From Methanomassiliicoccaceae archaeon (GTDB lineage Archaea; Thermoplasmatota; Thermoplasmata; Methanomassiliicoccales; Methanomassiliicoccaceae): a stretch of DNA of 64,000 bases. The DNA is taken from NCBI GenBank assembly GCA_963728405.1, contig CAVSJV010000017.1, forward strand, positions 320,001 through 384,000, given 5' to 3'. Of this stretch, positions 1-64,000 are shown piece by piece. Position numbers and translations under genes: made by a program. The notes under the pieces were generated by a model that worked only from the letters and a program-made list of their open reading frames with translations, was not told the origin of the DNA and did no database searches. The stretch's first letter is position 1. Each line of letters opens with the position of its first letter.

Positions 1-485
1 TCCACATCGTAATTGATCCCGGGGGGCACCCACCGGTCGTAGTTGTCCTTGGTGGGCATGGCATCGCCGGCGATCACGTACCTAGCGTCGTCGGCCTCCA
101 CGACGACGCTCATGGAGCCCCGGGTATGGCCAGGGGTGTGGATCAACCTGATGCCGGGCCGGAGCTCACGGTCCTCCCCGACCGCCTCGAACCCCGGCCC
201 CGGGCCCTCCTCGTGGCGGGCCATCTTCAAAGCACGAGGGAAAAGGTCGTCGTTGCCAATATGGTCATGATGCATGTGAGTGTTGACCACGACCTCGATG
301 TCCCCCGGTTCGACGTCCAGGGACCTCAGTCCCTCCAGCAGGTGCGGCCGACGCTCCTTGCTGGAAGTATCTACCAGCACCAGGAAGCGGCCGCTTGTTA
401 TCAGGGAGGCGGTGGAGTGGGCTTCGATGACAATGCCGTCCTCCTTATGCAGATACCCTTCACAGACGACCTGGACCGTGATCAC
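1..485 (-). CDS. MBL-fold metallo-hydrolase (3' end runs off the window)
   Basis: Manual translation of the minus strand from GTG at 485 (GTGA overlap with the rhomboid stop) gives MITVQVVCEG...VLVDT...VVNTHMHHDHIGN...HTPGHT...IAGDA, i.e. the HxHxDH, PGH and GD motifs of metallo-beta-lactamase folds. Not in the ORF track. Confidence 0.85.
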   Translation of the reverse strand, partial: MITVQVVCEGYLHKEDGIVIEAHSTASLITSGRFLVLVDTSSKERRPHLLEGLRSLDVEPGDIEVVVNTHMHHDHIGNDDLFPRALKMARHEEGPGPGFEAVGEDRELRPGIRLIHTPGHTRGSMSVVVEADDARYVIAGDAMPTKDNYDRWVPPGINYDV

Positions 486-1374
486 CGGATCTCGACCTCG
501 TTGCCGCACTGGCAAACGAAACGGTCCTTGCGGAACTTCATCTTTCCGCCGCACTTCGGACATTGGGCATGTTCGGCGAAGTACTCTAGCCACGCATTCC
601 GGACTGTCCTTGTGGCTCTCCTTCTTGATGTTCTCCAAAGCATTCTTGAGCTGCGGGGTGGTGGCCAGGGGCTCTAGCTTCGAGTAGTCCAGGGGGGCCT
701 CGTCCTTCCTGCGCTGCTCCTCGACATTCCGTCCGATCAGCAGCCCCACCACCAGGCCGGCCATGAAGCCGCCGACGTGGGCCTCCCACGATACATTGCT
801 GGGTATGAGGATCGCGAGCAGCACAGAGAACAGCAGCCAGCTCAGGGCCGAGAGCCACACCGGCACTCGGGGCAGGAAGATCGGCCCCAGGAGCATGGGG
901 ATCTCGTCACGCGGGTAGAGGACCAGCAGCGCGCCGACCGCTCCGGAGATCGCCCCCGAAGCGCCGATCATATAGACATACGGGTTATCCCCCACCGCTA
1001 AATACGCCACCGCAGCCAGCAGCGCGCCGACGATGCCCGCCGAGAAGTATACCACGGCGAACCGGCGCTTGCCGATCCTCGCTTCCAGCGGGGAGCCGAG
1101 GAAGAAGAGGAAGAGCATGTTGCCCATAACCGTGCAGGAAGCCGCTGTGCACGAACATGCTGGTGAACACCGTGTACACGTCCGTGCCGTTCTGCAGGTC
1201 GATCGGCTGGAAGGCCAGGTCGGCGTAAAGCCGCCCCTGGTTGGCGAACAGGCTCACGAAGAAGATGGCCAGGTTGCCCAGCACCAGCAGGGGGGTGAGG
1301 TCAAACCTCTTCATCGCTCCCAGGACCAGGGTGGCGATGATGATGGCGATGACCAGCAAGGAGAATGGGTCCAT
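482..1374 (-). CDS. Rhomboid family intramembrane serine protease with C-terminal Cys4 zinc ribbon (frameshifts near 1130 and 605)
   Basis: Reconstructed: TSMFVHSGFLH-MGNMLFLFFLGSPLE, catalytic GASG (YMIGASGAISG), EAHVGG, several TM helices; C-terminus ...HAQCPKCGGKMKFRKDRFVCQCGNEVEIR. Confidence 0.85.
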
Positions 1375-1533
1375 TTCGGAATGCCGATTACCTAGCTCGG
1401 TTAAGTCGATTTCGCTGTCCTTCGTCGTCTTTCCGATAGTATGTTGCACGAGAGACCTTTATCCAGAGATAGGACAATGCCCGGACCCAGCAGAGGAGCT
1501 AGAGAAAGGTGGACAATAGGGGGACGCGTTGAG

Positions 1534-2103
1534 ATGGAGTACCGGAAGGAGATCGACATCGCCGAGTGCGAGCTGGTGTACCCGCCCATGGAAGACACCT
1601 TCCTGCTCCTGGAACAGCTCAACATCAACGCCAGCGAGAGCGCCCTGGAGATGGGTTGCGGCACCGGATTGATCAGCTGCCACCTGTCCTTGGCGGAAGC
1701 GCAGTTGACTGCCGCTGACATCAATCCCCGTGCCGTGGCGTGCACCAGGGAGAATCTGAGAAGGAACGGTCTTGCCGGCCAGGTGATCGAGAGCGATCTA
1801 TTCATGAACGTGCATGGGCCCTTCGACCTCATCGTGTTCAACCCCCCCTACCTGGCCGCCGAAGAGGAGGGTGTGCTGGAGAGAGCGTGGGCCGGCGGAA
1901 AGGAAGGATTGGACGTCCTAGCGCCCTTCCTGGAGCAGGCGCCCGGCCATCTGAACCCGCGAGGCCGGATAGTGGTCCTTCTCTCTTCCGAGATGGATGC
2001 CGACATGCTTGAACGCCTTCTAGGACCGTTCCATCGCACTCGCCGGGGCTCTCGTCGCTATTTCTTCGAAGAGCTGTGGGTAGAGGAGCTCCGTCCGCTC
2101 TAG
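1534..2103 (+). CDS. HemK2/PrmC-like protein-glutamine methyltransferase (putative release factor methylase)
   Basis: VYPPMEDTFLL, LEMGCGTG SAM-binding motif, FNPPY motif, WAGGKEG. Confidence 0.85.
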   Translation: MEYRKEIDIAECELVYPPMEDTFLLLEQLNINASESALEMGCGTGLISCHLSLAEAQLTAADINPRAVACTRENLRRNGLAGQVIESDLFMNVHGPFDLIVFNPPYLAAEEEGVLERAWAGGKEGLDVLAPFLEQAPGHLNPRGRIVVLLSSEMDADMLERLLGPFHRTRRGSRRYFFEELWVEELRPL

Positions 2104-2462
2104 GCCTTCCAGGCGATGGCCAGGATCCCGCTGATAAGGCCCAGGATGAACCCGAAGATGAAACCCCCGCCCACCAGGACCAGGCTGACCACCGAGAACA
2201 CGATGATGACCGCCCCCCAGCTCACGTGCTCGGTCGGCTGGGCATTGAGACGGGCTGCAGCGTAGATTATGATCACACCGAGCAGGATACCGATCGCGCC
2301 GAAGGCTAGCCCACCGCCGAACACCGCGATGCCCAGTGTCACTCCGACACCGAGGAGCAGCAGGCCGTTGAGCACCACTAGCACGCCGGCGATGAGCGAT
2401 AGCACGTAAGCGACGGTCAGCGCGGCAGCCACCGTCCTCATTCCCACGTCGTTGACAGACAT
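2100..2462 (-). CDS. Small Gly-rich 4-TM membrane protein (DUF6114-like)
   Basis: Hydrophobic ORF ending GGFIFGFILGLISGILAIAWK; paralog of the adjacent gene. Confidence 0.65.
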   Translation of the reverse strand: MSVNDVGMRTVAAALTVAYVLSLIAGVLVVLNGLLLLGVGVTLGIAVFGGGLAFGAIGILLGVIIIYAAARLNAQPTEHVSWGAVIIVFSVVSLVLVGGGFIFGFILGLISGILAIAWKA

Positions 2463-2470
2463 TCTCTCAC

Positions 2471-2839
2471 CTATCCCTGCATGATGGCCCAGGCCCCACC
2501 CATGATGCCCAGCACCGAACCGATGATAAAGCCTCCACCAGCCAGCACCAGCGCTAGCACCGAGACGATCACGATCACCGCACCATACACCACGTGCCGC
2601 ACCGGGTTCGCTCTCAGATTATACGCCGCCCAAACGATGACCACCCCGTGGATGAGGATCACGAATCCGAAGATGAGGGCCCCGAAGCCCAGGTCCCCCG
2701 CCGCCGTCAGTATAGGGCCGGCTATCGCCACGATAAGGCCCTCGAGAAGAATCAGAACCCCGCCGATGATGGACAATATGTAAGGCCATGGGGGATAGGT
2801 AGTTCGGGTCGGATAGGTCGTCGTCGCATCTCTTGTCAT
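2471..2839 (-). CDS. Small Gly-rich 4-TM membrane protein (DUF6114-like), tandem paralog
   Basis: YILSIIGGVLILLEG...HVVYGAVIVIVSV...GGGFIIGSVLGIMGGAWAI mirrors the neighbouring ORF; start taken at MTRDATT. Confidence 0.65.
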   Translation of the reverse strand: MTRDATTTYPTRTTYPPWPYILSIIGGVLILLEGLIVAIAGPILTAAGDLGFGALIFGFVILIHGVVIVWAAYNLRANPVRHVVYGAVIVIVSVLALVLAGGGFIIGSVLGIMGGAWAIMQG

Positions 2840-3002
2840 CGTTCGTATCTCCGCTTTTTTCGCTCCCAGTTTTGCGGTCGGCGAGCATGGATAAAAGGCC
2901 AGCGTCCGCTTGAAAATGATTGTTTGAACTCTGGGCGGTCCCTGCGGTAATAATTGAGGAAATATCAAAAAAGTATTCATTAAGTGGTTTGAGGGTCGGC
3001 TA

Positions 3003-4872
3003 CTATTTTTTCTCCAGGAGCTTCTCGATCTCCTTTCTGAGCAGATCGCTGGCCACCTTTCCGTCCACCTTGCCTTTCAGTTCCGCCATGACCACGCCCA
3101 TCAACGGCCCTACCGCGCCTGCGCCCTTCTCCCGGACGAAGGCCTCTCGTTCCTTGATGATGCGCGCTACGACCGCCGCCGCCTCATCGGCGCTGACCAC
3201 GGAGATCCCTAGCTCCTTGACCGCCTCGGGGACCTTCTTCCCTCTGGCCACCAATCCGAGGACGCCGGGCACCGCTTCCTTGGCGAAGTGGTTCGCCGCA
3301 AGAGCGGCGAACACCTCCCGAAGCACCGGCTCGTCGAGCTTGGTGAGGTCGGCGCCCTGCCGCTCCAGCTCCGGGAGCGTTGACAAGAGGGTTCTGGCGG
3401 CCACGCCGGCCAGCTCTTTCGTTCGCGCCACCTCCTCGAACAGTTCGTCCCAGCCGTCCCTTACGATCTGGCGGGCCTGCTGTTCATGGATACCATAGGC
3501 TGAGGCGATGCGGGCGGTACGAACCTCCGGCAACTCGGGCAGATGGGCGGCTATGCGTTCGATGTGCTCTTGCTCCAGCGTGATCGGCGGCACGTCCGTC
3601 TCGGGGTACATCCTGGCCGCCCCAGGCAGCGGCCTCGAATAGGAGCTCGAACCGTCCGGCTGGGGGTCCCTGGTCTCTTCCGGGACACCGTTCAGCGCTT
3701 CGTAGGCTCGGGCGATGGCGGCGTGCAGCGCCGCTTCGGCCTTTCGCCCATCGTCGGCGCACAGGACGAAGGCGTCGTTCGGGCCCAGGTCCATGATGGC
3801 CCGTAGCTGATCGACGTAACTTTCGATCTATCCCATAGTTCGGCAGCTCGTCCGAGTGGAATATGCCGGCCACGCCCTTGGTCCGGGCGTACTGGGCCAT
3901 CTCCGCTCCTAAACGAAGTGTGGCATCTGGCGAGCGCATCACTCCGGCAAACCCGTGCAGTGGCGCTCCCAAGACCTTGCCCCCCTTCTTGATGGCCCCG
4001 ATCATTACCTTGGAGGGGCAGGAGGCGAACAGAGCGGTATGGTCCTTGATCTCCGCGACGGCCTTGCTGACGCCCCTTTCCTTGAGCATCTCCTTTATCC
4101 TGAGCAGAGAGCGTTGCCGCTCCACCTCCTTCTCCACGTAAAGGGGCAGCAGCCGCAGTTCCTGAACGCCCTTGATCTCCACCCTGGCTCCGCCGGGAAT
4201 GGAAATATTGACGTCCTCCCTGATGGTCCCTATGCCCCGCTTGACCTTTCGGGTGGCACGCATCATCGAGCCCAGACGTTGAGCGGCCTCCTTCACCTCC
4301 TCGGGGGTGTGCAGCTCCGGGCCGGTCGCCACCTCGATGAGCGGTATGCCCAGTCGGTCCAAGCGGTAGGTGACCTCTCCGGCCTTGGTGTCGACCTTGC
4401 GGGCGGCATCCTCCTCCAGGCAGAACGTCGGTACCGAGATCTTTCGTCCATTCACTTCCAGGAAGCCGTCCATGGCCACCATGGCGGTCCGCTGGAAGCC
4501 AGTGGTGTTGGAGCCATCGATCACCAGCTTGCGCATGAAGTGGACCTCGTCGACCGGGCGGGCCTGCAACATCGCGGCCACGGTCAGAACGATGTCCAAC
4601 GCCTCGGCGTTGGCGGCATGGGGCGGCTCCTCATCGGCGTCGACCAGGCAGGACGAGCGATGGGGGGTTTGATACCGGAACCGCATCTTCTTCTCGGCCT
4701 GCACCAGCGCGGCGCGATCGATCTCTCCCAGCTCCGATTGCGTCGGGCGCAACCGGCGGGTGATGGTGTCGCCCTCTTCCTCCACCAGAACGGTCTGGCA
4801 GTCGCAGAAGAGCTTCTTGGTGTCGAGCTGCTGGTGGATCTCCAGCCCGCAGGTCAGCTCGTGCTCAGTCAT
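3003..4872 (-). CDS. gatE: Glu-tRNA(Gln) amidotransferase subunit E (frameshift near 3810-3830)
   Basis: GLEIHQQLDTKKLFC, RKLVIDGSNTTGFQRT, LDRLGIPLIEVAT, GIFHSDELPNYG; second ORF continues RPLPGAARMYPETDVP and the YqeY-like tail. Confidence 0.95.
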
Positions 4873-6164
4873 GCAGTTCCCTCCTTTCGGTCAGTTCGCC
4901 CCTGAGATCGGTGGTCATCAGCTCCGCGATCTTTTCCCTCTCGCCGGTCTGTCCGAGGACCCACATCAGCTTAACGTATGCGGTCTCCGGGAGCATGTCC
5001 CCTCCCGGGATCACGCCGGCGGTCACCAGGTCCCTACCCGTATCGTAGACGCTCATGTCCACCATGCCGTTCAGGCACTGGGAGGTCATCACCACGCTGG
5101 TCCCGTCCTCGATGGCCTTCCGGACCGCCTTGACCATGTCCGAGGACACGTGTCCCAGCCCGGTACCGGCGAAGACCACGCCCCTGCTCTTGGCGAGGAC
5201 GCCCTCGAAGGTCGATGGGCTCATGCCCGGATAGAAGTAAAGCAACGAGACGTTGGGCTCCATCGCCGTGCGCAGAGATACCTTGCCGGCCGATCGCTTG
5301 CGGTAGGGGGAGAGGTACTGCACGCCCCCCTCGAACTCCACCCGCGCCACCAGCGGCGAGTTCACGCTGTGGAAGGCGTCCCGGCGCGAGGTGTGCATCT
5401 TCCGGACCTTGGTGCCGCGATGGACGGCGGCGGCCGTGTCCGATGAGGTCTCGTGCATCAGGACGAACACCTCCGCGGCGTCGGTCTCCACGATGAACCG
5501 GGCGGCCGATACCAGATTGGTGTAGGCGTCCGAGGACGGCCGGTCCGAGGACCTCTGGGCCCCCACCAGCACGACCGGCCGGGTCAGGCCCTCGAGCATG
5601 AACGACAACGCCGCGGAGGTGTAGCCCATAGTGTCCGTACCATGGGGGATGATGCATCCTTCCGCTCCGGCGTTGATGCGGTCAGCGGCCGCCTCGGCGA
5701 TGCGCTGCCAGCTCTCCACTTTCATATTCTCCGAGAATATGGAGAACAGCACCTCCGCTCGCACGTCGCAGATGTCGGCGATCTCCGGCACGGTGGCGAT
5801 GAGATCCCCCGCCGATAGGGCGGGATGCACCGCTCCGGTGCGGTAGTCGACGTAGCTGGCGATAGTGCCTCCGGTCCCCAGCACGGCGACCGGCTTCTTC
5901 CCTTGGCCGTTCGCTACGGCCCGGGGCTTCTTCTCTTTGACCTCACCCTTGGTGATCAACCTTACCTCAGAGGTGGGTCGGACCATCACTCCGACAGTTG
6001 TAGCCGCTCTTCAGCTTGAGGACCAGGACGTCGGGATGGCTGAACTCGTGATGGGGCATGAGCGTGCCGGAGCGGTCCTGACCTTCGTCCCTCACCCTTA
6101 GGACATCGCCTTCGGCCGCTCCCAGCCGCTGTAATAGTTCGCTAACGTTCGGAGAATAGCTCAT
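4865..6164 (-). CDS. gatD: Glu-tRNA(Gln) amidotransferase subunit D (frameshift near 5995)
   Basis: N-terminal LKLKSGYN, asparaginase motifs GTGGTIASYVDYRTGAV and HGTDTM, GAQRSSDRPSSD, RKMHTSRRDAF. Confidence 0.95.
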
Positions 6165-6214
6165 TGAGCTGACACCAATGCCAGAGATGGCGTCCATTGC
6201 TTAATATTGTCGTC

Positions 6215-6250
6215 AAAAATAGGAAATGGAAAAAGGTTTGGGGAAAGGGG
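6215..6250 (-). terminator. Putative U-rich terminator after the large surface protein gene
   Basis: Minus strand reads CCCCTTTCCCCAAACCTTTTTCCATTTCCTATTTTT directly after the stop; a similar AAACCTTTT tract follows the malic enzyme gene and a shorter AAACCTTTC follows ef1b. Confidence 0.5.
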
Positions 6251-6252
6251 TT

Positions 6253-9200
6253 TTACTTCTTCCGGGCGAAGTACAGCGCACCGATGAGGACGACCGCGAT
6301 CACCAGGGCGATGCCGCCGATGACCAGGGGGTCCATACCGAACACGCTGTTCTTCTTTATGGCCACGGTAACGCCAGCCGCGGTGGCCTTGTCCTCCATG
6401 ACAAAGTTGCCGCTACCGGTGTTGTTGTCCTTGGTGGCCGAGACCTGGAAGGGGTTGATCGAGGTGTTCTGCTGGCCGTCCGCGAGGATGGCATAGTTGG
6501 GCAGGAATACCTTGAACACTCCCTTGCCGTCAGAGACGCCGGTGGCCCAGACCTTGCCGGCGGCGTCGGTGATGGTCACCGAGGCGCCAGCGATGCCGAA
6601 GCCATCCTGGTCCTTAACGGTCAGGGTCAGCAGGTTCTCGACGAACATCGCCGAGGTGTCCAGGACCTTGATCTTCTCCCACTCGCAGCCGTGGACGGTG
6701 ACCATGGAACCCTCCATGATGTAGATGTCGAAGTCACCTGCATCAAAGGTGGTGTCCGCAATCGCCGCGGTGCAGTCCTCCAGGAATATGGCGTCATCGA
6801 GGCACTGGATGCTCGCGCCCATGACCGTCACAGTCCGAGTTGGTGGCGAATATGCCATCATAGACGGTGAAGGGCAGGTCGAAGGCATACTTGGTGCCGT
6901 TCGCGCCATACCAGCTGAGGGTGAAGTAGTTGGTCTTCACGGTGTCCTTGAACACGATGGTCGAGTCGATCGCATAGACCGCGTACTGCAGGCTGCCGTA
7001 CTCGTTGCCGCTAGCATAGACACAGGAGCCCACCGAGTAGATACCCATGTGGTCGTCCATCATCATGTTGACGATGACGTCCATCAGCATGCCGGAGGCG
7101 GGCACCGAGGCCGACGGAGCGTCATATCTCCCTTCCATGAGCTCGGCGACATCGATGTCGATGTTGACTTTCAGCATATCCATAATCACAGTCATGATCA
7201 CGGATGCGTACGGGCTCGCGCCGTTAATCAGCCTGGAATACCCGATCTGGTTGTCCTCGACGGTGACGGTGCTGTCAATGACGAATATCTCCTTGTGGTT
7301 GAACAGGAAGATGTTGTCGTGGATAGCGCCGGTCACGTTCTCGGCGTAGATACCGGCCATGTAGTTGGACAGGAAGATGTTGTCGATGACCTTGTCCAGG
7401 CAGGTGTTGCGCGCGTAGATACCGCGTTCGTTGTAGTATATCAGGCAGTTCATGATCACCGGCTTGGCGTCAGCACCCTCGATGAAGATACCATCCATGC
7501 TCGCATAATTGATGATGCAGGATCGGATGACCGGGCTGCTGTTGTCGATGGTGATGCAGTTCCTGCTGGCACCGGAGATAGTAGAGCTGTCCAGGAGGAC
7601 AGTGGAACCCTCGGCGATGTACAGCTGGACGATGCCGCTGACGTAGCAGTCCATCATTTCGAGCGTGCCGTATACGTTGAAGAAGTAGTAGCCAGTGTAT
7701 GCGTAGATATCCGCGTTCCTGGCAACCATCTCTCCGCCGCAATCGATGTCGATCTTGGCCCTCTCATCGCCGAACTCGACCGGGATGAGCATATCGGTAC
7801 CATAGGTGCCGATGGCGAAGGACGCATAGTCCAGGGTGATCTTGCCGCCAGCCTGAACGTACAGGTCGCCGCCATAGAGGAGCACATCATTGTTGCGCAC
7901 CTCAGAGACCCCGTCAATGATCCACTCTGCCCGTACACAATATTCGACATATAGGCCGTAGTTGGAGTTGTCCGTGTACACCCCGTTGTAGATGATCAGG
8001 GCGTCACAGTCGACAACCACAAGGCCGCTGTACCAGTTCTGGTCGAAGGTGTTGTTTCCGATCACGGTCCAGGGGTTCTCGTCGCCATCACGGGCATCAG
8101 GAGCACCATAGTCCCCGTTGACAGTAACAGCCATCACCCTGGTTGTTGGCAAAGGTGTTGTACTCGATCCAGAGGTTCCAGCAGTCATAGAACTGGGCGC
8201 CATTCTGGTTGTTGTAGGCGACCCAGTTGTTGCAGAAGCTCAGGTTGCCCGTCTCGTCTACATCGACGCCGACGTCATTGTTGTTGATGACGTTCCTGGC
8301 GACGGTGATGTTGAAGCACTCATACATCTGGAGACCAACAACTGAGCCGCTGATGACACTGTCCTCGATGATCGCATCGGAGACACCAGTGAGATATACA
8401 CCGGTTCCTTGGGTCATCAGGATGAAGTTGTTCTTTAGAACGACCTTACCCTCGCTGACATAGATACCGTAGACGCTTGCCTCGATGCAATTGTCATCAA
8501 CAGTGACGTTGCCGCCGGTGATCCTGATGCCACTGCCGTACTCTACGACGATGTCATTGCTGACCGCGGTGACCTCACCGCTCTCGATGACGATGGCGGT
8601 TCCGGTTTCCATGTCGAAGGTGTTGTCCATCACCGACACTGGAATGCCCATGGATACATCCACCAGTAGGCCGATGGGGACCTCAGCGATAGACGGCGCT
8701 CTGAGCAGTTCCTCGATACCGGTGATGCAGTTGTTCTCTATGACGTATTCGAGGTCGAGGGTGCTGATGACACTGCAGTATTCATCCTCGTAGTCGTAGC
8801 CGTCATCTTCGGCATAGGCGACGATGCCATGCCCCCGTTCCATGGTCAGCGTGTTCTGGCTGAAGCAGAACAACGTGTCCACGGTAGCGGTCGCGTTTCC
8901 CATGTGAGCATCGGCGTCGACCTCGGCGCCTCCGGCCAGGCCGCAGCCAATGCCGGTGATGCTCAGTACGTTGTTCGTCGCCGTGACGTCGCCAACGATA
9001 CAGGCGACGGCGTCGGCATAGTAGGATCTGGCATCAGCGTTTCTGTAGACGTTCATGCCTACGAAGTTGTAACCCTCGATGGTGTTGTCATCGAAGAGCA
9101 CCTCGGACTCGATCAGCGCGCTGGCCAGCACACCATCGGCCTCAACGCTCAGGTACTGGAAGAGCTTGAGGCCGTAGCCGGAATAACCCCGACCGGTCGG

Positions 9201-11735
9201 AGCACCGACTCCAAAGACGAAATAGTTGTTGTCCACACTGTTGCCCTGAACCAGGACATCGTTGTATAGGACAGCGGTGGCGTTCTCCCAGACCGAGCAG
9301 TTCACGTCAGCCTCGACCATGCTCCCGCCCACCGTGAAGGTGTTGCAGGTGACGGTCAGAGGCATAAGGGCCTCGATGCTGGCGGACTCGCTGGCGTCGA
9401 TATTGACGAAGTAGTTGACGCCGTCATTCTCAAGGATAGCGGTGTTGCCATCGACGGTCAGGGCGTTCCTGATGAGAACGCTGGCCATGTCGTCAGCGTC
9501 GCCGTCCACGTTGTAGCGGACCATGTTCGCGTCGAGCTCTTCGCAGACGTTGTCCAGAACACAGACATCGCCGACAAAGTCCAGAGCGGACTCGTCATCA
9601 GCGGCGTACTCCCCATCGTAGCGAAGCAGCCCCTTGGCATCGGTCACGATGTTACCACTCACGCATACGGGGAAGTAAATGCACATCTCGCTGTAATCAG
9701 CGGCAGTGAAGCGCTGTCTCACGTCGAATGCGTAGACGTCAGCATACTCCACGATGTTGTCCACGAAGGTAGCGGCTCCGTTGAATGTGACCTCACCATA
9801 CCCGTAGGCATCGAGGTTGACGACGTAGTTCACCGCTGCTTCGTAGCATTGGGTGATGCTGTTGCCACGCACCACGAGGTCACCGGAGCAGATCAGGGTC
9901 GTGTTCTCCATGCTGGAGATCGTTTCTTCCCTGACCCGGACGAACACACCATAGTCACCGCCGGTGATGTCGTTGTTCTCCACGATCACGTCTGAGCAGA
10001 GAACAGCGGTACCGTTGGTTCCGAGGTCAAAGTTCCTCTCCACAATTATCCCGGCATACTGGTCCTCGGGAGCGGAGGGCGCGATTGGCATGCTGCCCGA
10101 TATGACGTTCCCGGAGACAGTGACCAGGCCGCGTATCTCGGCAAAGGCGTCATCGTCAGCGCTGACAGTAGTCGGACAGGTAGATGCCGCCATGAGACTG
10201 AAGAGCGATGACATTGTCCAGGACACATACCTCGACATTGATCGCGCTCTCAGCTTCTCCATAGGCTTCGGCCCATCTGTATATGGAGACGGCCGGGTCC
10301 CCATCGTCATTGGTGCAGTTGACCTGATTGCCCTCGAACCGCAGCGAGGCGTCCACAGAGGCGCAGCTGCGGTCAGCAACATATGCTCCGAAGTTCGCAT
10401 ACAGAACATCGTCCTCTGCGTCATCCACAATGTTGTTCAGGATGAGCACGTCGCCCTGGAAGGTCACTACAGAATCATCATAAGCTTCCAAGTTCCCGAT
10501 GCTGTAATCGAAGAGGTTGCTGGTCTGTCCGATTATGTTGTCAGCCACCATTATGTCCCTGGTCACGACCACGGTCGAGTTGTCAAAGGAGTATGCGTCG
10601 TATACAACCTCAACGACATCATAGTCGCAGATCAAGACGGTGTTGCCGGAAACGATGACGTCGCTGATGAGGAGGATCTCCGAGTATCCGTACGCCCCGT
10701 AGGTCACACTGTTATCCAGGACATACCCGTCCAGATTGGCCAGGGTGTTGTCGCAAACCACAAAGTCCCCATCATAGGTTACGGTGGAGTTCTCATCAAA
10801 CGCTCCTAAGTACATGCGGGGATTTAGGAATACATATCCCGTCTGGACCAGATTGTTGTCGGTTGCGATGACGTCCCTCGATGGTCGCGCTAGCGTTGCC
10901 ATAGGAGCGGATGTCTTACGTCATAGCGGAATGAGTTCCAATCTCCACTGGTCATGTTAATATTGTTGGATTGGAAGAGCACATCGCCGATTATTGAAGC
11001 AGTGGAGTTGCCCTGCGCATTCACTGTCCGGGAGAGATATATGACCCTACCGTAGCCGCTGAAATCGTTCCCAGAGATGTTAATGGGGCAGATTATCTCC
11101 ACGCTCTCCTCGTCGTCCGTGGTGACCGATTGCACAATGTAAACAGCGTTATAATCGCTGTAATTGAACGTGCAGCCTGTCACCGTGATGGGTGCCGAGT
11201 CGGTCAAAATGAAAATGATAGGTTCATTTTCCCCGTCGAGGAACATGCAGTTGGTGATCGGCACCGTGCAATTGTTCACCCGCACCGCCTGGGTGGCGTT
11301 GTCTATCCTGACGAAATCTAGCATCGAACTGACGCTGGTGTCAGTGAAGCTCAGACCGCCCCACATGGAACTGGTCTGGTTGCAGGTGAAATTGATCATC
11401 TGGTCCGCGGTGCCATCGGCGATCAAGGCGCCGTTCACAGTGATGACCACACCGGGGTCACAGAGGACGGTCACGTTGGGGTCCGATGGTCAGGGTCGCC
11501 CCTGCCTCTACAGCGAACGAAGCATTCACAATATAGGGCGATCCCGCCTCGCTCCATTGTGTATCCGTCAGTAATGTCGCTATAGACATACGTCGGACCT
11601 GCAGCACTGGCGTTCCCCTACGCTCATGCAGGCCATGATGACCACCATGAGTGCGAGGACGCCTAGCAAAACCAGCGACTTCCGAGGGAAGGCCGACTTG
11701 CTATGTAGCATGTCATTTGCATTTTCCGAATTCAT
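6253..11735 (-). CDS. Very large (~1800 aa) membrane-anchored right-handed beta-helix surface/adhesin-like protein (several frameshifts)
   Basis: Six consecutive minus-strand ORF fragments join into one protein: N-terminal signal/TM (RKSLVLLGVLALMVVIMACM), GN/DN-ladder PbH1/NosD-like repeats, Ig-like TVKDQDG..IAGASVTITD domain, C-terminal TM plus ARKK. Confidence 0.8.
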
Positions 11736-11953
11736 AATCCTCACACCAATTTCCCCGGCCATCTCCCTGCGTCCAGGGGGAGAGCCAAGATGGGCATGGG
11801 ATTAAATTGACCATACTTAAAGATAATCGTAAAAATTTAGAATGCTGAATGATATAATATGAATAAATTCTCGACGATGAGAATCTGCCTCGTTCGAATG
11901 TCCTAACGATATTAGGGGAATGCTAAATATCCCTAGAGCTTTTAATCGCCCTC

Positions 11954-12611
11954 GTGCACAAGGTCTCCGATATCTCCATGGAAGCTGATATTCTCGCCGA
12001 GAACAGGAAGCTTGGTCATGACAATCATCACCGTCTCAAGGCCCACGGCATACGCTCCCTCGACGTGATGGGCTCGATCGGTTCCGGAAAAACGTTGCTT
12101 GATCCAGCAGATGGCCGTCCGCATGAGGGAGAAAGGGTTACGGGTCGCCGTTCTCGCCGGCGACGTCACCGGCCAGGACGATTTCGACCGGTTCCAGAAG
12201 GCCGGGGTGTCCGCCATCAATGTCAACACCGGGAAGGAGTGCCACCTCGACGCTCACCTGGTCGACCACGCCATCGACAAGCTCGACCTGGACAACCTGG
12301 ACTTCCTGTTCATCGAGAACGTCGGTAACCTAGTATGCCCGGCCGATTTCCCCTTGGGGACCGATATGCGCATGGTCGTCATCTCCGTCACCGAAGGCGA
12401 TGACATGGTGAGGAAGCAGCCGATGATCTTTGTGGAGTCGGACCTCGCCGTCCTGAACAAGATCGATCTCCTACCCCACATGGACATCGACGCCAGCCTG
12501 CTGGACCGAGATTATGTCAAGATCAAGAAGGGTGCCAAGCTGCACCGCACCAGCGCCAAGACCGGGGAAGGGTTGGACGAGCTGTTCAAGGCATTGAATA
12601 TCCAGCTCTGA
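11954..12611 (+). CDS. hypB: Hydrogenase nickel incorporation GTPase HypB (frameshift near 12100)
   Basis: DILAENRKL, MGSIGSGKTLL, NTGKECHLDAH, ENVGNLVCPADFPLG, SVTEGDD, NKIDL, SAKTGEG. Confidence 0.95.
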
Positions 12612-12661
12612 AACCCACCACTTTTTATCATTCTCGTCCTTTACCCCATTCAGGTGCTTGA

Positions 12662-13987
12662 TTGAAGGTCCTTGTTGTTGGTGGAGGAGGGCGGGAACAC
12701 GCCATCGCCTCGGCCCTGTCCCGGAGCGGTTCGGTCGTTTACTCGGTGATGAAGAACCACAACCCCGGCATTGCCCGTCTGGCCGACGATTTCAAGCTGG
12801 TGAACGAGACCGATGTGGATAAAGTCGTGGAATACGCCTTGTCCCGCTCCATCGATATGGCGGTGATGGGTCCCGAGTCACCACTGGAGGTCGGGCTTGT
12901 GGATACCCTAGAAGCGATGGGCATCCGTTGTGTGGGGCCCACCAAGCTCGCCGCCCGCCTGGAGATATCAAAGTCCTTCGCCCGCTCGGTCATGCGCAAG
13001 CACCAGGTACCCGGTAACATCGAGTTCGCCGTGTTCGACAACCTTAAGGACGCCAAGAAATACATCATGGACACCGACAAGGACATGGCCGTGAAGCCCG
13101 TCGGGCTCACCGGGGGGAAAGGGGTCAAGATCATGGGTGAGCATCTCCTGAGCAAGCAGGACGCCATCCACTACCTTGAGGAGATATTCGATCAGAAGAT
13201 CGGTGGGGGTGGCGTGGTCCTCGAGGAGAAGCTCATCGGCGAAGAGTTCACCCTGCAGGCCTTCTGCGACGGCCGGAACGTCATACCCATGCCCTTGGTC
13301 CAGGACCACAAGCGCGCCTACGAAGGGGATGTAGGTCCCAACACCGGCGGCATGGGCTCGTACTCCCAGGAGGACCATCTCCTCCCCTTCGTCACCGCCA
13401 AGGACCGCGATACCGCGCTGGACATAATGCGCCGGACCGTCGCGGCCATGGAGGAGGAGGATTGCCCGTACCGCGGAGTGCTGTACGGCCAGTTCATGAA
13501 CACCCGGGACGGGCCGCGGGTCATCGAGTTCAACGCCCGCTTCGGGGACCCGGAGGCGATGAACGTGCTGTCCATCATCTCGTCCTCGTTTACCGACATC
13601 TGCGAGGGCATCGCCGGCGGAGACCTCTCGCCGAGCAAGGTGAGGTTTCAGAACAAGGCCACCGTTTGCAAGTACGTCGTACCGAGGGGCTACGGCACCG
13701 AGCCGATGGCCGGCACCGAGATCAAGGTCGATGAGAAGGCCATCGCCCGCGAGGGAGCACGGTCGTACTTCGCCATGGTGAACGAGGAGAACGGCAGGAT
13801 CCTGACGACCACCTCTCGGGCGGTGGGAGTGGTGGGCATCGACGACACCATCGAGGCCGCGGAACGCGCCTGCGAGAGAGCGCTGACCCATGTGACCGGC
13901 GAGGCGATCTTCGTCCGGCACGATATCGGCCGGCCGGAGGTTCTGCGCCGGAGGGTCGAGCACATGCAGAAAGTTAGAATAAGTTAG
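12662..13987 (+). CDS. purD: Phosphoribosylamine-glycine ligase
   Basis: MKVLVVGGGGREHA, QDHKRAYEGDVGPNTGGMGSYS, IEFNARFGDPE. Confidence 0.97.
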   Translation: MKVLVVGGGGREHAIASALSRSGSVVYSVMKNHNPGIARLADDFKLVNETDVDKVVEYALSRSIDMAVMGPESPLEVGLVDTLEAMGIRCVGPTKLAARLEISKSFARSVMRKHQVPGNIEFAVFDNLKDAKKYIMDTDKDMAVKPVGLTGGKGVKIMGEHLLSKQDAIHYLEEIFDQKIGGGGVVLEEKLIGEEFTLQAFCDGRNVIPMPLVQDHKRAYEGDVGPNTGGMGSYSQEDHLLPFVTAKDRDTALDIMRRTVAAMEEEDCPYRGVLYGQFMNTRDGPRVIEFNARFGDPEAMNVLSIISSSFTDICEGIAGGDLSPSKVRFQNKATVCKYVVPRGYGTEPMAGTEIKVDEKAIAREGARSYFAMVNEENGRILTTTSRAVGVVGIDDTIEAAERACERALTHVTGEAIFVRHDIGRPEVLRRRVEHMQKVRIS

Positions 13988-14015
13988 AAGTACGCCTCCC
14001 GCCTTCCTTTGTCCC

Positions 14016-14633
14016 ATGAAGAACCTGGAAGAGATCGCTGAACGCATCGAATCCAGATTGGAAGAGAAGGACCAGGTGCGCGAGGTCGCCATCAAGTCCG
14101 CCCGGGCCATCAACCGCCTATCGGGTAGCATTGTGCATCTCATCCACAAGGGCGAGGACGTAAGACCGATGATGCACGAGGCCCTGGACGAGACGCACCG
14201 CCTGCGATCGCTCCTGGAGGATTACCCGGAGATATGGGAGTCCGGCCTCGTGGAGGGTGCGCTGCAGGAGCTGGCCGAGGCCGCGATCCTATTAGCACTG
14301 GTCCATGATGATGAGCTACCGGACCCCGACGACATGGGGATCACTGGCAATGCCTATCTGTTGGGAATGGCCGATGCCATCGGCGAGCTGCGCCGCTTCG
14401 CCCTGGAGAAGCTCAGGGAGGGGGAAGTGGACGAGGCCAAGATGTACCTGGAAATGATGGAGGATATCTTCCTGGTCATCATGCGTTTCGACTTCCCGGA
14501 CGCCCTCATCCCGATAAGGAGGAAGCAGGACGTGGCCCGTTCCCTATTGGAAAAGACCAGGGGGGACATGGCCGTGGCGGTGAACTCGGACCGCCTGCAG
14601 AAGAAAATGGACGAGCTGTCCCGGAAGCTCTGA
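14016..14633 (+). CDS. Translin family RNA-binding protein
   Basis: All-helical; EKDQVRE, QELAEA, YLLGMADAIGELRR, RRKQDVARSLLEKTRGD typical of archaeal translin/TRAX homologs. Confidence 0.85.
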   Translation: MKNLEEIAERIESRLEEKDQVREVAIKSARAINRLSGSIVHLIHKGEDVRPMMHEALDETHRLRSLLEDYPEIWESGLVEGALQELAEAAILLALVHDDELPDPDDMGITGNAYLLGMADAIGELRRFALEKLREGEVDEAKMYLEMMEDIFLVIMRFDFPDALIPIRRKQDVARSLLEKTRGDMAVAVNSDRLQKKMDELSRKL

Positions 14634-14635
14634 TC

Positions 14636-14971
14636 TCAGAAGTTCTTGCGGATGGCGTCCTCGATCTCTTCCTTCGGCACCAGACCGACGATCTGGTCCA
14701 CCACCTTTCCATCCTTTACGAATAGCAGGGTGGGTATGGCCATTATCTTGTGGGTCTGCACGATCTTCTGGTTCTCGTCGACGTTGATCTTGCCGAAGGC
14801 GACCTTTCCGCTGTAGTCCTTGGCCAGCTTGTCGATGACCGGAGCCATCATGCGGCAGGGACCACACCACTCCGCCCAGCAGTCCACTACCAGCTTGGGG
14901 TTGGCCATCATGGTCGCTTCGAAACTATCCTGATTGATCTCAAGAACATTATCAGCCATATCGATCGTCAC
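14636..14971 (-). CDS. trxA: Thioredoxin
   Basis: WAEWCGPC active site, IMAIPTLL. Confidence 0.95.
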   Translation of the reverse strand: MTIDMADNVLEINQDSFEATMMANPKLVVDCWAEWCGPCRMMAPVIDKLAKDYSGKVAFGKINVDENQKIVQTHKIMAIPTLLFVKDGKVVDQIVGLVPKEEIEDAIRKNF

Positions 14972-15060
14972 GAACTATCGACCAGGGACTATAAGACCAT
15001 ATTCCCGACAATAATCGTAGACTGGCAATAGTTATCAAAATAGAATACTGGAAAATGGTT

Positions 15061-15811
15061 TCAGGTCCGCTTCTTCTTCCTCCCCCGGCCCATATAGGTG
15101 AAGAAGAGGATCAACAGGAGCAGAGCGAACACGATTGTCAGCATGATGTTCGCAAATCCCCAGCCGGCGTCTCCGACGTAGAACGTGGTGCTATAGGTGG
15201 TCGAGCCGTCGATGAACCTCACGAACTGGTTGCTGGAATCGAGCGCGATCCCCACGGTATGCTCGCCGTTGCTCAGACCGGAGGTCGTCCAGTTGTAGGT
15301 CAGGGTCTGGGTCGAGTTGGCGGCGATGGTGAATGTGGTCTCATTGACGATCACGCCGTCGACCTTGAACTGAACAGGGACGTTCTGCATGGTAACGTTC
15401 CCACTGTTCTTGACCTGGGCGGTGATGACCACCGGGTCCACCACGTGGATGGTGTACTTGGCGGCATTGTTCACCGTACCGTTGGACAGACTGACGGTGA
15501 GGGTCAGGTCCCCAGTGCTACTGGGAGCGGTGACTGCCAGGGTAAAGTTCTCTCCGTCGCCCTGGCCGCTGGCCGGGCTGACCGTGCCGTTGCTGATGGC
15601 AGCGGTCCAGGTGTAATTACCGGACGGACGGTCAGTTCCCACATTGACTATTACTTTGCCTACCTGTCCAGGGATCAGGTACTGGTTACTTCCATCGAAG
15701 TTGACCGGATAGCTGTTCGCCTCCGCGGCCGAGGCCGGGAGGGCGAGACAGGACATCAGCAGCAGCGAGATGGCCGCTGCGACCGCGATTACCTCTTTCT
15801 TCGGCGTCCAA
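15061..15811 (-). CDS. Membrane-anchored CARDB/Ig-like domain protein (start uncertain)
   Basis: Signal peptide (VIAVAAAISLLLMSCLALPASAA), CARDB pattern ITAQVKNSGN...VQFKVDG...LTYNW...GEHTV, C-terminal TM and basic tail. Confidence 0.75.
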
Positions 15812-18800
15812 ACACCCCCTTGTTGACCCTAAGGACGACCAGGACGACGATCAACAGCATGATCATCGCTATCAGGAACCACGAGCTGGCCGGTATCTGC
15901 GGGGCGCTCATCGAAGCGCCGTTGCCGCTGACGGTGAGGCCGTTGTCGGGGAAGCTGAAGCTTCCCTTCTCCAGCGGTACGGTTGTCGCATCATTGCTGC
16001 GGTTCGGGGTAGTCGAATTCACGTTCACGCTGACCGAGACATTGGCCTCGGGCGATTCGCGGTTCTTGGTCAGCACCACAGTTTAACGGTCTGGGTGCTA
16101 CCAGCGGAAACACTGACGACCTTGTACGGCGTGGTGACGTCGGATATCTTCGCGTCCCATCCCTGGACCATCAGCGCATTGATGGCCTCTAGGGTCAGAT
16201 TGAAGGAATCGTCGGCATTGCCGGTGTTCTTTATCTGGAACGGATAGGTTATGCTGGTCTCGTTCAGAACCTCGGATGACCCGAGGTCCACGCTGACACC
16301 ATAGGTCGGGACGATGCCCACGTCGAGGTTTACCGAGGATGAGGCCCCAGTATTGTTCTGCGATGCCGCGGTGATCTTGATGGCCGAGTGGACCACCTTG
16401 GCATCGGAAGGCGTCTTGATGGTCACCTGGATGGTCTTTGAGCTGCCCGAACCCCATGGCAGGTACACCGTGCTCTGAGAGAACGTTACCCCCCAGGTCG
16501 AGGTGCTCGACAGCTTGTAGGTGTCGTTGACGTTGCCCGTGTTGGTGATGGTCACATTATAGGTGACCGAATCGCCAGCATTGACGGTCTTCTTCTGAGC
16601 GGAGTTCCAGGTAATGGAGACAGAACTCTTCAGCTGGCGCACCAGATCGATGTCCCTGGTGAGCGCCGAGGCCACAGTTCAGGTCGAAGGAGCGCGCATA
16701 GGTCACGTTGACCCCATTCTCCTGTCCCACCCAGGTGGCCGAGACAGTTGTACAGGCCCTTCGTCAGGTAGGCGACATAATTGCCGCTGCCGCTGGTGGT
16801 CACGGTCCTCTGGGCGTTGTTGCTGAAGACCACCGTCGCACCGTTGCGCGGTGTGCCGCTATAGGATACGGTGCCGGTGACCGCGATGCCAGCCGTCAAG
16901 TTCAGGTTGGCCGTGGTGCCCTTGTTGGCGGCCACGGTGACCACGCCCATGTATACGTTGGGGACTGTAGCGTTGTCGATGCCGTAGACGCTGTACATTC
17001 CGGGGGCCAGGCTGATCGAGTAGGGGCCCGTTCCGTGGTCCATGGTGGCATCGATGCCCACGCCGTCCAGGGCGGTGAAGGTCCAGCTAGCCTCGCTGGC
17101 CGCTCCGGTGATCGTTCCGCTCAGCGTCCCGTTGTCCGGGCGTCTGGTCAGCACGATGTTCGTGGAATTGTCCCCGTTCAAGGTCACTTCCTGGCTGGCG
17201 GTGTAGACCACATATCTGGTGGCCCCGTCGTCCGAGGCCTGAGTATGATACTCCGCGTCCACGGTATATGTTCCGTTGACCAGGTGGGCGACGAAGACGC
17301 CCTGATTATTGGCGCTCAGGGTGTAGTTCGCTTCGCCCGAAGATATGGTTATGGTAGCGGGGACCTTCAGGTCAGAACCATCGTACTGCAGTTGCCCGGT
17401 AAGGGTGTTCGCTTCCAGGGGCGTGATGGTCAGGGCCGATCCCGCCGCGATGGTCTGGGCGCTAAGGTTCACGTAATGCTTGCCGCCGCTGGTCACGTCC
17501 ACATAGACAGAGTAGTCTCCGGGAACGAGGTACAGCGGGAAGGCCGATGAGACGTCGTTCAGGATTTTGTTCTCAGGGCCGATGAATTGGATCGAACCGC
17601 TGGCCCCTAAGGGCATAGCCACAGTGCCATCGACCTTGACACGCTCGGTCGCGTTGATGGTCATGTCTGCAGGGTCTCTGCCCACCGACACGGTCAGCGA
17701 ACCAGTGTACTGATACTTGCTGGAGTCATCCGCTGATACGTTCTGGTCGATGACCACATTATAGGTCCCGGGCTTCAGGTCCAGGCTGTATCCGCCAGTA
17801 GCATTGGTGACCACCGAGGCCGCCGTGCCCGCAGTGCCCGAGGGCACGAAGTTGACAGTGATATCACTGGGGCTGCCGAGGGCGGGGACAGTGACCGCGC
17901 CGGTCACCGTACGGTTGTTGGCGACCAGCGGGATGTTGACCGTCACGTAGTTGTTCAATGGATCATAGGTTTGGGACCAGGGAGCGTATCCGTCCTTGGT
18001 GGCAGTGATCGTATAACCGTTACCCTTGGGCAGGGTGATGTTGAAGCTGCCGGTGGAACTGGTTAAGAAGTACACCGCCTGGTTGGAGCTGGAGGTCGAC
18101 TGAACCTTCAGCACCGCATTGGCAATGGCCTCGCCGCTGTCCACCACGGAGTTACCGTTGACATCGTAATAGGCCTTGCCAGCGATGCTCACGGAGTCCT
18201 GCAGCCCCAGATCGATATTAGTGCTACCAGTTATGGTAGCGGTGCTCCAGTAGGCCTTGCTCGAGCCCTGGGCGTACACGAAATAGTTGGCCGCGGGCAG
18301 GACCAGGCGGTATCCTCCGCTGGAATTGGTGGTGGTGTTCAGGAACGCACCGTCGCCGGTCGAAGTGTATACCACTGTTGCGCCGGATGCTGCGGTGCTA
18401 CCGTCGGTGGTGACCGTACCGGTGACGACCGATCCGGCCGATAGGGATAGGTTCTGGGTGATGGAGTTGACGTCGGCATTGAGCATCATCATGGCCACGT
18501 AGTCAACGCCATCCTTGACGGTCAGGGCATAAACGGTATAGTTGCCCTGGGCCAGGGTGATGTTATAGTGTCCTGACGAATCGGTGGTGGCGAACGCCTC
18601 CTTCGTGCTCGAAATGAACCCAACGGCCACATTGGCCCGGGGTTCGCTTCCGATCCTCACGGTGCCGCTCACCTGGGTCGCCGAGTATAGCGACAAGGTC
18701 GGGGTCAGGACGGCGCCGGCGGTCAGGTTATATGTCTGAACACCCACGCTGAGCTCCGCATTGACGGCGGTGAGCGTGTACTCTCCAGGCAGCAGGCGAT

Positions 18801-21800
18801 CGAAGAGGAACTTACCTCCTGTGCCGCTGGTGGCGTTGGTGACAGTGCCGGTGGCCTTGTCGGTCAAGCTAAGCGCGACCCCCGCCGCGGGATCCCCATT
18901 GGAGAAGGTCAGCGTGCCATCGATGGATGCGGGCTTGGCGACGATGGCCTTGGTCAGGGAACCATAGGCGACCATGTTGAAGGTCTGCCCACCGAACTGA
19001 TGATCGTTATATGTTGCGTACAGATAGTTGCCATTGCCGGCCAGTCCGACCAGGCTGTAGGCGCCATTGGTGTCGCTGGTGGTCTCGGCCTTGAACCCGG
19101 TGGCGTTGTTCTGCAGCGTCACCGTGGCGCCGGCGATGTACTGGTCGCCGGTGCTGTAGGTGCCGGAACCGTCGAGGTCCCAATAGACCCGACCGGACAC
19201 CGATGACCCGGGCAGGGTGATGTTCCCGTCCGCATTGAACGGTGCCAGGCGCTGGGCCTGGGCGTAGGAGACGGTGTAGTTCACCCTGGAGATCTCGGTG
19301 GCGATCAGGGTGCTCTTGGTCAGGGTGCCGGTCGAGTAGACAACGCTGATATTGCCGAACGGCAGGTCGACGCTGTACGAACCATCACTGGCGGTCTTGA
19401 CCACCTGATGAGGGATGCCGTACTCGTCGACCACGGTGACGTAGATGCCCGCATAGGGGGTCCCATCGTTGGAGGTGGCCTTCCCCTGAAGGATCGCTCC
19501 GTCGTAGTACTGGATGAACACCACGCCGGATTCCAGGCTGGCCGAGGTCAGATCCACGGTACCGGTGATGTTGCCGGCCGTTATCTCGGCCTGCAGGTAT
19601 TCGGCTTCATCGTACGATACCGCCGACCAGGCATCGGAGTGGTTGGCCACATCTGCCGAGCCGTACGGGTTGAAGTACGCGGTCCGATAGACCTGCTTGA
19701 AATGGCTTTGATTGAACGCGGGCATGGCGTTATAGCTCGTCATCGAGCCAGATATGCCGGGTATGCCCTGACTGGTGGCCCCGACGTCCGATGGGCTGAT
19801 GCCCATGAAGGTGCGGTACAGCATGGTCTGGTAGAACACGTCGGTATAGTAGATCTGGTAACCGAGGACCGTGTCGGAGGACGTCACTGTCCGCGACGTC
19901 GACGACGCTGTAATCGCTCAGGACAGCCTTGATGCTATAGTAGTTGGTCGGAGCGTTGGTGGTCGGATCTATGACCCGATCATTCAGCTTGGCCGGAGCG
20001 TAAAAGATGTTGTTGCTGGTGGCACTGAACGGGAACAGCCGACTGTCCACGGCGACATAGCCAATATCATAGCCAGAAGAACCACGGATGTCGTGGTACA
20101 TGTTCACCAAATTATCTAGGCCGACATTCTGCAGCTCGACGCTGGCCGCCGCGTACTTGGCGTTGGCCGGGCTAAGATCTGAAGAGTAGTTACCGTACAG
20201 GGCCGGGTCGTCCAAAACCACTTGCACGTATTTGGACGGGTTCTGCATGATGTCCTGGACCGCCGAGGCGTTGGCCCCGTTCTCCTCCAGGATTCGAACG
20301 GTCGTCTCATTGAAGCCGGTCTTCTCCAGGATGCGGACGATGAACAAGGCGATGGCGTTGCTCTCGTTCTCAGACATCAGGAATGAACCGGCGTATTGGT
20401 AACCGTTCTGGAAGTTATCAGCGACCGTCGGATGGCCGCCCTGCTGGACAGCCTCGAAACCATAGTCCCACCAGGACAGATAGGCCGGTTTGGCCGCATC
20501 CGACAGATTGCTATCTTGTGTCTTGAACCAGCTCCATGCCGCCGGATAGTATGTATCGGGCAGGGGCAGGGAGTAGGAGAACGCGCCCAGGTACCAGATG
20601 GTGCCGTTGACGGCGTCATAGTCTGCAGGGTGCAGGATGTCCGGTAGAGCGTAGTAGATCTGCTTGTCATACTTCGCCTTCGTCTCTGACGGGATCCCGG
20701 CATCGATGGCGCCCATGGCATTGGGGAGGACGATCAGGAAGGCCAGGAACAGGACTGCCGCCACTTGGCGCAGCTTCACGGCCTTTTTAATGGTCGTCCA
20801 GGGATTGGAAAAGAACCCACCGAAGGCCCTGGGGATCTCATCGAACTTGACCATGGCGATGATCAGTGCGAGTATCCATCCCGCTGCCATGGCGAAGGCG
20901 GGGGAGGCGTTGAACATGAATCTAGCGGCCGAGGCGGCCATGTAGATGCTCACGCCTAGCCATACCACGATGAACACGAGGTAGGGGGACGGGTTCTTGG
21001 GTATCTTGATCGCTGCCCAGACCACACCGATGATGGCGAGCCAGAAGGTGACCGCGCCGAACGACATGACCAGATTCGAGAAGGTCGGGGCTTGCGCTTC
21101 CGAGATGGTCGAGTATAGCTTGCTCTTGACCAGGTAGCCTTGCCCGGTGACAATGGCATCAAAGATACTTGGGGCGATGAAGAAGATGGCCACCAGGCCA
21201 ACCACGATCAACGCCACGATGGCGGGCAGGACCAAGGTCCAGGGATAGTCACGGGTGACCATGAATATGATGCCCACGACCATCGAGCCCATGAAAAGAT
21301 AGAACGGCACATCGAACCACTGTGTCCAGTAGCTCAATTGCCAGTATAATGGCGCCATGAGCACGAAAGCGGTCATGAGCAAGGCCCCGACCACGAAGAA
21401 TTCGCCCATGGAGTCGACGTTTCGGAAACGGTTGATAAGGATCTGTACCAGGAAGTAGACCAGTATGATGATCAGGATGTAGGTGTAACCGGTCCACATC
21501 ATGGCCACTATAGAGATGCAGACCCCACCTAACATCGCGTAGATCAGCGATTTCGTATTGGTGGAAATATACGATCTGAACCCCGGTACGATCGTCTTGA
21601 GGCTCTTCCAATTGGAGACCCATTTCGTCCCGTTGATCGACATTAACGCCCGCAAAAGGAAATACAGGGCGAAAACGACGAAAAACAAGATCATGGCGTC
21701 GTGATCGGCGTCGGCGAACACGCTCCTGGTGATATTACCAGGCATCAGCGCGAACAGGAACGCCGCCAGAATGCCGGCTCGGGCGCCGAAGGCGGCCCTA

Positions 21801-22270
21801 GTGAGCAGGAATACCGGGATGCAGGTGAGAGCGCCCCAGAACGCCGTGGAGAACAGCAGCGTAAAGCCGGTGCTATCAGTGAGCGAAAGGCCGGAGACTC
21901 CGGATATGAACATACTGGTCACTGCCACGGACCAGTCATAGGCGGGAGGTCTTTCGTTCCTTATCCCGAGAGGATAGTTCAGGAGAGGATCGTTGACCAG
22001 ATGGGAGCCAGTGTTTTCGACGTACTCGATCACGCGTATGTGATAATATGAGTCCGAGCCGCCACCGACCAAGAAGCCATTGTCCACCGCTGTGGGATAC
22101 CCGAAATAGCTGCGCACGAACAGTGCGATGAAAATGACAGCTACCAGGACAAGGACGGTTCCCCAGTTCCTTCCCAGCCAAGAATCCTTGAGCCGAGTTT
22201 GGAGACTGCCCTTGACAGGCTTCTGTTCCTTTTGGGATCGGCCCGATGGCCTCCCTTCGTTTGCTTCCAT
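15789..22270 (-). CDS. aglB: Oligosaccharyltransferase AglB (STT3) with very long C-terminal carboxypeptidase-regulatory-like/Ig repeats and C-terminal TM (frameshifts near 19890, 16700, 16075)
   Basis: DSYYHIR, DHD, TISEAQ, WWDYG and DNFQNG motifs in the 846-aa ORF; downstream ORFs continue seamlessly with SG-V/T-D-G-Y-L-PG-Y beta-sandwich repeats. Confidence 0.88.
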
Positions 22271-22436
22271 CGTTAGTGTCTCCTAGGCAGAATCTGTCAA
22301 TGATTACTGGTCCGGTATAAAAAGTCTGTCGTTAGATTGGTTCCACTCAGGCACAAAGGTGCATTGCTGGGGGTGATGAAACCCATCGGTAGACAACTAT
22401 TTGTAATTAAACTTCAAAAAGTAACAGCCCTTTCGC

Positions 22437-22738
22437 ATGACCGATCGGGATTATCTTAAGGCAAGCACAACCGTGAGAACGCCTTGATATACCGTATCTA
22501 CCCGTCCCTGTTCTCCACAACAAGGCTGGGACGAGAAACAATTCTGCGCCCGATGGGCAACAGATGTGTCATCGAGGCGTCGTTCGTCGGGACGAGCACG
22601 AAGGAAGTGGTCAGACGGGTCAGGACCATAGGGGAGAGTGCTCCAGGCCCTTGGAAGGGACATCCTCATCAGCATGGACAAAGACCTCTCTGATGTGAGT
22701 AAGGTTAGGTGGATCGACAGAAGGGGGTGCGGACCTAA
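22437..22738 (+). CDS. Possible small hypothetical protein (needs two frameshift corrections)
   Basis: Fragments MTDRDYLK.../[13 protein letters not shown]...[22 protein letters not shown] fill the aglB-pyrF gap; no recognisable family. Confidence 0.25.
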
Positions 22739-23388
22739 TCGTCTATGCCCAGCGTGGCGATCTCGTCGGCCAGCTTCCGGGCGGCTTCCCGGGGGTTCTT
22801 GTCCCCGTAGATGGACCGCCCGACGATGACATGGTCTGCCCCCATCGATATGGCCGCCGAGGCACTGCCTCCTTGCGCCCCCACGCCGGGCGATAGTATC
22901 AGCAGGTCGCCCACGATCGAGCGGATCTTGGCGATCCGGTCCGGGCGGGTAGCTGGGGCTATGACGCCAGCGGCTTTCGCCTCCACGGCCATCCGGGCGA
23001 AGCGTTCTGCCAGGGGCGCGGTGAACTCCTGGCCTCCAGGATGGGACATCTCGGTGACCACAAATACGTCCAGGCCATCGGCCGCTTGCACCGCCGCTTG
23101 TAAGGAATCGGTGCCAGTGAAGGCGTGCACGATGACCCCGCTGGCGCCCCGTTTCCTCACCTGCTCGACGATGAGCCGGTCGGTGTTCGGTATGTCGGCG
23201 ATCTTGAAGTCACAGATGACCGGGGCCATCTCTGATAGGCGGGATATTATGGACGGTGATGACGAAAGCACCAATGGCCAGTTTATCTTTATCGCGTCTA
23301 CCAGATCGGATACCTCTTCGGCCACTCCCAGGGCCTTCTGTTCGTCCGTCTCATCAAGGGCCAGGATCATCCGAGTCTTGGTCTTCAT
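22735..23388 (-). CDS. pyrF: Orotidine 5'-phosphate decarboxylase
   Basis: [41 protein letters not shown]. Confidence 0.96.
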
Positions 23389-23435
23389 CGTTCTACCCGG
23401 CACCAGATTGCCCTTTCCGATATAAGACCGATGGC

Positions 23436-23957
23436 CTAGTGCATGCGAGAGGCCATCAACCGGGTCATACTGATGAGCCAGGAATCGGAGGCCACACAAT
23501 CGGGAGTGCACGATAGCAGCACGAGGCCGAACACGTTCCTCTCGACGAAGGCGATGGCCTTCATCCTCCGGCCCACCTTGCCCTCCACCTCGATCATTGC
23601 CCCGGCATCACCCACGTCGACCTTCGAGAGCTTCAGGAACCCCATCTTGCTCAGCGTGCTTATGAGCACCGCGGCAGCCGTCCGTTGATCATTATATACG
23701 ACCGTCTCGAACGACAGGGCCGCCTTCTCCCCGGACTGGTCTCTCATCAAGAACTTGGCCGCAGCATAGTCCCGTTGCCCGAACTTAGGCTGCTCCATGA
23801 TCTTCACCGGCCGTTCCTCCCACCGCTGCGGCAGGTCCGCCCTGGAGATGCTCATTTCCCGGGCGGGCATGGTTATGGCCCTTTCTCCCCCCAATAAAGA
23901 GAACGTCGTCCCTTCCACCGAGAACGACATCTCTAGTTCGTCCACCCTTATCGACAT
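23436..23957 (-). CDS. Hypothetical protein (alpha/beta, 173 aa)
   Basis: Clean ORF filling the gap between pyrF and the divergent radical SAM gene; no motif recognised. Confidence 0.6.
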
Positions 23958-24108
23958 CTCTCGTTTCCTCCGAGTATTTATTTTGAGTCGCCTCTATATA
24001 AGGTTTTCATCCGGTCGCTTTTCGCCTCACTTTCTTGACATGTACGTTACGAAAAATACCTGCGAAAAAGGGAAGGATTTATAGCCGGATGCGGTCTCCG
24101 ACAACTGG

Positions 24109-25174
24109 ATGAGAACGGAGAACATGGAGGCCGGCTCCGCATACACCGGCAAGCTGCCCCGCGGATGCGTGCTATGTCGCCAGGGGGCCAAAATGGTCCT
24201 CTTGGTATCAGGAGAATGTTCCACTGGCTGCTTCTACTGCCCGTTGTCACTGGAGAAAAAGGGCCGGAATGTGCTCTTTGCCAATGAGAAGAGATGTTCC
24301 GACGACGAGGACATCCTCAAGGAGGCGGAGATGATGCGCGCCAAGGGGACCGGCATCACCGGCGGGGACCCCGTCGCCTGCCTCGATCGGACGATCCATT
24401 ACATCCAGATGCTCAAGGAAAGGTTCGGCAAGAAGCACCATATCCATCTTTATACCTCGTCCCTGGACATCAAGTCGTTCGAACGTCTCGAGAAAGCCGG
24501 GCTTGACGAGCTCCGTATCCATCCGTCCGTCGCTCAATGGAAAAAGATGTCAAAAACGGGCTTGGGTGCGTTCAAGAAGCGCTCCAGGATGAGGATCGGG
24601 TTCGAGGTTCCCTCCCTTCCGGGAAGCGAGGCCGCCCTCCGCTCCCTGCTTGAGTACGCTCAGGACGTTGGCCTGGACTTTGTCAACCTCAATGAGCTGG
24701 AGTTCTCTGAAGGCAACTGGGACCAGCTCAAGAAGAGAGGGTTCGAGATCAGGGACGATGTGTCCAGTGCGGCCAGGGGCAGTGAGGAGCTGGCATTGGG
24801 GATGATATCGTCGGAATTTAAGGTCCCGGTGCACTACTGCACCTCCAGCTTCAAGGATTCTGTTCAACTGAGAAACCGATTGAAGCGCCGGGCGCTGCGG
24901 GTCGCTCTTCCCTCGGACAGTCATCACCGCGGATGGAACGCTGCTCAAGGGCGTGGTGGAAGGGCCGATGGACGAGATCATGGCCTTGCTGCGTGAAAAG
25001 TACGAAGTGCCGGAAGACCTGATGAGAAAAGATGAGGAAAGGAAAAGGGTTGAGGTGGCGTCATGGGTGCTGGAGGAGATCGCCTCCGAGCTCCCGTACG
25101 ACTCCTTCCTGGTGGAGGAGTACCCCACCGCCGACCGTTTAGAGGTCGAAAGGGAGCCGCTCAGGCCACGCTGA
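24109..25174 (+). CDS. Uncharacterised archaeal radical SAM protein (frameshift near 24920)
   Basis: LPRGCVLC, KMVLLVSGECSTGCFYCPLS (CxxxCxxC), GITGGDP, HLYT, NLNELEFSE; second ORF ends EEYPTADRLEVERE. Confidence 0.85.
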
Positions 25175-25591
25175 TGCTCTGGACGTTGTGGTGTCGGTTG
25201 ACGATGTCCCGGGCGATCTTGAGGTTGCGGCCTTCTTTGCCAATGGCGCGGCCCTTGACCTTCGGATCGACCGTGACGGTCGCATGAACAACGTTACCCC
25301 GGTTCTCGATTACCACGTTTCTGCACGTTGTAATTGTAGAACACGTTCCGGATGAATTTCTCCGGTTCGTCCGAGTATTCGATTACCTGGATGTTCTTGC
25401 CGGTCTGGTTCTTCAGACGGATCACAGTTCTCCCCGCCCTTGCCTACGGCCCTGTTGGCCTGACCAGGCTCGACAACGAAGACCAGCTTTTCCTCGGTCT
25501 CCATGCAGTCCTTGACCCTGGTCTTGGTAACGGCCTCGAAGAGGTTGATGTACCTCAGGGTGTCCTCAGTGAAAGTTATCTCAGACGGCAT
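25161..25591 (-). CDS. nusA: Archaeal NusA-like KH-domain transcription factor (frameshifted)
   Basis: LRYINLFE, DC, AVGKGGEN and KGRAIGKEGRNLKIARDIVNRHH on reconstruction; canonical position after rpl30e. Confidence 0.9.
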
Positions 25592-25595
25592 ATGA

Positions 25596-25874
25596 TCACA
25601 ACGAAAGTATGTTAGAGGTACCCTTATCGATGACCGCCAGAGCGGATACCGAGAATGGCTTCCCACACAGAGCCCCTAGCTCCATGTTGGTACCCTCAAA
25701 CTTGACAACCTTGATGTTGTGGTTTCCAGATCTGAGGAACTCACTCGGGCAGTTATCAGCGACGATTACCATCTTGGCAGCGCCGTTGTTGACCGCCTTC
25801 TCTGCCTGCTGCACGCCGTAGACCACCTTGCCGGTGGTCGCAGCGGCCTTGATTGCTCTTCCCAAATCTATCAT
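25596..25874 (-). CDS. rpl30e: 50S ribosomal protein L30e
   Basis: [33 protein letters not shown]. Confidence 0.96.
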
Positions 25875-27343
25875 TCTATTGCCCCCTTAGGCCTCTTCTT
25901 TGGCTCGTAAACCAAGTGGACAGCTCCTGTCCCCAGGGTTACCGGTTGCCCTACGATGATGTTCTCGGCCACGCCGTCCAGATCGTCTGACTCTCCGGTC
26001 AGAGCGGCATGGAGCAGGTGGGTGGCAGTGATCTCGAATGCGGCCCTTGCGAGCACGCTCGATTTCCTGCCGGATATTCCGTGCCGGCCGATGGCCTTGA
26101 CGTCGCCATCATTGGTCATCAGGTCGGCCACGAGCATGATATGCCGGATGTCAACGGTCAGGCCCTGTTCCTCCAGGGTCCTGGTCGCCTCATTGATGAT
26201 GGAGTTCCGGGCAGCCTCCACCCCCAGGACCTCAAAGATCTCCTGTATGGAGTTGGTCGTGGTCCTCTTGCGGTCGACCTTCTCTTCAGCCAGTACGTCC
26301 CTGAGGTTCGAGCCAGCAGTGTAGATGATATACTCGTGCCCGGTCTTCCTCAGGATGGCCCTTTCGATACCGTCGACGCCTTGGATAACTGAGTCCCTGG
26401 TGGCCTGGACGATACCTTGCAGCTTCTTGAAGCTTGCCTCCTCGGACGATATGACCACCATCTCGCGCTCAGGGTCGTCCTCATCGGTGACCTTGGTGAC
26501 CTGCCCGCGCAGCCGGCGGTCCTTGTTAAGCCTCTCCACGATCTGATCGACACCGATGTCCTTCTGTTCGAGCTTGGCCTTGTCGGGATGGACGATTACC
26601 TTCATGTTAACGATGTCCGTCTCGATGTCCGCGATGTCCAGCAGAGTGGTCTTCTCGATCTTGGAAGCGACCTTGCGAACCATGTCGACATTGCCACCGA
26701 ACTCCGGCTCGATGTAAACGGTCATCATCGGCGTGGACGGCACCCTGCGGGCGTCCACGATCTCGATGAGACGGGGCAGACCCAGGGTAACGTTGATTTC
26801 GGCCACACCGGCATAGTGGAAGGTACGCATGGTCATTTGGGTACCTGGTTCGCCGATCGATTGAGCGGCCAGGATGCCGGCCGACTCGTTGGCGTCCATC
26901 TTATGGAGCAGGAATTTCTCATTGGCCTTCTTCAGGACCTGCTTCACCTTGTCGTTAGAGATCTTGGTCCCTTCCAGGCGTTCCGCCAGAGATACCACGA
27001 CCCGCCGAGGCAGCTCGATGTGGAGGGTTTCCAGCATGGCGTTGAGCTTGTTCTCCATATCGCTGGGAGGACGGGCCTTGAACACCCGCTCGAACTCCAC
27101 CTTCTTGGCCGGCTCGGCGGCGGCCTCCTTCTTCTCGGCCTTCTTGCCGGCTTCCTTCTTGGCCTTGCCGAGCTTCTTCTTGGCCTCGGCGGCCTGGGCC
27201 TCAGTGATCCCGAGCTCGATCATGTCCGCCGCAGAGGCGGAGGCGATGTCCCCTATGCTGTTGTACTTTTGTAGGAGCTTGTCGGCCACGGCCTCATCCA
27301 CTCCCCTCTTGACCAGCGCGTTGAACGTGTCCTTACGGGCCAT
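25871..27343 (-). CDS. rpoA2: DNA-directed RNA polymerase subunit A''
   Basis: [58 protein letters not shown]. Confidence 0.97.
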
Positions 27344-30133
27344 CAGTCCTCACCTCCGCTGCCTCCGGCGTCATACTCCGGCTCCTCAGCTTCTTCTTCC
27401 TCCATCGTCTCCATGAGGTCCTTTTCGATAGTGGCGTAGCCGGCCTGCTTCTTCTCCTCGATGCGGGCCAGGGTCTCGGCGTCGTCGCCCAGCACCTCGG
27501 ACAGTATGTCATCCACGTCCACAGCGTCCCCTTGCACCGAACGGCAGGGGTCCACGCCATCCTCACCGTACTGCAGCTGGATGATCATGTCGGCGGTGTT
27601 GCGGACAGTGCCATCCTGCTTCAGCTTGAGGTCCTCCAGCGCATTGATCAGACGGCGCTGCATGTAACCGGACCGGGAGGTACGGACGGCCGTATCGACC
27701 AGTCCTTCGCGTCCACCCATGGAGTGGAAGAAGAACTCGGTGGGCGTCAACCCGCTCTTGTAGGAGTTCTGCACAAAGCCTTTCGCTTCGGCGCCCAGGT
27801 CGCCCTTCTTGAAGTGCGGCAGGGTCCTGTTCCAGTAGCCACGAGACAACCTTTCACCACGAACGGCCTGTTGCCCGATGCAACCAGCCATCTGCGACAG
27901 GTTGAGCATGGAACCTCTGGCTCCCGAACGGGCCATGATGACCGCGGAGTTCTCCATACCGAGGTGACGGCCAGCGATCCGACCGGCCTCGTCACGAGCC
28001 TGACCCAGGACCTTCATGACCTCTACTTCCAGTGTCTCGTCGAGAGATCGTCCAGGCAACTGTTCGAGGATGCCCTCACGATAGGCCTGGACGAACTCGG
28101 ATACCTTGCGCACAGCGTCATGCAGAACGTCCTCGATCTGCTGGGTCGCTTCCGCTGGAATGTCCTCGTCATCGATGCCGGTGGTGAATCCTCGGACCAT
28201 GATGGCGCCGATGGCCAGCTTGGTGACGTTGTCCAGGAACTCCCGGGCCGCGTCCGCGCCGTAATCACGGGTGATCTTATCCAGGATCTTGCCCTTGAAC
28301 GAGCCGATGGCCTTCTCATCGATCGTGCCGTTCAGCAGAATGCCGTTACGGATCTTGACGAAGGCATCCAGGTCGCACTGGTCCTTTTGACAGGTCGGAC
28401 AGTTGCGGCAGATGGATGCCTTGAAGGTGATGCGGAAGTCAGCGGGCAGCACCATGGTGAACAGTTGATGTCCGGTCCAGTACTCCTTGCCGTCCACCAA
28501 TTTGGGCTTAGGCAGCTCGGTGTACTTCACCTTGGACAGTATGCTTAGCGTCTCCTGCTTGTCGAACAGGGGGTCCTGATGCGTCAGCAGGAACGTCCCG
28601 GTGATGTGGTCGTGGATGGCGCCGATGATGGGGCCGCCGAAACGGGGGGACAGGATGTGCTCCTGGACCCTCATCAGAGATTATGGCCTCGGCCCGAGCC
28701 TCGTCGCTCTGCAATACGTGCAGGTTCATCTCATCGCCATCAAAGTCAGCGTTGTACGGCGGACAGACGCACAGGTTGAACCGGAAGGTCTTCCAGGGCA
28801 TCACCCGCACGGTGTGGGCCATCATCGACATACGATGTAGGGACGGTTGCCGGTTGAAGAGCACGACGTCCTTGTCCATCAGATGTCTTTCTACGATGTA
28901 GCCGGTCTCCAGCCCATCGGCGATGGATTCGGCGTTACGGTCGGTGACCTTTATCCTGCGACCGTCGGAACGGATGACATAGTTGACGCCGGGAACATAT
29001 TTCCCGTCCACCATGGGCGGGTTGGAACCCATCTTGACCATGGCCTTCAGCTGTTCGATGTTGGCCTTGGTGATGCGCACCGGTAAGGTCAGCTCACGGG
29101 CCGCTTCGTACGGAACGCCGACCTCGTTGATGGACAACGAGGGATCGGGGGAGATGACCGTACGGGCCGAGAAGTTGACCCTCTTACCGGACAGGTTAGA
29201 ACGGAACCGTCCCTCCTTCCCCTTGAGCCTCTGCACCAGGGTCTTCAGCGGGCGGCCCGACCGGTGCCTGGCCGGCGGAATACCCGAGGTCTGGTTGTCG
29301 AAGTAGGTGGTGACGTGGTACTGCAACAGCTCCCACAGGTCCTCCACGATCAGCTGGGGCGCACCGGCGTCACGGTTCTCCCGCAGACGCTGGTTGATCC
29401 TCAGGACATCGACGAGCTTGTGGGTGAGATCATCCTCCGACCGGTCACCCGATTCAAGAGTGATGGATGGACGGACGGTCACCGGCGGAACCGCCAGGGC
29501 GGTCAGTACCATCCATTCGGGGCGGCAGGAGTTGGGGTCGATGCCCAGCGGGGGCAGGTCCTCATCCGGGATGCGCTCCAGGCGTTCCCTTACTTCCTTG
29601 GGGGTGAGCTTGTGCCCGTCCTCACGGAAGGTGGTCGGCTTGTCCAGGGTGACCTTTCCCTGCGCCTGCCCGCAGTGCGGGCATACGGTGTTCTTGGAGG
29701 CGTCCTTGGCCGTCCCCTTGGCCAGGAGGCGGTAGTCGATGGCGTCGCTACCGAGCTCGTCCATGTCCGCCCATTCCTGGGCCTTGCGGGCAGCCTCTTC
29801 CTTGGTCATGAGGAGGTGGCCGCAGGTCTTGCAGGTCGATTGGAGCAGCTTCTTGATCTCCTTGACCAGTCCGACATGGATGACCGGCATGGCCAGGTCG
29901 ATATGTCCGAAGTGGCCGGGGCACTCATCGACCTTGTTGCCGCAGGTCTTGCATCGCAATCCAGGCTCGATGACCCCTAGATGGGGGTCCATCAGACCCA
30001 TGTCGATGGGGAAACCGTCGTCGTCGTAGGTGTCGGCGGTGATTACCTTGGTGGCCGACATCTTCCTGACCTCATCGGGGGATAGGGACGAGAACTTGAT
30101 CGAACCGATCCTCTTTGAAACGCCTCGCATCAT
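27343..30133 (-). CDS. rpoA1: DNA-directed RNA polymerase subunit A' (frameshift near 28680)
   Basis: [31 protein letters not shown], catalytic [34 protein letters not shown]. Confidence 0.97.
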
Positions 30134-33100
30134 CTTAGGTCCTCCAGCTGAAGGCGCATGACGACGCCAAGTGACAGCAGCTCGTCCAGCAGCAGCTTGA
30201 ACGCATAGCTCGTCTGCACGAGGTGCACGTTCGTGTTATTGCCACATACCGGGCAGCGGATCGCTCCTCGGCGGTCCATCATAGCGATGTGGCCGCAGTT
30301 GGAGTTACCGCATACATAGAGGAACGTCCCATCGGACTCGTCGAGCAGGCGGTCCTTGATGACCATCGCCGCTCCATGACCGATCAGGCAGTCCCTCTCC
30401 ATCTCACCGAACCTTAGACCGCCCTGCCTGGAGCGGCCCTCGGTCGGCTGCCTCGTTAGGATCTGCACTGGACCACGGGAACGTACATGCATTTTCCCCG
30501 ACACCATGTGGTGCAGCTTCTGATAGTAGATCACGCCGGTGAAGATCTCGGCCTCGATCTTCTTCCCAGTCATGCCATCGTACATGACCTCCTTGCCCGA
30601 AGTGTTGAAGCCTGCGCGCCCCAGGGACTCCCTGAGGGCCTGCTCCCTCTCTCCAGAGAAGGAAGTACCGTCGATGGGCCTCGCTTCCATCGCGCCGACC
30701 TTGCCGCCGACCATCTCCAGGACGTGGGCGACGGTCATACGGGATGGAATAGCGTGGGGGTTGATGACCAGGTCCGGGGTCACACCATCACAGGTGAACG
30801 GCATGTCCTCCTGGGGGACGATGAGACCGATGACCCCCTTCTGGCCGTGCCGGGAAGCGAACTTGTCCCCGAGCTCAGGGACCCGCTCATCTCGTACCTT
30901 GACCTTGACCAGGCGGGAGCCGTTCTCCGACTCCGTCAGCATCACCGAGTCGACCCAGCCGCTCTCTCCGGGGCGGATGGTAATGGACGTTTCCCTTCTC
31001 TTCTGGGGAGTGAGGAAATCGGTCTCCTCCTCCAGGAACCGGGGCGGAGAGGTCTTTCCGACCAGCACATCGCCGCCATTGACGTTGGTCTCCGGGGAGA
31101 TCAGCCCGTCCTCACCAAGACTGGCATAGGACAGATCGGCCCTGGCACCTCGAACATCGGGAGAGGGGATCTCGAAGTGGTCCTCCTGACCCCCAGGGTA
31201 CCGGCGCTCCTCGGCCCGGTAGGTCCTCAAGAAGGTCGATCGGCCCAATCCCCGCTCGATCGATGCGCGGTTCAGGATGAGCGCATCTTCCATGTTGTAG
31301 CCATGGAAGGAAATGACCGCGACCACGAAGTTCTGCCCGGCGGGACGGTCGTTGAATGCCACGAAGTCCATGGGCTTGGTCTGCACCATCGGCCTCTGCG
31401 GATAGTGCAGGATGTGGCCGCGGGTGTCCGGCCGCTTCCGGTAGTTGGTGCAGCTGAGGCCCAACGATTGCTTGGCCATACCTGAGCCCATCGTCACACG
31501 CGGTGACGAGTCGTGCTCGGGGTACGGCACCACGCCGGCCGCCACTCCCAGGATGACCATGGGGTCCACTTCCATATGGGTGTGCTCATTGGTGAGCATC
31601 AAGGGCACCTTCATCTCCCCGTTGCAGTGCTTGCACCGTAGGAGGGCATCCTTGACTTCCACCCCCGGGTTCATCCAATCGACATCGGTGGGGGATAGTG
31701 CGCGACCGCAGTTGGTGCAGCGCTCTGGCGGGTCGTAGGGCTCGACGGCGATGAAGGAGTCCTCCTCCTCTTCGGCATCGATCCATTCCATGACCCCTTC
31801 GCGCAGCAGGTCAGCCCACTTGATCTTCCCATCACGCACGTCCTCGATGTGCTTGCGGGTGATGACCGTGCGAGCCTCTTGGATGACCAGCAGCGGTCTC
31901 CTCAGGCGGCCTTCATCACAGTTGATGATGACCTCGCTCATCTCCTCGTCATAACGGATGTTAATCTCGTTGGACAGCAACCCCTGCCTCCGGCCGGCAC
32001 GGATCTCCGATACCAGCACACGGGGGTTCTCGACGTTACCGACCAGGTCGCCGTTGACGTAGACCTTGGCCCCGCCGATCATCTCACCGGCCTTCACTTC
32101 CACTACGCCGCGGTCGCGAAGGAGCCACTGGACGTCCTCCTCGCGGAACCCCTCGGAGCACGTCGATGATCAGTGCGGCGTTCTTCACCAGTCCGCAATT
32201 CTGACCCTCGGGGGTCTCGTTCGGGCACAACCGTCCCCATTGGGTGGGGTGCAGGTCACGCGCCTCGAAGTGAGGCTGCGAGCGAGTGAGCGAGGAGGTG
32301 ATCCTCCTCAGGTGGGAAAGGGTGCTCATGTTGGACGTGCGGTCCAACAGTTGCGATACGCCTGCCCTTCCGCCCACCCAGTTGCCGGTGGCGAGGGCGT
32401 GGAGCAATCTATGAGTAAGCAGGTCGGGCCGGATGGCCGAGGCGATCCGGAGGTCCTTCTTACGAGCGAAGCTCCGTTCTAGCTGGTACTTCAGGTCCTT
32501 CATCAGGTTGGTGAAGGAGACCCGGAAGAGGTCCTCCATGAGGTCCCCCGACAGCTTCAGGCGCTTGTTCGCATAGTGGTCCTTGTCATCCTCTTTTCTC
32601 ATTCCGATGCTCAGTTCGAGAACGGAACGAGCGATCCTTCCAAGGAAATAGGCCTTCTTGATGCGGTCCTCCTTGGTGTCCCCTAGGTGGGGCAGCAGGG
32701 ACCGGTCGATGATGGACTCCACCTTCTTCTCCCGATACTCCCTGGCCTGCCCGGTAGCGAACTTACGCTCCAGGAAGTTGAGGGCGTCCTCGGTGGTGAA
32801 GACCCCGTTTGGAGGGTAGAGCTTCTTGTCGTGGCACTCCTCGATGTTGGCGTATAATATGTTCGCCATGTCGGGGACGCTCACTATGGCATCGTAGATC
32901 TCCTTGTCGTTCTCCATCCCCAGGGCCTTCATCAGGATGACCAGGGGGATCTGACCGGAGGCGGCCGGGACGGTGACCATAAGGATGCCGTCCTTCTTCT
33001 TCTCCACCAGGGTCAGGGCGCGGTAGCCTTCCTTCTGAGAGAATACCTTGGCCACCTCGAGCTGGGTGCCGTAACGCTCATTGTACTCGACCAATACTCT

Positions 33101-33730
33101 GTTAGGAGCAAGGTCCTCCAAGGAGATGAGCACCCTCTCGGTCCCACCGATGATGAAATATCCGCCGGGGTCGGCAGGGTCCTCGCCGTACTCGATGAGC
33201 TTATCCCTATACTCGGACTCGCTGATCTCGCGCTCCTCCTCCATGTTCTCCTTGAAGAGGTTACAGCGCTTGGAGCGGAGCATGATCGGCAGGTCGCCGA
33301 TATGCACTTTCTCCGGCCCCTTCTCGATGCCATCCTCAGTTATTGTGAACTCCAGTTCGATTGGAGCAAGATAGTTCAGATTGCGCAGCCTTGCCTCCAT
33401 GGGGGTGAGGCGGTGCGTGGCGCCGTTGGCCTCCCTTACAACCGGATTAAGGATCCGGATGGTGGGCCGGCTGTACTGGGGATCGATGTTTCCGGTTTTC
33501 TCTTCCCGGCGGCGGCCGACCCGGATCTCGACCTTACGGCCGTCGGTTCGGTCCTCCTCCAGCTTGATTATTCCCCTGCTGGTGTCGTCGGCAGAGACCC
33601 GGAGGTTGTCCACGATCTTCTGCATGCGGCTGTTGGGATTATCCATCGTCGAGAGAAAATCGTTAAAACTCGAGATATGGTGGTTAACGATGGACCGATC
33701 CTTGAAATAAAGTTCGATTAGATCACGCAA
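30130..33730 (-). CDS. rpoB: DNA-directed RNA polymerase subunit B (probably a single chain; one extra base near 32158)
   Basis: [13 protein letters not shown]; removing one base gives [40 protein letters not shown]; [24 protein letters not shown]. Confidence 0.95.
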
Positions 33731-33737
33731 TTCAGTT

Positions 33738-34010
33738 TCACCCCTTGAGCTCCTTGCTGATGACCAGACGATACAAGATAGACTCCTCGGCGGTCTCGCT
33801 CTTCCTTCTTATCTGAATAATTCGACCGGGGGTTATGGGACCTTCGATACGCTCCATGAGCCGGATACAGGCATCATCCCTCCGGATCTTGGGTAGCTGG
33901 TCTTTAGTTATCCTCAATTTGGCCAAGACTTTCTCGGCCTCCTGCTCCGATAGCAGGGAATGCTCTGGCACGAGATCGTGCTCTAAAACATGTAAATCCG
34001 ACTCGACCAC
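33738..34010 (-). CDS. rpoH: DNA-directed RNA polymerase subunit H
   Basis: HDLVPEH, QLPKI, IRRKSETA, YRLV. Confidence 0.95.
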   Translation of the reverse strand: MVESDLHVLEHDLVPEHSLLSEQEAEKVLAKLRITKDQLPKIRRDDACIRLMERIEGPITPGRIIQIRRKSETAEESILYRLVISKELKG

Positions 34011-34132
34011 CTAATTCACCTCGCCCTTGAATACTTGGAAATCGTTTTTACTAAGAGTCAGGGTTATAAAAGACCACCGCACTGGCTTTCCGAACGTTGT
34101 ACCTTCCATCGTTCTTCTACCTCTCTCCAGGG

Positions 34133-34273
34133 CGGGCCCGCGGGGATTTTCGGAGCGCACGGGAAGGCCGCGCACCTTTCGAACCCCGGACCACCTGGTT
34201 AAAAGCCAGATGCTCTTTCTAGGGATGGCGATTTGTTTAGGACCGCCGTCCTACCTAGCTGAGCTACGGGCCC
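34133..34273 (-). tRNA. tRNA-Lys(UUU) with two non-canonical introns (34217-34252, position 20/21; 34147-34177, position 59/60)
   Basis: Spliced product GGGCCCG-TA-GCTC-AGCTAGGTA-GAGC-A-TCTGG-CTTTTAA-CCAGG-TGGTC-CGGGG-TTCGAAT-CCCCG-CGGGCCC-G is a 74-nt cloverleaf; both inserts form bulge-helix-bulge motifs; CCA is not encoded. Confidence 0.93.
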
Positions 34274-34429
34274 ATTGCAAGCTAGTAGGCATTGCAGAAC
34301 CCCATGTAAAGACTCAAATTATTTAAAGGTTCCTATTGGAGGGGAACCAGGGGTCCGAACGACGACGGTTCTCGTACTTCGGCCCCCTGCACGGCGCCTC
34401 GCAATATGATCGGCCCCATATATGATATG

Positions 34430-35149
34430 TCAATGCAATCCGCGCATCTTGCATTCCCGGTCCCAGAGCCTTTGCTGGACCGCCTCGCTCCGCAGTTCCC
34501 TGAGCGCATCGGCGGCGATCCACCGACCAGACCGGCTACCAGCAGCCTGGATGCGTTCGCCGCAGGCGATGGCCTCTTCGTTCAGGACCCTGTTCCTCTT
34601 TCCTATCTGCCGCAACGCCCAGTTGACCGCCTTCTTGACGTAGTTGCGGTCGTCCGAGGCGGCCTGCTCTATCATCGGCAACAGTTCCAAGAACCTGCTG
34701 TCGACCGCGCTCTTGTCATGCACAGCAAGCGCGGCCATCAAGACGAAGGCGGCCCTTTTGACGTAGGTCCCCTCCCGGACGGACCATTCGGCCGCTTTCT
34801 TCCAGTTCGGGGCCGCGTATGAGAAGAGATTGCTACAGCACTGGTCGCACAGGTCCCAGGAGCAGAAACCGGCCGCCCACGCTTCCATCTGTTCTTCCGA
34901 TACCAGCGCGGGATTGTCGATCATGGTGGCGAGGATACGGGCCTCATGAATATCCGTCCCCCATAGCGCCTCTGCCAGTTCGTGGTCCTTCCCCATGCGC
35001 TTGGCCAGGGCCCGCAGTTGGGGTATAGGGGTTCCTCCCAGGGCCTTATCGGTCGCTATTCCGTACCTGGCCATTCCCGCCAGTGATGCGGGATCGGACC
35101 GGCCCCTTAGCTCACCCATGACCTCGGTGAGACGCTCGTCGGTGCTCAT
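34430..35149 (-). CDS. DNA alkylation repair protein (AlkD-like HEAT-repeat glycosylase)
   Basis: GMARYGI, LWGTDIHEARILA, SWDLCDQCC, DDRNYVKKAVNWALRQIGKRN, RWIAADALREL. Confidence 0.88.
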   Translation of the reverse strand: MSTDERLTEVMGELRGRSDPASLAGMARYGIATDKALGGTPIPQLRALAKRMGKDHELAEALWGTDIHEARILATMIDNPALVSEEQMEAWAAGFCSWDLCDQCCSNLFSYAAPNWKKAAEWSVREGTYVKRAAFVLMAALAVHDKSAVDSRFLELLPMIEQAASDDRNYVKKAVNWALRQIGKRNRVLNEEAIACGERIQAAGSRSGRWIAADALRELRSEAVQQRLWDRECKMRGLH

Positions 35150-35235
35150 CCTATCGCCCTCGCACGGTGGTCCCGAACAAAATATGTTCGCCGACAGAGG
35201 CTTATCTTGCTCAAGTATTGCCTCACTAGGGGACC

Positions 35236-35967
35236 ATGAAGATCGCTCACATCTCCGACCTGCACTTTGCCAGCTCACTGTTCGTCCAGAAATGGGCCGA
35301 TAACGTGGCCAAGAAGATCGAGGAGGAACGTCCGGACCTGCTGGTGGTCACCGGCGACCTGACCACCGAAGGCTACATCCCGGAGTTCGAGATGGCCAAA
35401 AGCTTCCTGGACCAGCTGGATACCAAGGACCGGCTGATCGTTCCCGGCAACCATGACGCCCGGAACCTGGGCTATACAGTGTTCGAGGAACTGTTCGGTC
35501 CGCGTTTCCCATGTTTCAGAGGGGGAGGCGTCACGGTGCTGGGTCTTGATTCTACCGAGCCCGATGTGGACGACGGCCACGTGGGAAGGGAGCATTACGA
35601 CACCATCAGGGAGAGCCTCTCGGGGCCGAACGTTCGCATCCTGGCACTGCACCATCACCTCATTCCGATCCCTGGCACCGGCCGAGAGCGGCAGATACCG
35701 ACCGACGCGGGCGACCTGCTGGGCGTCTGCAAGGAGGTGTCTATGGACATCGTGCTATCGGGCCACAAGCATCTACCCTGGACCTGGAACCTCGACGGCT
35801 GCTACTTCATCACCACCGCCACTTCCACCACCCGCCGGCTCAAAGGTCGGTCCCGTCCGGCCATGGGTATCCTGGAGATCGAGAACCACCAGCTCACGCT
35901 GACCGAGGTCAAGACCGACGACCTGACCACCTCGGTGATGCTCAGGACCCGGCTCAGAGACCATTGA
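35236..35967 (+). CDS. Calcineurin-like metallophosphoesterase (Icc/CpdA-like)
   Basis: HISDLH, TGDLT, VPGNHD, LHHH, SGHKH motifs. Confidence 0.9.
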   Translation: MKIAHISDLHFASSLFVQKWADNVAKKIEEERPDLLVVTGDLTTEGYIPEFEMAKSFLDQLDTKDRLIVPGNHDARNLGYTVFEELFGPRFPCFRGGGVTVLGLDSTEPDVDDGHVGREHYDTIRESLSGPNVRILALHHHLIPIPGTGRERQIPTDAGDLLGVCKEVSMDIVLSGHKHLPWTWNLDGCYFITTATSTTRRLKGRSRPAMGILEIENHQLTLTEVKTDDLTTSVMLRTRLRDH

Positions 35968-35994
35968 TATCCTAGCGGTTCCCACATCCTAGCG

Positions 35995-37008
35995 ATGCCC
36001 GCGCAGGGGTCGGGGAAGATCAACGGGAACCATGGAAGGACCGTTTCCGTAGTTGAATACGATGAGACCGCCGCCGACCGGGAGGAGGTGGCCGATATCG
36101 GAGCGGCCCTGGATCGGATCGGTCGGCGCAAGGTCACCTGGATCGTGGTCAAAGGGCGCCTCGAAGGTCGGGACCTGGTCGCCATTCGTGATCGGCTGGG
36201 ACTGCACCCGGTCGTGGTAGGCGAGCTATCGGAAGGGTATACCGACCGCCCTAAGCTGATCGATTTCCAAAATCTGATATTCGTATCGTGGAAGCTCCTC
36301 GAGCTCAATGGTGCGGCGGTCGAGGAGGGGCGGGCCACCAGCCTGCTGGGAAAGGGGTATCTTCTGACCATCATTCCCTCGGACCGTGACTTCCTCAAGA
36401 CGGTGGAGGCACTGAAGAACGACCGCAATCAGATCAGGAAGATGGGCGTTGATTACCTGCTCTATGACCTAATCGATACGGTCATCGATGAGTACTTCAC
36501 GGTATCGGAGGAGCTAGGCAATCTGATCGAGGAGGCCCAGGACCGCATCTTGGAAGGAGCGGGAAAGGAAGCGCTGATGGACGTGGAGAGGCTGAGGCGC
36601 GCCATTATCAGGGTGCGCAAGGCCATCTGGCCTCTCCGGGAAGCGGTCAATGCCCTGGTCAAGGGGCAGTCGGACCTGGTCGATGATTACACCGCCCCCT
36701 ACTACCGGGATGCTTACGACCACACCATCGAGCTGATGGATACCGTAGATACACATCGCGACATGCTCTCCGAGATGCTGGATATGTACCAGAGCCAGGT
36801 CAGCAACCAGCTCAACCAGGTGGTCAAGGTGCTCACTCTTATCGCGGTCATCTTCTCTCCCTTGACATTTATCGTCGGCCTGTATGGTATGAACTTCCAG
36901 TACATGCCCGAGCTCGGCACTACATTCGGATACCCGCTGGTGCTCGTCCTCATGCTAGTGATCTCGGTGGCCATGATGCTGCTCTTCCACAGAAAAGGGT
37001 GGTTCTAG
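35995..37008 (+). CDS. corA: Magnesium/cobalt transporter CorA
   Basis: GLHP, RPKL, YYRDAYDH, GLYGMNFQYMPEL signature, two C-terminal TMs. Confidence 0.95.
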   Translation: MPAQGSGKINGNHGRTVSVVEYDETAADREEVADIGAALDRIGRRKVTWIVVKGRLEGRDLVAIRDRLGLHPVVVGELSEGYTDRPKLIDFQNLIFVSWKLLELNGAAVEEGRATSLLGKGYLLTIIPSDRDFLKTVEALKNDRNQIRKMGVDYLLYDLIDTVIDEYFTVSEELGNLIEEAQDRILEGAGKEALMDVERLRRAIIRVRKAIWPLREAVNALVKGQSDLVDDYTAPYYRDAYDHTIELMDTVDTHRDMLSEMLDMYQSQVSNQLNQVVKVLTLIAVIFSPLTFIVGLYGMNFQYMPELGTTFGYPLVLVLMLVISVAMMLLFHRKGWF

Positions 37009-37071
37009 GCTCTCCGGCAAGGGCTTATATACCAAGACAAAACTGTATCGGCTCAACTTTCGGTGAGTTTC

Positions 37072-37243
37072 ATGGAATCTGAGAAGATTTGCAGTTCATG
37101 CGGCATTAGGTTGGGCAAGAACGACGGGATGACATTTCTTCAAGTGCCCCAATTGCGGAGAGGTAGAGATCGGCCGCTGCCCCAATTGCAGGGACCAGGG
37201 CATCGCATACACCTGCACCAAGTGCGGGTTCACTGGACCTTAG
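37072..37243 (+). CDS. Small zinc-ribbon protein (DUF1610/HVO_2753-like; one frameshift)
   Basis: Reconstructed [11 protein letters not shown]...[34 protein letters not shown], four CxxC pairs; conserved position upstream of EF-1beta. Confidence 0.88.
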
Positions 37244-37252
37244 GTGTTTTGC

Positions 37253-37519
37253 ATGGGAAAGGTCGCCGCCGTCTACAACATGATCCCGGAGAGCCCTGAG
37301 GTTCCTACCGAGGATGTAATGAAAGCTATACCCACGGTCCTTCCCCAGGGCGTTGTGGTCAACAACATGGTGGTAAAGCCCTTCGCGTTCGGGCTCAACA
37401 TCATCGAGGTCACCTGCGTCATGGATGATGTCGAGGGGATCATCGAGAAGCTGGAGGAGGCCTTAAAGTCCGTCCCCCAGGTCCAGAGCGTCGACAGCGT
37501 CACCATAACGCTGATCTGA
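37253..37519 (+). CDS. ef1b: Elongation factor 1-beta
   Basis: MGKV...MIPESPEV...PFAFGL...VQSV, 88 aa. Confidence 0.92.
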   Translation: MGKVAAVYNMIPESPEVPTEDVMKAIPTVLPQGVVVNNMVVKPFAFGLNIIEVTCVMDDVEGIIEKLEEALKSVPQVQSVDSVTITLI

Positions 37520-38296
37520 AACCTTTCTCGGCGCCCCGGCGCCGTTCCGATCATTCTTTTTCATTTTTATTACTAATTCCACTGTATACGATACGGTCTG
37601 GTCCCATTGCACGTTGAGGCCGTCGACCACAAAATCAAGGACGTGGCCTCCTTTGCTCAGATCGGTGCTGATGAAATGGAAGTGGAACCCGGCCGAGCTC
37701 AGTCCCGATGCGTCCGAAGGGCTCCATATGCCCACCATCGTACCAGCCAAGCTCTGATATTGGAACACCGTCTGATTTGCCAGGACATCGGCCAGCGGCG
37801 GGTAGGGAAGGACCTGCTCGGGCACCGACCGTACGGTGAGATTGTCGAAGATCCCATCGATCCGCAGAACATAGAAAGTGGTGAATGACGGGAGCGAGCC
37901 TTCGATAAGGGCCTCGGCCGCGCTCATGTTCAACGGACCCTGCAGAACGACCGTGCCGTCCACATCGAACCGGCTGACCTGAGCGAATGGCGTGGTCTCC
38001 TCGTTGGCGATCACCTGGACCGTGCCGTCGGTCAGCGCCTTGTAGCATTTGCCGCTGATCACGATCATCTCGCCGTCCAGTCCGTCAAAGGTGCCCAGGC
38101 CGATGTCCCCGTGGGAGAGCATCTCTCCCACCGACCCTTTTCCCCCGAACCGCCCCTGCACCAGGTCGTCCAAGGACCCTATTTGATAGAGGGTCTCCCG
38201 ATCAGGGTGGGAAGGGGTGGTAAGAACGAAGATACCAGTGGCGATCAAAGCAGTGACGATCACAGCGACCAGAGCGAGCTGGACCGGGCGGTTCAT
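37463..38296 (-). CDS. budA: Alpha-acetolactate decarboxylase with N-terminal TM/signal segment (true stop probably near 37570)
   Basis: LYQIGS, HGDIGLGTFDGLDGEMI, TPFA, VRSVP, GFHFHFISTDLSKGGHVLD zinc motif. Confidence 0.88.
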   Translation of the reverse strand: MNRPVQLALVAVIVTALIATGIFVLTTPSHPDRETLYQIGSLDDLVQGRFGGKGSVGEMLSHGDIGLGTFDGLDGEMIVISGKCYKALTDGTVQVIANEETTPFAQVSRFDVDGTVVLQGPLNMSAAEALIEGSLPSFTTFYVLRIDGIFDNLTVRSVPEQVLPYPPLADVLANQTVFQYQSLAGTMVGIWSPSDASGLSSAGFHFHFISTDLSKGGHVLDFVVDGLNVQWDQTVSYTVELVIKMKKNDRNGAGAPRKVSDQRYGDAVDALDLGDGL

Positions 38297-38354
38297 ACGA
38301 CCATTTATACTGTGCATATTTATAAATGGCAGCCTTTGATTGCTGGTTTTGATC

Positions 38355-38798
38355 TCAAGGCTCCAGGAGCTCGAATCCCGTGGCGATGTCCTTGATCCGC
38401 CTGGCATCGGTACCGACCAGCTCGAACATGATCACTTCCAGGATCAGCCATACTACCACGCCGCGGCGGATGCAGCCTACGGTGGCGCCGCCTTCCCGCC
38501 CTAGAGCGGTGTGGACGTGCAAACTGGGCCTTCCATTCTCGTCGGGAAAGAGCGTTCCGACCCCGGCCATCTCATGGGCCTTGGACAATAGGTGTCCCAG
38601 GGGGACGACCGGATGCGCATCCCCGTCCTCGGGACCGACCACCAGCCGGCTGCCCTTGTCGGCGGCCCCGACCATCAGGACGGTAGCTGAGCGGACGCCC
38701 TTATCGGCAGCGAACCGCTCGAGGACCTCGTGAACGATCTCACCCTGTTCTAGCCTTATGACAAAGACCCTGCCCGGCCTGGCCTCGGAATATCTCAT
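38355..38798 (-). CDS. PPC domain (DUF296) putative DNA-binding protein
   Basis: RVFVIRLEQGE, HEMAGVGTL, LHVHTALGR, LEV. Confidence 0.85.
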   Translation of the reverse strand: MRYSEARPGRVFVIRLEQGEIVHEVLERFAADKGVRSATVLMVGAADKGSRLVVGPEDGDAHPVVPLGHLLSKAHEMAGVGTLFPDENGRPSLHVHTALGREGGATVGCIRRGVVVWLILEVIMFELVGTDARRIKDIATGFELLEP

Positions 38799-38814
38799 CT
38801 TAGCACCAATGGAT

Positions 38815-38839
38815 TAGGAAGGGTTTTGGAAAAAAGGTT
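38815..38839 (-). terminator. Putative U-rich terminator after the malic enzyme gene
   Basis: AAACCTTTTTTCCAAAACCC immediately after the stop on the minus strand. Confidence 0.5.
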
Positions 38840-40186
38840 TCACTCCGGCGGGTTCCGGATGTAGCCCGTGTCCATGAGCAGCTTGGTCTCGCCCCGCGCC
38901 CGCTTGATAGCGGTCTCGGCGCGGTGTCTGAGCTCGTCCCTGCTGAACTTGACCCTGGCCACGCCGGTCTCGATGGCCTTCATGCCCACTGCCACGGCTT
39001 CCCGAGGGAACACTTCCCAATCGTCCATGGTCGGAACGATGTAATCCTCGCTAAGACCCCTATCCTCGGCGGTCTTGGCGATCTCCAGGGCGGCGGCGAT
39101 GCACATCTCGTCGGTGATCGTTCTCGCCCTTACATCCAGAGCGCCACGGAAGATACCCGGGAAGCCCAGCGAGTTGTTGACCTGGTTGGGGAAGTCGGAA
39201 CGGCCGGTGGCGACGATACGCGCCCCGGCTTCCTTCGCTTCCCACGGCCAAATCTCCGGGATGGGGTTGGCGGTGGCGAACACGATGGCGTCGTTGGCCA
39301 TGCCCTTTACCCAGTCCTTGTGAATGACCCCGGGCCCGGGGCGGGAAGCGGCCACCACGATGTCCGCCCCCTTCATGGCCTCCTTGATCCCGCCGACCAC
39401 GTTCTCGGCATTGGAGTGGGTGCACATGAACCACTTCTCGGCATGCGTCTTCTTGATGTCCTCGCGCCCAGGGTGGAGGGTGCCCTTGCTGTCGACCATG
39501 ACGATGTTCTTGATGTTGAAACCCGCCGAGACCAAGACCCTGGAGATGGCGATGTTGGCGGCGCCCGCTCCGACCATGGCGACCTTGGACTCGCCGATCT
39601 TCTTGCCAACGACCTTGTGAGCGTTGATCGCGCCGGCCGTCTCGATGGTCGCTGTGCCCTGCTGATCATCATGCCATACCGGAATGTCCATCTCCGCCCT
39701 CAGGCGGTCCAGGATCTCGAAGCACTTAGGGTTCTCGATGTCCTCGAGGTTTATGCCTCCGAAGGAAGGGGCCAGGTACTTCACGGTCTTGATGATCTCC
39801 TCGGGATCCTTGGTAGCGAGGCAGATGGGGAAGGCGTCCACACCTCCCAGGTACTTGAACAGAAGGGCCTTTCCTTCCATGACCGGCAGGCCGGCCTCCG
39901 GCCCGATATCGCCCAGGCCAAGGACCCTGGTGCCATCGGAGACGATGGCCACCATGTTGCCCTTGCTGGTGTGCTCATATACCTTCTCGGGGTTCTTCTT
40001 GATGTCCTTGCACGGTTCAGCTACACCAGGAGTGTACCAGATGGCAAAGTCCTGGAAGTTCCTGACCGGGCACTTGGCAGTGATCTCGATCTTTCCTTCA
40101 TAGAAGGGGTGGTACTTCATGGCCAGCCGGGCCGGCTCGTACGCTTTTTTCAACAGTTCTTCCTCGGTCTTCTTGTCCATCGTCAT
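38840..40186 (-). CDS. NAD(P)-dependent malic enzyme
   Basis: WYTPGVAEPC, DGTRVLGLGDIG, PVMEGKALLFK, INLEDI, HDDQQGTA, GAGAA, TGRSDFPNQVNN. Confidence 0.95.
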   Translation of the reverse strand: MTMDKKTEEELLKKAYEPARLAMKYHPFYEGKIEITAKCPVRNFQDFAIWYTPGVAEPCKDIKKNPEKVYEHTSKGNMVAIVSDGTRVLGLGDIGPEAGLPVMEGKALLFKYLGGVDAFPICLATKDPEEIIKTVKYLAPSFGGINLEDIENPKCFEILDRLRAEMDIPVWHDDQQGTATIETAGAINAHKVVGKKIGESKVAMVGAGAANIAISRVLVSAGFNIKNIVMVDSKGTLHPGREDIKKTHAEKWFMCTHSNAENVVGGIKEAMKGADIVVAASRPGPGVIHKDWVKGMANDAIVFATANPIPEIWPWEAKEAGARIVATGRSDFPNQVNNSLGFPGIFRGALDVRARTITDEMCIAAALEIAKTAEDRGLSEDYIVPTMDDWEVFPREAVAVGMKAIETGVARVKFSRDELRHRAETAIKRARGETKLLMDTGYIRNPPE

Positions 40187-40578
40187 GTGAAACTCGCTCC
40201 ACCGGGTTTGACATTGTCTCGCAGGGCCCGGACCGCCTCGAAATCCCCCATTTTATTATTTAAGAGTATTGTGGGTTTTGCCGATGACGCGGCATTATCT
40301 GCGACCTGTGGGACGAAAATTTACATATATCGTAATGGAGCCCCGCAATTCGGACCAAAATAAGGTCGCAATATCATTCCATAGCGGTTCCACCCCATCA
40401 TCCAGTAGTAAAACAGCTCTCATCCATAGCATGCCCACGCCATAATGAGATCGTGCAGCAGACCATCTGTCCAGCCATCGCCCCGGTAGGTGCTGTCCTC
40501 GGACGGCACCCCCTCCCACAGCCCATCGGAGGGCCCGAGGCCAGCTTAGATATAGGCATGTCCACTTTCTTCGGTCCG

Positions 40579-42197
40579 ATGGCCAAGGTCCCGAGGGCGT
40601 TGATTGTCGACTGCTACATCGATGAGCCGGCCTGCCTGGGCGTACCTCCGTACCTTTCACCGCAGATCAGGGCGGCGGTGGGGGCGGCGAGGGAGGCAGG
40701 AGCGGAGGTGACCTACATGACCATCGACCATGTGCGCCAGGGAGCCCCTCTTCCAAAGGCAGAGGTAAGCCTGGTCATGGCCGGTGCGGCCGTACCGGGC
40801 AAGTATCTGAGGGCCCTGCCCGCCTCGGCGAGAGAAGTGGAGCATATCAGTGGGCAATTATCGGGCATAAGGGTCCTGGGCGGCCCAGCGGCCCTGGAAC
40901 CTCGGCTGTGGGAGGGGAAGTTCAACCTGATGGCGGGGCGGGACCCGGCGGCAGCGCTCCATGACATTCTATCGGGAAGGGAGCCGTCGGAACGGTGGCG
41001 CTCCATGGTGGAGTGGAACTCCTGGCTTCTGGCAGGGGCTGATTCGGTGCTCTCTCACCCCGATTTCCCCCAGCCGCTGGTGGCAGAGATCGAGACCTAT
41101 AGGGGGTGCGTTCGATATCGTTCAGGGGGATGCTCCTTCTGTGTCGAGCCGCTGAAAGGGGCACCGTTCTTCCGCGACGAAGAGGATATCATCGCCGAGT
41201 GCCAGAAGCTTCATGGGCTCGGGGTGAGGAATTTTCGGTTGGGAGCGCAGACCTGCATCATCTCATATAAGGCCGACCTGTCCGTGGGCGATCCTCCCCG
41301 ACCGAACCCGCAGGCGGTGGAGCGCCTGTTCTCCGGCATCTCCTCCCTGGGTGTGGACGTGCTCCATGTCGACAATGCCAATCCGGCGGTCATCGCCCAG
41401 TATCCCGAGGAGTCCAGGGAGGTCCTCGGGACGCTGGTCAGGCACTGTACCAGCGGCAACGTTCTCGCCCTGGGCATGGAGAGCGCCGATCCCGCAGTGG
41501 TAGGGCGAACAATCTGAATTCGACGCTCGGAACAAGTGATGGAGGCCATCGCCATGATCAACCAGATCGGCGGAGAGGTCGGCCATTCTGGTCTTCCGAA
41601 CCTGCTTCCCGGGCTTAACCTCATCATCGGCCTGGAGGGTGAGACCAAGGCGACCTGGAGATGGACAGGGCTTTCCTCGGTGAAGTGCTGGCACGCGGTC
41701 ACCTACTGCGCCGGATCAACGTCCGTCAGGTCATCCCCATCCGAAGAGACTTCCCTCCGACGGTCGGCCACGCCGAATTCGTACGGTTCAAGGAGACGGT
41801 CAGGAAGGAGGTCGATCGGCCCATGCTCCAGCGGCTGGTCCCACGCGGCCGGGTGCTGCGGAGAGTATACACCGAGCTGAAGGACGGGAACACCACCTTC
41901 GGCCGGCAGATCGGCTCATACCCCTTTCTCGTGGGCATACCTTATCCGTTGGAGATCGGCCGGTTCGTCGATGTCAAGGTCGTGGACTGGGGGTTCCGAA
42001 GCATTACCGCCATCGAGCATCCCCTGAGGATCAACACCTGCTCCCTGAGGGCGATGGAAGCGCTCCCGGGGATCGGCCGAAAGAGGGCCATCCGGCTGTT
42101 CCGGAAACGGCCGCTGAAGAACGCGCAGGACCTGGCCAAGGCCCTGGACGACGAGCAGGTGGCGGAGCAGACGCTCGAATACATCAGCTTTGAGTAA
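40579..42197 (+). CDS. Radical SAM protein with TRAM-like and C-terminal helix-hairpin-helix domains (COG1031-like; frameshifts near 41510 and 41660)
   Basis: DCYIDEPACLGVPPY, EIETYRGCVRYRSGGCSFCVEP, HVDNANP, LRRINVRQV, FGRQIGSYP, LPGIGRKRA. Confidence 0.88.
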
Positions 42198-42248
42198 TGC
42201 GAAACAGAATTGTATATTATTTATCATCGCATGACCTGACTCGGAACA

Positions 42249-43329
42249 ATGGAGACGCTCCACCTCGCCAAGTATCCTTTTCTCAGGGACGCGGCCGAGC
42301 ATGTCAAGGACCGGGGGGTCACCCTGGAGGACCTGCTCGGCCACGAGGCGTTCCGCCAGGCCAGGACCAGGGGCAAGGCGCGGGTCGTGGACGCTCTGGA
42401 GGATGGCGTGGTGCACTTCCGCCCCATGGGCAGCGAGGAAGAGCAGCTCGAGGAGATCACTCTCCTATCCCATGGCCAGGATGTACGTTTCCTGCGTCGG
42501 CGACAAGTTCCTCACCAAGCGCTATGCCCTTGCTGAGGGCGTGGCGATGTACGAACGGCTGGAGAAGGAGGAGCTGGACGTGGTCGAGGAGGTCGCCTTC
42601 CAGCTTGGGGTCACCCTGAACACCGATGAGGACTCCCTCCGGATGCACTTCACCGATTACCTGAAGTTCACCTCCCGGATGCGCAGCAAAGAGTGGAAGC
42701 TGGTGAACACTGAGGTAAAGGCGGGGTTCGTGGCCTTGAACCAAGTGAGGTTCGCCCGGGTGCTCCAGCAGGCCCTCCAGGACCGCATCGAGGCCGAGCT
42801 ACCGCTGCCGATCAATGACCAGATCACCAAGGCATTGGGCAGCGACCTGAGGGAGCTGAAGGAGCGCACCGCGGTCAAGCGCGATCAGTTCAAGGCTGAG
42901 GACTTCGGTAAGGTCAGCGTGGAGAACTTCCCGCCGTGCATGAAGCACCTTATCGGCATGGCCCAGGCAGGGGAGAACATGCCCCACTCAGGACGATTCT
43001 CCCTAACCGCCTTCCTGCACCATGTCGGCCTCTCCCCGGACGATATACTCGCGTTGTTCGCGGTGTCCCCGGACTTCGACCAGTCGAAGACCAAGTACCA
43101 GGTGGACCACATCACGGGGGAGACATCAGGGACGGAATACACGCCGCCAGAATGCTCGACCATGAAGAGCTACGGGATCTGCTTCGAGGCCGACGACCTC
43201 TGCAACCACCCCCAGGCCTACGTCAAACATCCTCTGACCTATTACCGCATCAAGAACCGCCCGAGGAAAGGGGGCAAGGGTACGAGACCTAATCCTCGCA
43301 CCTTCTTCCAGATCGCCACCGCCCTCTGA
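42249..43329 (+). CDS. priL: DNA primase large subunit (frameshift near 42465)
   Basis: LAKYPFL, SYPMARM, WKLVN, FPPCM, HSGRF, PDFD, YQVDHITG, YTPPECSTMKSYGIC Fe-S ligands. Confidence 0.93.
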
Positions 43330-43928
43330 ACAGCAGTGATGTTCCCGACCACGGCGAACCACAGCATGACCAGCTCGAACGCCGAGAGGGAGAACCAGCC
43401 GGAGATCCAGGACTGCTAAAGCCGCTCATCATGAAGACTGGCCTGCAGGAGGGGGGCAACGACCAGCAGGACGACCCGGTCGGCCCGCCCAGCAGGCCGG
43501 CGTACAGGCGGCCGGCCCCGATGGCCTGGGACTGAGTGCCCATGTAGCTGGTGAGAAGAACGCCGATGAGCGCCAACATGCCGAGGTAGGGATTGCACCA
43601 GGCACTTACCGCCACCGCCCCGATCATGACCCACGTCCGAGTAACGGTCCAGGATGTGATCGAGCAGGTCCCCCCGCTTGGACGCCTTGCCTGTGAGCCG
43701 AGCCACCTTTCCGTCGACGGCGTCCAGGAACCCGCTGAGCAGGACCGCGACCGCCGACAGGGGGAGAAGCAGTTGCCAGTATTGGGGGCTGAAGAAAATG
43801 AGCAGGCCGGCCACCCAGGCCATGACAAATGACATCCAGGATAGAGTGTTCGGATGGAACCGGGACAGGACTTTGGCGATGGGGACGAGTATGAACTCCA
43901 CGCGGTCGCGCTTCGAATCTAGAACCAG
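43289..43928 (-). CDS. CDP-alcohol phosphatidyltransferase (archaetidyl-lipid synthase family; frameshifted; probable CTG start)
   Basis: HPNTLS, signature DAVDGKVARLTGKASKRGDLLDHILDRYSD, TSYMGTQSQAIG. Confidence 0.88.
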
Positions 43929-44445
43929 TCCAACACCTCTGAGCTCCAGTCAAGATTCCCGACCTCGTACTTTTTCCTTTCCCCCTTCAGGATGTCCTCG
44001 ACGGCATCAGCCACCTCGTTCTGGTCCATGGCCGTAGTATCGATCTCCACCATCTCCTGTTCCGACTCCGACGCTTCCACCAATATTACGTCCAGAGCTT
44101 CCGCCTCGACGTTCTCCGGACCTTGGCTAGCGGCCAGCCCCTGCTTTCGAGACGCTTCTCCAACACCGATGGGCGGCATCGAAGTATGATAATGAGGTCA
44201 GTGGTCACCAGATGGGCAAGATGGCCAATAAGGATCGTATCCCTGTCAGGCAGCAGGCCCGGTAGGCGGGCGTTGAGGGTATCGATGTCCACCTCCAAGC
44301 TTCCCCGCTCCTCGTCAAGGCCGTCGTACAGGCCATGTTCCTTGATCAGGTCGCCGAGCTCCACAACCGCATGGCCTCTCCTCTCGAGGATTGCCCCCAC
44401 GCTGCTCTTCCCCGTTCCTGGCGTGCCGGTGATAGAGACAATCAC
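43919..44445 (-). CDS. Archaeal adenylate kinase (AK6/Fap7 family; frameshift near 44110)
   Basis: ITGTPGTGKS P-loop, GHLAH, LRCRPSVLEKRLESRGW, ENVEAEALDVIL, EIDTT. Confidence 0.88.
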
Positions 44446-44522
44446 GAAGCATTGAACGGAGGGCTGCGATAAAAACCCTAGTGAACTGCCTCTCTGACAG
44501 CGCTCATTGCTTCAACCACCAG

Positions 44523-44632
44523 AGGCTCGATAGCATCCCCCGCTTGCGCAGGGGGACCTCCCGCTCACCTAGGTTAAAGGGCGGGGGCGAACCCCCGGCC
44601 ATTATGCTCCCCGTGGACCTTCTCCAAAGCCT
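44523..44632 (-). ncRNA. Candidate structured non-coding RNA of unknown family
   Basis: Paired 5'/3' ends (AGGCUU/GAGCCU, AGCAU/AUGCU), GC stems capped by UUCG and GCAA tetraloops, TTTAATAG TATA-like box ~28 nt upstream; no credible ORF. Confidence 0.5.
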
Positions 44633-44858
44633 ATTGGGTGCCCAGGGATTTTCATGTATCTATTAAAGGGGTGGTGGAGCATGCTACAGTAACGTATTTA
44701 TATGCCATTTCAGGCCAGAATGTATCTGGTAAAGAATTCTTTTCACCCCTGATGCTGCATCTCGGAACGGTCCGCCCCGCTGGCCCGCTCCACGAGTGGA
44801 GAAAGCATTTATTTCAGAGCCGAGAGTATGCAACATTAGCCGAAGAGGTGATGAGCAG

Positions 44859-45152
44859 ATGATGAGAGAGACTCAGCAGGAAGAAAAGGTCACGAAATGC
44901 ATAAATGCGCTTGATTTCACCAAGGACTGGACCACCTGGAGGGGGACGCTTCAGGAAAGTATCGCCACCGCGAGGGGCATCGGCATCCCCGACGAAGAGA
45001 TCAAGGACATGGCCGTCAGGCTGGGAGACTTCCTGGCCGAGAAAGTATGCCCTGCCACCAAGGAGGAAGAGCTCATCAAGGAGCTATGGACAGTGGCCAC
45101 TCCAGAGGAGCGGAAAGTCCTGGCGGACGTCATATTCCGCATGCTGACCTGA
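44859..45152 (+). CDS. DUF3243 (YmfJ-like) small helical protein
   Basis: W..W...L...GIPDEEI...A.RLGDFLAEKV.P...EE.LIKELW.VA..EERKVLA pattern. Confidence 0.8.
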   Translation: MMRETQQEEKVTKCINALDFTKDWTTWRGTLQESIATARGIGIPDEEIKDMAVRLGDFLAEKVCPATKEEELIKELWTVATPEERKVLADVIFRMLT

Positions 45153-45947
45153 TCATTTCCTACATCGGTCGAGGAGGGCGTCGGCAAATGAAAGGCGAGA
45201 GAAAGCGTCCAAGCGGTACTCTTCGACCCTCCTGGCCATGGTGGGAGGATATTCGCAGGCAAACTGGAAACCATACTCGATGTCCATGAGGGTGAGGCCT
45301 TCCGGCGGCGCCAGCCCGAAGGAGACGTCCTTGCCTTCCAGCGCCGCCGTTACCTCATCGATCGTGGCCTTGCCCTCGCCGACCTTGGACATGGACGCGA
45401 CCATGCGCCGCACCATGTTACGCAGGAACTCCCGTCCCCGGATGTCAAGGATCAGGATGCCGTCGGCCTCGAGCACATCAACGCTGTCGAGCGTCTTCAC
45501 CGTGGAGCGCCCGTCCGGCTTGCAGAAGCGGCGGAAGTCGTGGTGGCCCTTGAACGCCGCACCGCACTCGGCGACCTTGGCCACGTCAAGACCTTTCACC
45601 GGCATAAGGTAACGATACCACCGCCCCTTGGCCCGGCGGGGGCTGAAAGTCGCTGGCACCTCAGCCATGCCATAGAAATATACGTCCTCGGCGGCGGAGT
45701 TCATCGCTCTGAGCAGGGCCTTTCCGGAGAACGCGGTATCGAACGCCGCTACGTTGCCCAATGCGCTGACCCCTCGATCGGTCCGGCTGGCGAAACGGAA
45801 GCGTGACGAGAACGCGGAGTCTATAGCGCCGATCGAGCGCAAGGCGTCGATCGTCTCCGATTCCACGGTGAGCTCGCCAGGCTGCCTTTGGGAGCCCATG
45901 AACGACCTACCGTCATAGGCGAGCTTGACCGCGGCACGCCAGACCAC
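45153..45947 (-). CDS. truA: tRNA pseudouridine(38-40) synthase
   Basis: KLAYDG..FMGSQRQP, ASRTDRGVSA, GHHDF, FLRNMVRRMV, APPEGLTL. Confidence 0.93.
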   Translation of the reverse strand: MVWRAAVKLAYDGRSFMGSQRQPGELTVESETIDALRSIGAIDSAFSSRFRFASRTDRGVSALGNVAAFDTAFSGKALLRAMNSAAEDVYFYGMAEVPATFSPRRAKGRWYRYLMPVKGLDVAKVAECGAAFKGHHDFRRFCKPDGRSTVKTLDSVDVLEADGILILDIRGREFLRNMVRRMVASMSKVGEGKATIDEVTAALEGKDVSFGLAPPEGLTLMDIEYGFQFACEYPPTMARRVEEYRLDAFSRLSFADALLDRCRK

Positions 45948-45990
45948 GTCAGGATTAAGTAGAACTGGCCTATTAATGGTTCCGAGCGGC

Positions 45991-46716
45991 ATGGGTTTTT
46001 TCAGGGTAGTACTGGTCGAGCCGGAACATGATGGAAACATCGGAGCGGTGGCCAGGTCGATGGGGAACTTCGGGTTCGAGGACCTCTGCATGGTCAATCC
46101 CTGCCCCATAGGGGAAGAGGCGTTCAAGCGGGCCAAGCACGCGGGGGATATCCTTGAACGGGCAGCCATCGTCGACACGATCGAGGAGGCGGTAAAAGGC
46201 TGCTCTCTGGTCGTTGGCACCACGGGCATCGTGACCCATGGGCCGAAGCACTACGTCCGCATACCGATGACCCCCCGCCAGCTGGCCACCAAGACCGCGG
46301 ACTACGAGGGCCGCATTGCCTTGTTGTTCGGAAGGGAGGGGCTCGGCCTCAGTCAAGAAGAGCTTTCCCGCTGCGACCTGCTCACCCATATACCATCCGA
46401 CGATGCCTACCCCATACTCAATCTCTCCCATGCGGTCACCATAGTCATCTACGAACTTTACTTGCTTGGCGGCCATAGGACCGCCCGCCCTCAGGTGTGC
46501 TCAGAGGAAGAGAGAGAGCTGGTCTACAAGTTCTTCGGCGAGCTTTTGGAAGCGATCGACTACCCCGCCCACCGCCGGGAGAACACCGAGATCATGTTCC
46601 GACGCATGATGGGGCGAGCCGTCCCCACCAAGTGGGAGTTCTGCACCATAATGGGCGTGTTAGGGGACGCGACCAAGATCATCGAGGGGAAGAAGAAGGT
46701 CCCCGAACGTAAATGA
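45991..46716 (+). CDS. SPOUT tRNA/rRNA methyltransferase (TrmJ family)
   Basis: VVLVEP..GNIGAVARSMGNFG, LLFGREGLGL, YPILNLSHAV. Confidence 0.9.
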   Translation: MGFFRVVLVEPEHDGNIGAVARSMGNFGFEDLCMVNPCPIGEEAFKRAKHAGDILERAAIVDTIEEAVKGCSLVVGTTGIVTHGPKHYVRIPMTPRQLATKTADYEGRIALLFGREGLGLSQEELSRCDLLTHIPSDDAYPILNLSHAVTIVIYELYLLGGHRTARPQVCSEEERELVYKFFGELLEAIDYPAHRRENTEIMFRRMMGRAVPTKWEFCTIMGVLGDATKIIEGKKKVPERK

Positions 46717-47766
46717 TCAGCGTCGCCCGCACCCGCTAACCAATTCTTCAAGGGCGTCGTCCAGCTCCTCCCGCTCGTGGGAGCGACCTTTCTGCCGTTC
46801 GGGCAGTGCTTTGATGCCGGTGATAACCGCCATGACCCGAATGATGTCCTTGCACTCGGGGTCGACCCTGGCGCCGAATATCACCTGGGCCTGGAGGTCC
46901 AGCTGCTCGCTCATGCCGGTCAGGACCCTGGTGGCCTTCTTGACCGATAATCTCTCCCCGCCGGTCACATGGATGAGCGCACCGGTAGCGCCCTCATAGT
47001 CGATCTCCAAGAGAGGATTGCTCAATGCCTCCCGGACCGCTCCGTCCGGATCGGTGCTCTCACCATAGAGGATGGTCGACACCCCCTTGTGCCGCATGAT
47101 CGTCCGCAGGTCAGCGAAGTCGAGGTTTACCAGCGATGGCAGGGTCACAGCCTCCACCAGCCCCTTGATCATCTCCGAGACCAGCTGATCCATGACTCCA
47201 AAGCCCTGCTCCATGGGCAGGTGGTTCACCATGTCGATGAGCCGATTGTTATCGAGCAGGAGCATCATGTCCGAGCTATCGTTGAGCTTGCGGATGCCTT
47301 TATGGGCCGCCGCCATCCTCCGCCCCCGCTCGAACTCGAAAGGAGTGGTGGCCATCGAGATCACCAAAGAGCCTTGCTTCCTGGCCTGCCTCGCGACCAC
47401 CGGAGCGACACCCGTTCCGGTCCCGCCGCCCATGCCGGCAGTTATGAAGGTTAGATCAACGTCCCTTAGAATCTCATTGAGCGGCTCCAGGGCGTTCTCC
47501 ATGCAGGCCTCTCCGACCTCAGGAATGCCTCCCGCACCAAGGCCCCGCGTCACCTGGCTGCCGATGAGCAGACGCTGGTCGGCGTTGACGGTCCGGAGAT
47601 GGTTCTTGTCCGTGTTGATGGCTACGGTCTTGACGCCGCGGATGCCGATGTTCATGAGGCGGTGGACGCTGTTGCAGCCTCCTCCTCCACACCCCACAAC
47701 CAGGATCTTCAGCTCAGCGCACTCACGCCGCAGCTCTTCCTCGGTATCGTTCTGACCTAACCCCAT
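46717..47766 (-). CDS. ftsZ: Cell division protein FtsZ (FtsZ2-type by context)
   Basis: [32 protein letters not shown]; directly downstream of an RHH gene as in the cdrS-ftsZ2 locus. Confidence 0.93.
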   Translation of the reverse strand: MGLGQNDTEEELRRECAELKILVVGCGGGGCNSVHRLMNIGIRGVKTVAINTDKNHLRTVNADQRLLIGSQVTRGLGAGGIPEVGEACMENALEPLNEILRDVDLTFITAGMGGGTGTGVAPVVARQARKQGSLVISMATTPFEFERGRRMAAAHKGIRKLNDSSDMMLLLDNNRLIDMVNHLPMEQGFGVMDQLVSEMIKGLVEAVTLPSLVNLDFADLRTIMRHKGVSTILYGESTDPDGAVREALSNPLLEIDYEGATGALIHVTGGERLSVKKATRVLTGMSEQLDLQAQVIFGARVDPECKDIIRVMAVITGIKALPERQKGRSHEREELDDALEELVSGCGRR

Positions 47767-47807
47767 TCACTCACCGCCCCAATGCCTCAGAAATCGGATC
47801 AATGCGG

Positions 47808-48119
47808 CTAGTGCATCTCCTCCATGGCCCTGGTAAGCCGCTTTCTAGTATATTCACGCACCGCGTTACGGATGGCATCGTCGATGGATACGGAATCACC
47901 ATCCTTGACCAGACATTCCAGCTCCACCACGTTGCCCTTGGGCAGCTCTACCGTCACCCGCTCGATATGGTCCGGGGTGAAGTGGCTGTCCACGAAGCTC
48001 TCTATAGCCGCCCTGATGGCATCAGAGATCGTGGGGAACTTACCCTCTCTGACCAAGGTCTCGAGAGCATCCACCTTGTCGCTGGGTATCCTGATAGTTA
48101 TCCTTTCCGTGTCGCTCAT
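47808..48119 (-). CDS. Ribbon-helix-helix regulator with two tandem RHH units (CdrS-like)
   Basis: ERITIRIP...LV..G.FPTISDAIRAAI and a second ERVTVELP...LV..G...SIDDAIRNAVR; upstream of ftsZ. Confidence 0.85.
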   Translation of the reverse strand: MSDTERITIRIPSDKVDALETLVREGKFPTISDAIRAAIESFVDSHFTPDHIERVTVELPKGNVVELECLVKDGDSVSIDDAIRNAVREYTRKRLTRAMEEMH

Positions 48120-48155
48120 GCCCGTTCGCTCGAAAGATGCGTCCGACGATATCAG

Positions 48156-48200
48156 TACAATTGTCAGACAAATGTCATTATGTAGTATTGACTATATAAG
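48156..48200 (-). promoter_or_regulatory. TATA box plus GACA/TGTC repeat boxes upstream of the RHH-ftsZ operon
   Basis: CTTATATA (minus strand, ~48193-48200) next to TACA-N2-TGTC-A-GACA-N2-TGTC-N4-TGTA. Confidence 0.45.
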
Positions 48201-48415
48201 ATTATATGGGAACAACTTCGCAGAGCCAGTTCGGCTGGTTCCGTCCCTTGGCTCATTTATCGACATTTCTGTATCAAAAACATCTAGTTTTGATCGGCCA
48301 ACCGGTCAGCGGTCAGTATAAATACGTTTTTTCATGTGGCAGATTGGACGCTGGCACCGGTACGGAACGCAAAAGCTTTATAAAGGTATATAAATACCTT
48401 GGGCCAGGTGACCGT

Positions 48416-48964
48416 ATGGCCAAGATCAAGATCGAGAATGTTGTTGCTTCCACATCCCTTGGTGAGGAGCTCGACCTGCAGGCGATTGCACTGTCCCTTG
48501 AAGGCGCGGAGTACGAGCCCGAGCAGTTTCCAGGTCTCATCTACAGATTGAAGGAGCCTAAGACCGCGACCCTGCTGTTCAGGAGCGGAAAGGTAGTGTG
48601 CACCGGGGCCAAGAGCCTGGAGCACGTCAAGGTGGCCATCAACAAGGTCGCCAAGCAGATCGAGAAGGCCGGCATCAATATCAAGGTGGAGCCCAAGATC
48701 GAGGTCCAGAACATCGTGGCCTCGTCCGATCTGGGCCAGGAGATCAACCTCAACGCTATCGCCATATCCCTGGGCCTGGAGAGGGTGGAGTACGAGCCTG
48801 AACAGTTCCCCGGACTGGTCTACCGTTTGGACGAGCCCAAGGTGGTCGTCCTACTGTTCGGCTCCGGCAAGCTGGTCTGCACTGGCGCCAGGAAGCCTCA
48901 GGACGTCGAGGCCGCGGTCAACAAGATCACCGAGGAGCTCAAGGCAGCGGGGCTACTGCGCTGA
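48416..48964 (+). CDS. tbp: TATA-box binding protein
   Basis: Two direct repeats of NVVAS...EYEPEQFPGL.YRL.EPK...LF.SGK.VCTGA. Confidence 0.98.
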   Translation: MAKIKIENVVASTSLGEELDLQAIALSLEGAEYEPEQFPGLIYRLKEPKTATLLFRSGKVVCTGAKSLEHVKVAINKVAKQIEKAGINIKVEPKIEVQNIVASSDLGQEINLNAIAISLGLERVEYEPEQFPGLVYRLDEPKVVVLLFGSGKLVCTGARKPQDVEAAVNKITEELKAAGLLR

Positions 48965-49803
48965 ATCGAGTTCCTATCTTCGATAACCATCTACACCTCC
49001 AGCCCTCCGGGAGGGGGGTGGAGGCCCTCAAGGACTTTTCCAAAGCCGGAGGAACGCATGCGATGCTCTGCCACCTCCCTTATCCTGAGGTCACCATAAG
49101 CTCCCCCACCGACTTCGCCGAGTCATACCGGATTACGGTGCGAATGGCCGAGCGAGGAAATGAGGAGACCGATGTTAAGGTGTTCGCCTGCGTCGGCCCC
49201 TATCCGGTGCTGCTGCTCTCGCTGTCTGAACGCTTCGGCCTAGCTAGGGCCGTGGAGGTAATGAAGGGTGGGATGGAGGAAGCGCAGAAGGTTGTTCTGG
49301 AGGGGCACGCCGTCGCCATTGGCGAGATCGGTCGGCCCCATTTTCCTGTTCCTCCGGACATCTGGGAGGCATCGAACGATATCATGGGCTACGGCATGGA
49401 GCTGGCTCGGGATGCGTCCTGTCCGGTCGTCCTACATACCGAGAGCAGCGACCCGACGGTAATGCTGGACCTGGCCCAGCGGGCCGATATGGCAGGGTTG
49501 AGCAGGGAGAAGGTCGTAAAGCACTATTCTCCCCCACTCGTCCTTGAGGAGGAGAACCATGGTCTGTTCCCCTCGGTCCTGGCGAGCAAGCCGGCGATAA
49601 ACGAGGCCCTCTCAAAAGGCGACCGCTTCGTCATGGAGACCGACTTCCTCGATGAGCCGTCCCGGCCGGGAGCGGTAATGAACATCAATACGGTGCCGAA
49701 GCGTACCAAGGCCCTGCTTTCCTCAGGGGCGCTATCCGAGGAAAGGGCGATACGCATCCATAAGGACAACCCCGAGCGGATTTACAAGATAAAGGTTGAT
49801 TGA
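48961..49803 (+). CDS. TatD-family metal-dependent hydrolase (probable CTG start overlapping the tbp stop)
   Basis: In-frame IFDNHLH upstream of the called GTG, GPYP, AIGEIGRPHF, LHTE, KHYS, METDFLD.PSRPGAV. Confidence 0.88.
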   Translation: MNRVPIFDNHLHLQPSGRGVEALKDFSKAGGTHAMLCHLPYPEVTISSPTDFAESYRITVRMAERGNEETDVKVFACVGPYPVLLLSLSERFGLARAVEVMKGGMEEAQKVVLEGHAVAIGEIGRPHFPVPPDIWEASNDIMGYGMELARDASCPVVLHTESSDPTVMLDLAQRADMAGLSREKVVKHYSPPLVLEEENHGLFPSVLASKPAINEALSKGDRFVMETDFLDEPSRPGAVMNINTVPKRTKALLSSGALSEERAIRIHKDNPERIYKIKVD

Positions 49804-50079
49804 CTACCGTCTGATGGAGAATGAATCGAACTCCCCCGTCGGCTCGGTCCACTTCGCCTCGAACCTCTCGACATGGGCCACCGGGTGCTCCTTGCACAGG
49901 CGATGGATGACCTGCTCGATGTCTTTTTTCTCTCCTTCGAACACCGCCTGCACCGATCCATCGGGAAGGTTCTGGACCCAACCGTGGACCTCTTGCCGGA
50001 TGGAATATCGTCTGGTATATGCACGGAACGATACCCCTTGGACCTTTCCGAAGAATTGGACCTCAGCTCTGGCCTTCAT
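49804..50079 (-). CDS. acyP: Acylphosphatase
   Basis: GKVQGVSFR, GWVQNLPDGSV. Confidence 0.92.
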   Translation of the reverse strand: MKARAEVQFFGKVQGVSFRAYTRRYSIRQEVHGWVQNLPDGSVQAVFEGEKKDIEQVIHRLCKEHPVAHVERFEAKWTEPTGEFDSFSIRR

Positions 50080-50367
50080 GTTCCTTCCTACAGGCGGCAG
50101 TATGACCAGACTGGACCTAATATTATCGGTCAATTGATTGGCCCTTCCAGTCGGCAATGCAACACATTTCGACAGGGCGTTTTATCCTCTCTGACGGAGA
50201 GAGCTCCTTACATCGGTCCTCCTACGGCCTGATTCGAGCGCCCTGGCTTTCGCAAGGACCAACTTTTCCACGCTGCGAGGTCGGTGGAATATGATTGTTC
50301 CAGGCCCCTGTCGATAAATAAAGTTATTTATATCCAATAACAGCATTTCGCCTTTTAGGGATGCACT

Positions 50368-51501
50368 ATGAAATCTTTGGTCGAGGAAGCGCTGGCTAGA
50401 GAGAGCGCTACCGGTCCATCTTTTGGATCGGCGGTCGGATCGGCAAGGCCAGCAAACCAGCAGGCCAGTTCTGCGGACGCGGAACTGCTAGAACTATTGC
50501 AGAAGCTCAAGACGAACATCAAGATCATCGGCTGCGGGGGCGGCGGGTCGAACACCATCAACCGCATAGCCCTCGAAGGCATCACCGGGGCCGAGCTGTA
50601 CGCAGCGAACACCGACGCGCAGCACTTGCTAGCGGTCAGGGTCCCTCATAAAATTCTACTAGGCAGGCGTTCCACCCGCGGACTGGGGGCCGGCGCACTT
50701 CCCAAGATAGGGGAGGAATCGGCCATGGAGGCGGAGGAAGAGATCCGTAAGGCCCTCATGGACGCCAACATCGTCTTCGTCACCGCCGGCATGGGCGGCG
50801 GGACCGGAACGGGCTCCGCCCCGTACGTGGCTAAACTGGCCAAGGACATAGGGGCGCTCACCATTGCAGTCACCACCGTTCCGTTCAGGGGCGAAGGGAA
50901 GATGAGGATGGAGAACGCCGAGTGGGGGCTGGAGCGGCTGAGGAACGCCGCGGACACCGTCATCGTCATCCCCAACGACAAGCTCTTGGAACTGTGCCCC
51001 CGCCTCTCCATCAACGCGGCCTTCAAGGTCGCCGACGAGGTCCTGATGAGGGCCATAAAGGGAATAACCGAGCTAATCACCAAGCCCGGGCTGGTGAACC
51101 TCGACTTCAACGATGTTAAGACCATCATGAAGGGCGCCGGGGTCGCCATGATCGGCCTTGGCGAATCAAATGGTCAGACCGATGACCGCGCCACCGAAGC
51201 GATCGAGGACGCGCTAAACTCCCCACTACTGGACGTTGATATCAGCACCGCCACCGGTGTCCTGGTCAACGTAGTGGGTGGAGCGGATATGACCATATCT
51301 GAGGCCCAGAAGGTCGCTGAGGTCCTGCAGTCGAAGGTGTCCAGCTCTGCGCGCATCATATGGGGTGCCGGAGTGGACCCGTCCATGGACCACAAGATCC
51401 GAGTGATGGTCGTAATTACCGGGGTCAAGTCCAACCAGATCCTGGGTAAGTCCACCGACAATACTCGTCTAAAGGACACCGATGTCGATTTCATCAAGTA
51501 G
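50368..51501 (+). CDS. ftsZ: Cell division protein FtsZ (FtsZ1-type, copy a)
   Basis: [35 protein letters not shown]-terminal DVDFIK. Confidence 0.96.
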
Positions 51502-51536
51502 GCTTTCGCCAAACTAGCGTAGCGCACCTCCCCAAC

Positions 51537-51570
51537 GGCCGGGGACCCCTCCGGCCTCTCTTTTTTTCAT
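51537..51570 (+). terminator. Hairpin plus T-tract between the two ftsZ1 copies
   Basis: GGCCGG-GGACCCCT-CCGGCC followed by TCTCTTTTTTT. Confidence 0.6.
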
Positions 51571-51691
51571 TTCCAGACATTCTCAGGGGCGGCCTACGAG
51601 CACCGAAAGACTTTTACCCATAAATGCGTCTTAACCTTCGCCCGGGCGACCCCACAGCGCTAATGCTGAGCTTCGTCCAGGGGGGCTTATA

Positions 51692-52795
51692 ATGAAGTCG
51701 TTCCTCAGTGACGCCATATCCCGCGCAGGTGCTCAGGGCGGAGATCTCGGTCCAACCTACAGTGAGTACTCCTCGGCCGATCAGGAGCTCATCAAGATAC
51801 TCGAGAGCCTTAAGACCAACATCAAGATCATCGGCTGCGGCGGAGGGGGCACGAACACCATCGACCGGCTCTCCGAGGTCGGGATCGTGGGCGCTGACAT
51901 CTACGCAGCGAACACCGACGCGCAGCACTTGCTAGCGATCAGAGCCCCCCATAAGATTCTACTAGGCAGGCGTTCCACCCGCGGACTTGGTGCTGGAGCC
52001 CTACCCCAGATCGGAGAGGAAGCAGCCAAGGAGGCCGAAGAGGACCTGAGGAAGATCCTCACCGGCGCGGATATTGTCTTCGTCACCGCCGGCATGGGCG
52101 GCGGGACCGGAACGGGCTCCGCCCCGTACGTGGCCAAGATCGCCAAGGACATGGGCGCGCTCACCATCGCCATCGTCACCTATCCATTCAAGGCCGAGGG
52201 AGCCATCCGCTCCGAGAACGCCGAGTGGGGCCTGGAGCGGCTGAGGCAGTCGGCCGATACGGTCATCGTAGTACCGAACGACAAGCTCTTGGAGCTGTGC
52301 CCGCGGCTGGCCCTCAACGCGGCCTTCAAGGTCGCCGACGAGGTCCTGGTCCGCGCAATTAAAGGGATCACCGAACTAATCACCAAGCCCGGGCTGGTGA
52401 ACCTCGACTTCAACGACCTGAAGACCATCATGAAGGGCGCCGGGGTCGCCATGATCGGCCTTGGCGAAGGCGATGACGACGACCGCATCGAGCACGCCAT
52501 CAACGAGGCGACCAACTCCCCGCTCATCGACGTGGACATCTCCGGCGCGACCGGAGCGCTTGTGAACGTCACCGGCGGCGAGAACATGTCTATCTCCGAG
52601 GCAGAGAAGGTCGCCGAGATCGTCCAAGCTAAGATCTCTCCCAACGCTCGCATCATATGGGGTGCCGGAGTGGACCCGGCCCTCATGGACACCGTCAGGG
52701 TCATGGTAGTGATCACCGGTGTGAAATCGAAGAACATCATCGGGCCACGCGAGGAGCGGGCCTCGAAAATCGTCGACGTCGACTTTATTAAGTAG
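51692..52795 (+). CDS. ftsZ: Cell division protein FtsZ (FtsZ1-type, copy b)
   Basis: Same motifs; occupies the conserved archaeal ftsZ1-secE-spt5 position. Confidence 0.96.
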   Translation: MKSFLSDAISRAGAQGGDLGPTYSEYSSADQELIKILESLKTNIKIIGCGGGGTNTIDRLSEVGIVGADIYAANTDAQHLLAIRAPHKILLGRRSTRGLGAGALPQIGEEAAKEAEEDLRKILTGADIVFVTAGMGGGTGTGSAPYVAKIAKDMGALTIAIVTYPFKAEGAIRSENAEWGLERLRQSADTVIVVPNDKLLELCPRLALNAAFKVADEVLVRAIKGITELITKPGLVNLDFNDLKTIMKGAGVAMIGLGEGDDDDRIEHAINEATNSPLIDVDISGATGALVNVTGGENMSISEAEKVAEIVQAKISPNARIIWGAGVDPALMDTVRVMVVITGVKSKNIIGPREERASKIVDVDFIK

Positions 52796-52841
52796 ATGTC
52801 TCTAACCTAACGCGCACAGCACTACTAAAGGACGTATTCAA

Positions 52842-53066
52842 ATGGATGTAGTGGAGAAGTCCTGGGAAGTCCAAAAGGACGTCGAGGAACGGGTCAGAAA
52901 GATTGGTAAAGGCAAATATGGTCGAATCATCAAGATGGCCCGCAAGCCCACCAACGATGAGTACATCAAAGTGGTCCAGATCACCGGTCTGGGACTGGCG
53001 CTCATCGGCGGATTGGGATTCCTGATATACTGGCTGATGACCTATTTACCCCAGTATTTCAGCTGA
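52842..53066 (+). CDS. secE: Protein translocase SecE/Sec61-gamma
   Basis: YGRIIKMARKPTNDEY...GLALIGGLGFLIY. Confidence 0.93.
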   Translation: MDVVEKSWEVQKDVEERVRKIGKGKYGRIIKMARKPTNDEYIKVVQITGLGLALIGGLGFLIYWLMTYLPQYFS

Positions 53067-53092
53067 TATAAACACGTTCAGGATTGATTAAA

Positions 53093-53968
53093 ATGAAAGA
53101 AGATTATCAGGCCGCCGCTCCCTCACCTGGAGGGGCCGGTATGCTATCGTTCACAGGCAAGGGTGGCGAAGCTAGTGTCCCCGCTTCCGGCATGACCAGC
53201 TGGAGCTTTCAGGTCAAGAGCAAGGAATCCAACAAGAAGAAGGTCCGTATGAAGGTGGCCGTCGAGCTCACCCCGGAGGACGCTGCTGAGTGGTCCATCC
53301 GTCTGCACGACGCGACCAACAGCTCCCTCTACGACAATCACAGCTCCCAGTCCACTCCGGAGTTCGACTTCTTCCTGGAGGGTTCCAAGCCCAAGGAGCT
53401 CCGGTTAGAGGCTCACGCCCCGATCGGATCGGCCTACAAGGACAGGGTCGTCATAAAGTTGGACGCTTGCTTGGTGGAATCCCCATCGGATTGCGACCAT
53501 TTGGAGTTCGCCGTCGAAGCAAGGCAATCCATTCTTGCGCTCAAGACCTCCATCGGACATGAGAAGGATGTGGCCGACGGCATCGGTTCCCGCGTCAAGG
53601 CCGGTAGGTCGGACATCTCCGCCATACTCGCGCCTACCAACCTCCGCGGCTATGTGCTCATCGAGGGCATGAACACCGATCGTATGAGGGACGCGGTGAA
53701 GGGCGTCAGAAAGGCCCACAGCTTCGTCGACGGTGAGATGAACTTCGCGGAGATCGATCACTACCTCGCCCCCAAGCCCCTAGTCTCGGGGATCATGGAA
53801 GGTGACGTGGTCGAGCTGGTGGCCGGACCGTTCAAGGGCGAGAAGGCCAGGGTCCAGAACATCGACGAGGCCAAGGAGGAGATCACCGTGGAGCTGTTCG
53901 AAGCGATGGTCCCCATCCCGGTGACGGTCAGAGGAGATCACGTAAGGGTTCTAGAGAAAGAAAGGTGA
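53093..53968 (+). CDS. spt5: Transcription elongation factor Spt5 (NusG) with ~145-aa N-terminal extension
   Basis: NGN domain (ALKTSIGHEK...LRGYVLIE) and KOW (EGDVVELVAGPFKGEKARV). Confidence 0.94.
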   Translation: MKEDYQAAAPSPGGAGMLSFTGKGGEASVPASGMTSWSFQVKSKESNKKKVRMKVAVELTPEDAAEWSIRLHDATNSSLYDNHSSQSTPEFDFFLEGSKPKELRLEAHAPIGSAYKDRVVIKLDACLVESPSDCDHLEFAVEARQSILALKTSIGHEKDVADGIGSRVKAGRSDISAILAPTNLRGYVLIEGMNTDRMRDAVKGVRKAHSFVDGEMNFAEIDHYLAPKPLVSGIMEGDVVELVAGPFKGEKARVQNIDEAKEEITVELFEAMVPIPVTVRGDHVRVLEKER

Positions 53969-53974
53969 AGCTAT

Positions 53975-54454
53975 ATGGCAGATACTATAGAGGTTTTAGT
54001 TGAAGGTGGCAGGGCCACCCCCGGTCAGCCCCTCGGCCCGGCCCTGGGCCCCCTGGGTGTGAACATCCCGAAAGTAGTCGCCGAGATCAACAACAAGACG
54101 AGGGCCTTCGACGGTATGAAGGTCCCGGTCAAGATCATCATCGACCCCAAGACCAAGAACTTCGAGGTCAAGGTCGGGACTCCCCCCACCTCCTCGCTCA
54201 TCTCTAAGGAGCTGGGCGTAGAGAAGGGTAGCGGTTCCCCCAAGGCCGTCAAGGTCGGCAACCTGACCATCGCCCAGGCCATCAAGATCGCTCAGATGAA
54301 GGGCGACTCGCTGATGGGCAAGGATCTGAAGATGAGGGTCCTGGAGGTCGTGGGAACCTGCACTTCGATGGGGGTCACCATCGAGGGACTGGATTCCAAG
54401 GTGGCCCGTACCGAGATACTGGCCGGCAAGTTCGACCAGCAGCTCGCCCTGTAG
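53975..54454 (+). CDS. rpl11: 50S ribosomal protein L11
   Basis: GGRATPGQPLGPALGPLG, GTPPTS, GTCTSMGV. Confidence 0.97.
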   Translation: MADTIEVLVEGGRATPGQPLGPALGPLGVNIPKVVAEINNKTRAFDGMKVPVKIIIDPKTKNFEVKVGTPPTSSLISKELGVEKGSGSPKAVKVGNLTIAQAIKIAQMKGDSLMGKDLKMRVLEVVGTCTSMGVTIEGLDSKVARTEILAGKFDQQLAL

Positions 54455-54478
54455 GGCGAGCTGATTCCTTTCCACAAA

Positions 54479-54551
54479 GTTTAAAAAGGATAGCTTGTTA
54501 AAGGAACCCGCACTGTAGGAGAGCTTTATTGCTCAATTGCACTACAGGAGG
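54479..54551 (+). promoter_or_regulatory. Internal promoter and L1-binding-site-like leader before rpl1
   Basis: TTTAAAAA TATA-like box at ~54480; CUGUAG-GA-GAGC-loop-GCUC-AAUUGCA-CUACAG stem with asymmetric internal loop abutting the GGAGG SD. Confidence 0.55.
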
Positions 54552-54559
54552 AATGTTAT

Positions 54560-55199
54560 TTGGTAGAGAAAACAACCCTAGCGGCCGTCAAAAAGGCACT
54601 TGAATCCTCCCCAAAGAGGAACTTCAAGGAGACCGTTGATCTGGCCATAAACCTCAGGGATGTGGACCTGTCTGTTCCCAAGAACAGGATACAGGAAGAC
54701 GTTGTTCTGCCACACGGAAGGGGTAAGGCGCTTAGGGTCTGCGTCATTGGTGGCGCTGAACTTGCCGCGAAGGCAAGGGGCGTAGCCGATGTTGTCATCA
54801 CTCCCGATGAGCTCGGGAAGATCGCTGACGATAAGAAGCAGGCCAAGAAGGTGGCCTCTCAGGTCGATTATTTCATCGCCGAGGCCCCCTTGATGCCCCT
54901 GATCGGTAAGCGCTTAGGTATCGTCCTCGCGCCGAGAGGCAAGATGCCAAAGCCCATACCGCCAGGAGCCGACCCCAAGCCCTTGATCGAGAACCTGCGC
55001 AAGAGCGTGTCGGTCCGTACTAAGGACCGCAAGACCTTCCAGGCTCCAGTGGGCACCGTGGAGATGAGCCCCGAGCAGATTGCAGAGAACTGTCGATGCC
55101 ATTCTTAAGAGGGTAATCGGCAAATTAGAGAAAGGCAAAATGAACATTGACTCGGCCTATGTTAAAACGACCATGGGTCCGTCGGAGAGATTGATTTAG
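54560..55199 (+). CDS. rpl1: 50S ribosomal protein L1 (frameshift near 55092)
   Basis: KRNFKETVDLAINL, LPHGRGK, LAPRGKMP; shifted tail YVKTTMGP. Confidence 0.95.
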
Positions 55200-55210
55200 G
55201 AGGCTTCGAG

Positions 55211-56203
55211 ATGGCACATGTAGCGTCTTGGAAGAAAGATAAGGTCAAGGAACTCACCGACGTTATGCTCAAGAACCAGGTCGTAGCCATCGTCGATGTC
55301 CACGGTATCCCCTCCCCGCAGATGCAGAACATGCGTCTCGGCATGAGGAAGAACGCCGCGGTGATGATGACCAGGAACAACCTCGTCCTCATTGCACTCG
55401 ATGAAGCGGCCAAAGAGAGGCCTGGTCTGGAGAAGCTGAAGCCGTTGGTCGGGGGACAGTGCGCCATCATCGCCACCCCCATGAACCCGTTCAAGCTGTT
55501 CCAGCACATGGAGGCCACCAAGTCCGCGGCTCCCGCCAAGGCGGGGGACGTGGCACCGGAGGACATCATCGTCAAAGAGGGAGAGACCCCTTTCAAGCCC
55601 GGCCCCATCGTGGGTGAGCTACAAAAGGCCGGTATCCCCGCGGCCATTGAGGGCGGGAAGATCGTTATCCGCAAGGAGAAGGTCCTGGTTGAGAAGGGAC
55701 ACAGGGTGTCCGAAGAGCTCGCCAAGATCCTACCTAAGCTGGAGATCCTCCCCATGACCGTCGGTATGGACCTGAGGGCCGCGTTCGAGGACGGCATAAT
55801 CTATGAAAAGGCCGTGCTCAACATACCCGTAGGCTATTACCCGACAATGCTGGCCACCGCGGCCAGGAATGCCACCGCTCTAGGTGTGAGCATCGTATAC
55901 CCGACCAAGCAGACCATCGGTCCGCTCATGGGCAAGGCATACCGCGAGGCTCGCGCCGTCAGTGTCAAGGCGGCAATCCCCACCAAAGACACCATCAGTC
56001 TTCTCCTGGCAAAGGCGAACGCAGAAATGCTCGCCGTTGCCACCCACGTTCCAGGGCTGGAGGATGACCGATTGAAGCAGCAGCTGTCAAAGGCTGCCGC
56101 GCCTGCGCCTCAGGAGAAGAAGGCCGAAAAGAAAGAAGAAGAGAAGAAGGCAGAGGTCAGCGAAGAGGAAGCCGCTGCAGGCCTTAGCTCTCTATTCGAT
56201 TGA
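55211..56203 (+). CDS. rplP0: 50S ribosomal protein L10 (P0)
   Basis: VASWK, MNPFKL, GETPFKPGP, acidic tail [12 protein letters not shown]. Confidence 0.96.
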   Translation: MAHVASWKKDKVKELTDVMLKNQVVAIVDVHGIPSPQMQNMRLGMRKNAAVMMTRNNLVLIALDEAAKERPGLEKLKPLVGGQCAIIATPMNPFKLFQHMEATKSAAPAKAGDVAPEDIIVKEGETPFKPGPIVGELQKAGIPAAIEGGKIVIRKEKVLVEKGHRVSEELAKILPKLEILPMTVGMDLRAAFEDGIIYEKAVLNIPVGYYPTMLATAARNATALGVSIVYPTKQTIGPLMGKAYREARAVSVKAAIPTKDTISLLLAKANAEMLAVATHVPGLEDDRLKQQLSKAAAPAPQEKKAEKKEEEKKAEVSEEEAAAGLSSLFD

Positions 56204-56226
56204 GATCAAATAACGGAGGAATGAAA

Positions 56227-56530
56227 ATGGAATACATATACAGCGCCTTGGTTCTTCACGCCGCTGGAAAGACCGTCAACGAGGATTCGATCGCGAACTG
56301 TCCTGAAGAGCGCCGGCGTTGAGCCGGATGCTGCCAGGGTAAAGGCCCTAACCGGCTCCCTTGAGGGTGTCAACATCGACGAGGCCATCGCCTCGGCCGC
56401 TGTTGCTGCCGCTCCGGCCGCAGCCGTCGCTGCCCCAGCCGAGCACAAGGAGAAGAAGAAGGAAGAAGAGAAGAAGCCGGAAGTCAGCGAAGAGGAAGCC
56501 GCCGCTGGTCTGTCCGCCCTGTTCGGTTGA
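56227..56530 (+). CDS. rpl12: 50S ribosomal protein L12 (P1; frameshift near 56285)
   Basis: [11 protein letters not shown]; Ala-rich hinge; [13 protein letters not shown] on reconstruction. Confidence 0.93.
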
Positions 56531-56636
56531 ACATATAGTTGCAGCAGACCCTGGAAAAGGCATATCGCCTTGTTCCGCCGGTCTCTAACGGGCTCATGCC
56601 CCCTTTCAAATCCTTTTCCAGTTTTTTATCTTTACT

Positions 56637-56987
56637 TCACTCTATCTTGCTGACCATCGATGACAGCTCCCGCTCCAGAAGGCCGGCGATGTCCCGGTCG
56701 ATCCGCTGCTTTAGTTCAAGGGGGACCATAGCGACGGCGAGGTCCAGGCCGCACTTGCCGACCTTGACCATGGCGTAGGTCTCGCGGATCTTGGCCTCCA
56801 TGAGTTCGGCGATCGCCTCCTGGAGGTTCTTGCGCAGCTTGGGGTCATCTTCCAGTTTCTGCGTGATGAGCCGTTTGATCTCGTCCTTGATCAGATCCCG
56901 GGCAGCTTCGGCCACCAGGTCCTCCACCTTGATCGCGCTGAGGGGGTCCCGTAGCATCGAAGAAATGAACTCGTTTCCGTCGGCCAT
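56637..56987 (-). CDS. Hypothetical helical protein
   Basis: Clean 116-aa ORF, charged amphipathic helices (RDLIKDEIKR); no function recognised. Confidence 0.65.
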   Translation of the reverse strand: MADGNEFISSMLRDPLSAIKVEDLVAEAARDLIKDEIKRLITQKLEDDPKLRKNLQEAIAELMEAKIRETYAMVKVGKCGLDLAVAMVPLELKQRIDRDIAGLLERELSSMVSKIE

Positions 56988-57128
56988 GAGTATCGATTGG
57001 TAGGCTGGCGATAACAAACCTTTCCTCGGCCGGACGGCGACCATTCGATGTTCTACCCCTGGGCCTAAGGGCCGTGTTCCATGCTGGCAAGAGGTTATAT
57101 GAGTGCAGGGGGATTAATCGAGGATAGC

Positions 57129-58082
57129 ATGCGGTTGTTAGAGTACTATCATCTCGCGGTGGAGGAGGCCGTAAAGGTCGATCCCCGGAGAGGAGCAGAG
57201 CTCGACCTGGCGCTTCAGCGCACCAGGAAGGCGTACGATAAGCTCGATGCGGTGGGGAAGGGGCGGTTCGACGCTGACAGCCTGTGGAACCCCTACGCCG
57301 ACAGCCGGGTCCTCTACGGCGATCTTGACGTCGTTGTCGAGAACGTCATGTGGGGGGTGGACATCTCCGCCGCCGAGGTACTCATCGCCGACCGGCTGAG
57401 AGAGAAGGGCAGGAGGATCGACGCGGTGTTCGGCCACCACCCTCGCGGACGGGCTCAGGCGTCGCTCTACAAGGTCATGCCCATACAGGAGGCGATGATG
57501 GAGTCGTGGGGCGTGCCGATCAACGCCGCCGAATGCATCCTCGGACCAAGGATGCACGAGGTCATGTGCTCGTCCCACTCCATGAACCACGGACAGGTCG
57601 TGGACGCCTGTAGGCTGCTGGACGTGCCGTTCATGTGCCTGCATCAGCCCTGCGATCTGCTGGGACAGGACTTCATGCAGCGGCACCTGGAGGCAGAAGC
57701 GCCGGACCGACTGGGTGACCTACTGGATGCGCTGGCCCAGATACCGGAGTACGGGCAGGCCACCTGTGAATGCAATCCCCCCGAGATCTATGTCGGTTCG
57801 AGGGACCGCCGGGTCGGGCGGGTGGCGGTCAAGTTCGCCGGGGGAACCGCGGCCCCGAGGGAGATGTACGAGCAACTGTCGCGTTCGGGCATTGGTACCG
57901 TGGTGTGCATGCATCTGCCGGAGAGCCACGTCGAGGAAGCAAGAAAGCACCACTTGAACGTGGTGGTGGCGAGCCACATGGCCTCCGACTCGCTGGGGAT
58001 CAACCTATTGGCCGACAAGTTTGAAGAGCTAGGACTCGGTATTATTCCCTGCTCGGGATACATCAGGGTGAAACGGAATTGA
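57129..58082 (+). CDS. NIF3 (NGG1p-interacting factor 3)-like metal-binding protein
   Basis: DPR, NPYADSR, GVDI, HHPRG, LH.PCD, MHL, ASHMASDSLGINL. Confidence 0.8.
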   Translation: MRLLEYYHLAVEEAVKVDPRRGAELDLALQRTRKAYDKLDAVGKGRFDADSLWNPYADSRVLYGDLDVVVENVMWGVDISAAEVLIADRLREKGRRIDAVFGHHPRGRAQASLYKVMPIQEAMMESWGVPINAAECILGPRMHEVMCSSHSMNHGQVVDACRLLDVPFMCLHQPCDLLGQDFMQRHLEAEAPDRLGDLLDALAQIPEYGQATCECNPPEIYVGSRDRRVGRVAVKFAGGTAAPREMYEQLSRSGIGTVVCMHLPESHVEEARKHHLNVVVASHMASDSLGINLLADKFEELGLGIIPCSGYIRVKRN

Positions 58083-59257
58083 CGACCCACCGTTACGGAA
58101 CATCGGCCAAGGTGCTCAAGGACCCGTCCAAGCTGTCGTTCGACTACGTGCCCGAGCGGCTGGTCCACCGAGAAAAACAGATGGACCGCCTGCGGATGAT
58201 CTTCCGGCCGGTGCTGGAGTCCGGCACCTCCCAGACGGCGCTGTTGATCGGCAACGTGGGGACGGGGAAGACCGCCACCAGCAAGCGCTTCTGTCTCGAC
58301 CTGGTCAAGGATGCCAGCGCCTCCGGCAAAGCGATGGACTTCGTAGTGGTGAACTGCCGTCAGAGGAACACCGAGTCCAGCGTGCTCCTTCGTCTGGTAA
58401 CGCATTTCGATGAGCGGTTCCCCGACCGAGGTTTCTCCACCGCCGAGATGCTGCGGGCGCTGCACAAGCACCTGGAGAAGAACAAGGTGCACCTCATCGT
58501 GGTACTGGACGAAGCGGACGTTCTGTTGCGCAAGGGCGCCGGCGATCTCATCTACCATCTGTCGCGGTTCGACGAGGAGAAGGTCGGCGGCAAGGCCTCG
58601 ATGTCCCTCATCCTCATCTCCCAGAAGTACCTGCTGGACATGCTGGACCCCGCGTCCCTGTCGACGTTCCGACGGGCCAACGCCATCACCTTCGACAAGT
58701 ACTCCGCGGCCGAGCTGCGGGACATCATCGGCGACCGCGTCCCGCTGGCCTTTTACCCCGCAACGGTCCCTCAGGAAACGATCGACCTGATCGCCGATGT
58801 CTCCGCCGAGTGGGGCGATGCTCGCTTCGCCATCGAGATCCTGGAAAAGTCGGGGATGCTGGCCGAAGAAGAGGGCGGCTCCACGGTCACGCCGGAGAAC
58901 GTCCGCACCGCCAAGGCCTTCACCTATAGCGTCGTGACGGAAAGTAAGGTCGAGCGGCTGGACGTGCAGAGGAAGCTCGTGCTGCTGGCGGTAGCGAGGG
59001 CGCTCAAGGAGCATGCCTATGTGAACACCGGGGACGTGGAGAAGGCATACCGGATCGCCGCCGAGGAGTTCGGGGAAAAGCCCCGGGGCCATACGCAGTT
59101 CTGGGCCTACCTGCAGCAGGTGGCGAACGAAGGACTAGTGGAAACGAAGGTCACTGGTGATCCTTCCGGAGGGAGGACCACCTCTATCTCCATCCCGGAC
59201 ATCCCGGTAAAAGTGCTCAAGGACCAGTTGGAGACAATGCTGGCGAACAAAGGCTGA
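58079..59257 (+). CDS. cdc6: Orc1/Cdc6 replication initiator
   Basis: LSFDYVPERLVHRE, GNVGTGKT Walker A, VNC, LDEAD Walker B, GDAR.AI, winged-helix tail GGRTT. Confidence 0.93.
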   Translation: MTTHRYGTSAKVLKDPSKLSFDYVPERLVHREKQMDRLRMIFRPVLESGTSQTALLIGNVGTGKTATSKRFCLDLVKDASASGKAMDFVVVNCRQRNTESSVLLRLVTHFDERFPDRGFSTAEMLRALHKHLEKNKVHLIVVLDEADVLLRKGAGDLIYHLSRFDEEKVGGKASMSLILISQKYLLDMLDPASLSTFRRANAITFDKYSAAELRDIIGDRVPLAFYPATVPQETIDLIADVSAEWGDARFAIEILEKSGMLAEEEGGSTVTPENVRTAKAFTYSVVTESKVERLDVQRKLVLLAVARALKEHAYVNTGDVEKAYRIAAEEFGEKPRGHTQFWAYLQQVANEGLVETKVTGDPSGGRTTSISIPDIPVKVLKDQLETMLANKG

Positions 59258-59421
59258 TACGCAACGAACGAGCACGATGTTTCCTTTCTTGCAGTTCCAC
59301 CGATCGTAAGCCCTAACGAGGCTGGAACGGGATGGGGCCAAGAGCCGGGTCCAGGACATGACCCTCGTTCCGCCTGAGGCCTTTCGAGTGGCTTTATTAG
59401 ACCTTGACCGTTATCGATTAA

Positions 59422-59435
59422 TGTTCATATGCCAA
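59422..59435. promoter_or_regulatory. Palindromic operator-like site overlapping the DUF134 start codon
   Basis: TGTTCATATGCCAA, a variant of TGTGCATATGCACA. Confidence 0.45.
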
Positions 59436-59761
59436 GAAACTGCTGTTGCCGGAGAAGATGTGGTCCCGGACGGCCCATGAAACCAAGGAACATCACCGAA
59501 CCCCCGGTGGCCACTCGGTTCGGTCCCTTGGACACGGAGCAGATGGCCGGCCCCCTGATAATGACCACCGATGAGCTGGAGGCGTTGCGGCTGGTCGACT
59601 ACGAGGGGCTGATGCAGGAGGCGGCGGCCGTCCGCATGGGCGTGTCAAGGGGAACGGTATGGCGATGCCTGACCAGTGCCCGCTCGAAGCTGGCCATCAT
59701 GCTGGTCGAGGCCAGGGGGCTCACCATCACCGACGAGGCATTGGACCAGGAAACCCTGTGA
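59429..59761 (+). CDS. DUF134 family HTH protein
   Basis: GRP.KPR, DELEALRLVDYEGLMQEAAAVRMGVSRGTVWR.L.SAR.KLA. Confidence 0.92.
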   Translation: MPRNCCCRRRCGPGRPMKPRNITEPPVATRFGPLDTEQMAGPLIMTTDELEALRLVDYEGLMQEAAAVRMGVSRGTVWRCLTSARSKLAIMLVEARGLTITDEALDQETL

Positions 59762-59813
59762 TCGACCCCATTACTGTATTTTTCATCACGAACCGGCAAA
59801 CCATTAATACATT

Positions 59814-59827
59814 TGTGCATATGCACA
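59814..59827. promoter_or_regulatory. Perfect 14-bp palindrome upstream of the NifX-family gene
   Basis: TGTGCATATGCACA in an AT-rich intergenic tract. Confidence 0.65.
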
Positions 59828-59949
59828 TTATATGATATCCAGTGGGCGGGGAGCGCCGGGAACGCGGTCCTGGATCAACCCATCAGATGGGGCGTTCGAA
59901 AAAGGAGCTGCGGCCCCAGAGAGCAATATTGATCGGTCGGAAGGCGGAA

Positions 59950-60276
59950 ATGATGAAAATCGCGATAACCAGTAACAGGGAAGGATCGGACCAGCCAGTG
60001 GAAGAACGGTTCGGACGGTGCGCTGTCTTTGCCATATATGACACCGATCTGGGGACGCTAAGCTTCGTCCCAAACCAGGCGAAGGATGCCAATAGTGGGG
60101 CGGGGGTGAAGGCGGCCCAGCAGCTGATGGACCTGGGCGTGGAGCTACTGGTCACCGGAAAAGTTGGCCCGGGAGCGCTAGAGATACTGAACGAGGGCGA
60201 GATCCAGGTGGAGTCCTGGACATCGGGCACCGTGGGCGAAGCGGTCCAAAAGTTCGGTGGAAAGGGGACCCAGTGA
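59950..60276 (+). CDS. NifB/NifX family (dinitrogenase FeMo-cofactor biosynthesis domain) protein
   Basis: MKIAI, RFGRC..F.IYD, N...GAG.KAAQ.L, TGKVGPGA. Confidence 0.88.
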   Translation: MMKIAITSNREGSDQPVEERFGRCAVFAIYDTDLGTLSFVPNQAKDANSGAGVKAAQQLMDLGVELLVTGKVGPGALEILNEGEIQVESWTSGTVGEAVQKFGGKGTQ

Positions 60277-60287
60277 TCCCCATTTTC

Positions 60288-61193
60288 TTACTCGATGCGT
60301 ATGGGCCCTTGGCCCGGCAGGTTTTCCAGCAATACCACGATCTTTTCCCATATCGATCTCAAGGCCACCGCCGCCGGTGCATTTGGTGAGTGGACGGGCA
60401 GAGGCAGGCCGTTGATGATGGCCTCGGCGACGTTCTCATCATAGGGCACGGTGCCCAGCACCCTTGTCCCGGCCTTTTCGCACGCGCCAATGAGCTCCTC
60501 GGTGAATGCGGTGTTCAGGTCGGACTTGTTGACGATGACCGCGCACGGAATACCGAAGTGGGCGGCCAGATCGACCACCCGGCCCAGATCGTGCCAGCCC
60601 GAGGCGGTCGGTTCGGTGACGATGACCACCAGGTCCGTGCCGGTGATGCTGGATATGACCGGACAGCCGGTGCCGGGGGGACCGTCGATCAGCAATAGTT
60701 CGCTGTGCTCGAGCCTGGCCTCTTCCTGGGCCAGCGCCCTTACCTTGGCCGCCAGTTTGCCGGAGTTAGGCTCTCCAGGCAACATCTCTGCGTCCACCAC
60801 CGTCCCGTAGGGGGTGTCCCGGACGAAGATATCGCCTGAGACCGCCTCACTGAGGTCGATCGCCCCCGAGGGGCAGACCAGCTGGCAGACCCCACACCCC
60901 TCACAGGCCATCTGATCCACCCGCAGATCGCTTATCGCCAGGAAGTGGCAATGCTCCTCGCATTTTCCGCACTGGGTACACTTGAGAGGGTCGATCTCGG
61001 CCTTGAGGGAGCCCATAAATGGGCGGGATGACCGGACCTTGCCCCGAAGCACCAGGGAGAGGTTGGAGGCATCGACGTCGCAATCGGCGATGACCGGCCT
61101 GGTGGCGAAACAGGCCAGGCTGGCCGCCACCGAGGTCTTGCCGGTGCCTCCCTTGCCGCTCAGCACCGCGACCTGCCTGAGGGGACCGTTCAT
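60288..61193 (-). CDS. MinD-superfamily P-loop ATPase with inserted 2x[4Fe-4S] ferredoxin domain (COG1149)
   Basis: SGKGGTGKT, DCDVDASNL, CTQCGKC...C, CEGCGVCQLVCP, DGPPGTGCPV, VTEPT. Confidence 0.9.
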   Translation of the reverse strand: MNGPLRQVAVLSGKGGTGKTSVAASLACFATRPVIADCDVDASNLSLVLRGKVRSSRPFMGSLKAEIDPLKCTQCGKCEEHCHFLAISDLRVDQMACEGCGVCQLVCPSGAIDLSEAVSGDIFVRDTPYGTVVDAEMLPGEPNSGKLAAKVRALAQEEARLEHSELLLIDGPPGTGCPVISSITGTDLVVIVTEPTASGWHDLGRVVDLAAHFGIPCAVIVNKSDLNTAFTEELIGACEKAGTRVLGTVPYDENVAEAIINGLPLPVHSPNAPAAVALRSIWEKIVVLLENLPGQGPIRIE

Positions 61194-62017
61194 CCTTTGA
61201 CCTCCTGGAACAGCTCCAGCATCCGCTGCTTGAACCCGGGCAGATTCCCGACCAAGGTATCACCATGAGAATAGAGCTCGGCGATACGTCGATCCAGGGG
61301 GATGCGCAGGAGCACGGATAGCCCTGACTCCCGGCAGAAGGCCTCCAGCGGCTCATAGGGGCCCTGGTCCCGGTTTATGATGATCCCGGAGGGTACCCCC
61401 ATCTTCCCGAGCACATTGACCATCAGCTTCAGGTCATGCAGTCCGAAGGGGGTCGGCTCGGTGACCATCAAGCAGTAATCGCACCCGTGGATGGATTCCA
61501 CTACCGGGCATGAGGTGCCCGGAGGACAATCGATGATGGTGTGAGCATGTCCACCATCCAATGCCTTGAGCTCCCGGATTATCGGTACGCTCAAGACCTC
61601 GCCCACGTCCAGCTCCCCGCAGGCGAAATCTATCTTTCCCGCCGTGCCCTGTCGGATAGAGCCAACCCGGCGGGACATCATGGTCACCGCCCCCGCGGGG
61701 CAGACCAGCTGGCACCCGCCGCAGCCGTGGCATAGGTTCGGCAGGACCTTGATCCTCTTCTTGATCCTTAACAGAGCGTTGAACCGGCACACCTCGGCGC
61801 ATCGGCCGCACCCGGTGCATCGTTCCACATCGATCAGAGGGACGGGTATCCCCACCGGCCTGGTCGTTTCGATGTGAGGCTTGAGAAAGATATGGGCGTT
61901 GGCCCCTTCCACATCGCAATCAAGGAATTGGAGGTCCTCGCCGATGGCCAGGGCTAAGTTCACCGCCACGGTGGTCTTGCCGGTGCCCCCCTTGCCGCTG
62001 GCCACTGCGATCTTCAA
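61190..62017 (-). CDS. MinD-superfamily P-loop ATPase with inserted 2x[4Fe-4S] ferredoxin domain (COG1149), partner copy
   Basis: ASGKGGTGKTT, DCDVE, CTGCGRCAEVC, CHGCGGCQLVCP, DCPPGTSCP, TEPTPFGLHDL. Confidence 0.9.
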   Translation of the reverse strand: MKIAVASGKGGTGKTTVAVNLALAIGEDLQFLDCDVEGANAHIFLKPHIETTRPVGIPVPLIDVERCTGCGRCAEVCRFNALLRIKKRIKVLPNLCHGCGGCQLVCPAGAVTMMSRRVGSIRQGTAGKIDFACGELDVGEVLSVPIIRELKALDGGHAHTIIDCPPGTSCPVVESIHGCDYCLMVTEPTPFGLHDLKLMVNVLGKMGVPSGIIINRDQGPYEPLEAFCRESGLSVLLRIPLDRRIAELYSHGDTLVGNLPGFKQRMLELFQEVKG

Positions 62018-62029
62018 CTATCCCTCCCC

Positions 62030-62398
62030 CTAGTGACTGTGCTCTTTGCAGGCGTTGTCCGCGTTGGCCGACTCCAACTTGCCCTTCTGCCAGGCGTCGA
62101 TGGCGCTCTTCACCGATCCGGTGGCCCCGACATAGACCTTGATGTTGAACGAGGTGAGCATGTCGACCGCCTTGGGACCCAGGGCGGAGCAGACCACTAC
62201 ATTCACACCATGCTTGGCCAGCAGCTCCGGCGGAAGCCCCACCCCGCCCAGGTGCTCACTGGAGTTCTTGATCGTATCGACGCTCTTAGTTTCCGTATCG
62301 AAGATGACGTAACCAGGGGACTTGCCAAAGTGGCCCCCCACGCTCTCGTCCATTCCCTTGTCGCCCATCACTGGTACTGCTACCTTCATGTTTTTCAC
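62030..62398 (-). CDS. NifB/NifX family protein
   Basis: MKVAVP, HFG.SP.Y.I.D, N...H.GG, LGPKA, C-terminal C..H.H. Confidence 0.88.
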   Translation of the reverse strand: MKNMKVAVPVMGDKGMDESVGGHFGKSPGYVIFDTETKSVDTIKNSSEHLGGVGLPPELLAKHGVNVVVCSALGPKAVDMLTSFNIKVYVGATGSVKSAIDAWQKGKLESANADNACKEHSH

Positions 62399-62447
62399 CT
62401 ATTGTTGTTCTCGCTCACCTTTACGGCGAGGTTAACGGGGTGTATAT

Positions 62448-62461
62448 TGTGCATATGCTTA
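62448..62461. promoter_or_regulatory. Operator-like palindrome upstream of the NifX-ATPase operon
   Basis: TGTGCATATGCTTA (12/14 identical to the 59814 site). Confidence 0.6.
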
Positions 62462-62633
62462 ATATTATGCCCGGTCCCCATACTCGAGCCTCTCGGGCGA
62501 TAGGGGGCTGGAAAAAGGACCGGAGGTCGAGCGAGCATCTCGCCTCATGATCTGATCGAAGGATCCAGGCATGGGTCCGCCCTATCGGGACGGTCGAGAT
62601 CCCCGCCCCTGGACCCGATCCAACGATGACGGG

Positions 62634-64000
62634 TCATCCAGACTGGAACCAATGGCCCCTTGGCTCGCAGGATCGGTGACTGACCACGGTCTTCTTCTTA
62701 GTGAACATCTGCAGGCGGGACATCGAGGAAGGTATTCCGCTCTGCTTCCACCCCTGGAAGTACTCGCCTCCGGGCAGCGTCCGAACGGACTCGTTGATCC
62801 AGATATTGCCGGCCTCGAGCGCTCTAGCGAGCCTCTCGCCCTTCTCGAAGTCCTTGGTCCAGATGGTCGCTCCCAGACCGTAGGGGGAGTCGTTCGCCAG
62901 GGCGATGGCCTGCTCCTCGTCGTGCACGACCCGTATGGGACAGACCGGCCCGAACGTCTCCTTCCTTACGAGCTCGATGTCGTCGTCGTAGTATCGGAGC
63001 ACTGTAGGCTCGTAGAAGTACCCGGGGCCTTTGACCTTGTTCCCGCCGCTCAGGAGCTCGGCGCCTCCCTTGACCGCGTCCTGGACGACCCGGGCGACGT
63101 GGTCCCGCGCCTCTTCTCTTATGAGAGGCCCGACGTCATCCTCGACGTTAAGCCGGGACGCGATGTCCGCCAGGCGGAGGATCAACGCCTCGGCCACCTC
63201 CTCGTGGACGTACACCCTCTTGATCCGGATGCACACCTGCCCCCCGCGGCTGAAGGTGCCGTAGGCAATACCCCGGGCGGCCTGCTCGATGTCGGCGTCG
63301 GCGCAGACGATGGCCGCATCGTTGCCCGACAGCTCGAGGACCATCGGCTTGATGCCGGCGTTCCTGGTGATGTCCAATCCCGTCTCGATGCCGCCGGTGA
63401 ACGCTAGGGCGTCGAAGCCGGAGCGAACCATCAGCTTGCCGATGTCCCCGCCGCCCACCACCGGAACGTAGAGACCTTCGGGGAAACCGGCCTCGCGGAC
63501 AAGCTCGGCGATCTTCAGGCCGGAAAGGGTGGAGAGCTCCGACGGCTTGAACACGATGCCGTTGCCGGTGAGGAGGGCCGGGAACGCAGTGATCATTGTC
63601 TGCCAGAACGGGAAGTTCCATACGCCGATGTGACCGATGACGCCGTGAGGGACGAACGAGATCGTAGCCCTGGTATCGGTCCATGAGGGGGGGAGAGGAT
63701 AGTCCTGCAATCCCATCTTCCAATATTCCGCCATGTAGTGATCGACACCGGCAAGCGCGCTGTTGTAGGCGCCGACCAGCGCCTTCTTGGGCGTTCCGAC
63801 CTCCTCATACATTATGCCGACAACCTCGTCGAGGCGCTTCCGGCAGACCTCCTTCAGCTCCTTGGCCAAAGTGATGCGGTCCTCGGCGCTGGTTCCCAGG
63901 AACCATTCCTTTTGGACTCGCCGCGCCCGGGCCAGCGCGTCCTGGAGCTCGGCCGGAGACGAGGACGGGATCTCCTTGATCGGTTGCCCGGTGCGGGGGT
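62634..64000 (-). CDS. NAD(P)-dependent aldehyde dehydrogenase (5' end beyond the window)
   Basis: WNFP, FKPSE, FTGG, catalytic LELSGND and GQVCIR, ETFGPV, ANDSPYGL; frame stays open to the window end (PRTGQPIKEIP...). Confidence 0.92.
   Translation of the reverse strand, partial: PRTGQPIKEIPSSSPAELQDALARARRVQKEWFLGTSAEDRITLAKELKEVCRKRLDEVVGIMYEEVGTPKKALVGAYNSALAGVDHYMAEYWKMGLQDYPLPPSWTDTRATISFVPHGVIGHIGVWNFPFWQTMITAFPALLTGNGIVFKPSELSTLSGLKIAELVREAGFPEGLYVPVVGGGDIGKLMVRSGFDALAFTGGIETGLDITRNAGIKPMVLELSGNDAAIVCADADIEQAARGIAYGTFSRGGQVCIRIKRVYVHEEVAEALILRLADIASRLNVEDDVGPLIREEARDHVARVVQDAVKGGAELLSGGNKVKGPGYFYEPTVLRYYDDDIELVRKETFGPVCPIRVVHDEEQAIALANDSPYGLGATIWTKDFEKGERLARALEAGNIWINESVRTLPGGEYFQGWKQSGIPSSMSRLQMFTKKKTVVSHRSCEPRGHWFQSG

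Follow-up and report, generated by a model that had tools for sequence, protein, structure and literature searches.

An interrupted tRNA-Lys(UUU) gene

Can a stretch of 141 nt in which standard tRNA finders see nothing be a working tRNA gene, and if so, which enzyme would cut it into shape? The question is raised by a locus on the minus strand (34273..34133) of the 64-kb window, by which we mean the whole stretch of DNA analysed here. McrA was found in the genome, so the organism is a methanogen. Our answer is that the locus is very probably the working tRNA-Lys(UUU) gene of a Methanomassiliicoccus-like methanogen, spliced by the EndA/RtcB pathway proposed below; we infer this splicing from sequence alone.

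Read at these coordinates, the gene (34133..34273, minus strand, as are all its parts) runs from G1 to the discriminator G, does not encode the CCA, and comes in five pieces. Exon 1 (34253..34273, 21 nt) carries the 5' strands of the acceptor stem and the D-stem, and the D-loop up to nucleotide 20. Intron 1 (34217..34252, 36 nt) interrupts the D-loop at position 20/21 and is bounded by a relaxed bulge-helix-bulge (BHB). Exon 2 (34178..34216, 39 nt) supplies the 3' strand of the D-stem, the anticodon arm, the variable loop, the 5' strand of the T-stem and the T-loop up to nucleotide 59. Intron 2 (34147..34177, 31 nt) lies in the T-loop at 59/60 with a near-strict BHB, and exon 3 (34133..34146, 14 nt) contains nucleotide 60, the 3' strands of the T-stem and acceptor stem, and the discriminator G. 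The exons total 74 nt and, when spliced in silico, form a cloverleaf that has the anticodon UUU, an acceptor stem of 7 bp and the D, anticodon and T arms (ARAGORN).

With the pieces cut by coordinates, ARAGORN called tRNA-Lys(ttt) solely on the form lacking both inserts. Forms with one insert left gave no Lys call, and the one that keeps insert 1 yielded a single spurious Gly(ccc) in intron mode. The identity, coordinates, insert lengths and anticodon given by an earlier sequence-only reading of this DNA thus hold. So does its suspicion that the unspliced gene would escape standard scanners: ARAGORN reported zero tRNAs across the unspliced 64-kb window, Rfam returned nothing there at its gathering threshold, and none of the 46 genome-wide matches of RF00005 (E up to 10) fell on the locus.

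The splice register can be compared with nature's own uninterrupted version of the gene. Three relatives (G029, G033 and G037; loci L039-L041) have an intron-less tRNA-Lys(ttt), which fits the exon join with no gap and no extra base. This agreement is the strongest check that sequence alone offers on the predicted splice sites, and it bears out both the intron positions first proposed (20/21 and 59/60) and the rule that cuts are made after the second nucleotide of each bulge.

Two motifs of unequal strictness

The splicing motif of intron 1 has a central helix in which CUAG of the D-loop (34258-34255) pairs with a second CUAG in the 3'-terminal part of the insert (34222-34219). G-U-A and A-A-A form the bulges, so that two 3-nt bulges on opposite strands enclose a 4-bp helix, and a cut after the second base of each restores the D-loop AGCUAGGUA. 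The inner stem spans eight positions, GGACGGCG with CGCCAUCC, with one C-A mismatch at the fourth. Outside the central helix the geometry loosens: A14 and G15 are unpaired between the D-stem and the central helix, which places the 3' cleavage site in a 2-by-3 internal loop. This separation of the two helices makes the motif of intron 1 a relaxed one, of the HBh' or bulge-helix-loop-like form.

This looseness is not peculiar to one genome. Among 120 distinct genes collected from related archaea (see below), the outer helix of intron 1 is directly adjacent in none (0/120), and the relaxed form is therefore the rule and not a local defect. The central helix has 4/4 pairs in 120/120 of them, an invariance that is not independent evidence in the 82/120 genes where the search pattern itself fixed the helix. 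Counted from the splice sites, and hence alignment-free, the first six positions of the inner stem pair in 87% of cells across 106 distinct introns, against 33-59% when the partner is slid by 1-3 bases, with up to six pair types per position. The first three inner-stem pairs are nearly fixed among these unique introns (GC in 100/106, GC in 95/106 and AU in 89/106).

Intron 2 is more regular. Its central helix joins UUCG of the T-loop (34183-34180) to CGAA (34152-34149) between the bulges A-A-A and A-A-U, and the 5-bp T-stem follows directly as the outer helix. The inner stem counts 2 bp when read in direct register; bulging one C beside CGAA extends it to 9 bp. The sequence-only reading described the helices and bulges of both motifs correctly and rightly took intron 1 as relaxed; calling intron 2 'strict' was slightly generous, because its inner stem is 2 bp long, or 9 bp only with the one-base bulge, and near-strict hBHBh' is the better term. 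No search imposed the central helix of intron 2, which is intact with four pairs in 112/112 distinct genes having a T-loop insert; its 3' partner is CGAA in 83 and CGGA in 29 of the 112, the latter giving one U-G pair. The T-stem adjoins this helix in 112/112 as well.

Folding and covariation

The 141-nt sequence has a minimum free energy of -68.5 kcal/mol (z = -4.38), a stability reached by 0/200 shuffles, and both bulge-helix-bulge motifs appear in the unconstrained minimum free energy fold. The central helix of intron 1 has pair probabilities of 0.66-0.68 and that of intron 2 has 0.86-0.98, while the D-stem reaches only 0.10-0.14 in the nearest-neighbour model as long as intron 1 is present. 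Removing either intron in silico leaves the pair probabilities of the other motif unchanged, and folding hence gives no reason for an obligatory order of splicing.

We looked for covariation in a MAFFT alignment of 74 distinct two-intron genes, with the structure taken from the fold of the window gene. Pairing was found in 93.3% of 3,294 cells, compared to 33-51% with the 3' partners slid. The covariation score was reached by 0/500 shuffles, a control that is inflated by kinship among the sequences; the structure tested, moreover, came from one of them. All seven pairs of the intron 1 stem (7/7) and all nine of the intron 2 stem (9/9) change on both sides in the 74 genes; beyond the stems, the intron sequence is free to vary. 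This pattern of change suggests that the BHB structures of both introns are under selection.

A probably old pair of introns

The sequence-only reading had proposed looking for the same gene in related genomes. We searched 41 genomes of the order, the organism's own included, at the DNA level and obtained a match in 41/41; in 38/41 it is a full-length two-intron tRNA-Lys(UUU) gene, with exons nearly invariant across the order. The remaining 3/41 are the intron-less genes used above for the register; they belong to one family with genomes of 1.4-1.5 Mb, and ARAGORN sees them directly.

We then scanned more widely, in one genome per species, for the exact pattern of exon 1, a D-loop insert ending in CUAGAR and the start of exon 2. 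A D-loop-intron tRNA-Lys(UUU) was found in at least 120 species records, some of which probably duplicate the 38 two-intron relatives of the order. Among the matches listed, the titles name Thermoplasmata, Thermoplasmatota, Methanomassiliicoccales, Methanomassiliicoccaceae, Methanomassiliicoccus, Methanobacteriota, Euryarchaeota or simply 'archaeon', with one 'Methanomicrobia' and one 'bacterium'. The nearest named copies among them share 90.3% and 89.6% identity with the window gene and bear the title Methanomassiliicoccus sp., in agreement with the lineage suggested by the sequence-only reading.

Dropping identical sequences reduced 152 parsed loci to 120 distinct genes, with the 3' ends parsed by best pairing score. 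The intron configurations of the 120 loci listed by the wider scan are conditional on the D-loop insert, since the pattern required it. D-loop and T-loop introns together are the commonest arrangement (65 of the 120 loci listed), followed by three introns, at the D-loop, 37/38 and the T-loop (41 of 120). Five of 120 have D-loop and 37/38 introns, and three the D-loop intron only (L063, L117 and L145). The other six, left out of the counts of distinct genes, are two D-loop plus 37/38 genes with an unresolved 3' end (L087 and L119) and four loci that were not parsed (L108, L125, L130 and L150). The two introns look like an old pair that has probably been kept vertically in one gene. As for the earlier statement that genes of this sort are uncommon in euryarchaeal-type lineages, it is true of the reviews but not of the data, which show the gene as fixed in over 100 species.

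Other interrupted tRNAs of the genome

We scanned both strands of the genome for BHB motifs and spliced each of 216,117 single candidates and 614,801 pairs in silico before submitting them to ARAGORN. Most hits were judged by eye to be artefacts, which borrowed the end of a known tRNA or needed a further long intron; an 'Arg' with three introns at C2:1432-1560 was rejected as looking like coding sequence (contigs are designated C plus a number). Likewise, an ARAGORN 'Arg(cct)' at C3:140064-140182 was discarded as not tRNA-like.

Three further loci fill anticodons that ARAGORN had missed, and by these predictions at least three more tRNAs of the genome have non-canonical introns. Thr(CGU) (C3:273677-273776) has a 26-nt D-loop intron, found by the BHB scan and ARAGORN. 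Leu(CAA) (C4:221968-222074) has a 22-nt D-loop intron, and its unspliced locus is called Met by ARAGORN. Arg(UCU) (about C7:154665-154790) combines a 37/38 intron with a 21-nt T-loop intron at 59/60, the latter with the same UUCG/CGAA helix as intron 2 of tRNA-Lys. For the Arg and Thr loci, introns included, most families of the order have a match that covers the greater part of the locus.

Retention on this scale could mean that the introns are useful beyond being tolerated, for instance as a guide or gate for modification of the D- and T-loops, or by disrupting the target site of an integrating element or virus. The persistence of the D-loop intron, present in each of the order's 38 two-intron genes and in at least 120 species records, would fit such a role, as would the almost fixed first three inner-stem pairs of intron 1 and the reuse of the same two sites in other tRNAs of the genome. 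We nevertheless find it improbable. Typical box C/D guide RNAs are longer than 36 or 31 nt, so that both introns are too short to be one, and the sequence outside the stems varies freely. Moreover, both introns have been lost in one family and the T-loop intron in other lineages, and neither is therefore indispensable.

A single, ordinary endonuclease

The subunit architecture of EndA, which the sequence-only reading had wished to see determined, could be read from the assembly. PF01974 has two matches in one ORF and no other in the genome, which leaves a single EndA gene; the ORF encodes 369 aa (C17:421102-422208, outside the window). PF02778 and PF01974 each match it twice in the order N+C, N+C, i.e. 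as two tandem units, and NF006795 aligns over 19-368 with 340 bits, below the cut-off of 501. The solved structures that resemble it most are those of the fused M. kandleri enzyme 5x89 (E 4e-36), of the A. pernix alpha subunit and of A. fulgidus alpha'2 1r0v. In the C-terminal unit, Y, H and K align to Y295, H303 and K334 of M. kandleri 5x89 (the N-terminal unit was judged by eye), which are named as the catalytic residues of that enzyme in PMC5829648. The gene for the ligase, RtcB, is also present (601 bits).

The catalytic unit has 6 residues between FYG and LQLSL, as read off the printed alignments, versus 16 between YYG and LRLSL in A. pernix alpha, where the Crenarchaea-specific loop (CSL) is included; the alignment of the N-terminal unit has the same gap. 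The EndA thus appears to be of the ordinary alpha'2 two-unit type without a CSL-like insert, possibly with L2/L3-type loops. A full-length two-unit EndA occurs in 41/41 relatives, including the three that have an intron-less tRNA-Lys(UUU).

Published accounts disagree on the cutting of relaxed motifs by alpha'2 enzymes. In two reviews, alpha4 and alpha2 enzymes are said to cut canonical BHB motifs only, and non-canonical introns are tied to the loop-bearing (alpha-beta)2 and epsilon2 enzymes (PMC4033280, PMC4090602). One of them credits Euryarchaeota that have alpha4 or alpha2 enzymes with single introns alone, always at the canonical site (PMC4090602), and the other presents Korarchaeum as the sole archaeon in which an alpha2 enzyme and non-canonical introns coexist (PMC4033280). 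In vitro, the A. fulgidus alpha'2 enzyme was inefficient at removing from M. kandleri pre-tRNA-Glu its D-loop intron, which is of the relaxed HBh' form (PMC5829648), a result that makes the cutting of intron 1 by a loop-less alpha'2 enzyme less than certain. On the other side, a paper by one group states that homodimeric as well as heterotetrameric enzymes cut a BHL-like motif (PMC8707768).

The sequence-only reading had concluded that the organism needs either an endonuclease tolerant of relaxed substrates or ordered splicing; in a fixed order, the T-loop intron would leave first and the D-loop intron second. The A. fulgidus experiment and the link drawn in the reviews between non-canonical introns and specific-loop enzymes speak for it, and so does intron 1 itself, relaxed in every gene examined. 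Even so, we regard this as unlikely, and neither half of the claim is sustained by the data. The sole EndA is an ordinary alpha'2 enzyme, lacks the ten or so residues that lengthen A. pernix alpha at the loop, and has an identical architecture in relatives that no longer have any intron to remove from this gene; a special endonuclease is hence unsupported. Ordered splicing fares no better, each BHB being equally probable with or without the other intron, and the cutting of a BHL-like motif by homodimeric enzymes further weakens the case for a dedicated activity.

The plain reading, then, is that the alpha'2 enzyme would cut intron 1, since the intron has become fixed in over 100 species whose enzyme is of this type. 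We extend it only tentatively, and with more doubt than conviction, to the whole class: the alpha'2 EndA of Thermoplasmata, without a CSL-like insert, would cut relaxed BHB motifs in at least four tRNAs here and in the tRNA-Lys genes of relatives with up to three introns, and the D-loop intron would be ancient, class-wide and selected, not a recent insertion.

The need for the gene, its likely promoter and the proposed pathway

An intron-less tRNA-Lys(UUU) elsewhere in the genome, together with a missing spliced product, had been named by the sequence-only reading as a finding that would count against it. BLAST of exon 2 revealed no second copy in the 2.73-Mb assembly, and ARAGORN, run on the whole genome, found Lys(ctt) alone as another Lys tRNA (C3:62576-62651). 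Of the 102 Lys codons in six ORFs of the window confirmed by Pfam, 14 are AAA. As far as the 2.73-Mb assembly shows, the locus would thus be the sole tRNA-Lys(UUU) gene, with the proviso that the assembly is 93.75% complete and an intron-less copy could sit in the missing part.

A TATA-like box, TTTAAATA, stands at 34320..34327 on the minus strand, 47-54 nt upstream of the tRNA 5' end, and a TTTAAATA- or TTATATA-like box occurs at the same distance in 38/38 loci printed. It is likely the promoter of the tRNA gene, which would leave RNase P a leader of some 20-25 nt to remove. Downstream lies an rpoH-rpoB''-rpoB' run, rpoH first, which confirms the place upstream of rpoH assigned to the gene at the outset. 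RNA polymerase subunit H is encoded at 33738..34010 on the minus strand (Pfam PF01191; NCBIfam NF007129 at 90 bits, cut-off 83). A 32-aa ORF between the tRNA and rpoH has no Pfam or NCBIfam match.

We propose the following pathway for the working gene. Transcription would start from the TATA box about 50 nt upstream, and the precursor would fold so that each insert shows its two 3-nt bulges flanking a 4-bp helix. The single alpha'2 EndA would then cut after the second base of each bulge in both motifs, with no fixed order of intron removal, and RtcB would ligate the three exons. Cleavage by RNase P, trimming of the 3' end and addition of CCA would complete the 74-nt tRNA.

Contigs from RNA libraries cover only 0.07-0.22 of the stretch; in four of the runs, compared at 85% likeness, neither a joint nor a spliced form from this lineage turned up. 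Contigs of records 1, 5, 8 and 12 (85-95% alike, from relatives) hold the gene unspliced across intron 2, record 5 at a depth of 306, and the remaining records are intron-less tRNA-Lys genes of other organisms. Because DNA can occur in RNA libraries, the unspliced contigs are neutral on splicing. That the locus is a decayed tRNA gene whose inserts stay in, as its invisibility to ARAGORN and Rfam and the lack of an observed spliced RNA might suggest, is highly implausible for the sole tRNA-Lys(UUU) of a genome that uses AAA codons, with near-invariant exons across the order, compensatory changes that maintain the BHB in the inserts and a TATA box kept upstream in 38/38 loci.

Significance and comparison with known systems

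A whole methanogen order and many other Thermoplasmata keep two or three non-canonical introns in an essential tRNA alongside an ordinary alpha'2 enzyme, contrary to the reviews. Gene and enzyme form a natural substrate-enzyme pair with which to test how far EndA architecture limits intron motifs. If alpha'2 enzymes do cut the relaxed BHB, the usual association of relaxed or multiple introns with loop-bearing (alpha-beta)2 or epsilon2 enzymes would be wrong for a whole archaeal class. On the practical side, ARAGORN and the Rfam tRNA model miss tRNA-Lys(UUU) and three others, making tRNA sets falsely look incomplete. We found no paper on such introns in Methanomassiliicoccales or Thermoplasmata in a search that had subscription journals, GtRNAdb and RefSeq annotation outside its range, and the gene may already be catalogued in GtRNAdb. 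The kind of gene is in any case known, with BHB introns at 20/21 and 59/60 and up to three per tRNA; what differs is the host, an alpha'2 lineage for which those reviews give single canonical introns only.

The closest single case is the pre-tRNA-Glu(UUC) of Methanopyrus kandleri, which is likewise euryarchaeal and has two introns, of which the one in the D-loop is a relaxed HBh' intron, and whose enzyme, like the EndA found here, is without the specific loop (PMC5829648). There are differences too: the second intron of M. kandleri is canonical (37/38), while both are non-canonical here, and its enzyme is an (alpha-beta)2 heterotetramer in place of a fused two-unit alpha'2 type. The M. kandleri case concerns one species, whereas the tRNA-Lys gene is common to more than 100.

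The tRNAs of Thermoproteales and ARMAN-2 resemble ours in carrying up to three BHB introns at sites that include 20/21 and 59/60, removed by EndA and followed by RtcB ligation, as we propose here (PMC4033280, PMC4090602 and PMC3239211). Their EndA is of the (alpha-beta)2 or epsilon2 type with CSL or ASL, in contrast to an alpha'2 enzyme with neither (PMC4033280, PMC4090602). Their introns also look as if they had recently spread among tRNAs, unlike what seems to be an old and vertically kept pair. Finally, the canonical 37/38 hBHBh' of A. fulgidus, Thermoplasma, Haloferax and Ferroplasma shares with the present system the alpha'2 EndA and the succession of 3-nt bulge, 4-bp helix and 3-nt bulge (PMC8707768). 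Intron 2 nearly fully matches this motif as described there; intron 1 departs from it in having no adjacent outer helix, and the canonical euryarchaeal intron sits in the anticodon loop, while the two introns of tRNA-Lys(UUU) lie in the D-loop and the T-loop (PMC8707768).

Introns in other tRNA genes of the same genome

Introns at non-canonical positions were also found outside the window, at other tRNA loci of the same genome assembly (G000). The gene for tRNA-Arg(UCU) (L172, G000:C7:154665-154790, + strand) carries two introns, one of 20 nt at position 37/38 and one of 21 nt in the T-loop at 59/60, the latter sharing its UUCG/CGAA helix with the tRNA-Lys(UUU) gene. Much of the order Methanomassiliicoccales has matches to this tRNA-Arg(UCU) gene with both introns. 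Approximately 180 nt downstream of it on C7 lies a tRNA-Trp gene.

A tRNA-Thr(CGU) gene (L173, G000:C3:273677-273776, - strand) has a 26-nt intron in the D-loop, at approximately 20/21 (273731-273756), with a GCGG/CCGC central helix that is separated from the D-stem by an A-A mismatch. ARAGORN made no call for this gene; it scores 57 bits with the Rfam tRNA model, and most families of the order have matches to it, intron included. The D-loop of tRNA-Leu(CAA) (L174, G000:C4:221968-222074, - strand) is likewise interrupted, by a 22-nt intron (222029-222050) with a GGUC/GACC central helix and no adjacent outer helix. At this locus ARAGORN called a tRNA-Met with an anticodon-loop intron, which we consider a mis-call.

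Doubtful tRNA loci and missing anticodons

At G000:C2:175544-175643 (+ strand, outside the window), ARAGORN called a tRNA-Trp(cca) with a 24-nt intron. Read by eye, the sequence would fit better as a putative tRNA-Arg(CCG) with a 37/38 intron, an assignment that, if true, fills an otherwise missing anticodon. No tRNA-Ser(CGA) was found in the assembly. A tRNA-like sequence of 101 nt (L175, G000:C5:290981-291081, + strand), also outside the window, scores 39.6 bits with the Rfam tRNA model and received no call from ARAGORN, intron mode included; its acceptor and T arm are similar to those of the C7 tRNA-Trp.

Surroundings of the tRNA-Lys(UUU) gene

Within the window, the presumed leader between the TATA box and the 5' end of tRNA-Lys(UUU) (34274-34319, - strand) shows unusually high conservation within the family: for example, blocks of the form ctttacatgggg...ttctgcaatgcc...agcttgc recur among the Lys genes L001-L024. 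Between tRNA-Lys(UUU) and rpoH there is a 32-codon ORF with an ATG start (34014-34109, stop at 34011-34013, - strand), ending one base ahead of where rpoH begins. The ORF's start region, ATGGAAGG, follows a purine-rich stretch and is kept in many relatives; the ORF gave no matches to Pfam or NCBIfam.

Variation of the tRNA-Lys(UUU) introns in relatives

Intron length and number vary among tRNA-Lys(UUU) genes. A few lineages (L133, L152, and L087) have a much longer T-loop intron, of 66-119 nt instead of the usual ≈30. Three introns (D-loop, 37/38, and T-loop) are present in at least 41 loci (41 of 120 among the matches listed in the pattern scan), e.g. L049, L062, L065, and L068, and the titles of these records name Thermoplasmata, Methanobacteriota or Methanomassiliicoccales. 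Reviews give three as the most introns that a single tRNA carries, a number they link to Thermoproteales (PMC4033280).
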